NCBI RefSeq assembly: GCF_030013595.1
Contig: NZ_CP122768.1
DNA: 64,000 nucleotides
Origin: Escherichia coli
GTDB lineage: Bacteria > Pseudomonadota > Gammaproteobacteria > Enterobacterales > Enterobacteriaceae
Direction: 5' to 3' (one strand)
Shown: positions 1 to 64,000 of the stretch, piece by piece
How the letters are laid out: every line of letters starts with the position of its first letter
How positions within the stretch are numbered: position 1 is the stretch's first letter
Position numbers and translations under genes: made by a program
Notes under the pieces: generated by a model
Told to the model about the DNA's origin: nothing
Seen by the model: the letters and a program-made list of their open reading frames with translations, nothing else
Databases searched by the model: none

Positions 1-125
1 AGCGTATCGTGGATAACCATAACGGGATGCTGGAGCTTGGCACCAGCGAGCGGGGCGGGCTTTCCATTCGCGCCTGGCTGCCAGTGCCGGTAACGCGGGC
101 GCAGGGTGCGACAAAAGAAGGGTAA
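1..125 (+). CDS. envZ: sensor histidine kinase EnvZ, C-terminal fragment (gene starts upstream of window)
   Basis: Frame-3 translation ends ...GTSERGGLSIRAWLPVPVTRAQGATKEG*, recognised as the EnvZ C-terminus; convergent with pckA as expected for E. coli. Confidence 0.85.
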   Translation, partial: RIVDNHNGMLELGTSERGGLSIRAWLPVPVTRAQGATKEG

Positions 126-134
126 AATAAATAT

Positions 135-158
135 CCTCCGGCATAGCCGGAGGTTTTT
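135..158 (+). terminator. Rho-independent terminator-like hairpin just after the envZ stop (may be host or IS200 right-end hairpin)
   Basis: 8-bp stem cctccggc/gccggagg with 3-nt loop followed by TTTTT. Confidence 0.6.
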
Positions 159-234
159 CAAATGCGCCTGTAAGGCTCTGTTACCAGCCGCGCCCTAACA
201 GGCGCATACGATCTGACATTTGCATTCAACTTCG

Positions 235-693
235 TTACTTACGGCCCGTAAACGGGCTGCCCGGATATGGAATCGATAACTGCTCCCCCATTTTATCCTC
301 TTCAAGCTGGTGCTTTATGTAGTCCTGTATCTTCGCCGTGTTCTTACCCACCGTATCGACATAGTACCCTCGGCACCAGAACTCCCTGTTTCTGTATTTG
401 AATTTCAAATCCCCAAACTGCTCGTAAAGCATCAGACTGCTTTTCCCTTTCAGATATCCCATAAAGCCGGATACGCTCATTTTGGGTGGGATTTCCACAA
501 GCATATGGATATGATCTGCGCAGCACTCTGCTTCCAGAATCCGTACGCTTTTCCACTCACACAGCTTTCTCAAAATACTGCCTATCGCCCTACGCTTCTC
601 TCCGTAAAACGCCAGTCTTCGGTATTTCGGCGCAAAAACTATGTGATATTTACAGTTCCAGCGGGTGTGCGCTAAGCTCTTTTCGTCCCCCAT
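235..693 (-). CDS. tnpA: IS200 transposase TnpA (Y1/HUH transposase), 152 aa
   Basis: Translation MGDEKSLAHTRWNCKYHIVFAPKYRR... with HUH motif (HIH in ADHIHMLVEIPP) and C-terminal tyrosines (RGYYVDTVG); ORF track extends 17 codons upstream but the ATG at 691..693 gives the canonical 152-aa protein. Confidence 0.92.
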   Translation of the reverse strand: MGDEKSLAHTRWNCKYHIVFAPKYRRLAFYGEKRRAIGSILRKLCEWKSVRILEAECCADHIHMLVEIPPKMSVSGFMGYLKGKSSLMLYEQFGDLKFKYRNREFWCRGYYVDTVGKNTAKIQDYIKHQLEEDKMGEQLSIPYPGSPFTGRK

Positions 694-839
694 TGGGACC
701 CCCTTTTGATTTCTTGTTTGACACTTGCAGTTGCCAGACCGCAAGGTGTTTTAACAAATCAAAAGGGGTTTTAATAACTGGCTCAAAGCTGAAAGCTTTC
801 CGGAACCCCCAGCCTAGCTGGGGGTTTTCTGTGCACAAT

Positions 840-869
840 AAAACGGGAGGCGAAGGTGCCTCCCGTTTT
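840..869 (-). terminator. pckA Rho-independent terminator
   Basis: 8-bp GC stem cgggaggc/gcctcccg flanked by AAAA and TTTT, about 45 bp downstream of the pckA stop on the minus strand. Confidence 0.75.
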
Positions 870-913
870 GCTTTCTATAAGATACTGGATAGATATTCTC
901 CAGCTTCAAATCA

Positions 914-2536
914 TTACAGCTTCGGACCTGCTTCTACCAGCGCGGCACCCGCTGGGGTGTCGGTGTATTTATCGAAGTTGTCGATAAACAGTTTTGCCAG
1001 CGTTTCAGCTTTTTCCTGCCACTGTTCCGGAGAAGCGTAGGTGTTACGCGGATCGAGAATCTTCGTGTCTACGCCCGGCAGTTCGGTTGGGATCGCCAGG
1101 TTAAACATCGGCAGAGTGAAGGTTTCTGCGTTATCCAGCGAACCGTTGAGGATGGCGTCGATAATGGCGCGGGTATCTTTAATGGAGATACGTTTGCCAG
1201 TGCCGTTCCAGCCGGTGTTAACCAGATACGCCTGCGCGCCCGCCGCCTGCATACGTTTCACCAGCACTTCTGCGTATTGGGTCGGGTGCAGCGACAGGAA
1301 TGCCGCGCCGAAGCAGGCGGAGAAGGTTGGCGTCGGTTCGGTGATGCCGCGCTCTGTACCAGCCAGTTTGGCGGTGAAGCCAGAGAGGAAGTGGTACTGT
1401 GTTTGATCGGCAGTCAGACGAGAAACCGGCGGCAATACGCCGAAAGCATCTGCGGTCAGGAAGATAACTTTAGTTGCGTGGCCCGCTTTGGACACCGGCT
1501 TAACGATGTTTTCGATGTGATAGATCGGATAAGAAACGCGGGTGTTCTCGGTTTTTGAACCATCATCAAAGTCGATAGTGCCATCTTCACGCACGGTGAC
1601 GTTTTCCAGCAGCGCATCACGACGGATAGCGTTGTAGATTTCAGGTTCCGCTTCTTTCGACAGCTTGATAGTTTTTGCGTAGCAGCCGCCTTCAAAGTTA
1701 AACACACCGTCATCGTCCCAGCCGTGTTCGTCATCGCCAATCAGGCGACGTTTCGGGTCGGTGGAAAGGGTGGTTTTACCGGTGCCGGAAAGGCCGAAGA
1801 ACACCGCAACATCGCCTTTCTCGCCAACGTTGGCGGAGCAGTGCATAGAAGCGATACCTTTCAGCGGCAGCAGGTAGTTCATCATTGAGAACATCCCTTT
1901 CTTCATTTCGCCGCCGTACCAGGTGCCGCCAATCAGCTGCATGCGCTCGGTCAGGTTAAACGCCACGAAGTTTTCGGAGTTCAGACCCTGTTCTTTCCAC
2001 TGCGGGTTAGTGCACTTCGCGCCGTTCATAACGATAAAGTCTGGTTTGAAACCTGCCAGCTCTTCATCGCTCGGGCGAATAAACATGTTTTTGACAAAAT
2101 GCGCCTGCCAGGCCACTTCGGTGATGAAACGGACGGAAAGACGAGTATCCGGGTTCGCACCACAGAAAGCGTCGACAACGAACAGACGTTTGCCGGAAAG
2201 CTGTTTGGTCACCAGGCCTTTCAGATGCTGCCAGGTTTCCGGAGAGAGAGGTTTGTTGTCGTTCTTACCTTTGCCTTTGTCTGCCCACCAGAAAGTATCG
2301 CGAGTGGTATCGTCACGGACGATATACTTATCTTTTGGTGAACGACCGGTGAAGATCCCGGTATCGACGGCAACGGCACCCAGATTAGTTAACACCCCGC
2401 GCTCATAACCTGTCAGGCTCGGATCGAGCTCTTCCTGATACAGCAGGTCGTAGCTTGGGTTGTAAACGATATCATGTACGTCACTGATACCATAAGCCTC
2501 GAGTTCTTGCGGGGTCAAACCATTGTTAACGCGCAT
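914..2536 (-). CDS. pckA: phosphoenolpyruvate carboxykinase (ATP), 540 aa
   Basis: Translation [36 protein letters not shown]... with P-loop GLSGTGKTT; ORF track starts 23 codons upstream, but the ATG at 2534..2536 has a GGAG Shine-Dalgarno and gives the 540-aa protein. Confidence 0.95.
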
Positions 2537-2914
2537 TTCACTGCTCCTTAGCCAATATGTATTGCCTGAATAGTAAAGTCTTTTTGGGGGTGTTAACCGC
2601 GACAAGGCTCATAGATTTACGTATCTGGAGAAATTCATATTTGACAAAAAACTCCGTGATTCCTGTCACGAAACGGTTGCTATTATCGCAGAAATAGCAT
2701 TTTAGGTGTGGAAAATGTTCTTAAAAGGTTAAATCTTGGTTTATATGGCGGGAATATTGTGAGTGGAATCGCATTCCTGAATGAAATTGATGCAAATTCA
2801 ATCGGTAAAGTATCGATTCACCACGCTAACTTTTTTTGATTATTTTCTGAAAAAAGCAAAATACTACGGCCCGGATGCGATAATTAACCCACTTTTTGAT
2901 TCTGGATAACTAAC

Positions 2915-4639
2915 GTGGATAACGTTGAACTTTCACCCGCAACACGCTGGGGGATGATTGCTACCGGATTACTTCAGGGTCTGGTTTGCTACCTGCTGAT
3001 CGCCTGGCTTGCCGGAAAAAATCTCAGTTGGATTGTTTATGGCGTGCCTGCGACCGTCGCGTTTTCATCCGTTTTACTCTTCTCCGTGATCTCCTTTAAA
3101 CAGAAGCGCCTTTGGGGATGGCTGGCGCTGGTGTTTATTGCCACGCTGGGAATGAGCGGCTGGCTGAAGTGGCAAACTGATGGCATGAACCCCTGGAGAG
3201 CTGAAAAGGCGCTTTGGGATTTTGGTTGCTATCTGCTGCTGATGGCAATGTTGTTGCTACCGTGGATACAACAAAGCCTTCGCATCCGCAATGACAGTAA
3301 CCGCTATCGCTATTTTTACCAGTCAGTATGGCATAACGTACTTATATTACTGGTGATTTTTCTCGCCAATGGCCTGACGTGGCTGGTGCTTTTACTGTGG
3401 GGCGAGTTGTTTAAACTTGTTGGCATCACGTTTTTCAAAACGCTCTTTTTTGCAACTGACTGGTTTATTTATCTCACGTTAGGTCTGGTTACCGCGCTGG
3501 CGGTGATCCTCGCGCGAACACAGTCACGTTTAATCGACTCTATTCAAAAGTTGTTAACGTTAATCGCTACGGGGTTGCTGCCGTTAGTATCATTGCTAAC
3601 CCTGATGTTTATCATCACCCTGCCGTTTACGGGCCTGAGCGCGATTTCTCGCCACATCTCCGCCGCTGGGTTGCTGTTAACGCTGGCCTTTTTGCAATTG
3701 ATCTTAATGGCTATTGTCCGCGATCCGCAAAAATCGTCACTTCCCTGGACGGGGCCGTTGCGTTGCCTGATTAAAACCGCTCTGCTGGCTGCTCCGCTGT
3801 ATGTGTTCGTCGCCGCCTGGGCGTTATGGCTGCGGGTCGCTCAGTACGGCTGGACTGTCGACCGCTTGCAGGGCGCGCTGGCGGTGCTGGTGTTACTGGT
3901 ATGGTCGCTGGGGTATTTTGTCAGTATCGTCTGGCGTAAAGGGCAAAACCCCCTTGTTCTTCAGGGCAAAGTGAACCTTGCGGTTTCGTTATTGGTGTTG
4001 GTAATACTGGTGCTTCTTAATTCTCCGGTGCTGGACAGTATGCGCATTAGCGTGAACAGTCATATGGCGCGTTATCAGAGCGGCAAAAACACGCCAGACC
4101 AGGTAAGTCTCTATATGCTCGAACAGAGCGGTCGCTATGGACGTGCGGCGCTTGAGTCGCTGAAAAGCGATGCCGGGTTTATGAAAGACCCGAAACGCGC
4201 GCGGGATCTGTTGATGGCGTTAGATGGAGAGCAACATCTTCAGCAACAGATATCGGAAAAAGTATTAGCCGAAAATGTGTTAATTGCCCCTGGTTCTGGT
4301 AAACCGGATGCGACATTCTGGTCGGCCTTAATCCAGGATCGCTATAACGTGATGACCTGTATTGAAAAAGACGCCTGCGTCCTGGTCGAGCAAGATCTGA
4401 ATAGTGATGGCAGGGCAGAGCGGATCCTCTTTGCCTTTGATGATGAAAGATACATTGTCTATGGCTTTGATCCTGACAAGAAAGAATGGCAAGAGCTTAC
4501 GATGAGTTTACTTCCGCGTGATATAACGAAAGAAAAATTACTCACAGCTGCGAAGGATGGAAAACTGGGAACGAAGCCTAAAGCGTGGCGCGATCTTGTA
4601 GTGGATGGTGAAAGGCTGGATGTGAATCTGAATGAGTGA
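2915..4639 (+). CDS. yhgE: inner-membrane protein YhgE, 574 aa, GTG start
   Basis: Multi-pass hydrophobic N-terminal two-thirds; position divergent from pckA as in E. coli; GTG at 2915. Confidence 0.85.
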
Positions 4640-4670
4640 CAAAGCGCATCAGGTGTATTAGTCGTAAAAT

Positions 4671-4692
4671 CCGGCAGAGCCCTCTCTGCCGG
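4671..4692. terminator. bidirectional hairpin between convergent yhgE and hslO
   Basis: 9-bp stem ccggcagag/ctctgccgg with 4-nt loop. Confidence 0.5.
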
Positions 4693-4701
4693 ACATACTC
4701 A

Positions 4702-5586
4702 TTAATGAACTTGCGGATCTGCCGGAGACGCGTTGTTGCGGATTTCAGCAATATCCATCGCATTGAACAGATAGTGGTTACCGCAGTAATCGCAATGCAT
4801 GTCAATTTCGCCATCTTCCGCCAGGATGCTATCGACTTCTTCATCCGGCAGCGTTTTTAGCGCGTCGGCGCAACGTTCACGCGAGCAGGTGCATTTGAAC
4901 TCCACATCCTGCGGATCGTAAACCGTCACCTCTTCTTCGTGATACAAACGCCACAACACTTCGTTTGCCGGTAAGGTCAACAGTTCTTCGGTTTTGATGG
5001 TTTCGGTTAGCGTCGCCAGGTGGTCAAAGTCGTCCTGCTGGGCATTTTGCGCAGGCATTACCTGCAACAACATACCGCCTGCAGCCGGTTTGCCGTCTAC
5101 GTCGCCGGTGCGAATAAAAAGGCGCGTCGGCAGCTGTTCAGAACGCATAAAGTAATCTTCCAGGCAGGCCGCCAGAGTATCACCTTCCAGACCCACCACG
5201 CCCTGATAGCGTTCACCTTCGCTCGGGGTGATGGTGATCACCACGTAACCATTGCCGACCAGCGTTTTCAGGTCGGCATTTTCTGGAATTTCTCCCTGCA
5301 CGCGCGCTACACCGCGCATCTGCTGGTTGTTGTTACCGTTAATAACCGCCAGATTCATCGGACCGTCGCCTTGCAGCTGTACGGTGATATCACCATCAAA
5401 CTTCAGCGTAGCGGTTAACAGGCTGGTCGCAACCAGCAGTTCTGCCAGCACGTTTTTAACGGGCTGCGGATAATCGTGATTCTCAAGGATCTGTTGCAGG
5501 GTTTCCGAAACGGTTACCAGTTCGCCGCGCACGGCAAAGTTTTCAAACAGATAGCGATGTAATTGGTCATGTTGCGGCATAATCAT
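4702..5586 (-). CDS. hslO: redox-regulated chaperone Hsp33
   Basis: Translation [24 protein letters not shown]... with C-terminal zinc-binding cysteines CTCSRERC...CDYC; the start could instead be the third codon (5580). Confidence 0.93.
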
Positions 5587-5604
5587 CTCTCTTGCAGGTG
5601 ACAG

Positions 5605-6006
5605 TTATTCACTGTCGCCGTGTTTAAATCGTAACAGGTCGCGGCGCTCTTTTTTGTCCGGGCGTCGGTCCGGGTGCGGCATGGTTAAGGCATTAAGTTT
5701 ACGTGCCAGCGCCATTTTTTCGCGTTTCTCTACACTTTCCGCAGTCTCTTCATACAGCAAGGCTGCCTCGCTGGCGGGGCGACGCTGTTCAGTAATCGCC
5801 TTTACAATCACCGTGCGTTCGTCATTTCCCTGGCGCAGAGTGAGCGTGGCATTCAGCTCGACGATTTTGCTCGGCTTGCTGCGCTGCCCGTTGTAATGCA
5901 CCTTACCGCCTTCAATCATTTCACGGGCCAGCGCGCGGGTTTTATAAAAACGGGCAGCCCATAGCCATTTATCCAGTCGAACCTCAACAGCAGGTTTTTC
6001 TTTCAT
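5605..6006 (-). CDS. hslR: ribosome-associated heat-shock protein Hsp15
   Basis: 133-aa basic protein MKEKPAVEVRLDKWLWAARFYKTRALA... (S4-like RNA-binding domain), immediately upstream of hslO. Confidence 0.92.
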   Translation of the reverse strand: MKEKPAVEVRLDKWLWAARFYKTRALAREMIEGGKVHYNGQRSKPSKIVELNATLTLRQGNDERTVIVKAITEQRRPASEAALLYEETAESVEKREKMALARKLNALTMPHPDRRPDKKERRDLLRFKHGDSE

Positions 6007-6016
6007 GGCGTCTCCT

Positions 6017-6685
6017 TCACATTAGCGAGGGGATCAGGCGGCGGTAGTCATTCAGTGACGGATGGCGTTGATACTGTTTCTCGGCAATCCCGGAGTCAGG
6101 ATTAGTCACGCCGAGGCAGTAACGAATACCAAATTGCGCGGCAGCATCGAGAATCGCTTCGCTGTCATCAATAAACAGCGTTCTTTCAGCTTTCAGACCC
6201 GTAGCTTCGGCCACCGCATGCCATAACCGCTGATCCTCTTTCGGATAACCAAATGTGTGGGTGGAAAGTAATAAATCAAGGTGTGCGTCCAGACCGGTAT
6301 GCTCAAGTTTTACCGCCAGGTTGTGCGGATGCGCATTGGTGAGCAAAATTCGCTGCTTACCGCTGGCTTTCAGTGCCTCAAGAAACGGAATGGTATCTTC
6401 ACGCAGTACGGCACGCGGTCCCATCTCGGTGGTCATCGCACAGATATCCAGACCCAGTTGCTCACTCCAGTAATCAAGACAGTACCAGTTTAGCGTATGC
6501 TGTACGTCGTGATATTGCTGGCGCATATATTCCATCGCTTCCTGTGGCGTAACCCCGTTTTTCGCGCCCCATGTTTCAGGCACCAGCTTTTGCCAGAAAT
6601 AATTATCGAAGGCGAGGTCGAGCAACGTGCCGTCCATATCCAGCAGAACGGTATCTACGTCCTGCCAGGCAATGTTGATATGCAT
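6017..6685 (-). CDS. yrfG: HAD-superfamily nucleotidase YrfG, 222 aa
   Basis: HAD motif I DMDGTLLD near the N-terminus; ATG at 6683..6685 is preceded by a GGAG Shine-Dalgarno; ORF track extends 15 codons further upstream. Confidence 0.85.
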   Translation of the reverse strand: MHINIAWQDVDTVLLDMDGTLLDLAFDNYFWQKLVPETWGAKNGVTPQEAMEYMRQQYHDVQHTLNWYCLDYWSEQLGLDICAMTTEMGPRAVLREDTIPFLEALKASGKQRILLTNAHPHNLAVKLEHTGLDAHLDLLLSTHTFGYPKEDQRLWHAVAEATGLKAERTLFIDDSEAILDAAAQFGIRYCLGVTNPDSGIAEKQYQRHPSLNDYRRLIPSLM

Positions 6686-6749
6686 GAGGGAAATCTCCAG
6701 AGTGAAGCAATTTGCGCGACAGGGTAGCATAACCTGCCGCGCAAACGTG

Positions 6750-8885
6750 TTATTCGATAAGGCTTTCTGAAGGGGTGATCAGTTGTGGGTTCAGGCAGCT
6801 TTCATAATAGGCCTGAATCTTCATCATGCGAGTACGATGACGCTGGTAACGACGCCAGGCCTGTACGCCATTATAAATGGCGCTACCCAGCATCGTCAGT
6901 AGGAGCAGAGTGGTGCTGAGATAGCGCCACAGGCCGGAACGATCCGGGATCGGATGAAGGCCAATATGCTGCGTACCATTGGCGTCAGTGAAGATTTTTG
7001 TGACGATACCTTCGGCGTTAAACGGCGTATGCATCAGCATTTGTGCCAGTTTCTGGAAAGCGTTCCACTGTTCTTGCGGCGGATAGTCGTAAAGTGATGC
7101 CGAAGGCCAGGGCTGATCAACAAAATCGCTGCCTTCGTCGCTGACAATCAGGAACCCGCCGGGGGCCGGACTGTTTAGTGATTGTGCCGCTCGCGCCGTT
7201 TCATGCGTGATAAACGGCGCGGTAGAGGTGGCCACCAGGTTATCCAGCGATTCCGCACTCACCGGGCGTAATAACACATTCACGCCATCGAGTTTCCCGG
7301 CGTTGGCGCGTTTTACCAGCGCGTCCCAGTCTTTACTGTTACCGAGATTGACCAGCGCATTTTTCAGTCGCACACAGTCATCTTTGGCAGAACACAGATC
7401 CGCTGTCTTCAGTACTATGTCGCCAAAATCATCAAGCAATACCATGCCGGATTTTTGAATTGCTGAACGTAATGAGGCGCTGACGCGAGATTCATCTTCC
7501 GGTTTAGGGTGCAGCTGGCGATTAACTGCTTCGGTCAATGCCGTCGCTTTGTTGACCAATTCAGATTCTGGTAATGGCAATGAGCGGGCGTCATTCCAGA
7601 TGATCTGCGAGCAGTCAAACGGTAAAAAAGGTGAGTTGGTTTTCGCGCTCCAGGTACCGGAAGTGCGAATATTACACATTCCCGTACCGCTAATACGCAA
7701 TGTATCGCCAACCCGCACGCCAGCGTCAGCCAGTTGTTTCACGCTGGTGGCTTCAATGGTCTGCGCGCCTTTCATCCACGAGAGGGTGAATTTCAGCGGC
7801 ATATCCAGCGGGATCCAGAATAACAGCATAAACAGCACCAGCAGCGAACCCGCAGCGATAATCGTACTGCGCAGCCAGTGCTGTAACGGAAAGTTTTTTA
7901 CTTCATCATGGAGCGAAAGATATCGCCCCTGACGCACTACGTGGCGGTCGAGATAGATATCGATATCGGTTTGTTGACCAAGATCCTGAGCAATGTATGG
8001 CTGCCAGTGTGCGGGATAGACCAGGTCGATAATACCGAGTGAAATATTGTTGATCTGTTCCTGATCGTTTTCGCCAAACAATCCCCAACGACGGGGTGTA
8101 CCGCGCAGACAATGAATTTCCCGCAGGGAGGATTTTGCCGGGGGCGCGAATAGCCCCCACAGACCTGCGCCCAGCAGCAGTAACGCGCCGCCTGCCAGCC
8201 ACGGAACAAATACATCCGGGGTAATCAGGCAGAAAAAGAACATCAGGAAAGAGGCGACGATCAGCAACGCTTCACGCAGCCCGCGCGGACGACTCAGCGC
8301 ATATTCTTCGTGCGTTTCTTTGCGAATATTGAGTAGCTCGATTTGCTCACTCTCTTCCCCGCGAATCGACGCCTGTGTTGACGGAACAGGTTGCAAGGCA
8401 TAGCCGCGCGTTTCCTGCATGTACTCCTGCAGCGTATGACCGTTGAGTGAAATAACCAGCGGCAGCGAATTGGTATGAATCAGTTCAACGGTATTCTCAT
8501 CGTTGATGTACTGCTCCCAGAAAGGGGGCAGGTGGACTTCTACCGAATCGAGGTAGTAACGCCATTTATTCGGATCGTCGGTAGAGATGCCGTAACGCGT
8601 GATAGCGTGTGTCAGCATCATGACGTTGTTGCTTTCGGCATTCAGCGCCAGAGAGATCGGTGCCGCGCTGGCTCCCGTTGGGCCAGGCACCTGTAATACC
8701 TGCGTCAGGCTCTCAAGATAATTTTCAACGGCGCTATGTTCTTCAGGTGTGAGTTTACGCGTTTGCGCATCCGCGAAGGCGTTGGTCCAGGGCAGCTGAC
8801 GCCGTCTGGATCGCACTTTTATCAGCCATCCCGCAAGTAGTGAGCAGGCCAGCAAAGCAGCTAAAAAAATCACAATGGTGCTCAT
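6750..8885 (-). CDS. igaA: Rcs-phosphorelay negative regulator IgaA (YrfF), 711 aa
   Basis: 711-aa inner-membrane protein with several hydrophobic segments, in the expected position between yrfG and nudE. Confidence 0.9.
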   Translation of the reverse strand: MSTIVIFLAALLACSLLAGWLIKVRSRRRQLPWTNAFADAQTRKLTPEEHSAVENYLESLTQVLQVPGPTGASAAPISLALNAESNNVMMLTHAITRYGISTDDPNKWRYYLDSVEVHLPPFWEQYINDENTVELIHTNSLPLVISLNGHTLQEYMQETRGYALQPVPSTQASIRGEESEQIELLNIRKETHEEYALSRPRGLREALLIVASFLMFFFCLITPDVFVPWLAGGALLLLGAGLWGLFAPPAKSSLREIHCLRGTPRRWGLFGENDQEQINNISLGIIDLVYPAHWQPYIAQDLGQQTDIDIYLDRHVVRQGRYLSLHDEVKNFPLQHWLRSTIIAAGSLLVLFMLLFWIPLDMPLKFTLSWMKGAQTIEATSVKQLADAGVRVGDTLRISGTGMCNIRTSGTWSAKTNSPFLPFDCSQIIWNDARSLPLPESELVNKATALTEAVNRQLHPKPEDESRVSASLRSAIQKSGMVLLDDFGDIVLKTADLCSAKDDCVRLKNALVNLGNSKDWDALVKRANAGKLDGVNVLLRPVSAESLDNLVATSTAPFITHETARAAQSLNSPAPGGFLIVSDEGSDFVDQPWPSASLYDYPPQEQWNAFQKLAQMLMHTPFNAEGIVTKIFTDANGTQHIGLHPIPDRSGLWRYLSTTLLLLTMLGSAIYNGVQAWRRYQRHRTRMMKIQAYYESCLNPQLITPSESLIE

Positions 8886-9204
8886 GCTTTCCCCATCTTA
8901 CTTAGTCTGTCAGGCGTGGTCAGTCGCACCGGACACAATACATGATTCTGCGGTTGGCTATCGGCAAGCGTGGAGTTTAACTTGAGCATCATTAAGCACA
9001 TCACAGTAACCGCTGATCATAGCAAACCCTCTGAAGGCGGAATATCAGCAAATTCCTGGAGTTATTTCAACCTATTGACTTTTAATTTGATTTGAGGACG
9101 ATTATTTATTAAGTTACATAAATGTAAATAACATGCAATTCACATTGCCGAAAGCGTGTCCGATATCGCACAATAACCGCTGATTTCACAGCATAGATCC
9201 CACG

Positions 9205-9765
9205 ATGAGCAAATCATTACAAAAACCCACCATTCTGAATGTTGAAACTGTAGCCCGTTCCCGACTGTTTACCGTCGAAAGCGTGGATCTGGAGTTCAGC
9301 AATGGCGTGCGGCGTGTTTATGAACGAATGCGTCCAACCAACCGGGAAGCAGTGATGATTGTGCCGATTGTGGACGATCACCTGATCCTGATCCGCGAAT
9401 ACGCAGTGGGAACTGAATCCTACGAATTAGGTTTTTCGAAAGGATTAATTGATCCGGGTGAAAGCGTCTTCGAAGCCGCGAACCGCGAGCTAAAAGAAGA
9501 GGTGGGATTTGGTGCGAACGATCTGACTTTTTTGAAGAAGCTCAGCATGGCACCGTCTTACTTTTCCAGCAAAATGAATATCGTGGTAGCGCAAGATCTC
9601 TACCCGGAATCGCTGGAAGGCGATGAGCCAGAGCCGCTACCACAGGTGCGCTGGCCGCTGGCGCATATGATGGATTTGCTGGAAGACCCTGACTTCAACG
9701 AAGCGCGTAATGTCAGCGCGCTGTTCCTCGTGCGCGAATGGTTGAAAGGGCAGGGGCGAGTGTAA
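9205..9765 (+). CDS. nudE: ADP-compounds hydrolase NudE (Nudix)
   Basis: 186 aa with Nudix box GLIDPGESVFEAANRELKEEVG. Confidence 0.92.
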   Translation: MSKSLQKPTILNVETVARSRLFTVESVDLEFSNGVRRVYERMRPTNREAVMIVPIVDDHLILIREYAVGTESYELGFSKGLIDPGESVFEAANRELKEEVGFGANDLTFLKKLSMAPSYFSSKMNIVVAQDLYPESLEGDEPEPLPQVRWPLAHMMDLLEDPDFNEARNVSALFLVREWLKGQGRV

Positions 9766-9786
9766 ATGCGTGAAGTTTGCCTGATG

Positions 9787-9814
9787 CATAATGCTTATCA
9801 GGCCTGTGTGGCTC
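9787..9814. repeat. REP-like palindromic remnant
   Basis: gcctgatgcataatgcttatcaggcctg resembles the E. coli REP core GCCTGATGCG...CTTATCAGGCC. Confidence 0.45.
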
Positions 9815-9905
9815 CTGCAATATATTGATTTTTCAAGATGTTGCTAGACGGGTAAAATGTTCACGCCGTATCCGGTATAAACAAAGTGCACTTTGTCAGC
9901 AAACT

Positions 9906-9931
9906 TAAAAAGGCGCTGAAGCGCCTTTTTA
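9906..9931 (-). terminator. mrcA Rho-independent terminator
   Basis: Hairpin aggcgc-tgaa-gcgcct flanked by A and T runs, immediately 3' of the mrcA stop. Confidence 0.75.
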
Positions 9932-9932
9932 A

Positions 9933-12485
9933 TCAGAACAATTCCTGTGCCTCGCCATTATCGATAATGGTCGTTCCCACCTCGTGCACCGCCTGTTGTG
10001 TCGGCTGCGTACCTTCGATGAAATACTCTTCGCGGCTGTTGCCACCATTAGCTAACTGCCCGGTGCTGCGATCGATATTCACCGTCACAATACCCGGCGG
10101 CGGCGTCAGCGGCTGCTCCGGCACACCTTCAAGAACGGCTTTCATATAAGCGTCCCATGCAGGCTGGGCACTCTTGGCACCGCCTTCGTAACCTGAGATC
10201 TGATCTTTAATCGCTCCGGAAGCCGTTGTATGACCGAGATTACGACGGTGATCATCAAAGCCAATCCAGACCGAGGTCACAACGCCCGGACCGTAACCCG
10301 AAAACCACGCATCTTTCGAACTGTTAGTGGTACCGGTTTTCCCGCCGATATCGCGACGCTGCAAATCACGACCTGCACGCCAGCCGGTACCCTGCCAGCC
10401 TGGCTCACCAAAGATATTGGTGTTCAAAGCACTCTTAATCAGGAATGCCAGCGGAGTGTTGATGACGTGCGGTGCGTACTCCTGCGCGCCAGTCTTCGCC
10501 ACTAACGCCTGATTTGCCTGCTCCAGCTGCGGCATTGGCACAGAAACATTCTGCTGCTCGCGGGAGATAGCGACATCTTCAACATCGTTATTTTCCAGCA
10601 CGTTCGATTTCTGCGTATCACCGTAAATTACCGGAATATCGCATTCCGGGCAGGCTACTTTCGGTTTCGCTTCGAAAATCACGCCGCCCTGATCGTTTTC
10701 AATTTTGCTGATAAACCACGGGTCCACCAGGAAGCCGCCGTTCGCCATGACCGCGTAGCCGCGCGCCACCTGCATTGGGGTGAATGACGCTGAACCCAGC
10801 GCCAGCGATTCGGTGTGGACAATGTTTTGCGCCGGGAAGCCGAAGCGTTGCAGATATTCTGCAGCGTAGTCGACGCCCATCGCCCGCATTGCGCGTACCA
10901 TCACCACGTTTTTCGACTGGCCCAGTCCCTGACGTAAGCGAATTGGACCAGCATATTGTGGCGGCGAGTTTTTCGGCTGCCAGTCAGAACCGGCACCTGC
11001 GTCCCAGCGAGAAATTGGCACATCGTTCAACATACTTGCCAGCGTCAGACCTTTATCCATCGCCGCGGTGTAGAGGAACGGTTTGATGTTGGAACCCACC
11101 TGACGCAGTGCCTGGGTGGCGCGGTTAAACTTGCTCTGATTGAAATCAAAGCCACCGACCAGCGCCATAACGGCACCGTTTTGCGGATTGATCGACACCA
11201 GCGCCGAGTTCACTTCCGGCACTTGTGCCAGCCACCATGCATCGCCAACCTGACGAACCCAGATTTGCTGACCCGTTTGCAGAACATCGGTCACTTTACG
11301 CGGCGTCGGTCCCTGCTGAGTATCCGAACGGTAAGGACGCGCCCAGCGAACGCCTTCCATACTCAATGCGACGGTCGACCCGTCCGCCAGCATCGCCGTC
11401 GCTTCCTGAGGATTGGCGCTGGTGACTGCGGCAGGCAGCAGCGGACCATAGGTCGGCAGCGCCTTCAGCGTATCGGTAATCTTGTTGTTATCCCACGCCG
11501 ATTCGCCCACTTTCCACAGCACATTTGCCGGGCCGCGATAGCCGTGGCGCATGTCGTAGTCCAGCACGTTATTACGTACCGCCTGCTGTGCGGCCTGCTG
11601 CACTTTGCGGGTGATGGTGGTGTAAATGCGATAACCGTCTTCATAGGCACTTTCGCCATAACGGTTATACATCTCCTGGCGCACCATTTCGCTCAGGTAC
11701 GGCGCAGAGAAAGCAATCTCCGGCGCGTGATAGTTAGCGTTAATCGCCTCAGTGCGTGTCTGATCGAACTGTTGTTGGGTGATATACCCTTCATCCAGCA
11801 TCCGCGACAGTACGACGTTACGCCGCGCGACGGCACGATCCATTGAGTAGAGCGGATTAAAGGTGGAAGGCGCTTTCGGCAGCCCGGCTATCACCGCCAT
11901 TTCGTTCAGCGTCAGTTGGTCGACCGTTTTTCCGAAATAGACTTGTGCCGCAGCACCGACACCATAGGCGCGGTAGCCGAGGTAAATCTTGTTCAGATAA
12001 AGCTCGAGGATCTCGTCTTTCGTCAGCAACTGTTCAATGCGAATCGCGAGGAAGACTTCCTTAATCTTACGCATCAGCGTGCGTTCTGGACTGAGGAAGA
12101 AGTTTCTCGCCAGCTGCTGGGTAATGGTACTCGCCCCTTGTGACGCGTGGCCGGAGAACAGCGCCACACTTGCCGCACGGAAGATCCCCACCGGGTCAAC
12201 GCCGTGATGCTCGTAGAAGCGGCTGTCTTCCGTCGCGATAAAGGCTTTCACCATCTCCGGCGGGATTTGATCCAACGTAACCGGAATACGACGTTTCTCA
12301 CCGTATTGAGCAATCAGCTCGCCATCGGCGCTGTAAATCTGCATCGGAATTTGCAGGCGAACATCTTTTAATGTCGCCACATCCGGCAGTTGTGGCTCGA
12401 TGTAGCGGTATAGGCCATAAATCGAGCCTGCTCCCAGCAGAATGCAACAGACTGCAAGGATCAAAAAATACTTTACGAACTTCAC
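9933..12485 (-). CDS. mrcA: penicillin-binding protein 1A (bifunctional transglycosylase/transpeptidase), 850 aa from GTG
   Basis: Translation ...KFVKYFLILAVCCILLGAGSIYGLYRYIEPQLPD... with transpeptidase SxxK-type region; an alternative in-frame ATG lies at 12509. Confidence 0.93.
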   Translation of the reverse strand: MKFVKYFLILAVCCILLGAGSIYGLYRYIEPQLPDVATLKDVRLQIPMQIYSADGELIAQYGEKRRIPVTLDQIPPEMVKAFIATEDSRFYEHHGVDPVGIFRAASVALFSGHASQGASTITQQLARNFFLSPERTLMRKIKEVFLAIRIEQLLTKDEILELYLNKIYLGYRAYGVGAAAQVYFGKTVDQLTLNEMAVIAGLPKAPSTFNPLYSMDRAVARRNVVLSRMLDEGYITQQQFDQTRTEAINANYHAPEIAFSAPYLSEMVRQEMYNRYGESAYEDGYRIYTTITRKVQQAAQQAVRNNVLDYDMRHGYRGPANVLWKVGESAWDNNKITDTLKALPTYGPLLPAAVTSANPQEATAMLADGSTVALSMEGVRWARPYRSDTQQGPTPRKVTDVLQTGQQIWVRQVGDAWWLAQVPEVNSALVSINPQNGAVMALVGGFDFNQSKFNRATQALRQVGSNIKPFLYTAAMDKGLTLASMLNDVPISRWDAGAGSDWQPKNSPPQYAGPIRLRQGLGQSKNVVMVRAMRAMGVDYAAEYLQRFGFPAQNIVHTESLALGSASFTPMQVARGYAVMANGGFLVDPWFISKIENDQGGVIFEAKPKVACPECDIPVIYGDTQKSNVLENNDVEDVAISREQQNVSVPMPQLEQANQALVAKTGAQEYAPHVINTPLAFLIKSALNTNIFGEPGWQGTGWRAGRDLQRRDIGGKTGTTNSSKDAWFSGYGPGVVTSVWIGFDDHRRNLGHTTASGAIKDQISGYEGGAKSAQPAWDAYMKAVLEGVPEQPLTPPPGIVTVNIDRSTGQLANGGNSREEYFIEGTQPTQQAVHEVGTTIIDNGEAQELF

Positions 12486-12604
12486 TGGAAATTTCCCATT
12501 TAGTTTCATTTGGGCAGTTTATAAACAAACGCGCGGTAGTATAAAGGCAAGCCAGACGCATTGATATACCCGTCAGAGTGACGGGTGATAAGGAGATCAT
12601 CACA

Positions 12605-13294
12605 ATGGCATTTAAGATCTGGCAAATTGGTTTGCATTTACAACAGCAAGAAGCGGTAGCGGTTGCTATCGTGCGGGGCGCAAAAGAATGCTTTTTGCAA
12701 CGCTGGTGGCGGTTGCCGCTGGCGCACGACATTATCAAAGATGGGCGGATTGTTGATGCGCAGCGGCTGGCTAAAACGTTGTTACCGTGGAGTCGCGAAC
12801 TGCCGCAGCGTCATCACATTATGTTGGCGTTTCCCGCCAGTCGCACATTACAGCGGTCATTTCCACGCCCGTCGATGTCCCTTGGTGAGCGGGAGCAAAC
12901 GGCCTGGCTGTCCGGGACGATGGCCCGCGAGCTGGATATGGATCCGGACTCCCTGCGCTTCGATTACAGCGAAGACTCACTCAGTCCCGCCTATAACGTG
13001 ACTGCCGCGCAAAGCAAAGAGTTGGCAACGCTGCTTACTCTGGCAGAAAGGTTGCGTGTTCATGTTAGCGCGATCACCCCGGATGCCAGTGCATTACAGC
13101 GATTCCTGCCTTTTTTACCTTCTCATCAGCAATGTCTGGCCTGGCGTGATAACGAACAGTGGCTGTGGGCGACGCGCTATAGCTGGGGGCGCAAACTGGC
13201 GGTGGGGATAACTAGCGCGAAGGAGCTGGCGGCAGCGTTATCCGTTGATCCCGAAAGCGTCGCGATATGTGGCGAAGGCGGATTTGACCCCTAG
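12605..13294 (+). CDS. hofM: HofM (YrfD, PilM-like), truncated allele of 229 aa ending at an in-frame TAG; the same frame stays open for 29 more codons to 13384
   Basis: ATG at 12605 preceded by AAGGAG; translation MAFKIWQIGLHLQQQEAVAVAIVRG...; TAG at 13292..13294 followed by an open frame ending in a TGATG overlap with hofN. Confidence 0.8.
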   Translation: MAFKIWQIGLHLQQQEAVAVAIVRGAKECFLQRWWRLPLAHDIIKDGRIVDAQRLAKTLLPWSRELPQRHHIMLAFPASRTLQRSFPRPSMSLGEREQTAWLSGTMARELDMDPDSLRFDYSEDSLSPAYNVTAAQSKELATLLTLAERLRVHVSAITPDASALQRFLPFLPSHQQCLAWRDNEQWLWATRYSWGRKLAVGITSAKELAAALSVDPESVAICGEGGFDP

Positions 13295-13383
13295 GAGGCG
13301 GTTTCTGTTCGTCAGCCGCCGCTACCGCCGCCAGGTGGAGACTTTGCCATCGCGCTGGGGCTGGCGCTTGGGAAGGTGTACTG

Positions 13384-13923
13384 ATGAACCCGCCAATTAA
13401 TTTTTTGCCCTGGCGACAGCAACGCCGGACCGCTTTTCTTCGTTTCTGGTTGCTGATGTTCGTTGCGCCTCTGCTGCTGGCTGTCGGGATAACGCTAATA
13501 CTGCGTCTGACAAGCAACGCCGAAGCACGCGTAGACACCGTTTTGCTTCAGGCGGAACAACAACTCGCCCGCAGCTTACAGATAACGAAACCACGTTTGC
13601 TGGAACGCCAGCAGTTACGCGAACAGCGTTTGCAAAGGCAGCGCCAGCGACAATTTACCCGTGACTGGCAATCTGCGCTGGAAGCACTGGCGGCGCTTTT
13701 ACCGGAACATGCCTGGCTGACAACGATAAGCTGGCAGCAGGGAACGCTGGAGATCAAGGGGCTGACAACAAGCATTACCGCGTTAAACGCACTAGAAACG
13801 TCACTCCGCCAGGATGCTTCTTTTCATCTCAATCAGCGGGGGGCCACGCAGCAGGATGCGCAGGGACGCTGGCAATTTGAGTATCAGTTAACAAGGAAGG
13901 TTAGCGATGGACATGCTCTTTGA
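13384..13923 (+). CDS. hofN: HofN (PilN-like), 179 aa
   Basis: Single N-terminal transmembrane segment plus coiled region; operon position. Confidence 0.85.
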   Translation: MNPPINFLPWRQQRRTAFLRFWLLMFVAPLLLAVGITLILRLTSNAEARVDTVLLQAEQQLARSLQITKPRLLERQQLREQRLQRQRQRQFTRDWQSALEALAALLPEHAWLTTISWQQGTLEIKGLTTSITALNALETSLRQDASFHLNQRGATQQDAQGRWQFEYQLTRKVSDGHAL

Positions 13924-14347
13924 CTGGTGGTTCGTCGCATCACCCCGCCTCCGCCAGCTTTGCTGGGCAGTCTGGTTGCTGGTGTTAGTTACGCTCATTT
14001 TTCTGTCATCGACACACCAGGAAGAGAGCGACGCATTAATTCGACTACGGGCGAGTCATCACCAGCAGTGGGCCGCACTGTATCGCCTGGTAGACACCAC
14101 TCCCTTCAGCGAGGAAAAAACGCTGCCCTTTTCGCCACTGGATTTTCAGTTATCCGGCACGCAACTGGTTTACTGGCATCCATCCGCGCAGGGAGGTGAG
14201 TTGGCGTTGAAAACGCTGTGGGAAGCAGTGCCATCGGCATTTACACGGCTGGCAGAGCGCAACGTCAGCGTGAGCCGTTTTTCGTTAAGCGTGGAAGGTG
14301 ATGACCTTTTGTTCACGCTACAACTGGAGACGCCGCATGAGGGTTAA
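13907..14347 (+). CDS. hofO: HofO (PilO-like), 146 aa
   Basis: Overlaps hofN by 17 nt; N-terminal transmembrane segment. Confidence 0.85.
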   Translation: MDMLFDWWFVASPRLRQLCWAVWLLVLVTLIFLSSTHQEESDALIRLRASHHQQWAALYRLVDTTPFSEEKTLPFSPLDFQLSGTQLVYWHPSAQGGELALKTLWEAVPSAFTRLAERNVSVSRFSLSVEGDDLLFTLQLETPHEG

Positions 14348-14741
14348 ACGCTGGTTGTTGGCAGGTATTGCATTGTGCCTTTTAACCGGTATGCGTGACC
14401 CTTTTAAACCGCCGGAAGATCTATGCCGGATTAGCGAACTTAGCCAGTGGCGCTATCAGGGGATAGTAGGGCGAGGCGAGCGCATCATCGGTGTAATAAA
14501 AGACGGGCAAAAGAAATGGCGACGGGTGCAGCAAAACGATGTGCTGGAAAACGGTTGGACAATTTTACAGCTGACGCCAGACGCACTAACGCTGGGAACC
14601 GGGACAAACTGCGAACCGCCACACTGGTTGTGGCAACGGCAAGGAGATACAAATGAAGCAATGGATAGCCGCACTACTGTTGATGCTTATACCCGGCGTA
14701 CAGGCGGCAAAGCCGCAAAAAGTGACGCTGATGGTGGATGA
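14337..14741 (+). CDS. hofP: HofP (PilP-like lipoprotein), 134 aa
   Basis: Start MRVKRWLLAGIALCLLTG (signal/lipobox-like); ORF track starts 13 codons earlier. Confidence 0.8.
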   Translation: MRVKRWLLAGIALCLLTGMRDPFKPPEDLCRISELSQWRYQGIVGRGERIIGVIKDGQKKWRRVQQNDVLENGWTILQLTPDALTLGTGTNCEPPHWLWQRQGDTNEAMDSRTTVDAYTRRTGGKAAKSDADGG

Positions 14742-15891
14742 CGTTCCGGTAGCTCAGGTGTTGCAGGCGCTGGCTGAACAGGAGAAGTTGAACCTGGTCG
14801 TGTCGCCAGACGTCAGCGGTACGGTGTCGTTACATCTAACAGATGTTCCCTGGAAGCAGGCACTACAAACTGTAGTAAAAAGCGCCGGACTGATAACGCG
14901 GCAGGAAGGCAACATTCTCTCGGTGCATTCCGTTGCCTGGCAGAATGACAATATCGCCCGTCAGGAGGCGGAGCAGGCGCGGGCGCAGGCAAATCTGCCG
15001 CTGGAAAATCGCAATATTACTCTGCAATACGCCGACGCCGGAGAGCTGGCGAAAGCGGGGGAGAAGCTACTGAGTGCCAAAGGGAGTATGACCGTCGATA
15101 AACGCACCAATCGCCTTTTGCTGCGAGATAACAAAACGGCGTTAAGCGCGCTTGAACAGTGGGTAGCGCAAATGGATCTGCCGGTCGGGCAGGTTGAGCT
15201 GTCGGCGCATATTGTCACCATTAATGAAAAAAGTTTGCGTGAGTTAGGCGTGAAATGGACGTTGGCTGATGCGCAACAAGCTGGTGGCGTTGGGCAAGTC
15301 ACCACGCTTGGCAGCGACCTCTCCGTAGCGACGGCGACAACGCATGTCGGTTTTAACATTGGACGCATCAACGGACGTTTACTGGATCTTGAGCTTTCCG
15401 CGCTCGAACAAAAACAGCAGCTGGATATTATCGCCAGTCCGCGTCTGCTGGCCTCACATCTACAGCCTGCCAGCATTAAACAGGGGAGCGAAATTCCATA
15501 TCAGGTTTCCAGCGGGGAAAGTGGCGCGACGTCGGTGGAATTTAAAGAGGCCGTCCTGGGGATGGAGGTCACGCCCACGGTGTTACAAAAAGGTCGCATC
15601 CGGCTGAAATTACACATCAGCCAGAACGTTCCGGGGCAGGTGCTACAGCAGGCCGATGGCGAAGTGCTGGCGATTGATAAGCAGGAGATCGAAACGCAGG
15701 TCGAGGTCAAAAGCGGAGAAACGTTGGCGCTGGGTGGCATTTTTACCCGTAAAAATAAATCGGGGCAGGATAGCGTACCGTTGCTTGGCGACATTCCCTG
15801 GTTCGGGCAATTATTTCGTCATGACGGAAAAGAAGATGAACGACGCGAGTTAGTGGTGTTTATCACGCCACGACTGGTTTCCAGTGAGTAA
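14653..15891 (+). CDS. hofQ: HofQ secretin (PilQ/ComE-like outer-membrane channel), 412 aa
   Basis: Signal peptide MKQWIAALLLMLIPGVQA and secretin C-terminal domain (...LGGIFTRKNKSGQDSVPLLGDIPWFGQLFR...). Confidence 0.9.
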   Translation: MKQWIAALLLMLIPGVQAAKPQKVTLMVDDVPVAQVLQALAEQEKLNLVVSPDVSGTVSLHLTDVPWKQALQTVVKSAGLITRQEGNILSVHSVAWQNDNIARQEAEQARAQANLPLENRNITLQYADAGELAKAGEKLLSAKGSMTVDKRTNRLLLRDNKTALSALEQWVAQMDLPVGQVELSAHIVTINEKSLRELGVKWTLADAQQAGGVGQVTTLGSDLSVATATTHVGFNIGRINGRLLDLELSALEQKQQLDIIASPRLLASHLQPASIKQGSEIPYQVSSGESGATSVEFKEAVLGMEVTPTVLQKGRIRLKLHISQNVPGQVLQQADGEVLAIDKQEIETQVEVKSGETLALGGIFTRKNKSGQDSVPLLGDIPWFGQLFRHDGKEDERRELVVFITPRLVSSE

Positions 15892-16291
15892 ACAGCCGTA
15901 AAAGCGGTAATGTTTTTACGCTGAACGTGTTTCATCTATTTGACGCGCGCAGGTATTTAGCATACAAGGAGTACCGATTTGAGAGTTGGTGCTCTTCGCT
16001 GCCTGCGTTCCATGATGATGATTTATCATTCAGGCGGCATTTTGCTGTCTTTTTTACGCTAATCTTACCCGGTGATTTATCGCCAGAGCGGTGGTAGCAA
16101 GGCAGCGCGCTTGCAGCGACCAGATATGCAGAGGGATGGGTGATTTATTCAGTTGCCAAACCCGCTGGAGTATTGAGATAATTTTCAGTCTGACTCTCGC
16201 AATATCTTATGAGGTTTCAGTTCATGTCCTGCGGCGCTCTCTGAGCGAAGCGGGTTTATCATTAACGAATAGTCTTAGTAGTACCGAAAAA

Positions 16292-16813
16292 ATGGCAGAG
16301 AAACGCAATATCTTTCTGGTTGGGCCTATGGGTGCCGGAAAAAGCACTATTGGGCGCCAGTTAGCTCAACAACTCAATATGGAATTTTACGATTCCGATC
16401 AAGAGATTGAGAAACGAACCGGAGCTGATGTGGGCTGGGTTTTCGATTTAGAAGGCGAAGAAGGCTTCCGCGATCGCGAAGAAAAGGTCATCAATGAGTT
16501 GACCGAGAAACAGGGTATTGTGCTGGCTACTGGCGGCGGCTCTGTGAAATCCCGCGAAACGCGTAACCGTCTTTCCGCACGTGGCGTTGTCGTTTATCTT
16601 GAAACGACCATCGAAAAGCAACTTGCACGCACGCAGCGTGATAAAAAACGCCCGTTGCTGCACGTTGAAACACCGCCGCGTGAAGTTCTGGAAGCGTTGG
16701 CCAATGAACGCAATCCGCTGTATGAAGAGATTGCCGACGTGACCATTCGTACTGATGATCAAAGCGCTAAAGTGGTCGCAAACCAGATTATTCACATGCT
16801 GGAAAGCAACTAA
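16292..16813 (+). CDS. aroK: shikimate kinase I, 173 aa
   Basis: Translation [28 protein letters not shown]... (Walker A); ORF track starts upstream but the ATG at 16292 gives the 173-aa protein. Confidence 0.95.
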
Positions 16814-16869
16814 TTCTGGCTTTATATACACTCGTCTGCGGGTACAGTAATTAAGGTGGATGTCGCGTT

Positions 16870-17958
16870 ATGGAGAGGATTGTCGTTACTCTCGGGGAAC
16901 GTAGTTACCCAATTACCATCGCATCTGGTTTGTTTAATGAACCAGCTTCATTCTTACCGCTGAAATCGGGCGAGCAGGTCATGTTGGTTACCAACGAAAC
17001 CCTGGCTCCTCTGTATCTCGATAAGGTCCGCGGCGTACTTGAACAGGCGGGTGTTAACGTCGATAGCGTTATCCTCCCTGACGGCGAGCAGTATAAAAGC
17101 CTGGCTGTACTCGATACCGTCTTTACGGCGTTGTTACAAAAGCCGCATGGTCGCGATACTACGCTGGTGGCGCTTGGCGGCGGCGTAGTGGGCGATCTGA
17201 CCGGCTTTGCGGCGGCGAGTTATCAGCGCGGTGTACGTTTCATTCAAGTCCCGACGACGTTGCTGTCGCAGGTCGATTCCTCCGTTGGCGGCAAAACTGC
17301 GGTCAACCATCCCCTCGGTAAAAACATGATTGGCGCGTTCTACCAGCCTGCTTCAGTGGTGGTGGATCTCGACTGTCTGAAAACGCTTCCCCCGCGTGAG
17401 TTAGCGTCGGGGCTGGCAGAAGTCATCAAATACGGCATTATTCTTGACGGTGCGTTTTTTAACTGGCTGGAAGAAAATCTGGATGCGTTGTTGCGTCTGG
17501 ACGGTCCGGCAATGGCGTACTGTATTCGCCGTTGTTGTGAACTGAAGGCAGAAGTTGTCGCCGCCGACGAGCGCGAAACCGGGTTACGTGCTTTACTGAA
17601 TCTGGGACACACCTTTGGTCATGCCATTGAAGCTGAAATGGGGTATGGCAATTGGTTACACGGTGAAGCGGTTGCTGCGGGTATGGTGATGGCGGCGCGG
17701 ACGTCGGAACGTCTCGGGCAGTTTAGTTCTGCCGAAACGCAGCGTATTATAACCCTGCTCACGCGGGCTGGGTTACCGGTCAATGGGCCGCGCGAAATGT
17801 CTGCGCAGGCGTATTTACCGCATATGCTGCGTGACAAGAAAGTCCTTGCGGGAGAGATGCGCTTAATTCTTCCGTTGGCAATTGGTAAGAGTGAAGTTCG
17901 CAGCGGCGTTTCGCACGAGCTAGTTCTTAACGCCATTGCCGATTGTCAATCAGCGTAA
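16870..17958 (+). CDS. aroB: 3-dehydroquinate synthase
   Basis: 362 aa, [25 protein letters not shown]..., glycine-rich NAD-binding region. Confidence 0.95.
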
Positions 17959-18049
17959 CAACAAGAAAGGTCAGGCCGCTTATCAAGCGGTCTATTAGCT
18001 TCAGGTTAATTGCAACGTGGTAAGCATTAACCTTTTAGTGGGGTGTTAA

Positions 18050-19336
18050 ATGGATGAATTCAAACCAGAAGACGAGCTGAAACCCGATCCCAGCGATCGT
18101 CGTACTGGTCGTTCTCGTCAATCTTCTGAACGTTCTGAGCGTACTGAACGTGGCGAACCGCAGATCAATTTTGATGATATTGAACTTGATGACACTGACG
18201 ATCGCCGTCCGACTCGTGCGCAAAAAGAGCGCAATGAGGAACCGGAACTCGAAGAAGAAATTGACGAATCCGAAGATGAAACCGTGGATGAAGAGCGCGT
18301 AGAGCGTCGTCCGCGTAAGCGCAAAAAAGTAGCCAGTAAACCCGCTTCTCGTCAGTATATGATGATGGGCGTCGGCATTCTGGTTCTCCTGCTGTTGATC
18401 ATCGGTATCGGTTCTGCGCTAAAAGCCCCCTCGACCTCTTCCAGCGATCAAACCGCGTCTGGCGAGAAGAGTATTGATCTTGCTGGCAATGCGACCGATC
18501 AGGCGAATGGCGTGCAGCCAGCGCCGGGAACCACGTCTGCGGAAAATACTCAGCAGGATGTTTCTCTGCCGCCGATCTCTTCTACGCCGACTCAAGGGCA
18601 AACCCCGGCGGCAACGGATGGTCAACAACGTGTTGAAGTGCAGGGTGACCTGAACAATGCGCTGACCCAGCCACAAAATCAGCAACAGTTGAACAATGTG
18701 GCGGTCAATTCCACGTTGCCGACTGAACCCGCGACTGTCGCGCCTGTTCGCAATGGCAATGCATCGCGTGACACGGCGAAAACGCAAACCACTGAACGTC
18801 CGGCCACCACGCGTCCAGCTCGTCAGCAGGCGGTGATTGAACCGAAAAAACCGCAAGCAACCGTAAAAACGGAGCCGAAGCCGGTAGCACAGACGCCGAA
18901 GCGTACTGAACCAGCTGCTCCTGTGGCAAGCACGAAGGCACCGGCTGCGACCTCTACGCCAGCACCAAAAGAGACCGCAACTACGGCTCCAGTACAGACG
19001 GCATCCCCGGCGCAAACCACGGCAACACCAGCCGCTGGAGGGAAGACCGCAGGTAATGTTGGTTCGTTGAAATCGGCACCGTCCAGCCATTACACTCTGC
19101 AGCTGAGCAGTTCCTCTAACTACGACAACCTGAACGGTTGGGCGAAGAAAGAGAATCTGAAAAACTACGTTGTCTATGAAACGACGCGTAATGGTCAGCC
19201 GTGGTATGTCCTGGTTTCTGGCGTGTACGCTTCGAAAGAAGAGGCGAAAAAAGCGGTATCTACATTGCCAGCAGATGTCCAGGCCAAAAACCCGTGGGCG
19301 AAACCGCTGCGTCAGGTACAGGCCGATCTGAAGTAA
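18050..19336 (+). CDS. damX: cell-division protein DamX (SPOR domain)
   Basis: 428 aa: acidic N-terminus, one transmembrane segment, long Q/P/T/A-rich linker, C-terminal SPOR-like domain; precedes dam. Confidence 0.93.
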
Positions 19337-19442
19337 TCAAGGTTATCTCCCGCAATGGTTTATCATCGCGGGAGTTGCCTGAAGCGCTGGATGCTGTCGG
19401 AGCTTTCTCCACAGCCGGAGAAGGTGTAATTAGTTAGTCAGC

Positions 19443-20279
19443 ATGAAGAAAAATCGCGCTTTTTTGAAGTGGGCAGGGGGCAAGTATCCCCTGCTTGATG
19501 ATATTAAACGGCATTTGCCCAAGGGCGAATGTCTGGTTGAGCCTTTTGTAGGTGCCGGGTCGGTGTTTCTCAACACCGACTTTTCTCGTTATATCCTTGC
19601 CGATATCAATAGCGACCTGATCAGTCTCTATAACATTGTGAAAATGCGTACTGATGAGTACGTACAGGCCGCACGCGAGCTGTTTGTTCCCGAAACAAAT
19701 TGCGCCGAGGTTTACTATCAGTTCCGCGAAGAGTTCAACAAAAGCCAGGATCCGTTCCGTCGGGCGGTACTGTTTTTATATTTGAACCGCTACGGTTACA
19801 ACGGCCTGTGTCGTTACAATCTGCGCGGTGAGTTTAACGTGCCGTTTGGCCGCTACAAAAAACCCTATTTCCCGGAAGCAGAGTTGTATCACTTCGCTGA
19901 AAAAGCGCAGAATGCCTTTTTCTACTGTGAGTCTTACGCCGATAGCATGGCGCGCGCAGATGATGCATCCGTCGTCTATTGCGATCCGCCTTATGCGCCG
20001 CTGTCTGCGACCGCCAACTTTACGGCGTATCACACAAACAGTTTTACGCTTGAACAACAAGCGCATCTGGCGGAGATCGCCGAAGGTCTGGTTGATCGCC
20101 ATATTCCAGTGCTGATCTCCAATCACGATACGATGTTAACGCGTGAGTGGTATCAGCGCGCAAAATTGCATGTCGTCAAAGTTCGACGCAGTATAAGCAG
20201 CAACGGCGGCACACGTAAAAAGGTGGACGAACTGCTGGCTTTGTACAAACCAGGAGTCGTTTCACCCGCGAAAAAATAA
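19443..20279 (+). CDS. dam: DNA adenine methyltransferase (GATC)
   Basis: 278 aa with the DPPY catalytic motif ([11 protein letters not shown]) and N-terminal AdoMet-binding region. Confidence 0.96.
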
Positions 20280-20296
20280 TTCTCAAGGAGAAGCGG

Positions 20297-20974
20297 ATGA
20301 AACAGTATTTGATTGCCCCCTCAATTCTGTCGGCTGATTTTGCCCGCCTGGGTGAAGATACCGCAAAAGCCCTGGCAGCTGGCGCTGATGTCGTGCATTT
20401 TGACGTCATGGATAACCACTATGTTCCCAATCTGACGATTGGGCCAATGGTGCTGAAATCCTTGCGTAACTACGGCATTACCGCCCCTATCGACGTACAC
20501 CTGATGGTGAAACCCGTCGATCGCATTGTGCCTGATTTCGCTGCCGCTGGTGCCAGCATCATTACCTTTCATCCAGAAGCCTCCGAGCATGTTGACCGCA
20601 CGCTGCAACTGATTAAAGAAAATGGCTGTAAAGCGGGTCTGGTATTTAATCCGGCGACACCGCTGAGCTATCTGGATTACGTGATGGATAAGTTGGATGT
20701 GATCCTGCTGATGTCCGTCAACCCAGGTTTCGGCGGTCAGTCTTTCATTCCGCAAACACTGGATAAACTGCGCGAAGTACGTCGTCGTATCGACGAGTCT
20801 GGCTTTGACATTCGACTGGAAGTGGACGGTGGCGTGAAGGTGAACAACATTGGCGAAATCGCTGCGGCGGGCGCGGATATGTTCGTCGCCGGTTCGGCAA
20901 TCTTCGACCAGCCAGACTACAAAAAAGTCATTGATGAAATGCGCAGTGAACTGGCAAAGGTAAGTCATGAATAA
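20297..20974 (+). CDS. rpe: ribulose-phosphate 3-epimerase
   Basis: 225 aa, [21 protein letters not shown]... Confidence 0.95.
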
Positions 20975-21725
20975 GTTTGAAGATATTCGCGGCGTCGCTT
21001 TTGATCTCGATGGTACGCTGGTGGACAGTGCTCCTGGCTTGGCTACCGCAGTAGATATGGCGCTGTATGCGCTGGAGTTGCCCGTCGCAGGTGAAGAACG
21101 CGTTATAACCTGGATTGGTAACGGCGCAGATGTTCTGATGGAGCGCGCATTGACCTGGGCGCGTCAGGAACGTGCGACTCTGCGTAAAACAATGGGTAAA
21201 CCGCCCGTTGATGACGACATTCCGGCAGAAGAACAGGTACGTATTCTGCGTAAATTGTTCGATCGCTACTATGGCGAGGTTGCCGAAGAGGGGACGTTTT
21301 TGTTCCCGCACGTTGCCGATACGCTGGGCGCATTGCAGGCTAAAGGCCTGCCGTTGGGCCTGGTCACCAACAAACCGACGCCGTTCGTCGCGCCGCTGCT
21401 CGAAGCCTTAGATATCGCCAAATACTTCAGCGTGGTGATTGGTGGTGATGATGTGCAAAACAAAAAACCGCATCCGGACCCGCTGTTACTGGTGGCTGAG
21501 CGGATGGGAATTGCTCCACAACAGATGCTGTTTGTTGGCGACTCACGCAATGATATTCAGGCAGCAAAAGCGGCAGGTTGCCCATCAGTTGGCTTAACCT
21601 ACGGATATAACTACGGCGAGGCTATCGATCTCAGCCAGCCTGATGTAATTTATCAGTCTATAAATGACCTTCTGCCCGCATTAGGGCTTCCGCATAGCGA
21701 AAATCAGGAATCGAAAAATGACTAA
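20967..21725 (+). CDS. gph: phosphoglycolate phosphatase (HAD)
   Basis: 252 aa with HAD motif [12 protein letters not shown]; overlaps rpe by 8 nt. Confidence 0.94.
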
Positions 21726-22722
21726 GCCCATCGTTTTTAGTGGCGCACAGCCCTCAGGTGAATTGACCATTGGTAACTACATGGGTGCGCTGCGTCAGTG
21801 GGTAAACATGCAGGATGACTACCATTGCATTTACTGTATCGTTGACCAACACGCGATCACCGTGCGCCAGGATGCACAGAAGCTGCGTAAAGCGACGCTG
21901 GATACGCTGGCCTTGTATCTGGCTTGTGGTATCGATCCTGAGAAAAGCACCATTTTTGTTCAGTCCCACGTGCCGGAACATGCACAGTTAGGCTGGGCAC
22001 TGAACTGCTATACCTACTTCGGCGAACTGAGCCGCATGACGCAGTTTAAAGATAAATCTGCGCGTTATGCCGAGAACATCAACGCTGGTCTGTTTGACTA
22101 TCCGGTGCTGATGGCTGCGGACATCCTGCTGTATCAAACTAATCTGGTGCCGGTGGGTGAAGACCAGAAACAGCACCTGGAACTGAGCCGCGATATCGCC
22201 CAGCGTTTCAACGCGCTGTATGGCGATATCTTTAAGGTGCCAGAGCCGTTTATTCCGAAATCTGGCGCGCGCGTAATGTCGCTGCTGGAGCCGACCAAGA
22301 AGATGTCCAAGTCTGACGATAATCGCAATAACGTTATCGGCCTGCTGGAAGATCCGAAATCGGTAGTGAAGAAAATCAAACGCGCGGTCACTGACTCCGA
22401 CGAGCCGCCGGTAGTTCGCTACGATGTGCAGAATAAAGCGGGCGTTTCCAACCTGCTGGATATCCTTTCTGCGGTAACGGGCCAGAGCATCCCGGAACTG
22501 GAAAAACAGTTCGAAGGCAAGATGTATGGTCATCTGAAAGGCGAAGTGGCTGATGCCGTTTCCGGTATGCTGACTGAATTGCAGGAACGCTATCACCGTT
22601 TCCGCAATGACGAAGCCTTCCTGCAACAGGTGATGAAAGATGGCGCTGAAAAAGCCAGCGCACACGCTTCCCGTACGCTAAAAGCGGTGTACGAAGCGAT
22701 TGGTTTTGTGGCGAAGCCGTAA
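21718..22722 (+). CDS. trpS: tryptophanyl-tRNA synthetase
   Basis: 334 aa with HIGH-type (TIGNYMG) and KMSKS motifs; overlaps gph by 8 nt. Confidence 0.96.
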
Positions 22723-22738
22723 TTTAACATTAATGCCA

Positions 22739-22763
22739 AAAACCGGGGAAACCCGGTTTTTTT
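22739..22763 (+). terminator. trpS Rho-independent terminator
   Basis: Hairpin aaccgggg-aaa-cccggtt followed by a T run. Confidence 0.8.
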
Positions 22764-22832
22764 ATCCTCATTTGCAATAATCCGAAAAAATGTGAAGCGT
22801 CTCGCCGTTTCCACATCTCGCAGTTGCCACTT

Positions 22833-22852
22833 ATCTTCATTTTTATGAAGAT
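22833..22852. promoter_or_regulatory. perfect inverted repeat ATCTTCAT-N4-ATGAAGAT about 30 bp upstream of yhfZ (candidate operator)
   Basis: 8-bp perfect arms read directly from the sequence; followed by TAAATATTCA (22855..22864). Confidence 0.35.
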
Positions 22853-22881
22853 ATAAATATTCACTTTATTGAAAATTTACT

Positions 22882-23787
22882 ATGCGTCGAACGTTTATCA
22901 AAAAAGAAGGCGTCGTCATCACGACACTGGCCCGTTATTTGTTGGGTGAAAAGTGCGGTAATCGACTGAAAACCATAGATGAACTGGCAACTGAATGCCG
23001 TTCATCCGTTGGCCTGACGCAGGCCGCGTTGAAAACGCTGGAATCAAGCGGAGCGATACGGATAGAACGCCGTGGGCGTAATGGCAGTTATCTGGTGGAA
23101 ATGGATAACAAAGCATTGCTGAGTCATGTGGATATCAACAATGTGGTGTGCGCGATGCCCTTGCCCTATACCCGTTTGTACGAAGGCCTGGCGAGCGGAT
23201 TGAAAGCCCAATTTGATGGCATTCCTTTTTACTATGCGCACATGCGCGGCGCGGATATTCGCGTGGAGTGTCTGCTTAATGGCGTGTATGACATGGCGGT
23301 GGTTTCCCGACTGGCGGCGGAAAGTTATCTCACGCAAAAAGGGTTATGCCTCGCGCTGGAGCTGGGGCCGCACACCTACGTTGGCGAGCACCAGTTGATT
23401 TGCCGTAAAGGCGAGTCCGCAAACGTGAAGCGCGTGGGGCTGGATAACCGTTCGGCGGATCAGAAAATCATGACCGATGTCTTTTTTGGCGATAGTGATG
23501 TGGAACGTGTCGATCTCTCTTATCACGAGAGTTTACAACGCATTGTTAAAGGCGATGTCGATGCGGTTATCTGGAACGTGGTGGCGGAAAACGAACTGAC
23601 CATGCTGGGATTAGAAGCGACGCCGCTCACAGACGATCCGCGATTTTTACAGGCCACCGAAGCCGTGGTTTTGACGCGAGTCGATGATTACCCGATGCAA
23701 CAATTGCTGCGTGCAGTTGTTGATAAACAGGCCCTGCTTGCCCATCAACAACGAGTGGTCTGTGGGGAACAGGAACCCAGTTATTAA
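22882..23787 (+). CDS. yhfZ: putative transcriptional regulator YhfZ (N-terminal winged-helix-like region)
   Basis: 301 aa; first gene of the yhf cluster as in E. coli. Confidence 0.85.
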   Translation: MRRTFIKKEGVVITTLARYLLGEKCGNRLKTIDELATECRSSVGLTQAALKTLESSGAIRIERRGRNGSYLVEMDNKALLSHVDINNVVCAMPLPYTRLYEGLASGLKAQFDGIPFYYAHMRGADIRVECLLNGVYDMAVVSRLAAESYLTQKGLCLALELGPHTYVGEHQLICRKGESANVKRVGLDNRSADQKIMTDVFFGDSDVERVDLSYHESLQRIVKGDVDAVIWNVVAENELTMLGLEATPLTDDPRFLQATEAVVLTRVDDYPMQQLLRAVVDKQALLAHQQRVVCGEQEPSY

Positions 23788-23803
23788 ACCAAAGGCATCT
23801 GAA

Positions 23804-24166
23804 ATGGAAACCAGACTCAACCTGCTTTGCGATGCAGGCGTTATTGATAAGGACATCTGCAAAGGCATGATGCAGGTCGTCAACGTACTGGAAACAGAGT
23901 GTCATCTACCGGTGCGCAGCGAGCAAGGAATGATGGCGATGACACATATGGCGAGCGCACTGATGCGCAGTCGCCGTGGTGAAGAAATAGAGCCGCTGGA
24001 CGCCGAATTGCTGGCAGAACTGGCGCAATCCAGCCACTGGCAAGCCGTTGTGCAATTGCATCAGGTGTTGTTGAAGGAATTTACACTGGAAGTTAACCCG
24101 TGTGAAGAAGGCTATTTGCTGGCCAACCTTTATGGATTATGGATGGCTGCTAACGAAGAGGTTTGA
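23804..24166 (+). CDS. yhfY: YhfY, small PRD-like protein, 120 aa
   Basis: ATG at 23804 (METRLNLLCDAGVIDKD...); ORF track extends upstream into yhfZ. Confidence 0.8.
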   Translation: METRLNLLCDAGVIDKDICKGMMQVVNVLETECHLPVRSEQGMMAMTHMASALMRSRRGEEIEPLDAELLAELAQSSHWQAVVQLHQVLLKEFTLEVNPCEEGYLLANLYGLWMAANEEV

Positions 24167-24196
24167 AGCTCCCGACAAATCCACGTCGCACAACCT

Positions 24197-24220
24197 AAAT
24201 ATTCAAAAAAATGAATATTT
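24197..24220. promoter_or_regulatory. perfect inverted repeat AAATATTCA-N6-TGAATATTT 30 bp upstream of yhfX (candidate operator)
   Basis: 9-bp perfect arms; a third ATTCA half-site follows at 24222..24226. Confidence 0.4.
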
Positions 24221-24249
24221 AATTCAAGGAACAGAAACGAGGCAACAAG

Positions 24250-25413
24250 ATGTTTGTAGAAGCATTGAAACGCCAGAACCCGGCGCTAATTTCCGCCGCA
24301 CTAAGCTTGTGGCAAAAGGGCAAGATCGCCCCGGACAGCTGGGTGATCGACGTGGATCAGATACTGGAAAACGGTAAGCGGCTGATTGAGACGGCGCGGC
24401 TTTACGGCATTGAACTGTATCTGATGACCAAGCAGTTTGGTCGTAATCCGTGGCTGGCGGAAAAACTGCTGCCATTAGGCTACAGCGGCATTGTGGCGGT
24501 GGATTACAAAGAGGCGCGAGTCATGCGCCGCGCCGGTTTGCCGGTGGCGCATCAGGGGCATCTGGTACAAATCCCTTGTCATCAGGTTGCTGACGCCGTT
24601 GCACAGGGCACCGACGTCATCACCGTGTTTACTCTCGACAAAGCGCGGGAAGTTTCTGCGGCAGCGGTGAAGGCCGGACGTGTCCAGTCTGTGCTGCTAA
24701 AAGTTTATAGCGACGCTGATTTTCTTTATCCGGGGCAGGAGAGCGGTTTTGCCCTCCAGGTGTTGCCGGATATTGTCGCCGAAATCCAGAATCTGCCGGG
24801 GCTACATTTGGCGGGACTTACCCATTTCCCTTGCCTGCTTTGGGATGAGGCTGCCAGGAAAGTTTTGCCGACACCGAATCTTCACACGCTGGTACAAGCA
24901 CGGGATCAACTGGCGAAATCTGGTATTGCGATTGAGCAACTGAATGCGCCTTCAGCGACCAGTTGCACTTCGCTGCCGATGCTGGCGCAATACGGTGTGA
25001 CTCATGCCGAACCCGGTCATGCGCTGACGGGCACTATTCCGGCAAACCAGCAGGGCGATCAGCCTGAACGTATCGCGATGCTTTGGTTAAGTGAAATTTC
25101 CCACCATTTCCGTGGCGACAGCTACTGCTACGGCGGCGGTTACTACCGTCGTGGTCACGCGCAACATGCGCTGGTGTTTACGCCAGAAAATCAAAAGATT
25201 ACTGAAACCAATCTCAAAACTGTGGATGACAGCAGTATCGACTACACCCTGCCGCTGGCAGGCGAGTTTCCGGTAAGCAGTGCAGTAGTGCTCTGTTTTC
25301 GCACGCAGATTTTTGTCACCCGTAGCGATGTGGTGCTGGTGTCTGGTATTCATCGTGGCGAACCGGAAATCGTCGGTCGTTATGACAGCCTCGGCAACCC
25401 TCTGGAGGCGTAA
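24250..25413 (+). CDS. yhfX: YhfX, alanine-racemase-fold (fold-type III) PLP enzyme, substrate unknown
   Basis: 387 aa; N-terminal TIM-barrel-like region with candidate PLP lysine (LYLMTKQFG). Confidence 0.85.
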   Translation: MFVEALKRQNPALISAALSLWQKGKIAPDSWVIDVDQILENGKRLIETARLYGIELYLMTKQFGRNPWLAEKLLPLGYSGIVAVDYKEARVMRRAGLPVAHQGHLVQIPCHQVADAVAQGTDVITVFTLDKAREVSAAAVKAGRVQSVLLKVYSDADFLYPGQESGFALQVLPDIVAEIQNLPGLHLAGLTHFPCLLWDEAARKVLPTPNLHTLVQARDQLAKSGIAIEQLNAPSATSCTSLPMLAQYGVTHAEPGHALTGTIPANQQGDQPERIAMLWLSEISHHFRGDSYCYGGGYYRRGHAQHALVFTPENQKITETNLKTVDDSSIDYTLPLAGEFPVSSAVVLCFRTQIFVTRSDVVLVSGIHRGEPEIVGRYDSLGNPLEA

Positions 25414-26640
25414 ATGGCGCGATTTGTGGTGTTAGTGATTGATAGCTTTGGCGTAGGGGCAATGAAAGATGTCACGTTGGTGCGTCCGCAGGATGCCGGG
25501 GCGAATACCTGTGGTCACATCCTGAGCCAGTTGCCGCATTTGCAGCTATCAGCGCTGGAGAAGCTGGGGCTAATCAACGCATTGGGTTATGCACCAGGTG
25601 ATATGCAACCGTCAGATTCCGCAACCTGGGGGGTGGCAGAACTGCAACATGAAGGTGGCGATACCTTTATGGGGCATCAGGAAATTTTAGGCACGCGTCC
25701 GTTACCACCGCTGCGGATGCCTTTTCGCGATGTGATTGACCGTGTTGAGCAGGCATTAGTTTCCGCTGGCTGGCAGGTTGCGCGCCGTGGCGAAGAGTTA
25801 CAGTTTCTGTGGGTCAATCAGGCGGTTGCGATTGGCGATAATCTCGAGGCGGATTTAGGCCAGGTCTATAACATCACCGCCAATCTCTCTGTGATCTCCT
25901 TTGACGACGCAATCAAAATTGGTCGTATCGTGCGTGAGCAGGTACAGGTCGGTCGGGTCATTACATTTGGTGGCCTGTTAGCGGACAGCCAGCGCATTCT
26001 CGATGCCGCAGAAAGTAAAGAAGGGCGATTTATTGGTATCAACGCGCCGCGTTCTGGCGCTTATGACAACGGCTTCCAGGTCGTGCATATGGGCTACGGC
26101 GTCGATGAGAAAGTACAAGTGCCGCAAAAACTGTATGAAGCGGGCGTGCCAACCGTGCTGGTGGGTAAGGTGGCGGATATCGTCAGCAATCCTTATGGCG
26201 TGAGCTGGCAAAACCTGGTGGATAGCCAGCGGATTATGGATATCACCCTCGACGAATTTAACACGCATCCGACGGCGTTTATTTGCACCAATATCCAGGA
26301 AACCGACCTCGCTGGTCACGCGGAAGACGTCGCACGTTATGCCGAACGTTTGCAGGTCGTTGACCGTAACCTTGCCCGGCTTATTGAGGCGATGCAGCCA
26401 GATGATTGCCTGGTCGTGATGGCGGATCACGGTAACGATCCGACCATTGGTCACAGCCACCATACCCGCGAAGTGGTGCCAGTGCTGGTTTATCAGCAAG
26501 GGATGGTCGCTACGCAGCTCGGTGTGCGCACCACGCTTTCTGATGTGGGGGCTACCGTATGTGAAGTTTTCCGCGCGCCACCGCCACAAAATGGTCGCTC
26601 TTTTCTTTCCTCCCTCCGGTTTGCAGGAGACACCCTATGA
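25414..26640 (+). CDS. yhfW: YhfW, phosphopentomutase-like metalloenzyme
   Basis: 408 aa; start abuts the yhfX stop. Confidence 0.85.
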
Positions 26641-27515
26641 GTTTTGATCCGACGGGTTACACCCTCGCCCATGAGCATCTGCATATTGATCTCTCCGGCT
26701 TTAAAAACAACGTGGACTGCCGCCTTGATCAGTATGCGTTCATTTGCCAGGAGATGAACGACCTGATGGCCCGGGGCGTGCGTAATGTGATTGAGATGAC
26801 CAACCGTTACATGGGGCGCAATGCGCAATTTATGCTCGATGTAATGCACGCGACGGGGATCAACGTGGTGGCCTGCACCGGTTATTACCAGGACGCGTTT
26901 TTCCCGGAACATGTGGCGACCCGCAGCGTGCAGGAACTGGCGCAGGAGATGATCGATGAAATTGAACAGGGTATCGATGGCACGGAACTGAAAGCCGGGA
27001 TCATCGCGGAGATCGGCTCCAGCGAAGGGAAGATTACGCCGCTGGAAGAGAAGGTATTTATTGCCGCCGCGCTGGCACATAACCAGACCGGACGCCCGAT
27101 CTCCACGCATACGTCGTTCAGCACGATGGGGCTGGAGCAACTGGCTCTGTTGCAAGCCCACGGGGTTGATCTTTCGCGCGTCACCGTTGGTCACTGCGAT
27201 CTGAAAGACAACCTCGACAACATTTTGAAGATGATCGATCTCGGCGCGTATGTGCAGTTCGACACCATCGGCAAGAACAGTTACTACCCGGACGAAAAGC
27301 GCATTGCGATGCTCCACGCGCTACGTGACCGTGGTTTGCTGAACCGCGTCATGCTGTCGATGGATATTACGCGCCGCTCCCATTTAAAAGCCAACGGTGG
27401 TTATGGCTATGACTATTTATTGACCACCTTTATTCCGCAATTGCGCCAGTCAGGATTCAGTCAGGCCGATGTGGATGTGATGTTACGTGAAACTCCCTCT
27501 CAATTTTTCCAATAA
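26637..27515 (+). CDS. php: phosphotriesterase-homology protein (amidohydrolase superfamily, binuclear metal centre)
   Basis: 292 aa; N-terminal HxH metal motif ([12 protein letters not shown]); ATGA overlap with yhfW. Confidence 0.9.
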
Positions 27516-27525
27516 GGACAGACTC

Positions 27526-27879
27526 ATGAAAAAGATTGGTGTTGCAGGCTTACAGCGTGAGCAGATTAAAAAAACCATTGAAGCGACGGCTCCTGGCTGT
27601 TTTGAAGTTTTCATTCACAACGACATGGAAGCGGCAATGAAAGTGAAATCCGGGCAACTGGATTACTACATCGGCGCGTGTAATACCGGTGCGGGCGCGG
27701 CATTGTCGATTGCCATCGCGGTGATTGGCTATAATAAAAGTTGCACCATTGCCAAGCCGGGCATTAAAGCGAAAGACGAACATATCGCCAAAATGATCGC
27801 CGAAGGGAAAGTGGCGTTTGGGCTTTCCGTTGAGCACGTCGAACATGCGATTCCGATGCTGATTAACCATCTGAAATAA
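27526..27879 (+). CDS. yhfU: YhfU, small protein of unknown function, 117 aa
   Basis: ATG at 27526 with AAGGA Shine-Dalgarno; ORF track extends upstream into php. Confidence 0.8.
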   Translation: MKKIGVAGLQREQIKKTIEATAPGCFEVFIHNDMEAAMKVKSGQLDYYIGACNTGAGAALSIAIAVIGYNKSCTIAKPGIKAKDEHIAKMIAEGKVAFGLSVEHVEHAIPMLINHLK

Positions 27880-27890
27880 AAGGCACGACT

Positions 27891-29195
27891 ATGGATCTGT
27901 ATATTCAGATTATCGTGGTGGCGTGCCTGACGGGTATGACATCGCTTCTGGCGCATCGCTCGGCGGCCGTTTTTCATGACGGTATCCGCCCGATCCTGCC
28001 GCAACTGATTGAAGGCTATATGAACCGTCGCGAGGCGGGGAGTATCGCTTTTGGTCTGAGCATTGGTTTTGTGGCCTCGGTGGGGATCTCGTTTACCCTG
28101 AAAACCGGGCTGCTCAACGCATGGTTACTCTTTCTTCCTACCGATATCCTCGGCGTACTGGCGATAAACAGCCTGATGGCGTTTGGTCTTGGCGCTATCT
28201 GGGGCGTGTTGATCCTTACTTGCCTGTTGCCGGTAAACCAGCTGCTGACCGCGCTACCGGTGGATGTATTAGGTAGCCTGGGGGAATTAAGCTCACCGGT
28301 GGTTTCAGCTTTTGCACTGTTCCCGCTGGTGGCGATTTTCTACCAGTTTGGCTGGAAGCAAAGTCTGATCGCCGCCGTGGTGGTACTGATGACCCGTGTG
28401 GTGGTAGTGCGCTATTTCCCGCATCTCAATCCGGAATCCATCGAAATCTTTATTGGCATGGTGATGCTGCTGGGGATCGCGATAACTCACGACCTGCGTC
28501 ATCGTGATGAAAATGATATTGATGCCAGCGGGCTTTCGGTGTTTGAAGAACGCACGTCGCGGATTATCAAAAACTTACCGTATATCGCCATCGTGGGAGC
28601 GCTGATTGCCGCCGTTGCCAGCATGAAGATTTTTGCTGGCAGTGAAGTGTCGATCTTCACACTGGAGAAAGCATATTCCGCAGGCGTAACGCCGGAACAA
28701 TCACAAACGCTGATTAACCAGGCAGCTCTGGCGGAATTTATGCGCGGGCTGGGTTTTGTACCGTTGATTGCCACCACCGCGTTAGCCACTGGTGTGTATG
28801 CAGTTGCGGGCTTTACCTTTGTTTATGCGGTGGGCTATCTCTCGCCGAATCCGATGGTTGCAGCGGTATTAGGCGCAGTGGTTATTTCGGCGGAAGTCTT
28901 GCTGCTTCGTTCGATCGGCAAATGGCTGGGACGCTACCCGTCGGTACGTAATGCGTCGGATAACATCCGTAACGCCATGAATATGCTGATGGAAGTGGCG
29001 CTGCTGGTCGGTTCGATTTTCGCAGCAATTAAGATGGCGGGTTATACCGGATTCTCTATCGCAGTTGCCATTTACTTCCTCAACGAATCCCTGGGCCGTC
29101 CGGTACAGAAAATGGCGGCACCAGTCGTAGCCGTAATGATCACCGGTATTCTGCTGAATGTTCTTTACTGGTTTGGCTTGTTCGTTCCGGCTTAA
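27891..29195 (+). CDS. yhfT: YhfT, polytopic inner-membrane protein (putative transporter)
   Basis: 434 aa, hydrophobic throughout with about 11-12 predicted helices. Confidence 0.85.
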   Translation: MDLYIQIIVVACLTGMTSLLAHRSAAVFHDGIRPILPQLIEGYMNRREAGSIAFGLSIGFVASVGISFTLKTGLLNAWLLFLPTDILGVLAINSLMAFGLGAIWGVLILTCLLPVNQLLTALPVDVLGSLGELSSPVVSAFALFPLVAIFYQFGWKQSLIAAVVVLMTRVVVVRYFPHLNPESIEIFIGMVMLLGIAITHDLRHRDENDIDASGLSVFEERTSRIIKNLPYIAIVGALIAAVASMKIFAGSEVSIFTLEKAYSAGVTPEQSQTLINQAALAEFMRGLGFVPLIATTALATGVYAVAGFTFVYAVGYLSPNPMVAAVLGAVVISAEVLLLRSIGKWLGRYPSVRNASDNIRNAMNMLMEVALLVGSIFAAIKMAGYTGFSIAVAIYFLNESLGRPVQKMAAPVVAVMITGILLNVLYWFGLFVPA

Positions 29196-29206
29196 GGAAG
29201 GCACCT

Positions 29207-30292
29207 ATGAAGACGTTTCCTCTGCAAAGCCTGACGCTTATTGAGGCGCAGCAAAAGCAGTTTGCGCTGGTGGACAGCATTTGTCGTCATTTTCCCGGGA
29301 GCGAGTTTCTTGCTGGCGGTGATTTAGGCTTAACGCCGGGGCTAAACCAGCCGCGCATTACCCAGCGTGTGGAACAGGTGCTGGCTGATGCATTTCACGC
29401 ACAGGCCGCGGCGCTGGTGCAGGGCGCGGGTACTGGCGCGATTCGTGCGGCGTTGGCGGCTTTGCTCAAACCGGGGCAGCGTCTTCTGGTGCATGACGCG
29501 CCTGTTTACCCGACGACTCAGGTCATTATTGAGCAGATGGGGCTGACGCTTATCACTGCTGATTTCAATGACCTGTTGGCACTGAAGCAGGTTGTCGACG
29601 AGCAACAACCAGATGCCGCGCTGGTGCAGCATACGCGCCAGCAGCCGCAGGACGGGTACATTCTGGCAGATGTGCTGGCAACGTTGCGCTCGGCTGGCGT
29701 TCCTGCATTAACCGATGACAACTATGCGGTGATGAAAGTGGCGCGAATTGGCTGCGAATGCGGGGCAAATGTCTCGACTTTTTCCTGCTTCAAGCTGTTT
29801 GGGCCGGAGGGTGTTGGCGCGGTGGTAGGTGATGCCGATGTTATTAGTCGGATTCGCGCCACGCTCTATTCCGGCGGCAGCCAGATTCAGGGCGCTCAGG
29901 CGCTGGAAGTCTTGCGTGGGCTGGTGTTTGCGCCAGTGATGCACGCGGTGCAGGCGGGGGTATCTGAACGGTTGCTGGCTTTGCTTAACGGCGGCGCGGT
30001 GGCGGAAGTGAAAAGCGCCGTCATTGCCAATGCACAGTCGAAGGTATTGATTGTGGAGTTTCATCAGCCGATTGCCGTCAGAGTGCTGGAAGAGGCGCAG
30101 AAACTCGGTGCCTTGCCTTACCCGGTTGGTGCAGAGTCGAAATATGAAATCCCGCCGCTCTTTTATCGACTTTCCGGAACGTTTCGCCAGGCGAATCCGC
30201 AGTTAGAACATTGCGCGATTCGCATTAACCCAAATCGCAGCGGTGAAGAGACGGTGCTGCGGATTTTGCGTGAGAGTATTGCCAGTATTTAA
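29207..30292 (+). CDS. yhfS: YhfS, putative fold-type I PLP-dependent enzyme
   Basis: 361 aa; candidate PLP-lysine region STFSCFKLFG. Confidence 0.85.
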   Translation: MKTFPLQSLTLIEAQQKQFALVDSICRHFPGSEFLAGGDLGLTPGLNQPRITQRVEQVLADAFHAQAAALVQGAGTGAIRAALAALLKPGQRLLVHDAPVYPTTQVIIEQMGLTLITADFNDLLALKQVVDEQQPDAALVQHTRQQPQDGYILADVLATLRSAGVPALTDDNYAVMKVARIGCECGANVSTFSCFKLFGPEGVGAVVGDADVISRIRATLYSGGSQIQGAQALEVLRGLVFAPVMHAVQAGVSERLLALLNGGAVAEVKSAVIANAQSKVLIVEFHQPIAVRVLEEAQKLGALPYPVGAESKYEIPPLFYRLSGTFRQANPQLEHCAIRINPNRSGEETVLRILRESIASI

Positions 30293-30333
30293 TCTTGTGC
30301 ATGATGTTTTCGAAAAGAATGCAGAAATAAATA

Positions 30334-30357
30334 CGCCCTCGGGTAACCCCGAGGGCG
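30334..30357. terminator. hairpin between yhfS and yhfL (likely yhfL terminator, bidirectional)
   Basis: 10-bp perfect stem cgccctcggg/cccgagggcg with 4-nt loop; T-rich on the minus-strand downstream side. Confidence 0.65.
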
Positions 30358-30398
30358 TCAGGCAATTAAACCGGTGTTAGCCGATTTCTGTCAGAGAC

Positions 30399-30566
30399 TT
30401 ACTGTGCAGTAGGACCGCAACCGCCAATGATTTTAGAAATAGAAATTGCCGGGTGCAGCAGGTAGTCGTAAGAGCAGTTCTTATCACGGTTTTCAATATG
30501 ACCAGTACATGCAGTTAACGTAGCCAGTACTGCGCCTACCAGTGCAACTTTAATAAATTTGTTCAT
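30399..30566 (-). CDS. yhfL: small lipoprotein YhfL, 55 aa (below ORF-track threshold)
   Basis: Hand translation MNKFIKVALVGAVLATLTACTGHIENRDKNCSYDYLLHPAISISKIIGGCGPTAQ*; lipobox LTAC. Confidence 0.85.
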   Translation of the reverse strand: MNKFIKVALVGAVLATLTACTGHIENRDKNCSYDYLLHPAISISKIIGGCGPTAQ

Positions 30567-30812
30567 TTACATTCCCTATGTATTATATATTAATTAATAT
30601 TCATTGATTATATGAATATAAGCAGACTGCTCATTAAGAACGATACAGGAATATTTAATTAGCGTCAGTGAGTGAATGGCTTAATTTTGTAAGTCGCTGT
30701 AACGGTGAATATAACCCATTAGCAGATAATATTTATTAAGGGGTTATGTTTTATTTGCTGAATATATAAAAAGAGTCATTAAGAAGGCCAGAATTCTCTG
30801 GCCCGGGTTACA

Positions 30813-32186
30813 TTAATGGTTGGAGAACCAGTTCAGTTTATCGCGCAGGCCAACAACACGACCAATAATAATTAGCGATGGACTGTTCATTTGCTGCGCC
30901 AGTTCGCCCAGCTGTGTGAGCGTACCGTCAATCACGCGCTGCGTGACTGCTGTTCCGTTTTCGACAATTGCCACCGGCATTTCGCCAGGCATACCGTGTT
31001 CAATCAGCTTTTGCTGAATAGTCGCAGCCTGATTCAGCCCCATATAGAACACCAGCGTTTGTTTTTCTGCCGCCAGGTTTTCCCAGTCCAGCTCGCCACC
31101 AGTTTTTAAGTGTCCGGTAATTAAGCGCACGCTCTGGGCATAATCGCGATGCGTGAGCGGAATACCCGAATAGGCAGAGCAACCAGAAGCTGCGGTAATA
31201 CCCGGAACCACCGAGAACGGAATACCCGCGTTGCACAGTGTTTCCAGCTCTTCTCCGCCACGCCCGAAAATAAACGGATCGCCGCCTTTCAGACGCACCA
31301 CGCGTTTACCTTTTTGCGCTTCCCGCAGCAAGATCTGGTTAATCTCTTCCTGCGGTACGCAGTGGTATCCCGCGCGTTTGCCGACGAAAACGCGATCAGC
31401 ATCGCGGCGTACCAGATTCATAATATCGTCAGAAACCAGACGGTCGTAGACCACCACATCAGCCTGCTGAATTTGTTGCAGACCTTTCAGTGTCAGCAGT
31501 CCGGCATCGCCCGGACCTGCACCAACCAGCACCACTTCACCGCGATGGTCGAGCGGTTCGTTGATTAACTGTTCGGTGGTTTCAGTAATGGCTTTCTGAT
31601 CGTTGTTGGCCAGCGACTGCGCCAGGCGGTCGTTAACGAACAATTTCTCCCAGAAACGGCGACGCTCACCCATCGTGGCGAACTGTTGTTTCACTCGCCC
31701 GCGTAATTGCCCGGCGTATTTCGCTACCTGGCCCAGATGTAACGGCAGCTGTGATTCGAGTTTTTCGCGCAACAGGCGCGCCAGAACCGGAGAGGTGCCG
31801 CCAGAGGATACCGCGACCATGAGCGGTGAGCGGTCAATAATCGACGGCATAATAAAGCTGGCGGCTTTCGGCGCATCGACCACGTTACAGAAGATGCGAC
31901 GAGCTTCAGCGGCTTCACTGACGCGCTGGTTAAGCGCGTCATCATCCGTCGCAGCAATTGCCAGCCAGCAGGTGTCGAGAAGGCTTTCATCAAATGGCCC
32001 TTCGACGAGGGTTAACATGCCTGCATCTGCCCATGCGGTGAACTGTGGAATAAACGCTAATGCATTCACCGTTAAGCGAGCGCCTGCGTCTAACAGCAAC
32101 CTTGCTTTGCGTTCCGCGACATCACCACCGCCGACAATCAGACAGTCGCGATCGCGTAATTGACAAAATATAGGCAAATGATCCAC
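30813..32186 (-). CDS. cysG: siroheme synthase (multifunctional)
   Basis: 457 aa; N-terminal NAD-binding GGGDVA region and C-terminal methyltransferase domain. Confidence 0.95.
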
Positions 32187-32204
32187 GTAAAAACCCCTTA
32201 GTAA

Positions 32205-33011
32205 TTAACCGGCAGCTGTTTCAGTTTGATTAAATTTGTCCGCAACCGGACGATTCGCTTTCGGCGTAGCATACCAATAACCCAATCCCATGAATACGGC
32301 ACCTGATAAAGTATTACCCAGCGTCACCCACAGCAGGTTATGACCAATACCCGCCAGCGTGTAGGCTTCGCTGTGGTTGCCGAACCAGGAGAGGGCGAAC
32401 AGCGTCATGTTAGCGATGGAGTGCTCGTAGCCGGACGCGATAAATGCCAGCAGACACCACCAGATAGCGATAAATTTCGCCGCCCCTTCAGTGCGCAGCG
32501 CCATCCAGATAGCCAGGCAAACCAGCCAGTTACACAATGCACCTTTGAAGAACAGTACCATTGCCGGTGCAGTGGTTTTAGCCAGCGCGACGGAGTGAAC
32601 GATGCTGGTATCTACCGGCAGCAGGCTACCGCCGCCCCAGCTATAGAGCATGGCAACAAAGACGGAACCAACCACGTTACCCAGCCAGGTTTGCGGCAGG
32701 ATTGCCCACATTTGCCCGTGGCTGATAGTGCCCGCTTTCACTCCAAAGGTGAGGAACATGGTGTGTCCGGTGAACAGTTCAGAACCAGCAATAATGACCA
32801 GCGTTAAGGCGATACCAAAGGTCGCGCCCATTACCAGAGGACGTACGGACGGGTCGAGCAAATTACCGAGCGTGAAAATCAGGATGATCCCAAGACCCAC
32901 ATACGCCCCCGCCATTGCGGAGCTGACCCAGAAGCCGAGCGGGTTATTTGCCGACAGGCGTGCAATGCGCGCAGCGTTAGCCGCACACTTATTAATAGTG
33001 TCTGTAAACAT
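32205..33011 (-). CDS. nirC: nitrite transporter NirC (FNT family)
   Basis: 268 aa polytopic membrane protein, between nirD and cysG. Confidence 0.93.
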   Translation of the reverse strand: MFTDTINKCAANAARIARLSANNPLGFWVSSAMAGAYVGLGIILIFTLGNLLDPSVRPLVMGATFGIALTLVIIAGSELFTGHTMFLTFGVKAGTISHGQMWAILPQTWLGNVVGSVFVAMLYSWGGGSLLPVDTSIVHSVALAKTTAPAMVLFFKGALCNWLVCLAIWMALRTEGAAKFIAIWWCLLAFIASGYEHSIANMTLFALSWFGNHSEAYTLAGIGHNLLWVTLGNTLSGAVFMGLGYWYATPKANRPVADKFNQTETAAG

Positions 33012-33136
33012 TTGATTATCCTTTAAAAAATAAAAACAAAAAATAAAACAAAAAGTTTAAAAAATGTCCTGCAATATACCGAAGGTTATTACAGGACCAT
33101 GCAAAAAGGGGAGGCATTGCGCCTCCCGTTAAAACA

Positions 33137-33463
33137 TTAACCGCGCAGCTGTACCACGCCGTCTTTCACTCGCGCTTCGTAATGCTTGACGGAAAACTGT
33201 TCGTCTTCCATGCACAAGCCGTCGCTTAAGCGAAAACGCTGTTTTTTCAGCGGGCTGGCGACCCACAGCTCGCCCTGGTGTTCCGCAATCAGCCCGCGTG
33301 ACAGCACGCTGGACTCGAAGAACGGGTCGATGTTGCTGATCGCAAACACCTGGTCGCTGTGATACGGGCGGAAAATTGCTACCTGCTCGTCACCTAACAG
33401 CGCGCAGACGCCGGTTTCAGGCAGGATGTCATCGATTTTGCAGATGTCTTTCCACTGGCTCAT
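33137..33463 (-). CDS. nirD: nitrite reductase small subunit
   Basis: 108 aa Rieske-like small subunit; overlaps the nirB stop by 4 nt. Confidence 0.93.
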   Translation of the reverse strand: MSQWKDICKIDDILPETGVCALLGDEQVAIFRPYHSDQVFAISNIDPFFESSVLSRGLIAEHQGELWVASPLKKQRFRLSDGLCMEDEQFSVKHYEARVKDGVVQLRG

Positions 33464-36003
33464 GCGTTGTCCTCCACCAGAGTTACCGGGATACGTTCAT
33501 ACGGCGTTGCCGGACGGTGCTGTTCGCGCTCTGGCACCATCTGCACGTTCGGGTCACGCTTGTCGCTGTTGATGAAGTGTTTGAAGCGAGTCTGCGCGGA
33601 TGGTGTATTGACCGTCTCAGTCCACTCACATACTACCGCTTCACGCAGGCGCGCCATCTCTTCTTCCAGATGTGCGTTAAGCCCCAGTTTGTCGTCAATG
33701 ATCACCGCTTTCAGGTAATCGATGCCGCCTTCAAGGTTTTCTAACCACGGCGCGGTACGCGTCAGTTTGTCGGCGGTACGGATGTAGAACATCATGAAGC
33801 GGTCGAGATATTTGATCAGCGTTTCGCGATCGATATCCGCTGCCAGCAGATCCGCATGACGCGGTTTCATGCCGCCGTTACCGCAAACATACAGGTTCCA
33901 GCCTTTTTCAGTGGCGATAATACCCACGTCTTTACCCTGAGCTTCTGAACATTCACGGGTACAGCCGGAGACACCGAACTTCATTTTGTGCGGAGTCCGG
34001 ATGCCTTTGTAGCGGTTTTCCAGTTCCACGCCGAGGCCGACGCTGTCGCCCACGCCGTAGCGGCACCAGGTGCTACCCACGCAGGTTTTCGCCATACGCA
34101 GTGCTTTCGCATAGGCATGACCGGTTTCGAAGCCGGCTTCAATCAGCTGACGCCAGATCTCCGGCAGATCGTCTTTCTGTGCGCCAAACATCGCCAGGCG
34201 CTGGGAGCCGGTGATTTTGGTGTAGAGATTAAATTCACGCGCGATACGACCTACTGCCATCAGCCCTTCCGGGGTGATTTCACCGCCCGGAGAACGCGGG
34301 ATCACCGAGTAGGTGCCGTCTTTCTGGATGTTAGCGAGGAAGTTGTCGTTTGAATCCTGCAGCGGAGTATGTTCCGGCTTCAGAATGTATTCGTTCCAGC
34401 AGGAGGCCAGCAGCGAACCGACGGTCGGTTTACAAACTTCACAACCGTAGCCTTTGCCGTGTTTCGCCAGCAGTTCTTCGAAGGTTTTAATGCCTTCAAC
34501 GCGGATTAAATGGAACAGTTCCTGACGCGAATAAGCAAAGTGTTCGCACAGGTTGTTGTTAACTTCGATGCCCTGTTTCGCCAGTTCCGCGTTCAGTACC
34601 TGAGTGACCAGCGGGATACAGCCACCGCAGCCAGTACCCGCTTTGGTTTCAGCTTTCAGCGCCGCAACGGTGTGGCAGCCTTTGTTGATAGCAGCAATCA
34701 GGTCGCCTTTGGTGACGTCGAAGCAGGAGCAGATTTGCGCGCTGTCCGGCAGTTTATCAACACCGATAGACGGCTTACCGCTACCCGAGTGCGCCGGCAG
34801 AATCAGAGAATCCGGGTTTTCCGGCAGCTCGATAGCGTTCAGCACCAGTTGCAGTAGGTTGCCGTAGTCGCTGGTATCGCCCACCAGTACCGCACCGAGC
34901 AGGGTTTTGTTGTCTTCGCTGACAATCAGGCGTTTGTAGATCTCTTTGCTTTCGTCGAGGTAAACGTAGCTACGTGCGCCAGGCGTGCGACCGTGAGCAT
35001 CACCAATACCGCCTACGTCTACGCCCAGCAGTTTCAGCTTGGCGCTAAGGTCAGCACCTTCAAAGGCGTTTTCGCTGCCAAGAATATGGTCAACGGCGAC
35101 CTGCGCCATTTTGTAGCCTGGTGCTACCAGACCAAATACACGGTTGTTCCAGCTTGCGCATTCACCGATGGCGTAGATATCCGGATCGGAAGTCTGGCAG
35201 GAATCATTTATGACGATACCCCCACGCGGAGCAACGTCCAGACCACACTGGGTTGCCAGCTTATCGCGCGGACGGATACCAGTAGAGAAGACGATAAAGT
35301 CGACTTCCAGTTCGCTGCCGTCGGCAAAACGCATGGTTTTACGCGCTTCGACACCTTCCTGCACAATCTCAAGGGTGTTTTTGCTGGTGTGAACGCGCAC
35401 GCCCATACTTTCGATTTTGCGACGCAGCTGCTCGCCACCCATCTGATCAAGCTGTTCCGCCATCAGCATAGGGGCAAATTCGATAACGTGGGTTTCAATA
35501 CCTAAGTTTTTCAGCGCGCCAGCGGCTTCCAGACCTAACAGGCCGCCACCAACAACGGCACCGCGTTTGCTGCGACGGGCACAGGATTCAATGGCGTTGA
35601 GGTCTTCAATGGTGCGATAGACAAAGCAGTCCTGAGTATCAGAACCTTTGATTGGTGGGATCCACGGGTAGGAACCGGTCGCCATGATCAGCTTGTCATA
35701 AAAAACGGTGCGCCCGGCGCTGGAGTGAATCACCTTCTCCTGACGGTTGATGGTGATAGCGCGTTCGCCGACCAGAACTTTGATGCCGTGTTTCTCGTAG
35801 AAGCCTTCGCGCACCAGCGACAGCTCTTCGGCGGTGTGGTGAGAGAAGTAAGACGAGAGGTGTACGCGGTCATAAGCGATGCGCGGTTCTTCACAGAAAA
35901 CGGTAATATCAAAGTTGGCCGCATCAGATTTATCAAGAAGATCTTCGATAAAGCGATGGCCGACCATACCGTTACCGATAATTGCGAGTCTGACTTTGCT
36001 CAT
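33460..36003 (-). CDS. nirB: NADH-dependent nitrite reductase large subunit
   Basis: 847 aa, MSKVRLAIIGNGMVGHRF... with FAD/NAD-binding and siroheme/Fe-S cysteine motifs. Confidence 0.96.
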   Translation of the reverse strand: MSKVRLAIIGNGMVGHRFIEDLLDKSDAANFDITVFCEEPRIAYDRVHLSSYFSHHTAEELSLVREGFYEKHGIKVLVGERAITINRQEKVIHSSAGRTVFYDKLIMATGSYPWIPPIKGSDTQDCFVYRTIEDLNAIESCARRSKRGAVVGGGLLGLEAAGALKNLGIETHVIEFAPMLMAEQLDQMGGEQLRRKIESMGVRVHTSKNTLEIVQEGVEARKTMRFADGSELEVDFIVFSTGIRPRDKLATQCGLDVAPRGGIVINDSCQTSDPDIYAIGECASWNNRVFGLVAPGYKMAQVAVDHILGSENAFEGADLSAKLKLLGVDVGGIGDAHGRTPGARSYVYLDESKEIYKRLIVSEDNKTLLGAVLVGDTSDYGNLLQLVLNAIELPENPDSLILPAHSGSGKPSIGVDKLPDSAQICSCFDVTKGDLIAAINKGCHTVAALKAETKAGTGCGGCIPLVTQVLNAELAKQGIEVNNNLCEHFAYSRQELFHLIRVEGIKTFEELLAKHGKGYGCEVCKPTVGSLLASCWNEYILKPEHTPLQDSNDNFLANIQKDGTYSVIPRSPGGEITPEGLMAVGRIAREFNLYTKITGSQRLAMFGAQKDDLPEIWRQLIEAGFETGHAYAKALRMAKTCVGSTWCRYGVGDSVGLGVELENRYKGIRTPHKMKFGVSGCTRECSEAQGKDVGIIATEKGWNLYVCGNGGMKPRHADLLAADIDRETLIKYLDRFMMFYIRTADKLTRTAPWLENLEGGIDYLKAVIIDDKLGLNAHLEEEMARLREAVVCEWTETVNTPSAQTRFKHFINSDKRDPNVQMVPEREQHRPATPYERIPVTLVEDNA

Positions 36004-36061
36004 TTTTGCCTCGATTTCTTTTCTATTACCGCCTACCTTAACGATTCAGCAACCCCGCTTA

Positions 36062-36075
36062 TTGATGTAAATCAA
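36062..36075 (-). promoter_or_regulatory. FNR box of the nirB promoter
   Basis: TTGATgtaaATCAA matches the FNR consensus TTGAT-N4-ATCAA exactly, about 65 bp upstream of the nirB ATG. Confidence 0.8.
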
Positions 36076-36085
36076 ATTCACCTTT

Positions 36086-36106
36086 ATATACTCCTTAAGG
36101 GGTGTA
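36086..36106 (-). promoter_or_regulatory. putative NarL/NarP 7-2-7 site of the nirB promoter
   Basis: Imperfect inverted heptamers (TACACCC CT TAAGGAG on the minus strand) centred 28 bp upstream of the FNR box centre, i.e. near -69.5. Confidence 0.45.
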
Positions 36107-36264
36107 TTGCTGATTTGTATAAATTTTCTTAAGTCACGGAATTGTCTGACATTTCATGTTTGTGCAAAAAACAGACAAATTGAACGGGTTTATAGAAATA
36201 GATGCACGTAGCAGGGTAAGAGAGGAAAAGGCCGGACGACGATAGCGCCGCCCGGCATGAGCAA

Positions 36265-37446
36265 TTAATGAGAGGTCAGGGTGTTATGCTGACGGTGACG
36301 GCTGACGAAACCTAACAGGAAGCACATCACAAAGACGACAGCGTACAGACCGTTTGCTGTAAGCAGTGCCGCCTGCGGACCGCTATGTTCAACAATCGGG
36401 CCGGTAACCACAAAGGTCAACATAGTTCCGATGGTCCCGCAGGTCAGGACAAAGTTAACCAGTTTTGGTGACGGTACTTTGGTCTGCTGTGAACCCAGGG
36501 TGATGATGGTGGTATAGATCGCGCTGGAGAAGAAGCCCAGGGCGAGAATTGACCACGCCATATGTGCCGGTGTTCCGGTGTTAAAGACGTACATCAGAAT
36601 CGCAGCCAGACCAGCCAGTACGGTCAGAATGCGCTGCAAATCAAAGAAGCGAAGAATAAAGCTGAACGCCCACATGCCGACCATGTATGACATCCAGAAG
36701 TTACTCACCAGCGTACCAGCATCATTCAGGCTCATGCCCAGGCCTTTGGCATACTCCGGCACCCAGGAGATAAAACCTAACTGACCGAGGATGTAGCACA
36801 GTGCCGCAATGGAGAGAAACAGCACGCCGATCCCCCACTTTTCTTTCTCTACCGGAGCATCCGTTTTTGGTGCATGTTTGCCCAGTGCCGGGAACTCACA
36901 GCCGAAGGTCAGAATAAAAATAGCGACATACACCAGCCCGATGCAGGCATAAACCCAGTACCACTCAATGCTGCGCGCCAGTAGAAACGCGGCGATCATT
37001 GGGAAAATCATCCCAGCCATACTGAAGAAGGAGTCGGTAAATAACAGGCGGGAACCGCGCTGACGCCCTTCATACATTTGTGTTACCAGGAATGTACCAA
37101 TCGACATGGTGATGCCGCTGACCACCCCGAGAATGAACATCGCCGCCGAGAACAGCGCCAGGCTGTGGCTGAACATCAAACCGGCAACCGCCAGCACCAT
37201 CAGGAGAAAGCCAAAACGTAACTGCGTTTTCAACGGGACGATTTCCATCAGCCAGGCGTTGAGGAAGATAGAGATTAAAATGCCGGCGTTGAGGAAGGTG
37301 AAGGTATTACTCATACTGGAAACAGGCAGATTGAAATAATCGGCGATATTTCCCATCACCATCCCGGTTACAATAACCAACGCACCGGTCAGTGCGTAGG
37401 AGAGAAAGCTAATCCATGTGAGCTTGATGCGATTGCTGTTAGTCAT
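36265..37446 (-). CDS. tsgA: MFS transporter TsgA
   Basis: 393 aa, 12-helix-like hydrophobic profile. Confidence 0.9.
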
Positions 37447-37568
37447 GATTGGCCTGCGTTCAAAAATAAAATGGCATAGCGGGTTATGCCGAGAGCGGGC
37501 GATTTTAGGCGATTTTGTGATCTGATTAAATGTTTTATTGCAATCGGTTGCTAAATTGCATTTTAAGA

Positions 37569-37584
37569 GGTGATTTTGATCACA
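37569..37584. promoter_or_regulatory. putative CRP site in the tsgA-ppiA divergent region
   Basis: GGTGAttttgaTCACA, a 15/16 match to the TGTGA-N6-TCACA core. Confidence 0.45.
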
Positions 37585-37707
37585 GAATAAAAAGTGATCG
37601 TCAGGTTACATATATTTCAGATACGTAAAATTAGGTAAAGGGATGGCCTTGTTCTTGAAGGCTATTTAGAATCTCTTCACTTGCTTTTTTTCTGCTCTGT
37701 TTGTTAA

Positions 37708-38289
<582 letters not shown>

Positions 38290-38299
38290 TGATTTCTCG

Positions 38300-38321
38300 C
38301 GCGGGCAATCTTGCCCGCGCT
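38300..38321 (+). terminator. hairpin downstream of ppiA
   Basis: 10-bp stem gcgcgggcaa/ttgcccgcgc with 2-nt loop; weak T tract. Confidence 0.45.
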
Positions 38322-38393
38322 TCTGCTCTCCCGGCGTAACCCGGATTTGCCGCTTATACTTGTGGCAAATGGACACGTTCAGGGAGGCATCAA

Positions 38394-38561
38394 GTGAAGA
38401 AACTCACCGATAAGCAAAAGTCCCGTCTCTGGGAGCTTCAGCGTAATCGTAATTTCCAGGCCAGTCGCCGTCTTGAAGGCGTCGAGATGCCTTTAGTCAC
38501 TCTTACTGCCGCAGAGGCTTTAGCGCGCCTTGAAGAGCTGAGGAGGCACTATGAGCGATAA
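38394..38561 (+). CDS. yhfG: YhfG, small Fic-partner (antitoxin-like) protein, 55 aa, GTG start
   Basis: Hand translation [55 protein letters not shown]; overlaps the fic start by 11 nt. Confidence 0.8.
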
Positions 38562-39153
38562 ATTCGGCGAAGGGCGCGATCCGTATCTTTATCCTGGCCT
38601 TGATATCATGCGTAACCGGCTGAACATCCGCCAGCAACAGCGGCTGGAACAGGCCGCTTACGAAATGACGGCGCTACGTGCTGCGACCATTGAGCTTGGT
38701 CCGCTGGTGCGCGGTTTACCGCATTTGCGCACTATCCATCGCCAGCTGTATCAGGATATTTTCGACTGGGCGGGGCAACTGCGTGAAGTTGATATTTATC
38801 AGGGTGATACGCCGTTCTGCCACTTTGCTTATATCGAAAAAGAGGGCAATGCCCTGATGCAGGATCTGGAGGAAGAAGGTTATCTGGTTGGCCTGGATAA
38901 AGCGAAGTTCGTCGAGCGGCTGGCGCATTACTATTGTGAAATCAACGTGCTGCATCCCTTCCGTGTGGGAAGCGGACTGGCACAGCGGATCTTCTTCGAG
39001 CAGCTGGCGATTCATGCGGGCTACCAACTGAGCTGGCAGGGTATCGAAAAAGAGGCCTGGAATCAGGCAAATCAGAGTGGGGCAATGGGGGATCTCACCG
39101 CGCTGCAGATGATATTTAGCAAAGTGGTAAGCGAAGCCGGGGAATCTGAGTAA
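38551..39153 (+). CDS. fic: Fic-domain protein with degenerate active-site motif
   Basis: 200 aa; Fic motif region [12 protein letters not shown] at residues 135-146. Confidence 0.92.
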
Positions 39154-39184
39154 AATAGCGCGGTTCTTTCGTACCGGAGCCGCC

Positions 39185-39748
39185 ATGATCCTGCTTATAG
39201 ATAACTACGATTCTTTTACCTGGAACCTCTACCAGTACTTTTGTGAACTGGGGGCGGATGTGCTGGTTAAGCGCAACGATGCGTTGACGCTGGCGGATAT
39301 CGACGCCCTTAAACCACAAAAAATTGTCATCTCACCCGGACCCTGTACGCCAGATGAAGCCGGGATCTCCCTTGACGTTATTCGCCACTATGCCGGGTGC
39401 TTGCCGATTCTTGGCGTTTGCCTCGGTCATCAGGCAATGGCGCAGGCATTTGGCGGTAAAGTTGTGCGCGCCGCAAAGGTCATGCACGGCAAAACCTCGC
39501 CGATTACACATAACGGTGAGGGCGTATTTCGGGGGCTGGCAAATCCACTTACCGTGACACGCTACCATTCGCTGGTGGTGGAACCTGACTCATTACCAGC
39601 GTGCTTTGAAGTGACGGCCTGGAGCGAAACCCGCGAGATTATGGGGATTCGCCATCGCCAGTGGGATCTGGAAGGTGTGCAGTTCCACCCGGAAAGTATT
39701 CTCAGCGAACAAGGACATCAACTGCTGGCTAATTTCCTGCATCGCTGA
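39185..39748 (+). CDS. pabA: aminodeoxychorismate synthase glutamine-amidotransferase subunit
   Basis: 187 aa; catalytic Cys in GVCLGHQ; class-I GATase. Confidence 0.95.
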
Positions 39749-39818
39749 TTTCTGATTGCTATTAAGTGATTTTTTATGCATATTTTGTGATTATAATTTC
39801 ATATTGGTTTATGCGTAA

Positions 39819-41054
<1,236 letters not shown>

Positions 41055-41108
41055 ATAAGACGCATCAGGCAAAAGATGTCGGATGCGGCGTGAACGCTGT
41101 ATCCGATG
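41055..41108. repeat. REP/BIME-like palindromic elements between convergent argD and yhfK
   Basis: tcggatgcggcgtgaacgctgtatccga closely matches the REP core GCCGGATGCGGCGTGAACGCCTTATCCGGCC; adjacent inverted partial copy taagacgcatcaggca. Confidence 0.6.
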
Positions 41109-41120
41109 GTTTAGCCTGCA

Positions 41121-43223
41121 TTACGCCTTCGAATCCCGCAACTTGCGACTCAGCCAAATCCCGTGATGCGGTCTCTGACGCCATGCCATCGACGAAATGG
41201 TGTGCATGGTGTTCAGATGACCAATAACCCGCTGTAAATGCTGCTCCAGCGTACCTGCCGCGCCTTCGTGCGGCTGCATCTCCGGCGCATCCATGATATT
41301 GGCATCGCCGGAACTACCCGGTTCGTCATACTCCAGCCGCTGCTGACAACGCTGAATGGCGATTTCACAAGACTGCAAATATTCTTGCGCCAGTTCAGAT
41401 GGCAATGCCCGGTGTTCCCGTGCCAGCGTGGTCATGGCATTGATATGCTCAACAATAAACTGACTGTGCGTTACCCACAGTTTCATATCTGCCAGATAAT
41501 GGCTGTTGAATGCCGGTTCCTGCATCGCCTGATTCAATGAGTTATACAGAGTGTTATGCGCCTGATTCACCCGCATTCGCTGCCAGGCCAGTGGCGTTGG
41601 TTGCGGGTCCTCACTCAGAATCAAGCGAATCGCTTCCTGATAGGCTTCTAAAGCGTCATGGGCGTTCTTACGCAATAACCCGCTCTGCCACTGCGGCCAC
41701 AGCCAGACAGTACCGCCGAAAGCAATTAAACAACCAATAATGGTATCGATAAGACGTGGAAGGATGTACTGCTCACCGTTCAGCCACAACAGTTGCAGGG
41801 TATACACTGCGGTAATGGTAAAACCGACCGTCGCCCAGCCGTAGTTTTTGCGCAATATCAGGTAGCTGGCGAGGGTGGTAATCAGCATCAAGGTCAGGGT
41901 GTAACCTTCGGGAATTTTAAAGTGCAGCGCCACGCCCGCAATGATTAACCCAACCACGGTTCCCACGGAGCGATTCACAATCCTCAGACGGGTTGCGCCA
42001 TAGCCATTTTGCGTCACCAGCAATACCGTCATCAGGATCCAGTACGACTTCGGCAGATGTAGCGCGGTGCCCATCAGGCTGGCAACGCTTAACATCACAC
42101 TGAGTCGTCCGGCATTGCGTAGCGCCGGAGACTTTAGTGACAGATAACTTTTCAGCGCCGGAAGTAACGGCATTCGCCGCTGTTTATCGGCCAGTAAGTC
42201 ACGGGCATAGAGCGGTTTTTGGGTGCGCAGCACGCGGGCAATGCGGCTGAAGTGCCAATAGCAGAATTGCCCAACCGGATTATCCGGATGCTGGCGGGCG
42301 ATTTTTTCCAGTGCGCCAATTTGCTTTTCCATCGTAAAACGCGTCGGCAGGCGATGGTAAAGAATGTCATCAGCCAGCACGCGCAGGCGAGCGGCGACGG
42401 TTTGCGCATTCCAGCGGATAACTTCTTCTGCATGGCTACGCTCGACCAGCTTTTGCACCTCTTCCGGCTGATGCAAACTGACCGAAATATGTTCCTGCAA
42501 ATCCAGTGCCTCCTGGAAAATACGCAGCATCCGCTTGTAATCGGTATTATTTTGCGCGGAAAGCATATGCATTTGCTGATAGCACTGGGTAATTAAATCG
42601 ACCGCTTTTTGCTGGCGCACCAGCAGCGGCGGCAGCGCTTTTTCAGGGTCGGTGTGCTGGGTAAGCAGGCTGTATTTGGCTTCACAATAATCTGCCAGTT
42701 CACGGTACAGCAGACTTAGTGACTCGCGCAGCGGTTGTTCGCGCCAGATCCAGAACCAAAACCAGTTAAACAATCCGTACCAGAGAGTGCCCAACGCATA
42801 GATGAGCAACGGTTCCCAGACCGGCATGTATCCCGCCAGACTGAGGGTAAAAATGGCGGCGAGCAGCGATGCGGGAAGCAATTTTGCGTGCAATGGCCCC
42901 AGCTCAGCAGTGACGCCAAGTACCAGCGTTAATCCGGTCAGCAAAAAGGGCAGGGGAACATCTTTTGCCAGTAGAAGCTGTGTCAGCAAGCTACAGGTGG
43001 CAAACAGCGACGCACCAATGATTAAGCGTTTGAAAAAACGTTTATGAGGCGTATCAAGGCCCGCAATATTGCAACAGGCAGGAACGAGGGAGAAGAGCAG
43101 ACCGAATCGTAATTCGCCAAGCATTAACCCAACGGCCACGGGCAAACATAGCACCAGCGTTTGTCGAAGTGCATAATTGATATCGGGGTGATAAATCAGT
43201 CTGCGCCACATCGGGGGAAACAA
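41121..43223 (-). CDS. yhfK: inner-membrane protein YhfK (putative efflux/transport family)
   Basis: 700-aa ORF with two hydrophobic blocks separated by a soluble domain. Confidence 0.88.
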   Translation of the reverse strand: MFPPMWRRLIYHPDINYALRQTLVLCLPVAVGLMLGELRFGLLFSLVPACCNIAGLDTPHKRFFKRLIIGASLFATCSLLTQLLLAKDVPLPFLLTGLTLVLGVTAELGPLHAKLLPASLLAAIFTLSLAGYMPVWEPLLIYALGTLWYGLFNWFWFWIWREQPLRESLSLLYRELADYCEAKYSLLTQHTDPEKALPPLLVRQQKAVDLITQCYQQMHMLSAQNNTDYKRMLRIFQEALDLQEHISVSLHQPEEVQKLVERSHAEEVIRWNAQTVAARLRVLADDILYHRLPTRFTMEKQIGALEKIARQHPDNPVGQFCYWHFSRIARVLRTQKPLYARDLLADKQRRMPLLPALKSYLSLKSPALRNAGRLSVMLSVASLMGTALHLPKSYWILMTVLLVTQNGYGATRLRIVNRSVGTVVGLIIAGVALHFKIPEGYTLTLMLITTLASYLILRKNYGWATVGFTITAVYTLQLLWLNGEQYILPRLIDTIIGCLIAFGGTVWLWPQWQSGLLRKNAHDALEAYQEAIRLILSEDPQPTPLAWQRMRVNQAHNTLYNSLNQAMQEPAFNSHYLADMKLWVTHSQFIVEHINAMTTLAREHRALPSELAQEYLQSCEIAIQRCQQRLEYDEPGSSGDANIMDAPEMQPHEGAAGTLEQHLQRVIGHLNTMHTISSMAWRQRPHHGIWLSRKLRDSKA

Positions 43224-43261
43224 AATGGCGCGCTACCAGGTAACGCGCCACTCCGACGGGA

Positions 43262-43894
43262 TTAACGAGTGCCGTAAACGACGATGGTTTTACCGTGTGC
43301 GGAGATCAGGTTCTGATCTTCAAGCATCTTCAGAATGCGTCCCACGGTTTCACGAGAACAGCCGACAATCTGACCGATTTCCTGACGGGTAATTTTGATT
43401 TGCATACCGTCCGGGTGAGTCATAGCATCTGGTTGTTTTGCCAGGTTCAGCAGAGTCTGTGCAATGCGGCCCGTCACGTCGAGGAACGCCAGGTTGCCCA
43501 CTTTCTCTGAAGTGACTTGCAGACGACGCGCCATCTGTGCAGACAGACGCATCAGAATGTCCGGGTTTACCTGAATCAATTGGCGAAATTTTTTGTACGA
43601 AATTTCAGCCACTTCACAGGCGGTTTTCGCACGTACCCATGCGCTACGTTCCTGGCCCTCTTCAAACAGGCCCAGTTCGCCAATAAAATCACCCTGATTC
43701 AGATAGGAGAGGATCATTTCTTTACCCTCTTCGTCTTTGATCAGCACTGCCACAGAGCCTTTAACGATGTAGTACAGCGTTTCCGCTTTTTCACCCTGGT
43801 GAATAAGCGTGCTCTTGGATGGGTACTTATGAATGTGGCAATGAGACAAGAACCATTCGAGAGTCGGGTCTGTTTGCGGTTTGCCAAGCACCAT
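43262..43894 (-). CDS. crp: cAMP receptor protein
   Basis: 210 aa, [50 protein letters not shown]... with C-terminal [14 protein letters not shown]. Confidence 0.98.

Positions 43895-64000: not shown

Follow-up and report, generated by a model that had tools for sequence, protein, structure and literature searches.

The Fic family has E. coli Fic as its founding member, and about 40 years have passed since the filamentation phenotype of fic-1 (G55R) was described. In class I systems (FicTA modules), the Fic protein has a small partner encoded on the same strand, directly upstream and in an operon with fic. Helix 1 of the partner ends in an inhibitory [S/T]xxxE[G/N] motif, and in the complex the Glu of this motif touches the last Arg (R2) of the Fic signature loop. 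The prototype is the VbhT/VbhA pair of Bartonella schoenbuchensis (PDB 3SHG, 3ZC7 and 3ZCB, the last being VbhT/VbhA-E24G with ATP). VbhT is plasmid-borne and toxic, carries a canonical signature motif with R144 as its first Arg (R1), and AMPylates gyrase and topo IV.

A second class I pair, Fic-1/AntF of Pseudomonas bijieensis 2P24 (PDB 8WT0), is closer to the proteins considered here. AntF belongs to the DUF2559/YhfG family. It carries SLRLEG at positions 24-29, so that S24 and E28 bear the same numbers as in YhfG, and the same lock of S24 and E28 onto Fic R146 is formed. Fic-1 has the canonical motif HPFREGNGRAQR and AMPylates GyrB, whereas E. coli Fic has V139, S141 and L143 and no detected activity. 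The Fic-1–AntF complex deAMPylates GyrB in a reaction that depends on AntF E28; Fic-1 E139 lies in the negative cleft described for deAMPylation. An altered signature motif accompanies a different donor substrate in two other FIC-fold enzymes, the kinase Doc and the phosphocholine transferase AnkX (PMC5033356, introduction). The motifs of these two differ from residues 135-146 of E. coli Fic, and the likeness drawn here is one of FIC fold alone.

The E. coli pair has itself been solved. Stanger, Harms, Dehio and Schirmer (PLoS One 2016; PMC5033356) reported crystal structures of EcFicT/EcFicA (PDB 5JFF, 5JFZ), with the complex at 2.0 A; 5JFF contains EcFicT-G55R. EcFicT and EcFicA bind each other 1:1, and the complex is stable, its Tm of 63 C falling by 10 C in the E28G variant. 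SRRLEG of EcFicA fits [S/T]xxxE[G/N] and protrudes into the Fic active site, where S24 and E28 bind Fic R146; R25 contacts Fic T40 and, via a water molecule, Y67. The inhibitory-helix Glu forms a salt bridge with R2 in this complex as it does in VbhT/VbhA, but VbhA has three helices and YhfG two, with an 8-residue deletion. The authors described the Fic motif as degenerate, noted conserved Fic surface patches away from the active site, and proposed a new substrate. They detected no auto- or target-adenylylation, even with the inhibition motif mutated. Lu et al. (2020; PMC7479194) list no AMPylation for EcFic (b3361) alone with 32P-alpha-ATP on E. coli GyrB or ParE. The signature motif is degenerate, and adenylylation was therefore not detected in the published assays. 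A 2026 paper (PMC13327609) still calls the mechanism of E. coli Fic elusive.

The SRRLEG helix, the altered motif and the absence of AMP transfer were thus already known, having been published in 2016–2020. Most of the checks proposed in an initial annotation of the DNA studied here are already in the literature: alignment with VbhTA, solution of the complex, and AMPylation assays with the inhibitory Glu present or mutated, all negative for activity. To the 2016 structure paper that annotation adds nothing. The value that remains lies in a correct annotation of the locus and in a lead concerning residue R25 of YhfG.

The yhfG–fic locus and its transcription unit

The sequence analysed is a stretch of 64,000 nucleotides of E. 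coli DNA (contig NZ_CP122768.1), referred to as the window; its features are collected in table 1. The initial annotation had described a yhfG of 55 aa with a GTG start and an 11-nt overlap with fic, and this was confirmed when coordinates and sequence were re-read. The 11 nt common to the 3' end of yhfG and the 5' end of fic are ATGAGCGATAA. Its placement of an inhibitory-type SRRLEG at YhfG residues 24-29 was read directly from the DNA, and the crystal structure of the near-identical pair puts the motif in the active site. It had also given fic as co-oriented with pabA across 32 bp. The orientation is right; the spacer, from the end of fic at 39153 to the start of pabA at 39185, measures 31 nt.

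Table 1. Features of the yhfG–fic region (window positions)
Feature	Position	Strand	Evidence and remarks
ppiA terminator-like hairpin	38299..38320	+	9-bp G+C stem, -20 kcal/mol, z = -3.2 vs shuffles, followed by U-rich run
Putative -10 hexamer TATACT of the sigma-S-dependent 'fic promoter'	38355..38360	+	33 nt before yhfG start codon
yhfG Shine-Dalgarno, GGGAGG	38382..38387	+	sequence read; 6 nt before GTG
yhfG (ecficA), FicA-type partner protein, 55 aa	38394..38561	+	ORF reading: GTG start, 55 codons plus stop; PF10832, NF007573, PDB 5JFF chain B
SRRLEG, inhibitory-helix motif, YhfG residues 24-29	38463..38480	+	[S/T]xxxE[G/N] type
fic Shine-Dalgarno, GAGGAGG, within yhfG	38540..38546	+	sequence read; 4 nt before ATG
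fic (ecficT), FIC-domain protein, 200 aa	38551..39153	+	ORF reading: ATG start; PF02661, NF007672, PDB 5JFZ chain A
Fic signature loop, residues 135-146	38953..38988	+	catalytic His, anion-nest glycines and R2 kept; acidic residue, Asn and R1 replaced
pabA	39185..39748	+	co-oriented with fic

The counterparts in K-12 MG1655 are b3361 (fic) and b3362 (yhfG), between ppiA and pabA. EcFicT/EcFicA of K-12 (PMC5033356) are the same proteins from the same locus, and their SRRLEG and Fic 135-146 motifs are identical to those of the window. Each protein of the window differs from K-12 at one position, with D116 for E116 in Fic and R51 for S51 in YhfG. Against the crystallized pair (PDB 5JFF, 5JFZ) identity is 98–99.5%: Fic matches 5JFZ chain A over its full length (E = 8.5e-134), and the match of YhfG to 5JFF chain B spans all 55 residues. 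Family searches agree. Fic belongs to the FIC domain family (Pfam PF02661, residues 58-152, E = 1.1e-13) and scores 429.5 bits over its full length against the NCBIfam equivalog NF007672 (cut-off 181). YhfG is a member of the YhfG/FicA family (PF10832, DUF2559, residues 2-55, E = 1.8e-24) and scores 128 bits against NF007573, for which the cut-off is 77. Fic also aligns with Fic-1 over residues 1-196 (E = 5.5e-49) and with the FIC domain of VbhT (E = 1.6e-33). Against the VbhT equivalog NF045983 it reaches 140.2 bits where the cut-off is 800, which places it outside the VbhT type.

A 951-nt region around the pair is matched in 5425 of 5426 complete E. coli genomes, and 5427 of the 5428 matching places are chromosomal, one being on a plasmid. 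In the E. coli records listed, fic is named 'putative adenosine monophosphate-protein transferase Fic', and the partner appears as 'yhfG: YhfG family protein' or 'ficA: FicA/YhfG family antitoxin'. The allele in the window is a minority one: positions 38394-39153 are matched at 99% nucleotide identity or more in only 183 of the 5425 genomes, with 4539 others at 95-99% and 703 at 90-95%. The exact allele occurs in two pig isolates, HCP5S3_I2 and LCP30S3_I5. At synonymous sites this fic stands unusually far from the fic of the E. coli representative in GTDB (dS about 0.38).

The hairpin that follows ppiA forms the upstream boundary of the yhfG–fic transcription unit. Between it and yhfG lies the hexamer TATACT. 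Table 2 of PMC5650638, citing Utsumi 1993, gives TATACT as the -10 element of the fic promoter; according to the same source (citing Utsumi 1993 and Tanaka 1995), this promoter is sigma-S-dependent and needs no -35 element. The hexamer at 38355-38360, placed by this match, is probably the -10 element of the sigma-S fic promoter. The same hexamer was found 31-37 nt 5' of yhfG in 74 of 80 enterobacterial species. A scan of 38200-39300 for sigma-70 promoters returned no site, a result that is uninformative because the fic promoter is of the sigma-S type and lacks a -35 element.

The Shine-Dalgarno sequence of fic lies inside yhfG, which suggests that translation of the two genes may be coupled; most of the 80 species have an AGGAGG- or GGAGG-type sequence ahead of the fic ATG. 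A terminator scan found no terminator-like site in the fic–pabA spacer. Expression of yhfG, fic and at least part of pabA is probably carried by one stationary-phase transcript. Three 'terminator-like' matches inside fic were rejected, being on the wrong strand or without a T-run. An Rfam scan of 37500-40000 (E <= 1) recovered no RNA element, its single match being a chance hit to U1 (14.7 bits; the gathering score is 69.5).

Conservation across enterobacterial species

One genome per species was scanned, yielding 80 enterobacterial loci with Fic identities from 65% to 99%. Both ppiA and yhfG lie upstream of fic in all 80, and pabA follows within the fetched flank in 78; one of the exceptions is a contig that ends shortly after fic. 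The 11-nt overlap is by far the commonest arrangement. Reading frames are intact for fic in every species and for yhfG in 79. This comparison reproduces the published picture.

Selection acts on the proteins. Across 137 species pairs of the derived clade defined below, dN/dS (Nei-Gojobori) is 0.075 for fic, 0.13 for yhfG, 0.072 for pabA and 0.028 for ppiA; E. albertii was left out, as its in-frame yhfG stop shifts the codon alignment. Purifying selection constrains fic as tightly as its neighbour pabA, which encodes an enzyme.

The description of the pair as a toxin–antitoxin-style Fic module was sound as to the class I arrangement and the motif. It does not extend to the mobility typical of type II modules: the order ppiA-yhfG-fic-pabA keeps its position in the 80 species and in 5425 of 5426 E. 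coli genomes. In contrast to the usual mobile modules of that type, the locus has been inherited vertically in a conserved gene order. Toxicity and its neutralization are putative for this pair. A 2024 review (PMC10886550) states that ectopic EcFicT inhibits growth, in conflict with the primary authors' own summary in PMC5033356.

In E. albertii NBRC 107761, codon 13 of yhfG is TGA for TGG (W13*; locus L004, positions 2380-2382, equivalent to 38430-38432 of the window), and the adjoining fic is intact, encoding 200 aa with 94% identity. A yhfG stop codon was recorded earlier in another strain of this species, TW07627 (PMC5033356, S4 Fig legend), so that the lesion may be species-wide. An intact fic next to a broken yhfG argues against toxicity of Fic, and also against an essential role of YhfG gating in E. 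albertii.

Knock-outs of fic are viable (PMC5033356, introduction). A natural one is found in E. coli MS 21-1 (NZ_CP146670.1; locus L082, positions 3158-6176), in which an IS21-like element, ISEc10 (istA/istB), splits fic into two annotated pseudogene fragments. Here yhfG and pabA are intact, and fic is dispensable.

The Fic signature loop and the YhfG helix

The canonical loop reads HxFx(D/E)GNGRxxR. Residues 135-146 of Fic depart from it at three positions: V139 stands for the acidic residue, S141 for Asn and L143 for the first Arg (R1). The motif columns were fixed by alignment to Fic-1 and to the VbhT motif HPFREGNGRTLR, a comparison that the initial annotation had recommended. Its statement that the acidic residue, the Asn and the first Arg are absent was borne out.

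Among 81 sequences (the 80 species and the window), H135, P136, F137, R138, G140, G142, Q145 and R146 are invariant. The loop thus has eight invariant residues out of 12, compared with 73 of 200 over the whole protein. Position 139 is occupied by I, L, V, A, F or T and never by D or E. In the 80-species comparison, position 141 holds N, S or T. At position 143, 72 species and the window have L, I, M or V, and eight species have R. Loss of R1 is accompanied by replacement of Fic E36 with A, S, M or T and of F67 with Y; that these changes coincide with the loss had been reported before (PMC5033356).

In a neighbour-joining tree rooted on Fic-1, the eight species that keep R143 form a basal grade, and all others fall in one derived clade. 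From this topology it follows that R1 was lost once, in situ at the locus. The proposal that the catalytic motif had 'drifted' accordingly needs amending. The motif is altered, but in about 72 enterobacterial species the altered loop is fixed and conserved, and purifying selection is strong. To speak of drift is misleading because selection maintains the altered Fic no less strongly than a genuine enzyme; the loop looks re-tuned rather than left to decay. The further suggestion of a loss of AMPylation, or of a different chemistry, agrees with published work: the adenylylation assays were negative (PMC5033356, PMC7479194), and a new substrate has been proposed (PMC5033356). The sequence observations made at the outset are thus confirmed and their interpretation is supported.

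In YhfG, S24, L27 and E28 are invariant across the 80 species and G29 is nearly so; Shimwellia reads SQHLEG. When sequences of YhfG composition are shuffled, [ST]xxxE[GN] arises in 3.4%, so that a single occurrence of the motif is only mildly unlikely, and the weight given to SRRLEG comes from its conservation and from the crystal structure. Three class I features are present: a same-strand partner lies directly upstream and overlaps, [S/T]xxxE[G/N] ends helix 1, and the inhibitory Glu touches R2 in the solved complex (5JFF, 5JFZ; PMC5033356). A search of PDB sequences with YhfG alone matched only the protein itself. A profile of 29 YhfG sequences reached AntF (E = 0.0036) and did not reach VbhA; the homology of YhfG and VbhA therefore rests on the published structure.

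A small increment beyond published work concerns YhfG position 25. Of the 72 species in the derived clade, 71 have Arg here, and Intestinirhabdus has Tyr. The eight basal species, in which Fic R143 is kept, have N, S, C or Q, and AntF has Leu. YhfG has thus gained Arg25 alongside the loss of R1 from Fic, which suggests a composite pocket; because a single evolutionary transition underlies the pattern, the co-occurrence is not statistical proof of coupling. The pattern of R25 (window 38466-38468) and L143 (38977-38979) was noted at loci L058, L064, L065, L071, L074, L076, L077, L078 and L080.

Function of the pair

The best explanation, in which considerable confidence can be placed, is that the locus is the E. 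coli yhfG–fic operon (EcFicA–EcFicT). The pair is a class I Fic/partner pair that descends from FicTA toxin–antitoxin modules and now occupies a fixed, vertically inherited chromosomal locus between ppiA and pabA, with a Fic that is probably still functional under YhfG gating. The mechanism can be outlined as follows, points (i) to (iv) being shown and the last two proposed. (i) Helix 1 of YhfG, which ends in SRRLEG, plugs the Fic active site in a tight 1:1 complex. (ii) S24 and E28 of YhfG clamp R146, the last Arg of the Fic loop. (iii) Fic retains the FIC fold, the catalytic H135, the glycine 'anion nest' and R146. (iv) V139, S141 and L143 offer hydrophobic or small side chains where AMP-transferases bind ATP and Mg2+. 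(v) Fic would be likely to act with a non-ATP donor substrate, or to bind a target. (vi) Its activity is probably gated by YhfG, and the sigma-S promoter would confine most of its expression to stationary phase. The altered pocket is conserved and the gene is under purifying selection; Fic therefore most likely retains a function. From conservation alone, we infer that it may still be catalytic. Counting against this explanation are the dispensability of fic, the broken yhfG of E. albertii, and the review's statement on growth inhibition (PMC10886550).

The explanation that survives next best, though on balance unlikely, dispenses with catalysis. Fic, by itself or together with YhfG, would be kept for binding or as a scaffold, and its conserved surface and pocket would serve recognition only. 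Such a pseudoenzyme would fit the failure of two independent studies to detect activity (PMC5033356, PMC7479194), the replacement of three ATP- and Mg-binding residues, and the conserved surface patches away from the active site (PMC5033356). It fits less well with the loop, the conservation of which exceeds the protein average. H135, the anion-nest glycines and R146 are invariant in 81 sequences down to 65% identity; a scaffold would not need them, yet they may be structural.

It is improbable that the stable YhfG–Fic complex is itself a de-modifying enzyme like the Fic-1–AntF deAMPylase, in which YhfG would complete the active site with E28 and perhaps R25. The analogy draws on AntF, a detectable homologue of YhfG, on the close match of Fic-1 to Fic, on the great stability of the E. 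coli complex, and on the presence of YhfG R25 in exactly the clade that lost Fic R143. Against it, Fic has V139 where Fic-1 has E139, so that the acidic loop residue is absent, and no AMPylated substrate of yhfG–fic is known in E. coli. E. albertii retains fic with a broken yhfG, and the co-occurrence at positions 25 and 143 amounts to a single transition. A related idea, to which we would give only an outside chance, makes YhfG an obligate enzyme subunit and not an antitoxin. R25 lies at T40 and Y67, beside the vacated R1 site, and a composite active site could therefore exist in the complex. It would be built from R25 and E28 of YhfG with H135 and R146 of Fic; in stationary phase, such a site might work with a donor other than ATP or take off a modification.

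A canonical FicT toxin that AMPylates GyrB/ParE as VbhT does, with YhfG as its conventional antitoxin, is very unlikely, and this reading has already been largely refuted. The gene arrangement and inhibitory motif are those of FicTA modules, and the secondary claim of growth inhibition in the review (PMC10886550) points the same way. The Fic motif, however, is without R1, the Asn and the acidic residue; AMPylation was unseen in two studies; and the score against the VbhT equivalog is 140 bits for a cut-off of 800. The gene moreover belongs to the core genome and keeps its synteny, as a mobile element would not, and it is retained in E. albertii where yhfG is broken.

That the genes are a decaying relic, kept only as part of the transcription unit that feeds pabA, with selection on DNA and not on protein, is barely credible: fic is dispensable and pabA lies close downstream with no intervening terminator, but the dN/dS values of both genes (for fic equal to that of pabA) indicate protein-level selection and contradict the idea, and all 80 species have an intact fic frame, 79 of them an intact yhfG as well.

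Three minor observations concern annotation in and near the pair. Over window positions 38551-39150, Fic gives a match (E = 2.7e-75) to PDC-S04 (PDLC04838), a candidate defence family of PADLOC; a role of fic in phage defence was set aside, the gene being core, chromosomal and syntenic rather than defence-island-like, and PDC entries being untested candidates. A 156-aa ORF on the minus strand (38716..39186), antisense to almost all of fic, is unsupported; G+C-rich coding sequence has probably produced it mechanically. Beyond the pair, the K-12 annotation includes YrfJ (b4820), a 17-aa protein that overlaps the start of argD (locus L081, positions 4133-4186, minus strand in that locus); the equivalent position would fall near 39830-39880 of the window.

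Follow-up and report, generated by a model that had tools for sequence, protein, structure and literature searches.

REP/BIME sequences are the most abundant non-coding repeats in Escherichia coli. The E. coli REPs, designated y (35 nt), z1 (29 nt) and z2 (37 nt), are imperfect palindromes with GTAG in front and an AA/GC bulge; the REP transposase tolerates no substitution in GTAG, and its activity is abolished when a regular stem is restored (PMC8266576). A consensus, GCCGGATGCGGCGTGAACGCCTTATCCGGCCTACGA, was derived from 356 EcoCyc REP elements and is common to 224 of them (PMC12306157). In BIME-1 (RIP/RIB), a z1 and a y unit stand head to head around an IHF-binding L linker. The y and z2 units are constituents of BIME-2 (Nunvar 2010, PMC2817692), and the BIME-2/REPIN class supplies the substrates of the E. 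coli REP transposase (RAYT, yafM). A role in RNA has also been described: the abstract of a 2026 preprint presents REP as a dual element that partially terminates transcription in a Rho-dependent manner and also stabilises mRNA, and reports higher expression of convergent gene pairs with REPs. Translation can drop where fewer than 16 nt separate a REP from a stop codon (Liang 2015, as cited in PMC12306157).

We analysed three REP-like hairpins in a 64,000-nt stretch of an E. coli chromosome (hereafter the window), located between argD and yhfK (site 1), nudE and mrcA (site 2), and yhfA and prkB (site 3). The three sites are very probably old, immobilised REP/BIME copies, orthologous to K-12 REP247, REP251 and REP246, respectively. 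This assignment has little meaning beyond annotation. Its modest gain is a view of the stepwise, in-place decay of a REP doublet, which would have lost one head, then the other head, then the centre of one unit, and kept one hairpin.

Genomic context and K-12 orthologues

An 801-bp stretch around site 1 was matched in 5,425 of 5,426 complete E. coli genomes, with 100% identity to strain HCP5S3_I2 and about 96.6% identity to K-12-type strains. Relative to K-12 the window is reversed, and corresponds to roughly 3,534.6-3,471 kb. ORFs and the RefSeq annotation place the following genes around the three sites:

nudE, 9205-9765, plus strand
mrcA, 9933-12509, minus strand, convergent with nudE
argD, 39834-41054, plus strand
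yhfK, end at 41121, minus strand, convergent with argD
yhfA, 44196-44600, plus strand
prkB, 44655-45524, minus strand, convergent with yhfA

An earlier note on this DNA, made from the sequence alone, had named the genes and their convergent orientation correctly for all three pairs. No repeat features are present at the three sites in the K-12 RefSeq annotation, which is uninformative because a known REP at 5565-5669 is also absent from it. Rfam at the gathering threshold gave no match at any of the three sites.

Labels for K-12 REPs were taken from the supplement of the 2026 preprint, where yhfA-prkB is listed as REP246, tsgA-nirB as REP248, frlR-yhfS as REP249 and nudE-mrcA (3525479-3525576) as REP251. 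A scan of the K-12 region between REP246 and REP248 gave one strong intergenic match to y, z1 or z2, at argD-yhfK, with a score of 24, and chance matches in coding sequence scored 13-15 in the same scan. Because this is the sole strong intergenic match between the two labelled elements, REP247 would, by elimination, be the argD-yhfK element. A literature search found no direct listing of REP247, and the RepRanger supplements contain no gene lists.

The window sites and K-12 REP247, REP251 and REP246 occupy orthologous positions between the same gene pairs and are near-identical in sequence (site 1, 96% identity over 91 columns; site 2, 93%; site 3, hairpin identical). All three sites are thus already catalogued in K-12. 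The description of them in the earlier note as REP/BIME-type elements that are ordinary for E. coli agrees with this catalogue, with the high copy number of the site 1 y hairpin and with the collinearity of site 2 with K-12 BIMEs.

The argD-yhfK element

Site 1 (41055-41108) contains, up to the yhfK stop codon, the following features:

41055-41071, plus strand (GTAG orientation), z2-type REP remnant, reading ATAAGACGCATCAGGCA
41072-41077, linker AAAGAT, joining the z2 remnant to the y unit
41078-41107, minus strand (GTAG orientation), y-type REP hairpin GTCGGATGCGGCGTGAACGCTGTATCCGAT, from consensus match, fold and copy number
41108-41120, right flank to the yhfK stop, extending the hairpin in the predicted fold

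The arrangement identifies site 1, on its alignments, as what is left of a z2-y REP doublet in inverted orientation. Its y hairpin agrees with the 30-nt consensus palindrome at 25/30 positions and with the K-12 y unit at 26/35; among 200 dinucleotide shuffles of the whole window, which served as the null, one attained 25/30. The central 24 nt of the y consensus have a single match in the window, with 2 mismatches, versus 0.00 expected from shuffles. A 37-nt query over the hairpin found at least 40 places per genome in 5,424 records, so that its high copy number is a direct observation. The earlier note had placed its best REP copy at 41077..41108, which is essentially right. Its statement that this copy closely matches the REP core holds for the palindrome but not for the ends: the head on the minus strand is AACC instead of GTAG, and the 6-nt CCTACGA tail of the consensus is matched at 1/6 positions. 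The full 34-nt y consensus with at most 3 mismatches had no match in the window because the tail is missing at site 1, and shorter core patterns were required. A short 5'-arm pattern was too noisy (18 matches versus 8.6 expected) and was dropped.

Only ATAAGACGC and CATCAGGCA are left of the z2 unit, and both segments match the K-12 z2 unit. Alignment with fuller alleles shows that z2 has lost 11-12 nt of its centre, together with its GTAG head and the lower stem on the 5' side. The linker is kept in E. coli alleles as AAAGAT or AAAGGT.

As RNA, the y hairpin folds with -21.6 kcal/mol (z = -5.9) on the plus strand and -11.3 kcal/mol (z = -3.6) on the minus strand. Compared with K-12, the window has 3 substitutions in the 3' arm of the y unit that close part of the bulge: K-12 keeps AA/GC, whereas the window allele has AC/GC, with one bulge position now pairable and 13 continuous pairs in the plus-strand RNA. 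Further pairing is predicted between GCCTG (41114-41118) in the right flank and CAGGC (41066-41070) in the z2 remnant, and between TTT (41110-41112) and AAA (41072-41074). The plus-strand fold of 41055-41120 has -30.4 kcal/mol (z = -5.5), of which the outer helix is a prediction only.

Alleles and decay of the doublet

Most of 60 sampled genomes have the same 201-bp span at site 1, and 189 genomes with longer alleles lie in the 80-90% identity band. The longer E. coli alleles were aligned with outgroups obtained through ArgD-linked loci. The resulting series contains deletions of increasing extent. A divergent lineage labelled E. coli, SCPM-O-B-8794, has a complete inverted doublet in a 108-bp argD-yhfK intergenic region, consisting of z2 (GTAGGCCTGATAAGACGC...GCATCGCATCAGGCA), AAAGGT and y (GTCGGATGCGGCGTGAACGCCTTATCCGACCTAC), with intact GTAG/CCTAC heads. 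E. albertii has the same doublet, but its heads are degenerate (z2, CCAG for GTAG; y, TCTAC), and the z2 centre differs from that of SCPM-O-B-8794. In strain AST85, 16 nt that include the z2 head are gone, and the y head (CCTAC) is intact. In strains 2015C-4136CT1 and SCU-124, the 16 nt at the left are lost, the y head is lost as well, and the right flank is swapped for a shorter sequence; the right flank of the fuller alleles is different, 15 nt longer, and carries CCTAC. In K-12, the window and most genomes, the z2 centre is shorter by another 11-12 nt, and the intergenic region is down to 66 bp. Alleles of 66, 77, 92 and 108 bp are thus known for this region.

The ancestral site 1 allele resembles BIME-2/REPIN: its z2 and y units are inverted and joined tail to tail by a 6-nt linker, with the GTAG heads on the outer sides. 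Complete z2 and y units with a short linker are present in SCPM-O-B-8794 and, except for the degenerate heads, in E. albertii. Unlike BIME-2, site 1 of the window keeps the y hairpin and 17 nt of z2 with no heads, and unlike BIME-2 arrays it is a single doublet with no tandem array.

In Enterobacter, Kosakonia, Kluyvera, Lelliottia and others, only 0-30 nt separate argD and yhfK, with no REP, which argues that the doublet is a later insertion. We infer that it arrived in the Escherichia lineage and has eroded since. A z2-y doublet would have entered the argD-yhfK junction, between the two 3' ends, in an ancestor common to E. coli and E. albertii; successive deletions would then have stripped it of both GTAG heads and of the z2 centre, with one y hairpin left intact. 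The argD-yhfK gaps of Citrobacter contain GTAG-headed REP pairs of their own, arranged head to head and not tail to tail. Together with the genera that have almost no gap, these pairs suggest that the argD-yhfK gap draws REPs independently and repeatedly.

Across the E. coli alleles of site 1 (window 41090-41120), the 5' arm of the hairpin does not vary, while three haplotypes (CGCTGT, TGCCTT and CACCTC) occur within 6 nt of its 3' arm. Two of the 3'-arm changes (T to G and T to C) convert bulge bases into perfect pairs, and the replaced right flank supplies the predicted outer helix. These arm changes look like palindrome-templated mutation.

A separate observation concerns strain JCH8249, where a 1-bp deletion just before the argD stop (equivalent to window 41049-41058) shifts the frame. 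As annotated, argD of this strain ends three bases later at a TAA within the z2 remnant (...G G K stop), so that the REP remnant provides the stop codon.

The nudE-mrcA element

The nudE-mrcA intergenic region contains the following features:

9778-9807, minus strand, z1-type REP unit, 24/30 to K-12 z1, head ACAG and not GTAG
9808-9842, L-type linker, with an IHF consensus and 14 nt in common with the K-12 REP1 linker
9843-9877, plus strand, degenerate y-type REP unit, 25/35 to K-12 y, attained in 1/200 shuffles
9905-9932, non-REP hairpin (A-tract/GC-stem/T-tract) from the fold, abutting the mrcA stop codon

By alignment, site 2 is a 100-bp BIME-1-type element, z1-L-y, at 9778-9877. It aligns end to end with K-12 REP1 (z2-L-y) and with the canonical K-12 trpS-yhfZ BIME (z1-L-y). 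The earlier note had reported a REP-like hairpin at 9787..9814. The hairpin is real, but lies about 8 nt to the left of these coordinates, at 9779-9804, and is merely the left end of the 100-bp element. It folds with -11.5 kcal/mol (z = -3.2) and keeps an unpaired TT; the 24/30 identity of the z1 unit was attained in 0/200 shuffles.

The linker shares an exact 14-nt sequence, CTGCAATATATTGA, with that of K-12 REP1. It also contains a perfect match to the IHF consensus (AATCAATATATTG, 9818-9830, minus strand), which is one of 6 matches to the pattern WATCAANNNNTTR in the 64 kb; the K-12 allele has one mismatch. Thus site 2 has the z1 unit, the L-type linker, the IHF site as a consensus match, and the inverted y unit of BIME-1, the two inverted units lying around a linker that is homologous by alignment. 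Unlike BIME-1, both heads are degenerate (ACAG on z1, CTAG on y), and the y hairpin is largely lost because its 5' arm is mutated in this strain (ACGGGTAAAATG versus CCGGATAACGCG in K-12, so that the arm is destroyed relative to K-12).

Independent support for the BIME identity comes from strain 09A19CPO009, in which IS1397 lies within the y loop of the orthologous site with TCAC on both sides. IS1397 integrates specifically into the palindromic units within BIMEs, according to the title of Clement 1999 (in PMC2817692).

Site 2 evolves fast: 4,894 genomes are only 90-95% identical over 301 bp.

The adjacent hairpin at 9905-9932 looks like a bidirectional terminator. In K-12, the preprint supplement counts the orthologue (3525422-3525450) among overlapping bidirectional terminators.

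The yhfA-prkB mini-hairpin

Site 3 consists of one feature:

44621-44642, minus strand, mini-hairpin GCCGGATAGTATTTTATCCGGC, the outer stem of a y-type REP without the upper stem, with TTAC for GTAG

The coordinates given earlier for this hairpin, 44621..44642, are exact, and it has a 9-bp stem; the fold of 44601-44654 has -19.5 kcal/mol (z = -5.4). Its arms, GCCGGAT... and ...ATCCGGC, correspond to the outer stem of y and enclose a short loop, with no bulge. The search against a REP consensus that had been proposed as a check gave a match at site 1 (25/30), and site 2 matched the K-12 z1 unit (24/30), but site 3 fell below the threshold of the y, z1 and z2 scan (score <14). The hairpin has no sequence difference from K-12, and identity over 201 bp is at least 99% in 3,917 genomes; site 3 evolves slowly.

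Descent of site 3 from a REP is plausible on its sequence. The arms are exactly those of the y outer stem, and on the minus strand TTACGCCGGATAA and GTAGGCCGGATAA agree, by eye, at 11/13 positions; the K-12 hairpin is labelled REP246 in the preprint supplement. Another explanation is that one or more of the hairpins, and site 3 especially, evolved independently as bidirectional terminators and resemble a REP stem by convergence on a GC-rich palindrome. The low consensus score of site 3 is in line with this, as is its conservation when set against the 90-95% identity of site 2, and the very high conservation would also fit a selected terminator unrelated to REPs. Moreover, the supplement maps K-12 3485366-3485398, which corresponds to site 3, as an overlapping bidirectional terminator in both log and stationary phase. 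However, neither side of site 3 has a U-tract, and for sites 1 and 2 the descent from full REPs is seen directly in the alignments. We consider independent origin unlikely, and a live alternative for site 3 alone.

In strain CUVET19-1426, an IS1A element lies in the yhfA-prkB gap, about 11 nt upstream of where site 3 forms its hairpin (equivalent to window ~44610). The insertion is probably unrelated to the hairpin, as IS1 is not REP-specific.

Loss of the GTAG heads and mobility

Returning to descent from REPs, the alignments indicate that the window copies are family members by descent, at site 3 only plausibly so, and not complete units. All three are extragenic and form stable stem-loops, with fold z-scores of -3.2 to -5.9. 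Similarity to REPs is found at sites 1 and 2, and at site 3 is confined to the outer stem. The conserved GTAG head is absent from all three sites, being AACC in the site 1 y unit, deleted with the z2 head of site 1, ACAG and CTAG in the z1 and y units of site 2, and TTAC at site 3. With GTAG lost, the REP transposase is predicted not to cut or move the sites, which should therefore be immobile, given the reported intolerance of GTAG substitutions (PMC8266576). No RAYT gene is present in the window, where the sole Y1 transposase is that of an IS200 copy.

The opposite view, that the elements are still mobilisable REP/REPIN units for RAYT/TnpA-REP and hence current hot spots of copy-number change, could draw on the high copy number of the family, on other REP sites in the window that do differ between strains, and on the REPIN-like inverted doublet of the ancestral site 1 allele. 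We rejected it because GTAG is lost at every site, and regard it as highly improbable. In addition, the bulge required for recognition is partly closed in the window allele of site 1. Each site also has a single copy that is fixed in about 5,425 of 5,426 genomes and varies only by deletions and IS insertions. Weaker still is the idea that the matches are chance GC-rich palindromes unrelated to REPs, for which a shuffle that attained 25/30 and a 22/30 match inside a coding sequence can be cited; it has next to no probability and was rejected in view of the core match with 0.00 expected occurrences, the 40 or more related places per genome, the precise location of all three sites within convergent intergenic regions, the fuller site 1 alleles with complete canonical units, and the alignment of site 2 with K-12 BIMEs over 100 nt.

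The coding-sequence match lies at 10093-10122 inside mrcA, with 22/30 identity to the y consensus palindrome. It is almost certainly due to chance, and serves as a warning that identity near this level does not by itself identify a REP.

Strain variation in the window

The earlier note had proposed the three sites as potential places of strain-to-strain structural variation. This applies only to small deletion alleles at site 1 and to rare IS insertions (IS1397 at site 2; IS1A 11 nt upstream of site 3). It does not extend to copy number, for which no variation was found at the three sites among the 5,426 complete genomes; the sites show species-wide fixation. The flagged sites are the stable ones, and the strain-variable REP sites of the window lie elsewhere.

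At trpS-yhfZ (window 22724-22740), the canonical BIME of K-12 (y, linker and z1; ~145 bp extra), which is probably REP250, is absent. In 24 evenly spaced E. coli genomes, about a third are without the BIME, and most others are longer by 110 or 130 bp. The earlier note had not listed this site, which is truly polymorphic for the presence or absence of a REP. At yhfS-yhfL (window 30294-30322), ~5.2 kb of K-12 sequence is missing, with ~29 bp in its place. The K-12 segment contains frlABCDR, a GC-rich palindromic repeat and, just downstream of frlR, REP249, which is close to one boundary of the missing segment. Neither REP249 nor REP250 of K-12 has a counterpart in the window.

At the 3' end of tsgA (36231-36256, minus strand), the hairpin TGCCGGGCGGCGCTATCGTCGTCCGGCC is REP-like but degenerate, and TTTT comes after it. 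Its K-12 orthologue is REP248, with 2 substitutions within the element. The window hairpin had been missed in the earlier note, and fell below the threshold of the consensus scan.

Between envZ and pck (window 132-836), an insertion of ~705 bp that is absent from K-12 encodes a 152-aa IS200-type Y1 transposase (Pfam Y1_Tnp, E = 8e-37). An Rfam match to the sRNA family STnc490 lies within it (703-826, minus strand). The insertion is a copy of IS200 and not a REP transposase, though the enzymes are related.

RNA structure and possible role

Structurally, the shared 3' UTRs are dominated by the REP hairpins. A consensus terminator scan of the three intergenic regions found no canonical hairpin with a U-tract, which is a weak negative, as the scan also missed the obvious mrcA hairpin. 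The best tail at the three sites, CAUCUUUUG, comes after the minus-strand hairpin of site 1. Overlapping bidirectional terminators and REP325-type dual 3' UTR regulators likewise have one stable hairpin common to two convergent transcripts; unlike terminators with a U-tract, sites 1 and 3 have no U-tracts. REP251 overlaps a Rho-binding site in the tables of the 2026 preprint, and the argD-yhfK hairpin does not appear in the portions of the K-12 bidirectional-terminator and Rho-binding tables that were covered.

The literature, together with position and structure, suggests that the likely present role of the three sites is as RNA hairpins in 3' UTRs. The hairpins would block 3' exonucleases and attenuate read-through between the convergent genes by partial termination. 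Stop codon and hairpin are 14 nt apart for yhfK, 13 nt for nudE and 12 nt for prkB (23 nt for argD and 20 nt for yhfA), and hairpins 12-14 nt past the stop codon could possibly also damp translation of yhfK, nudE and prkB slightly.

Every site 1 allele is predicted to fold into a stable hairpin on both strands (-11 to -22 kcal/mol). Because the hairpin is foldable in every sampled allele of E. coli and E. albertii despite three surrounding deletions, it may have been kept by selection, as a domesticated 3' UTR element common to argD and yhfK. We offer this tentatively and think it rather doubtful; the predicted outer helix added by the replaced right flank was counted toward it. If true, the site 1 hairpin, 14 nt past the yhfK stop, could both damp the translation of YhfK and protect or terminate the argD transcript. 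Should translation or the 3' ends of argD, yhfK, nudE and prkB be tuned by the hairpins, the natural alleles would provide ready test variants.
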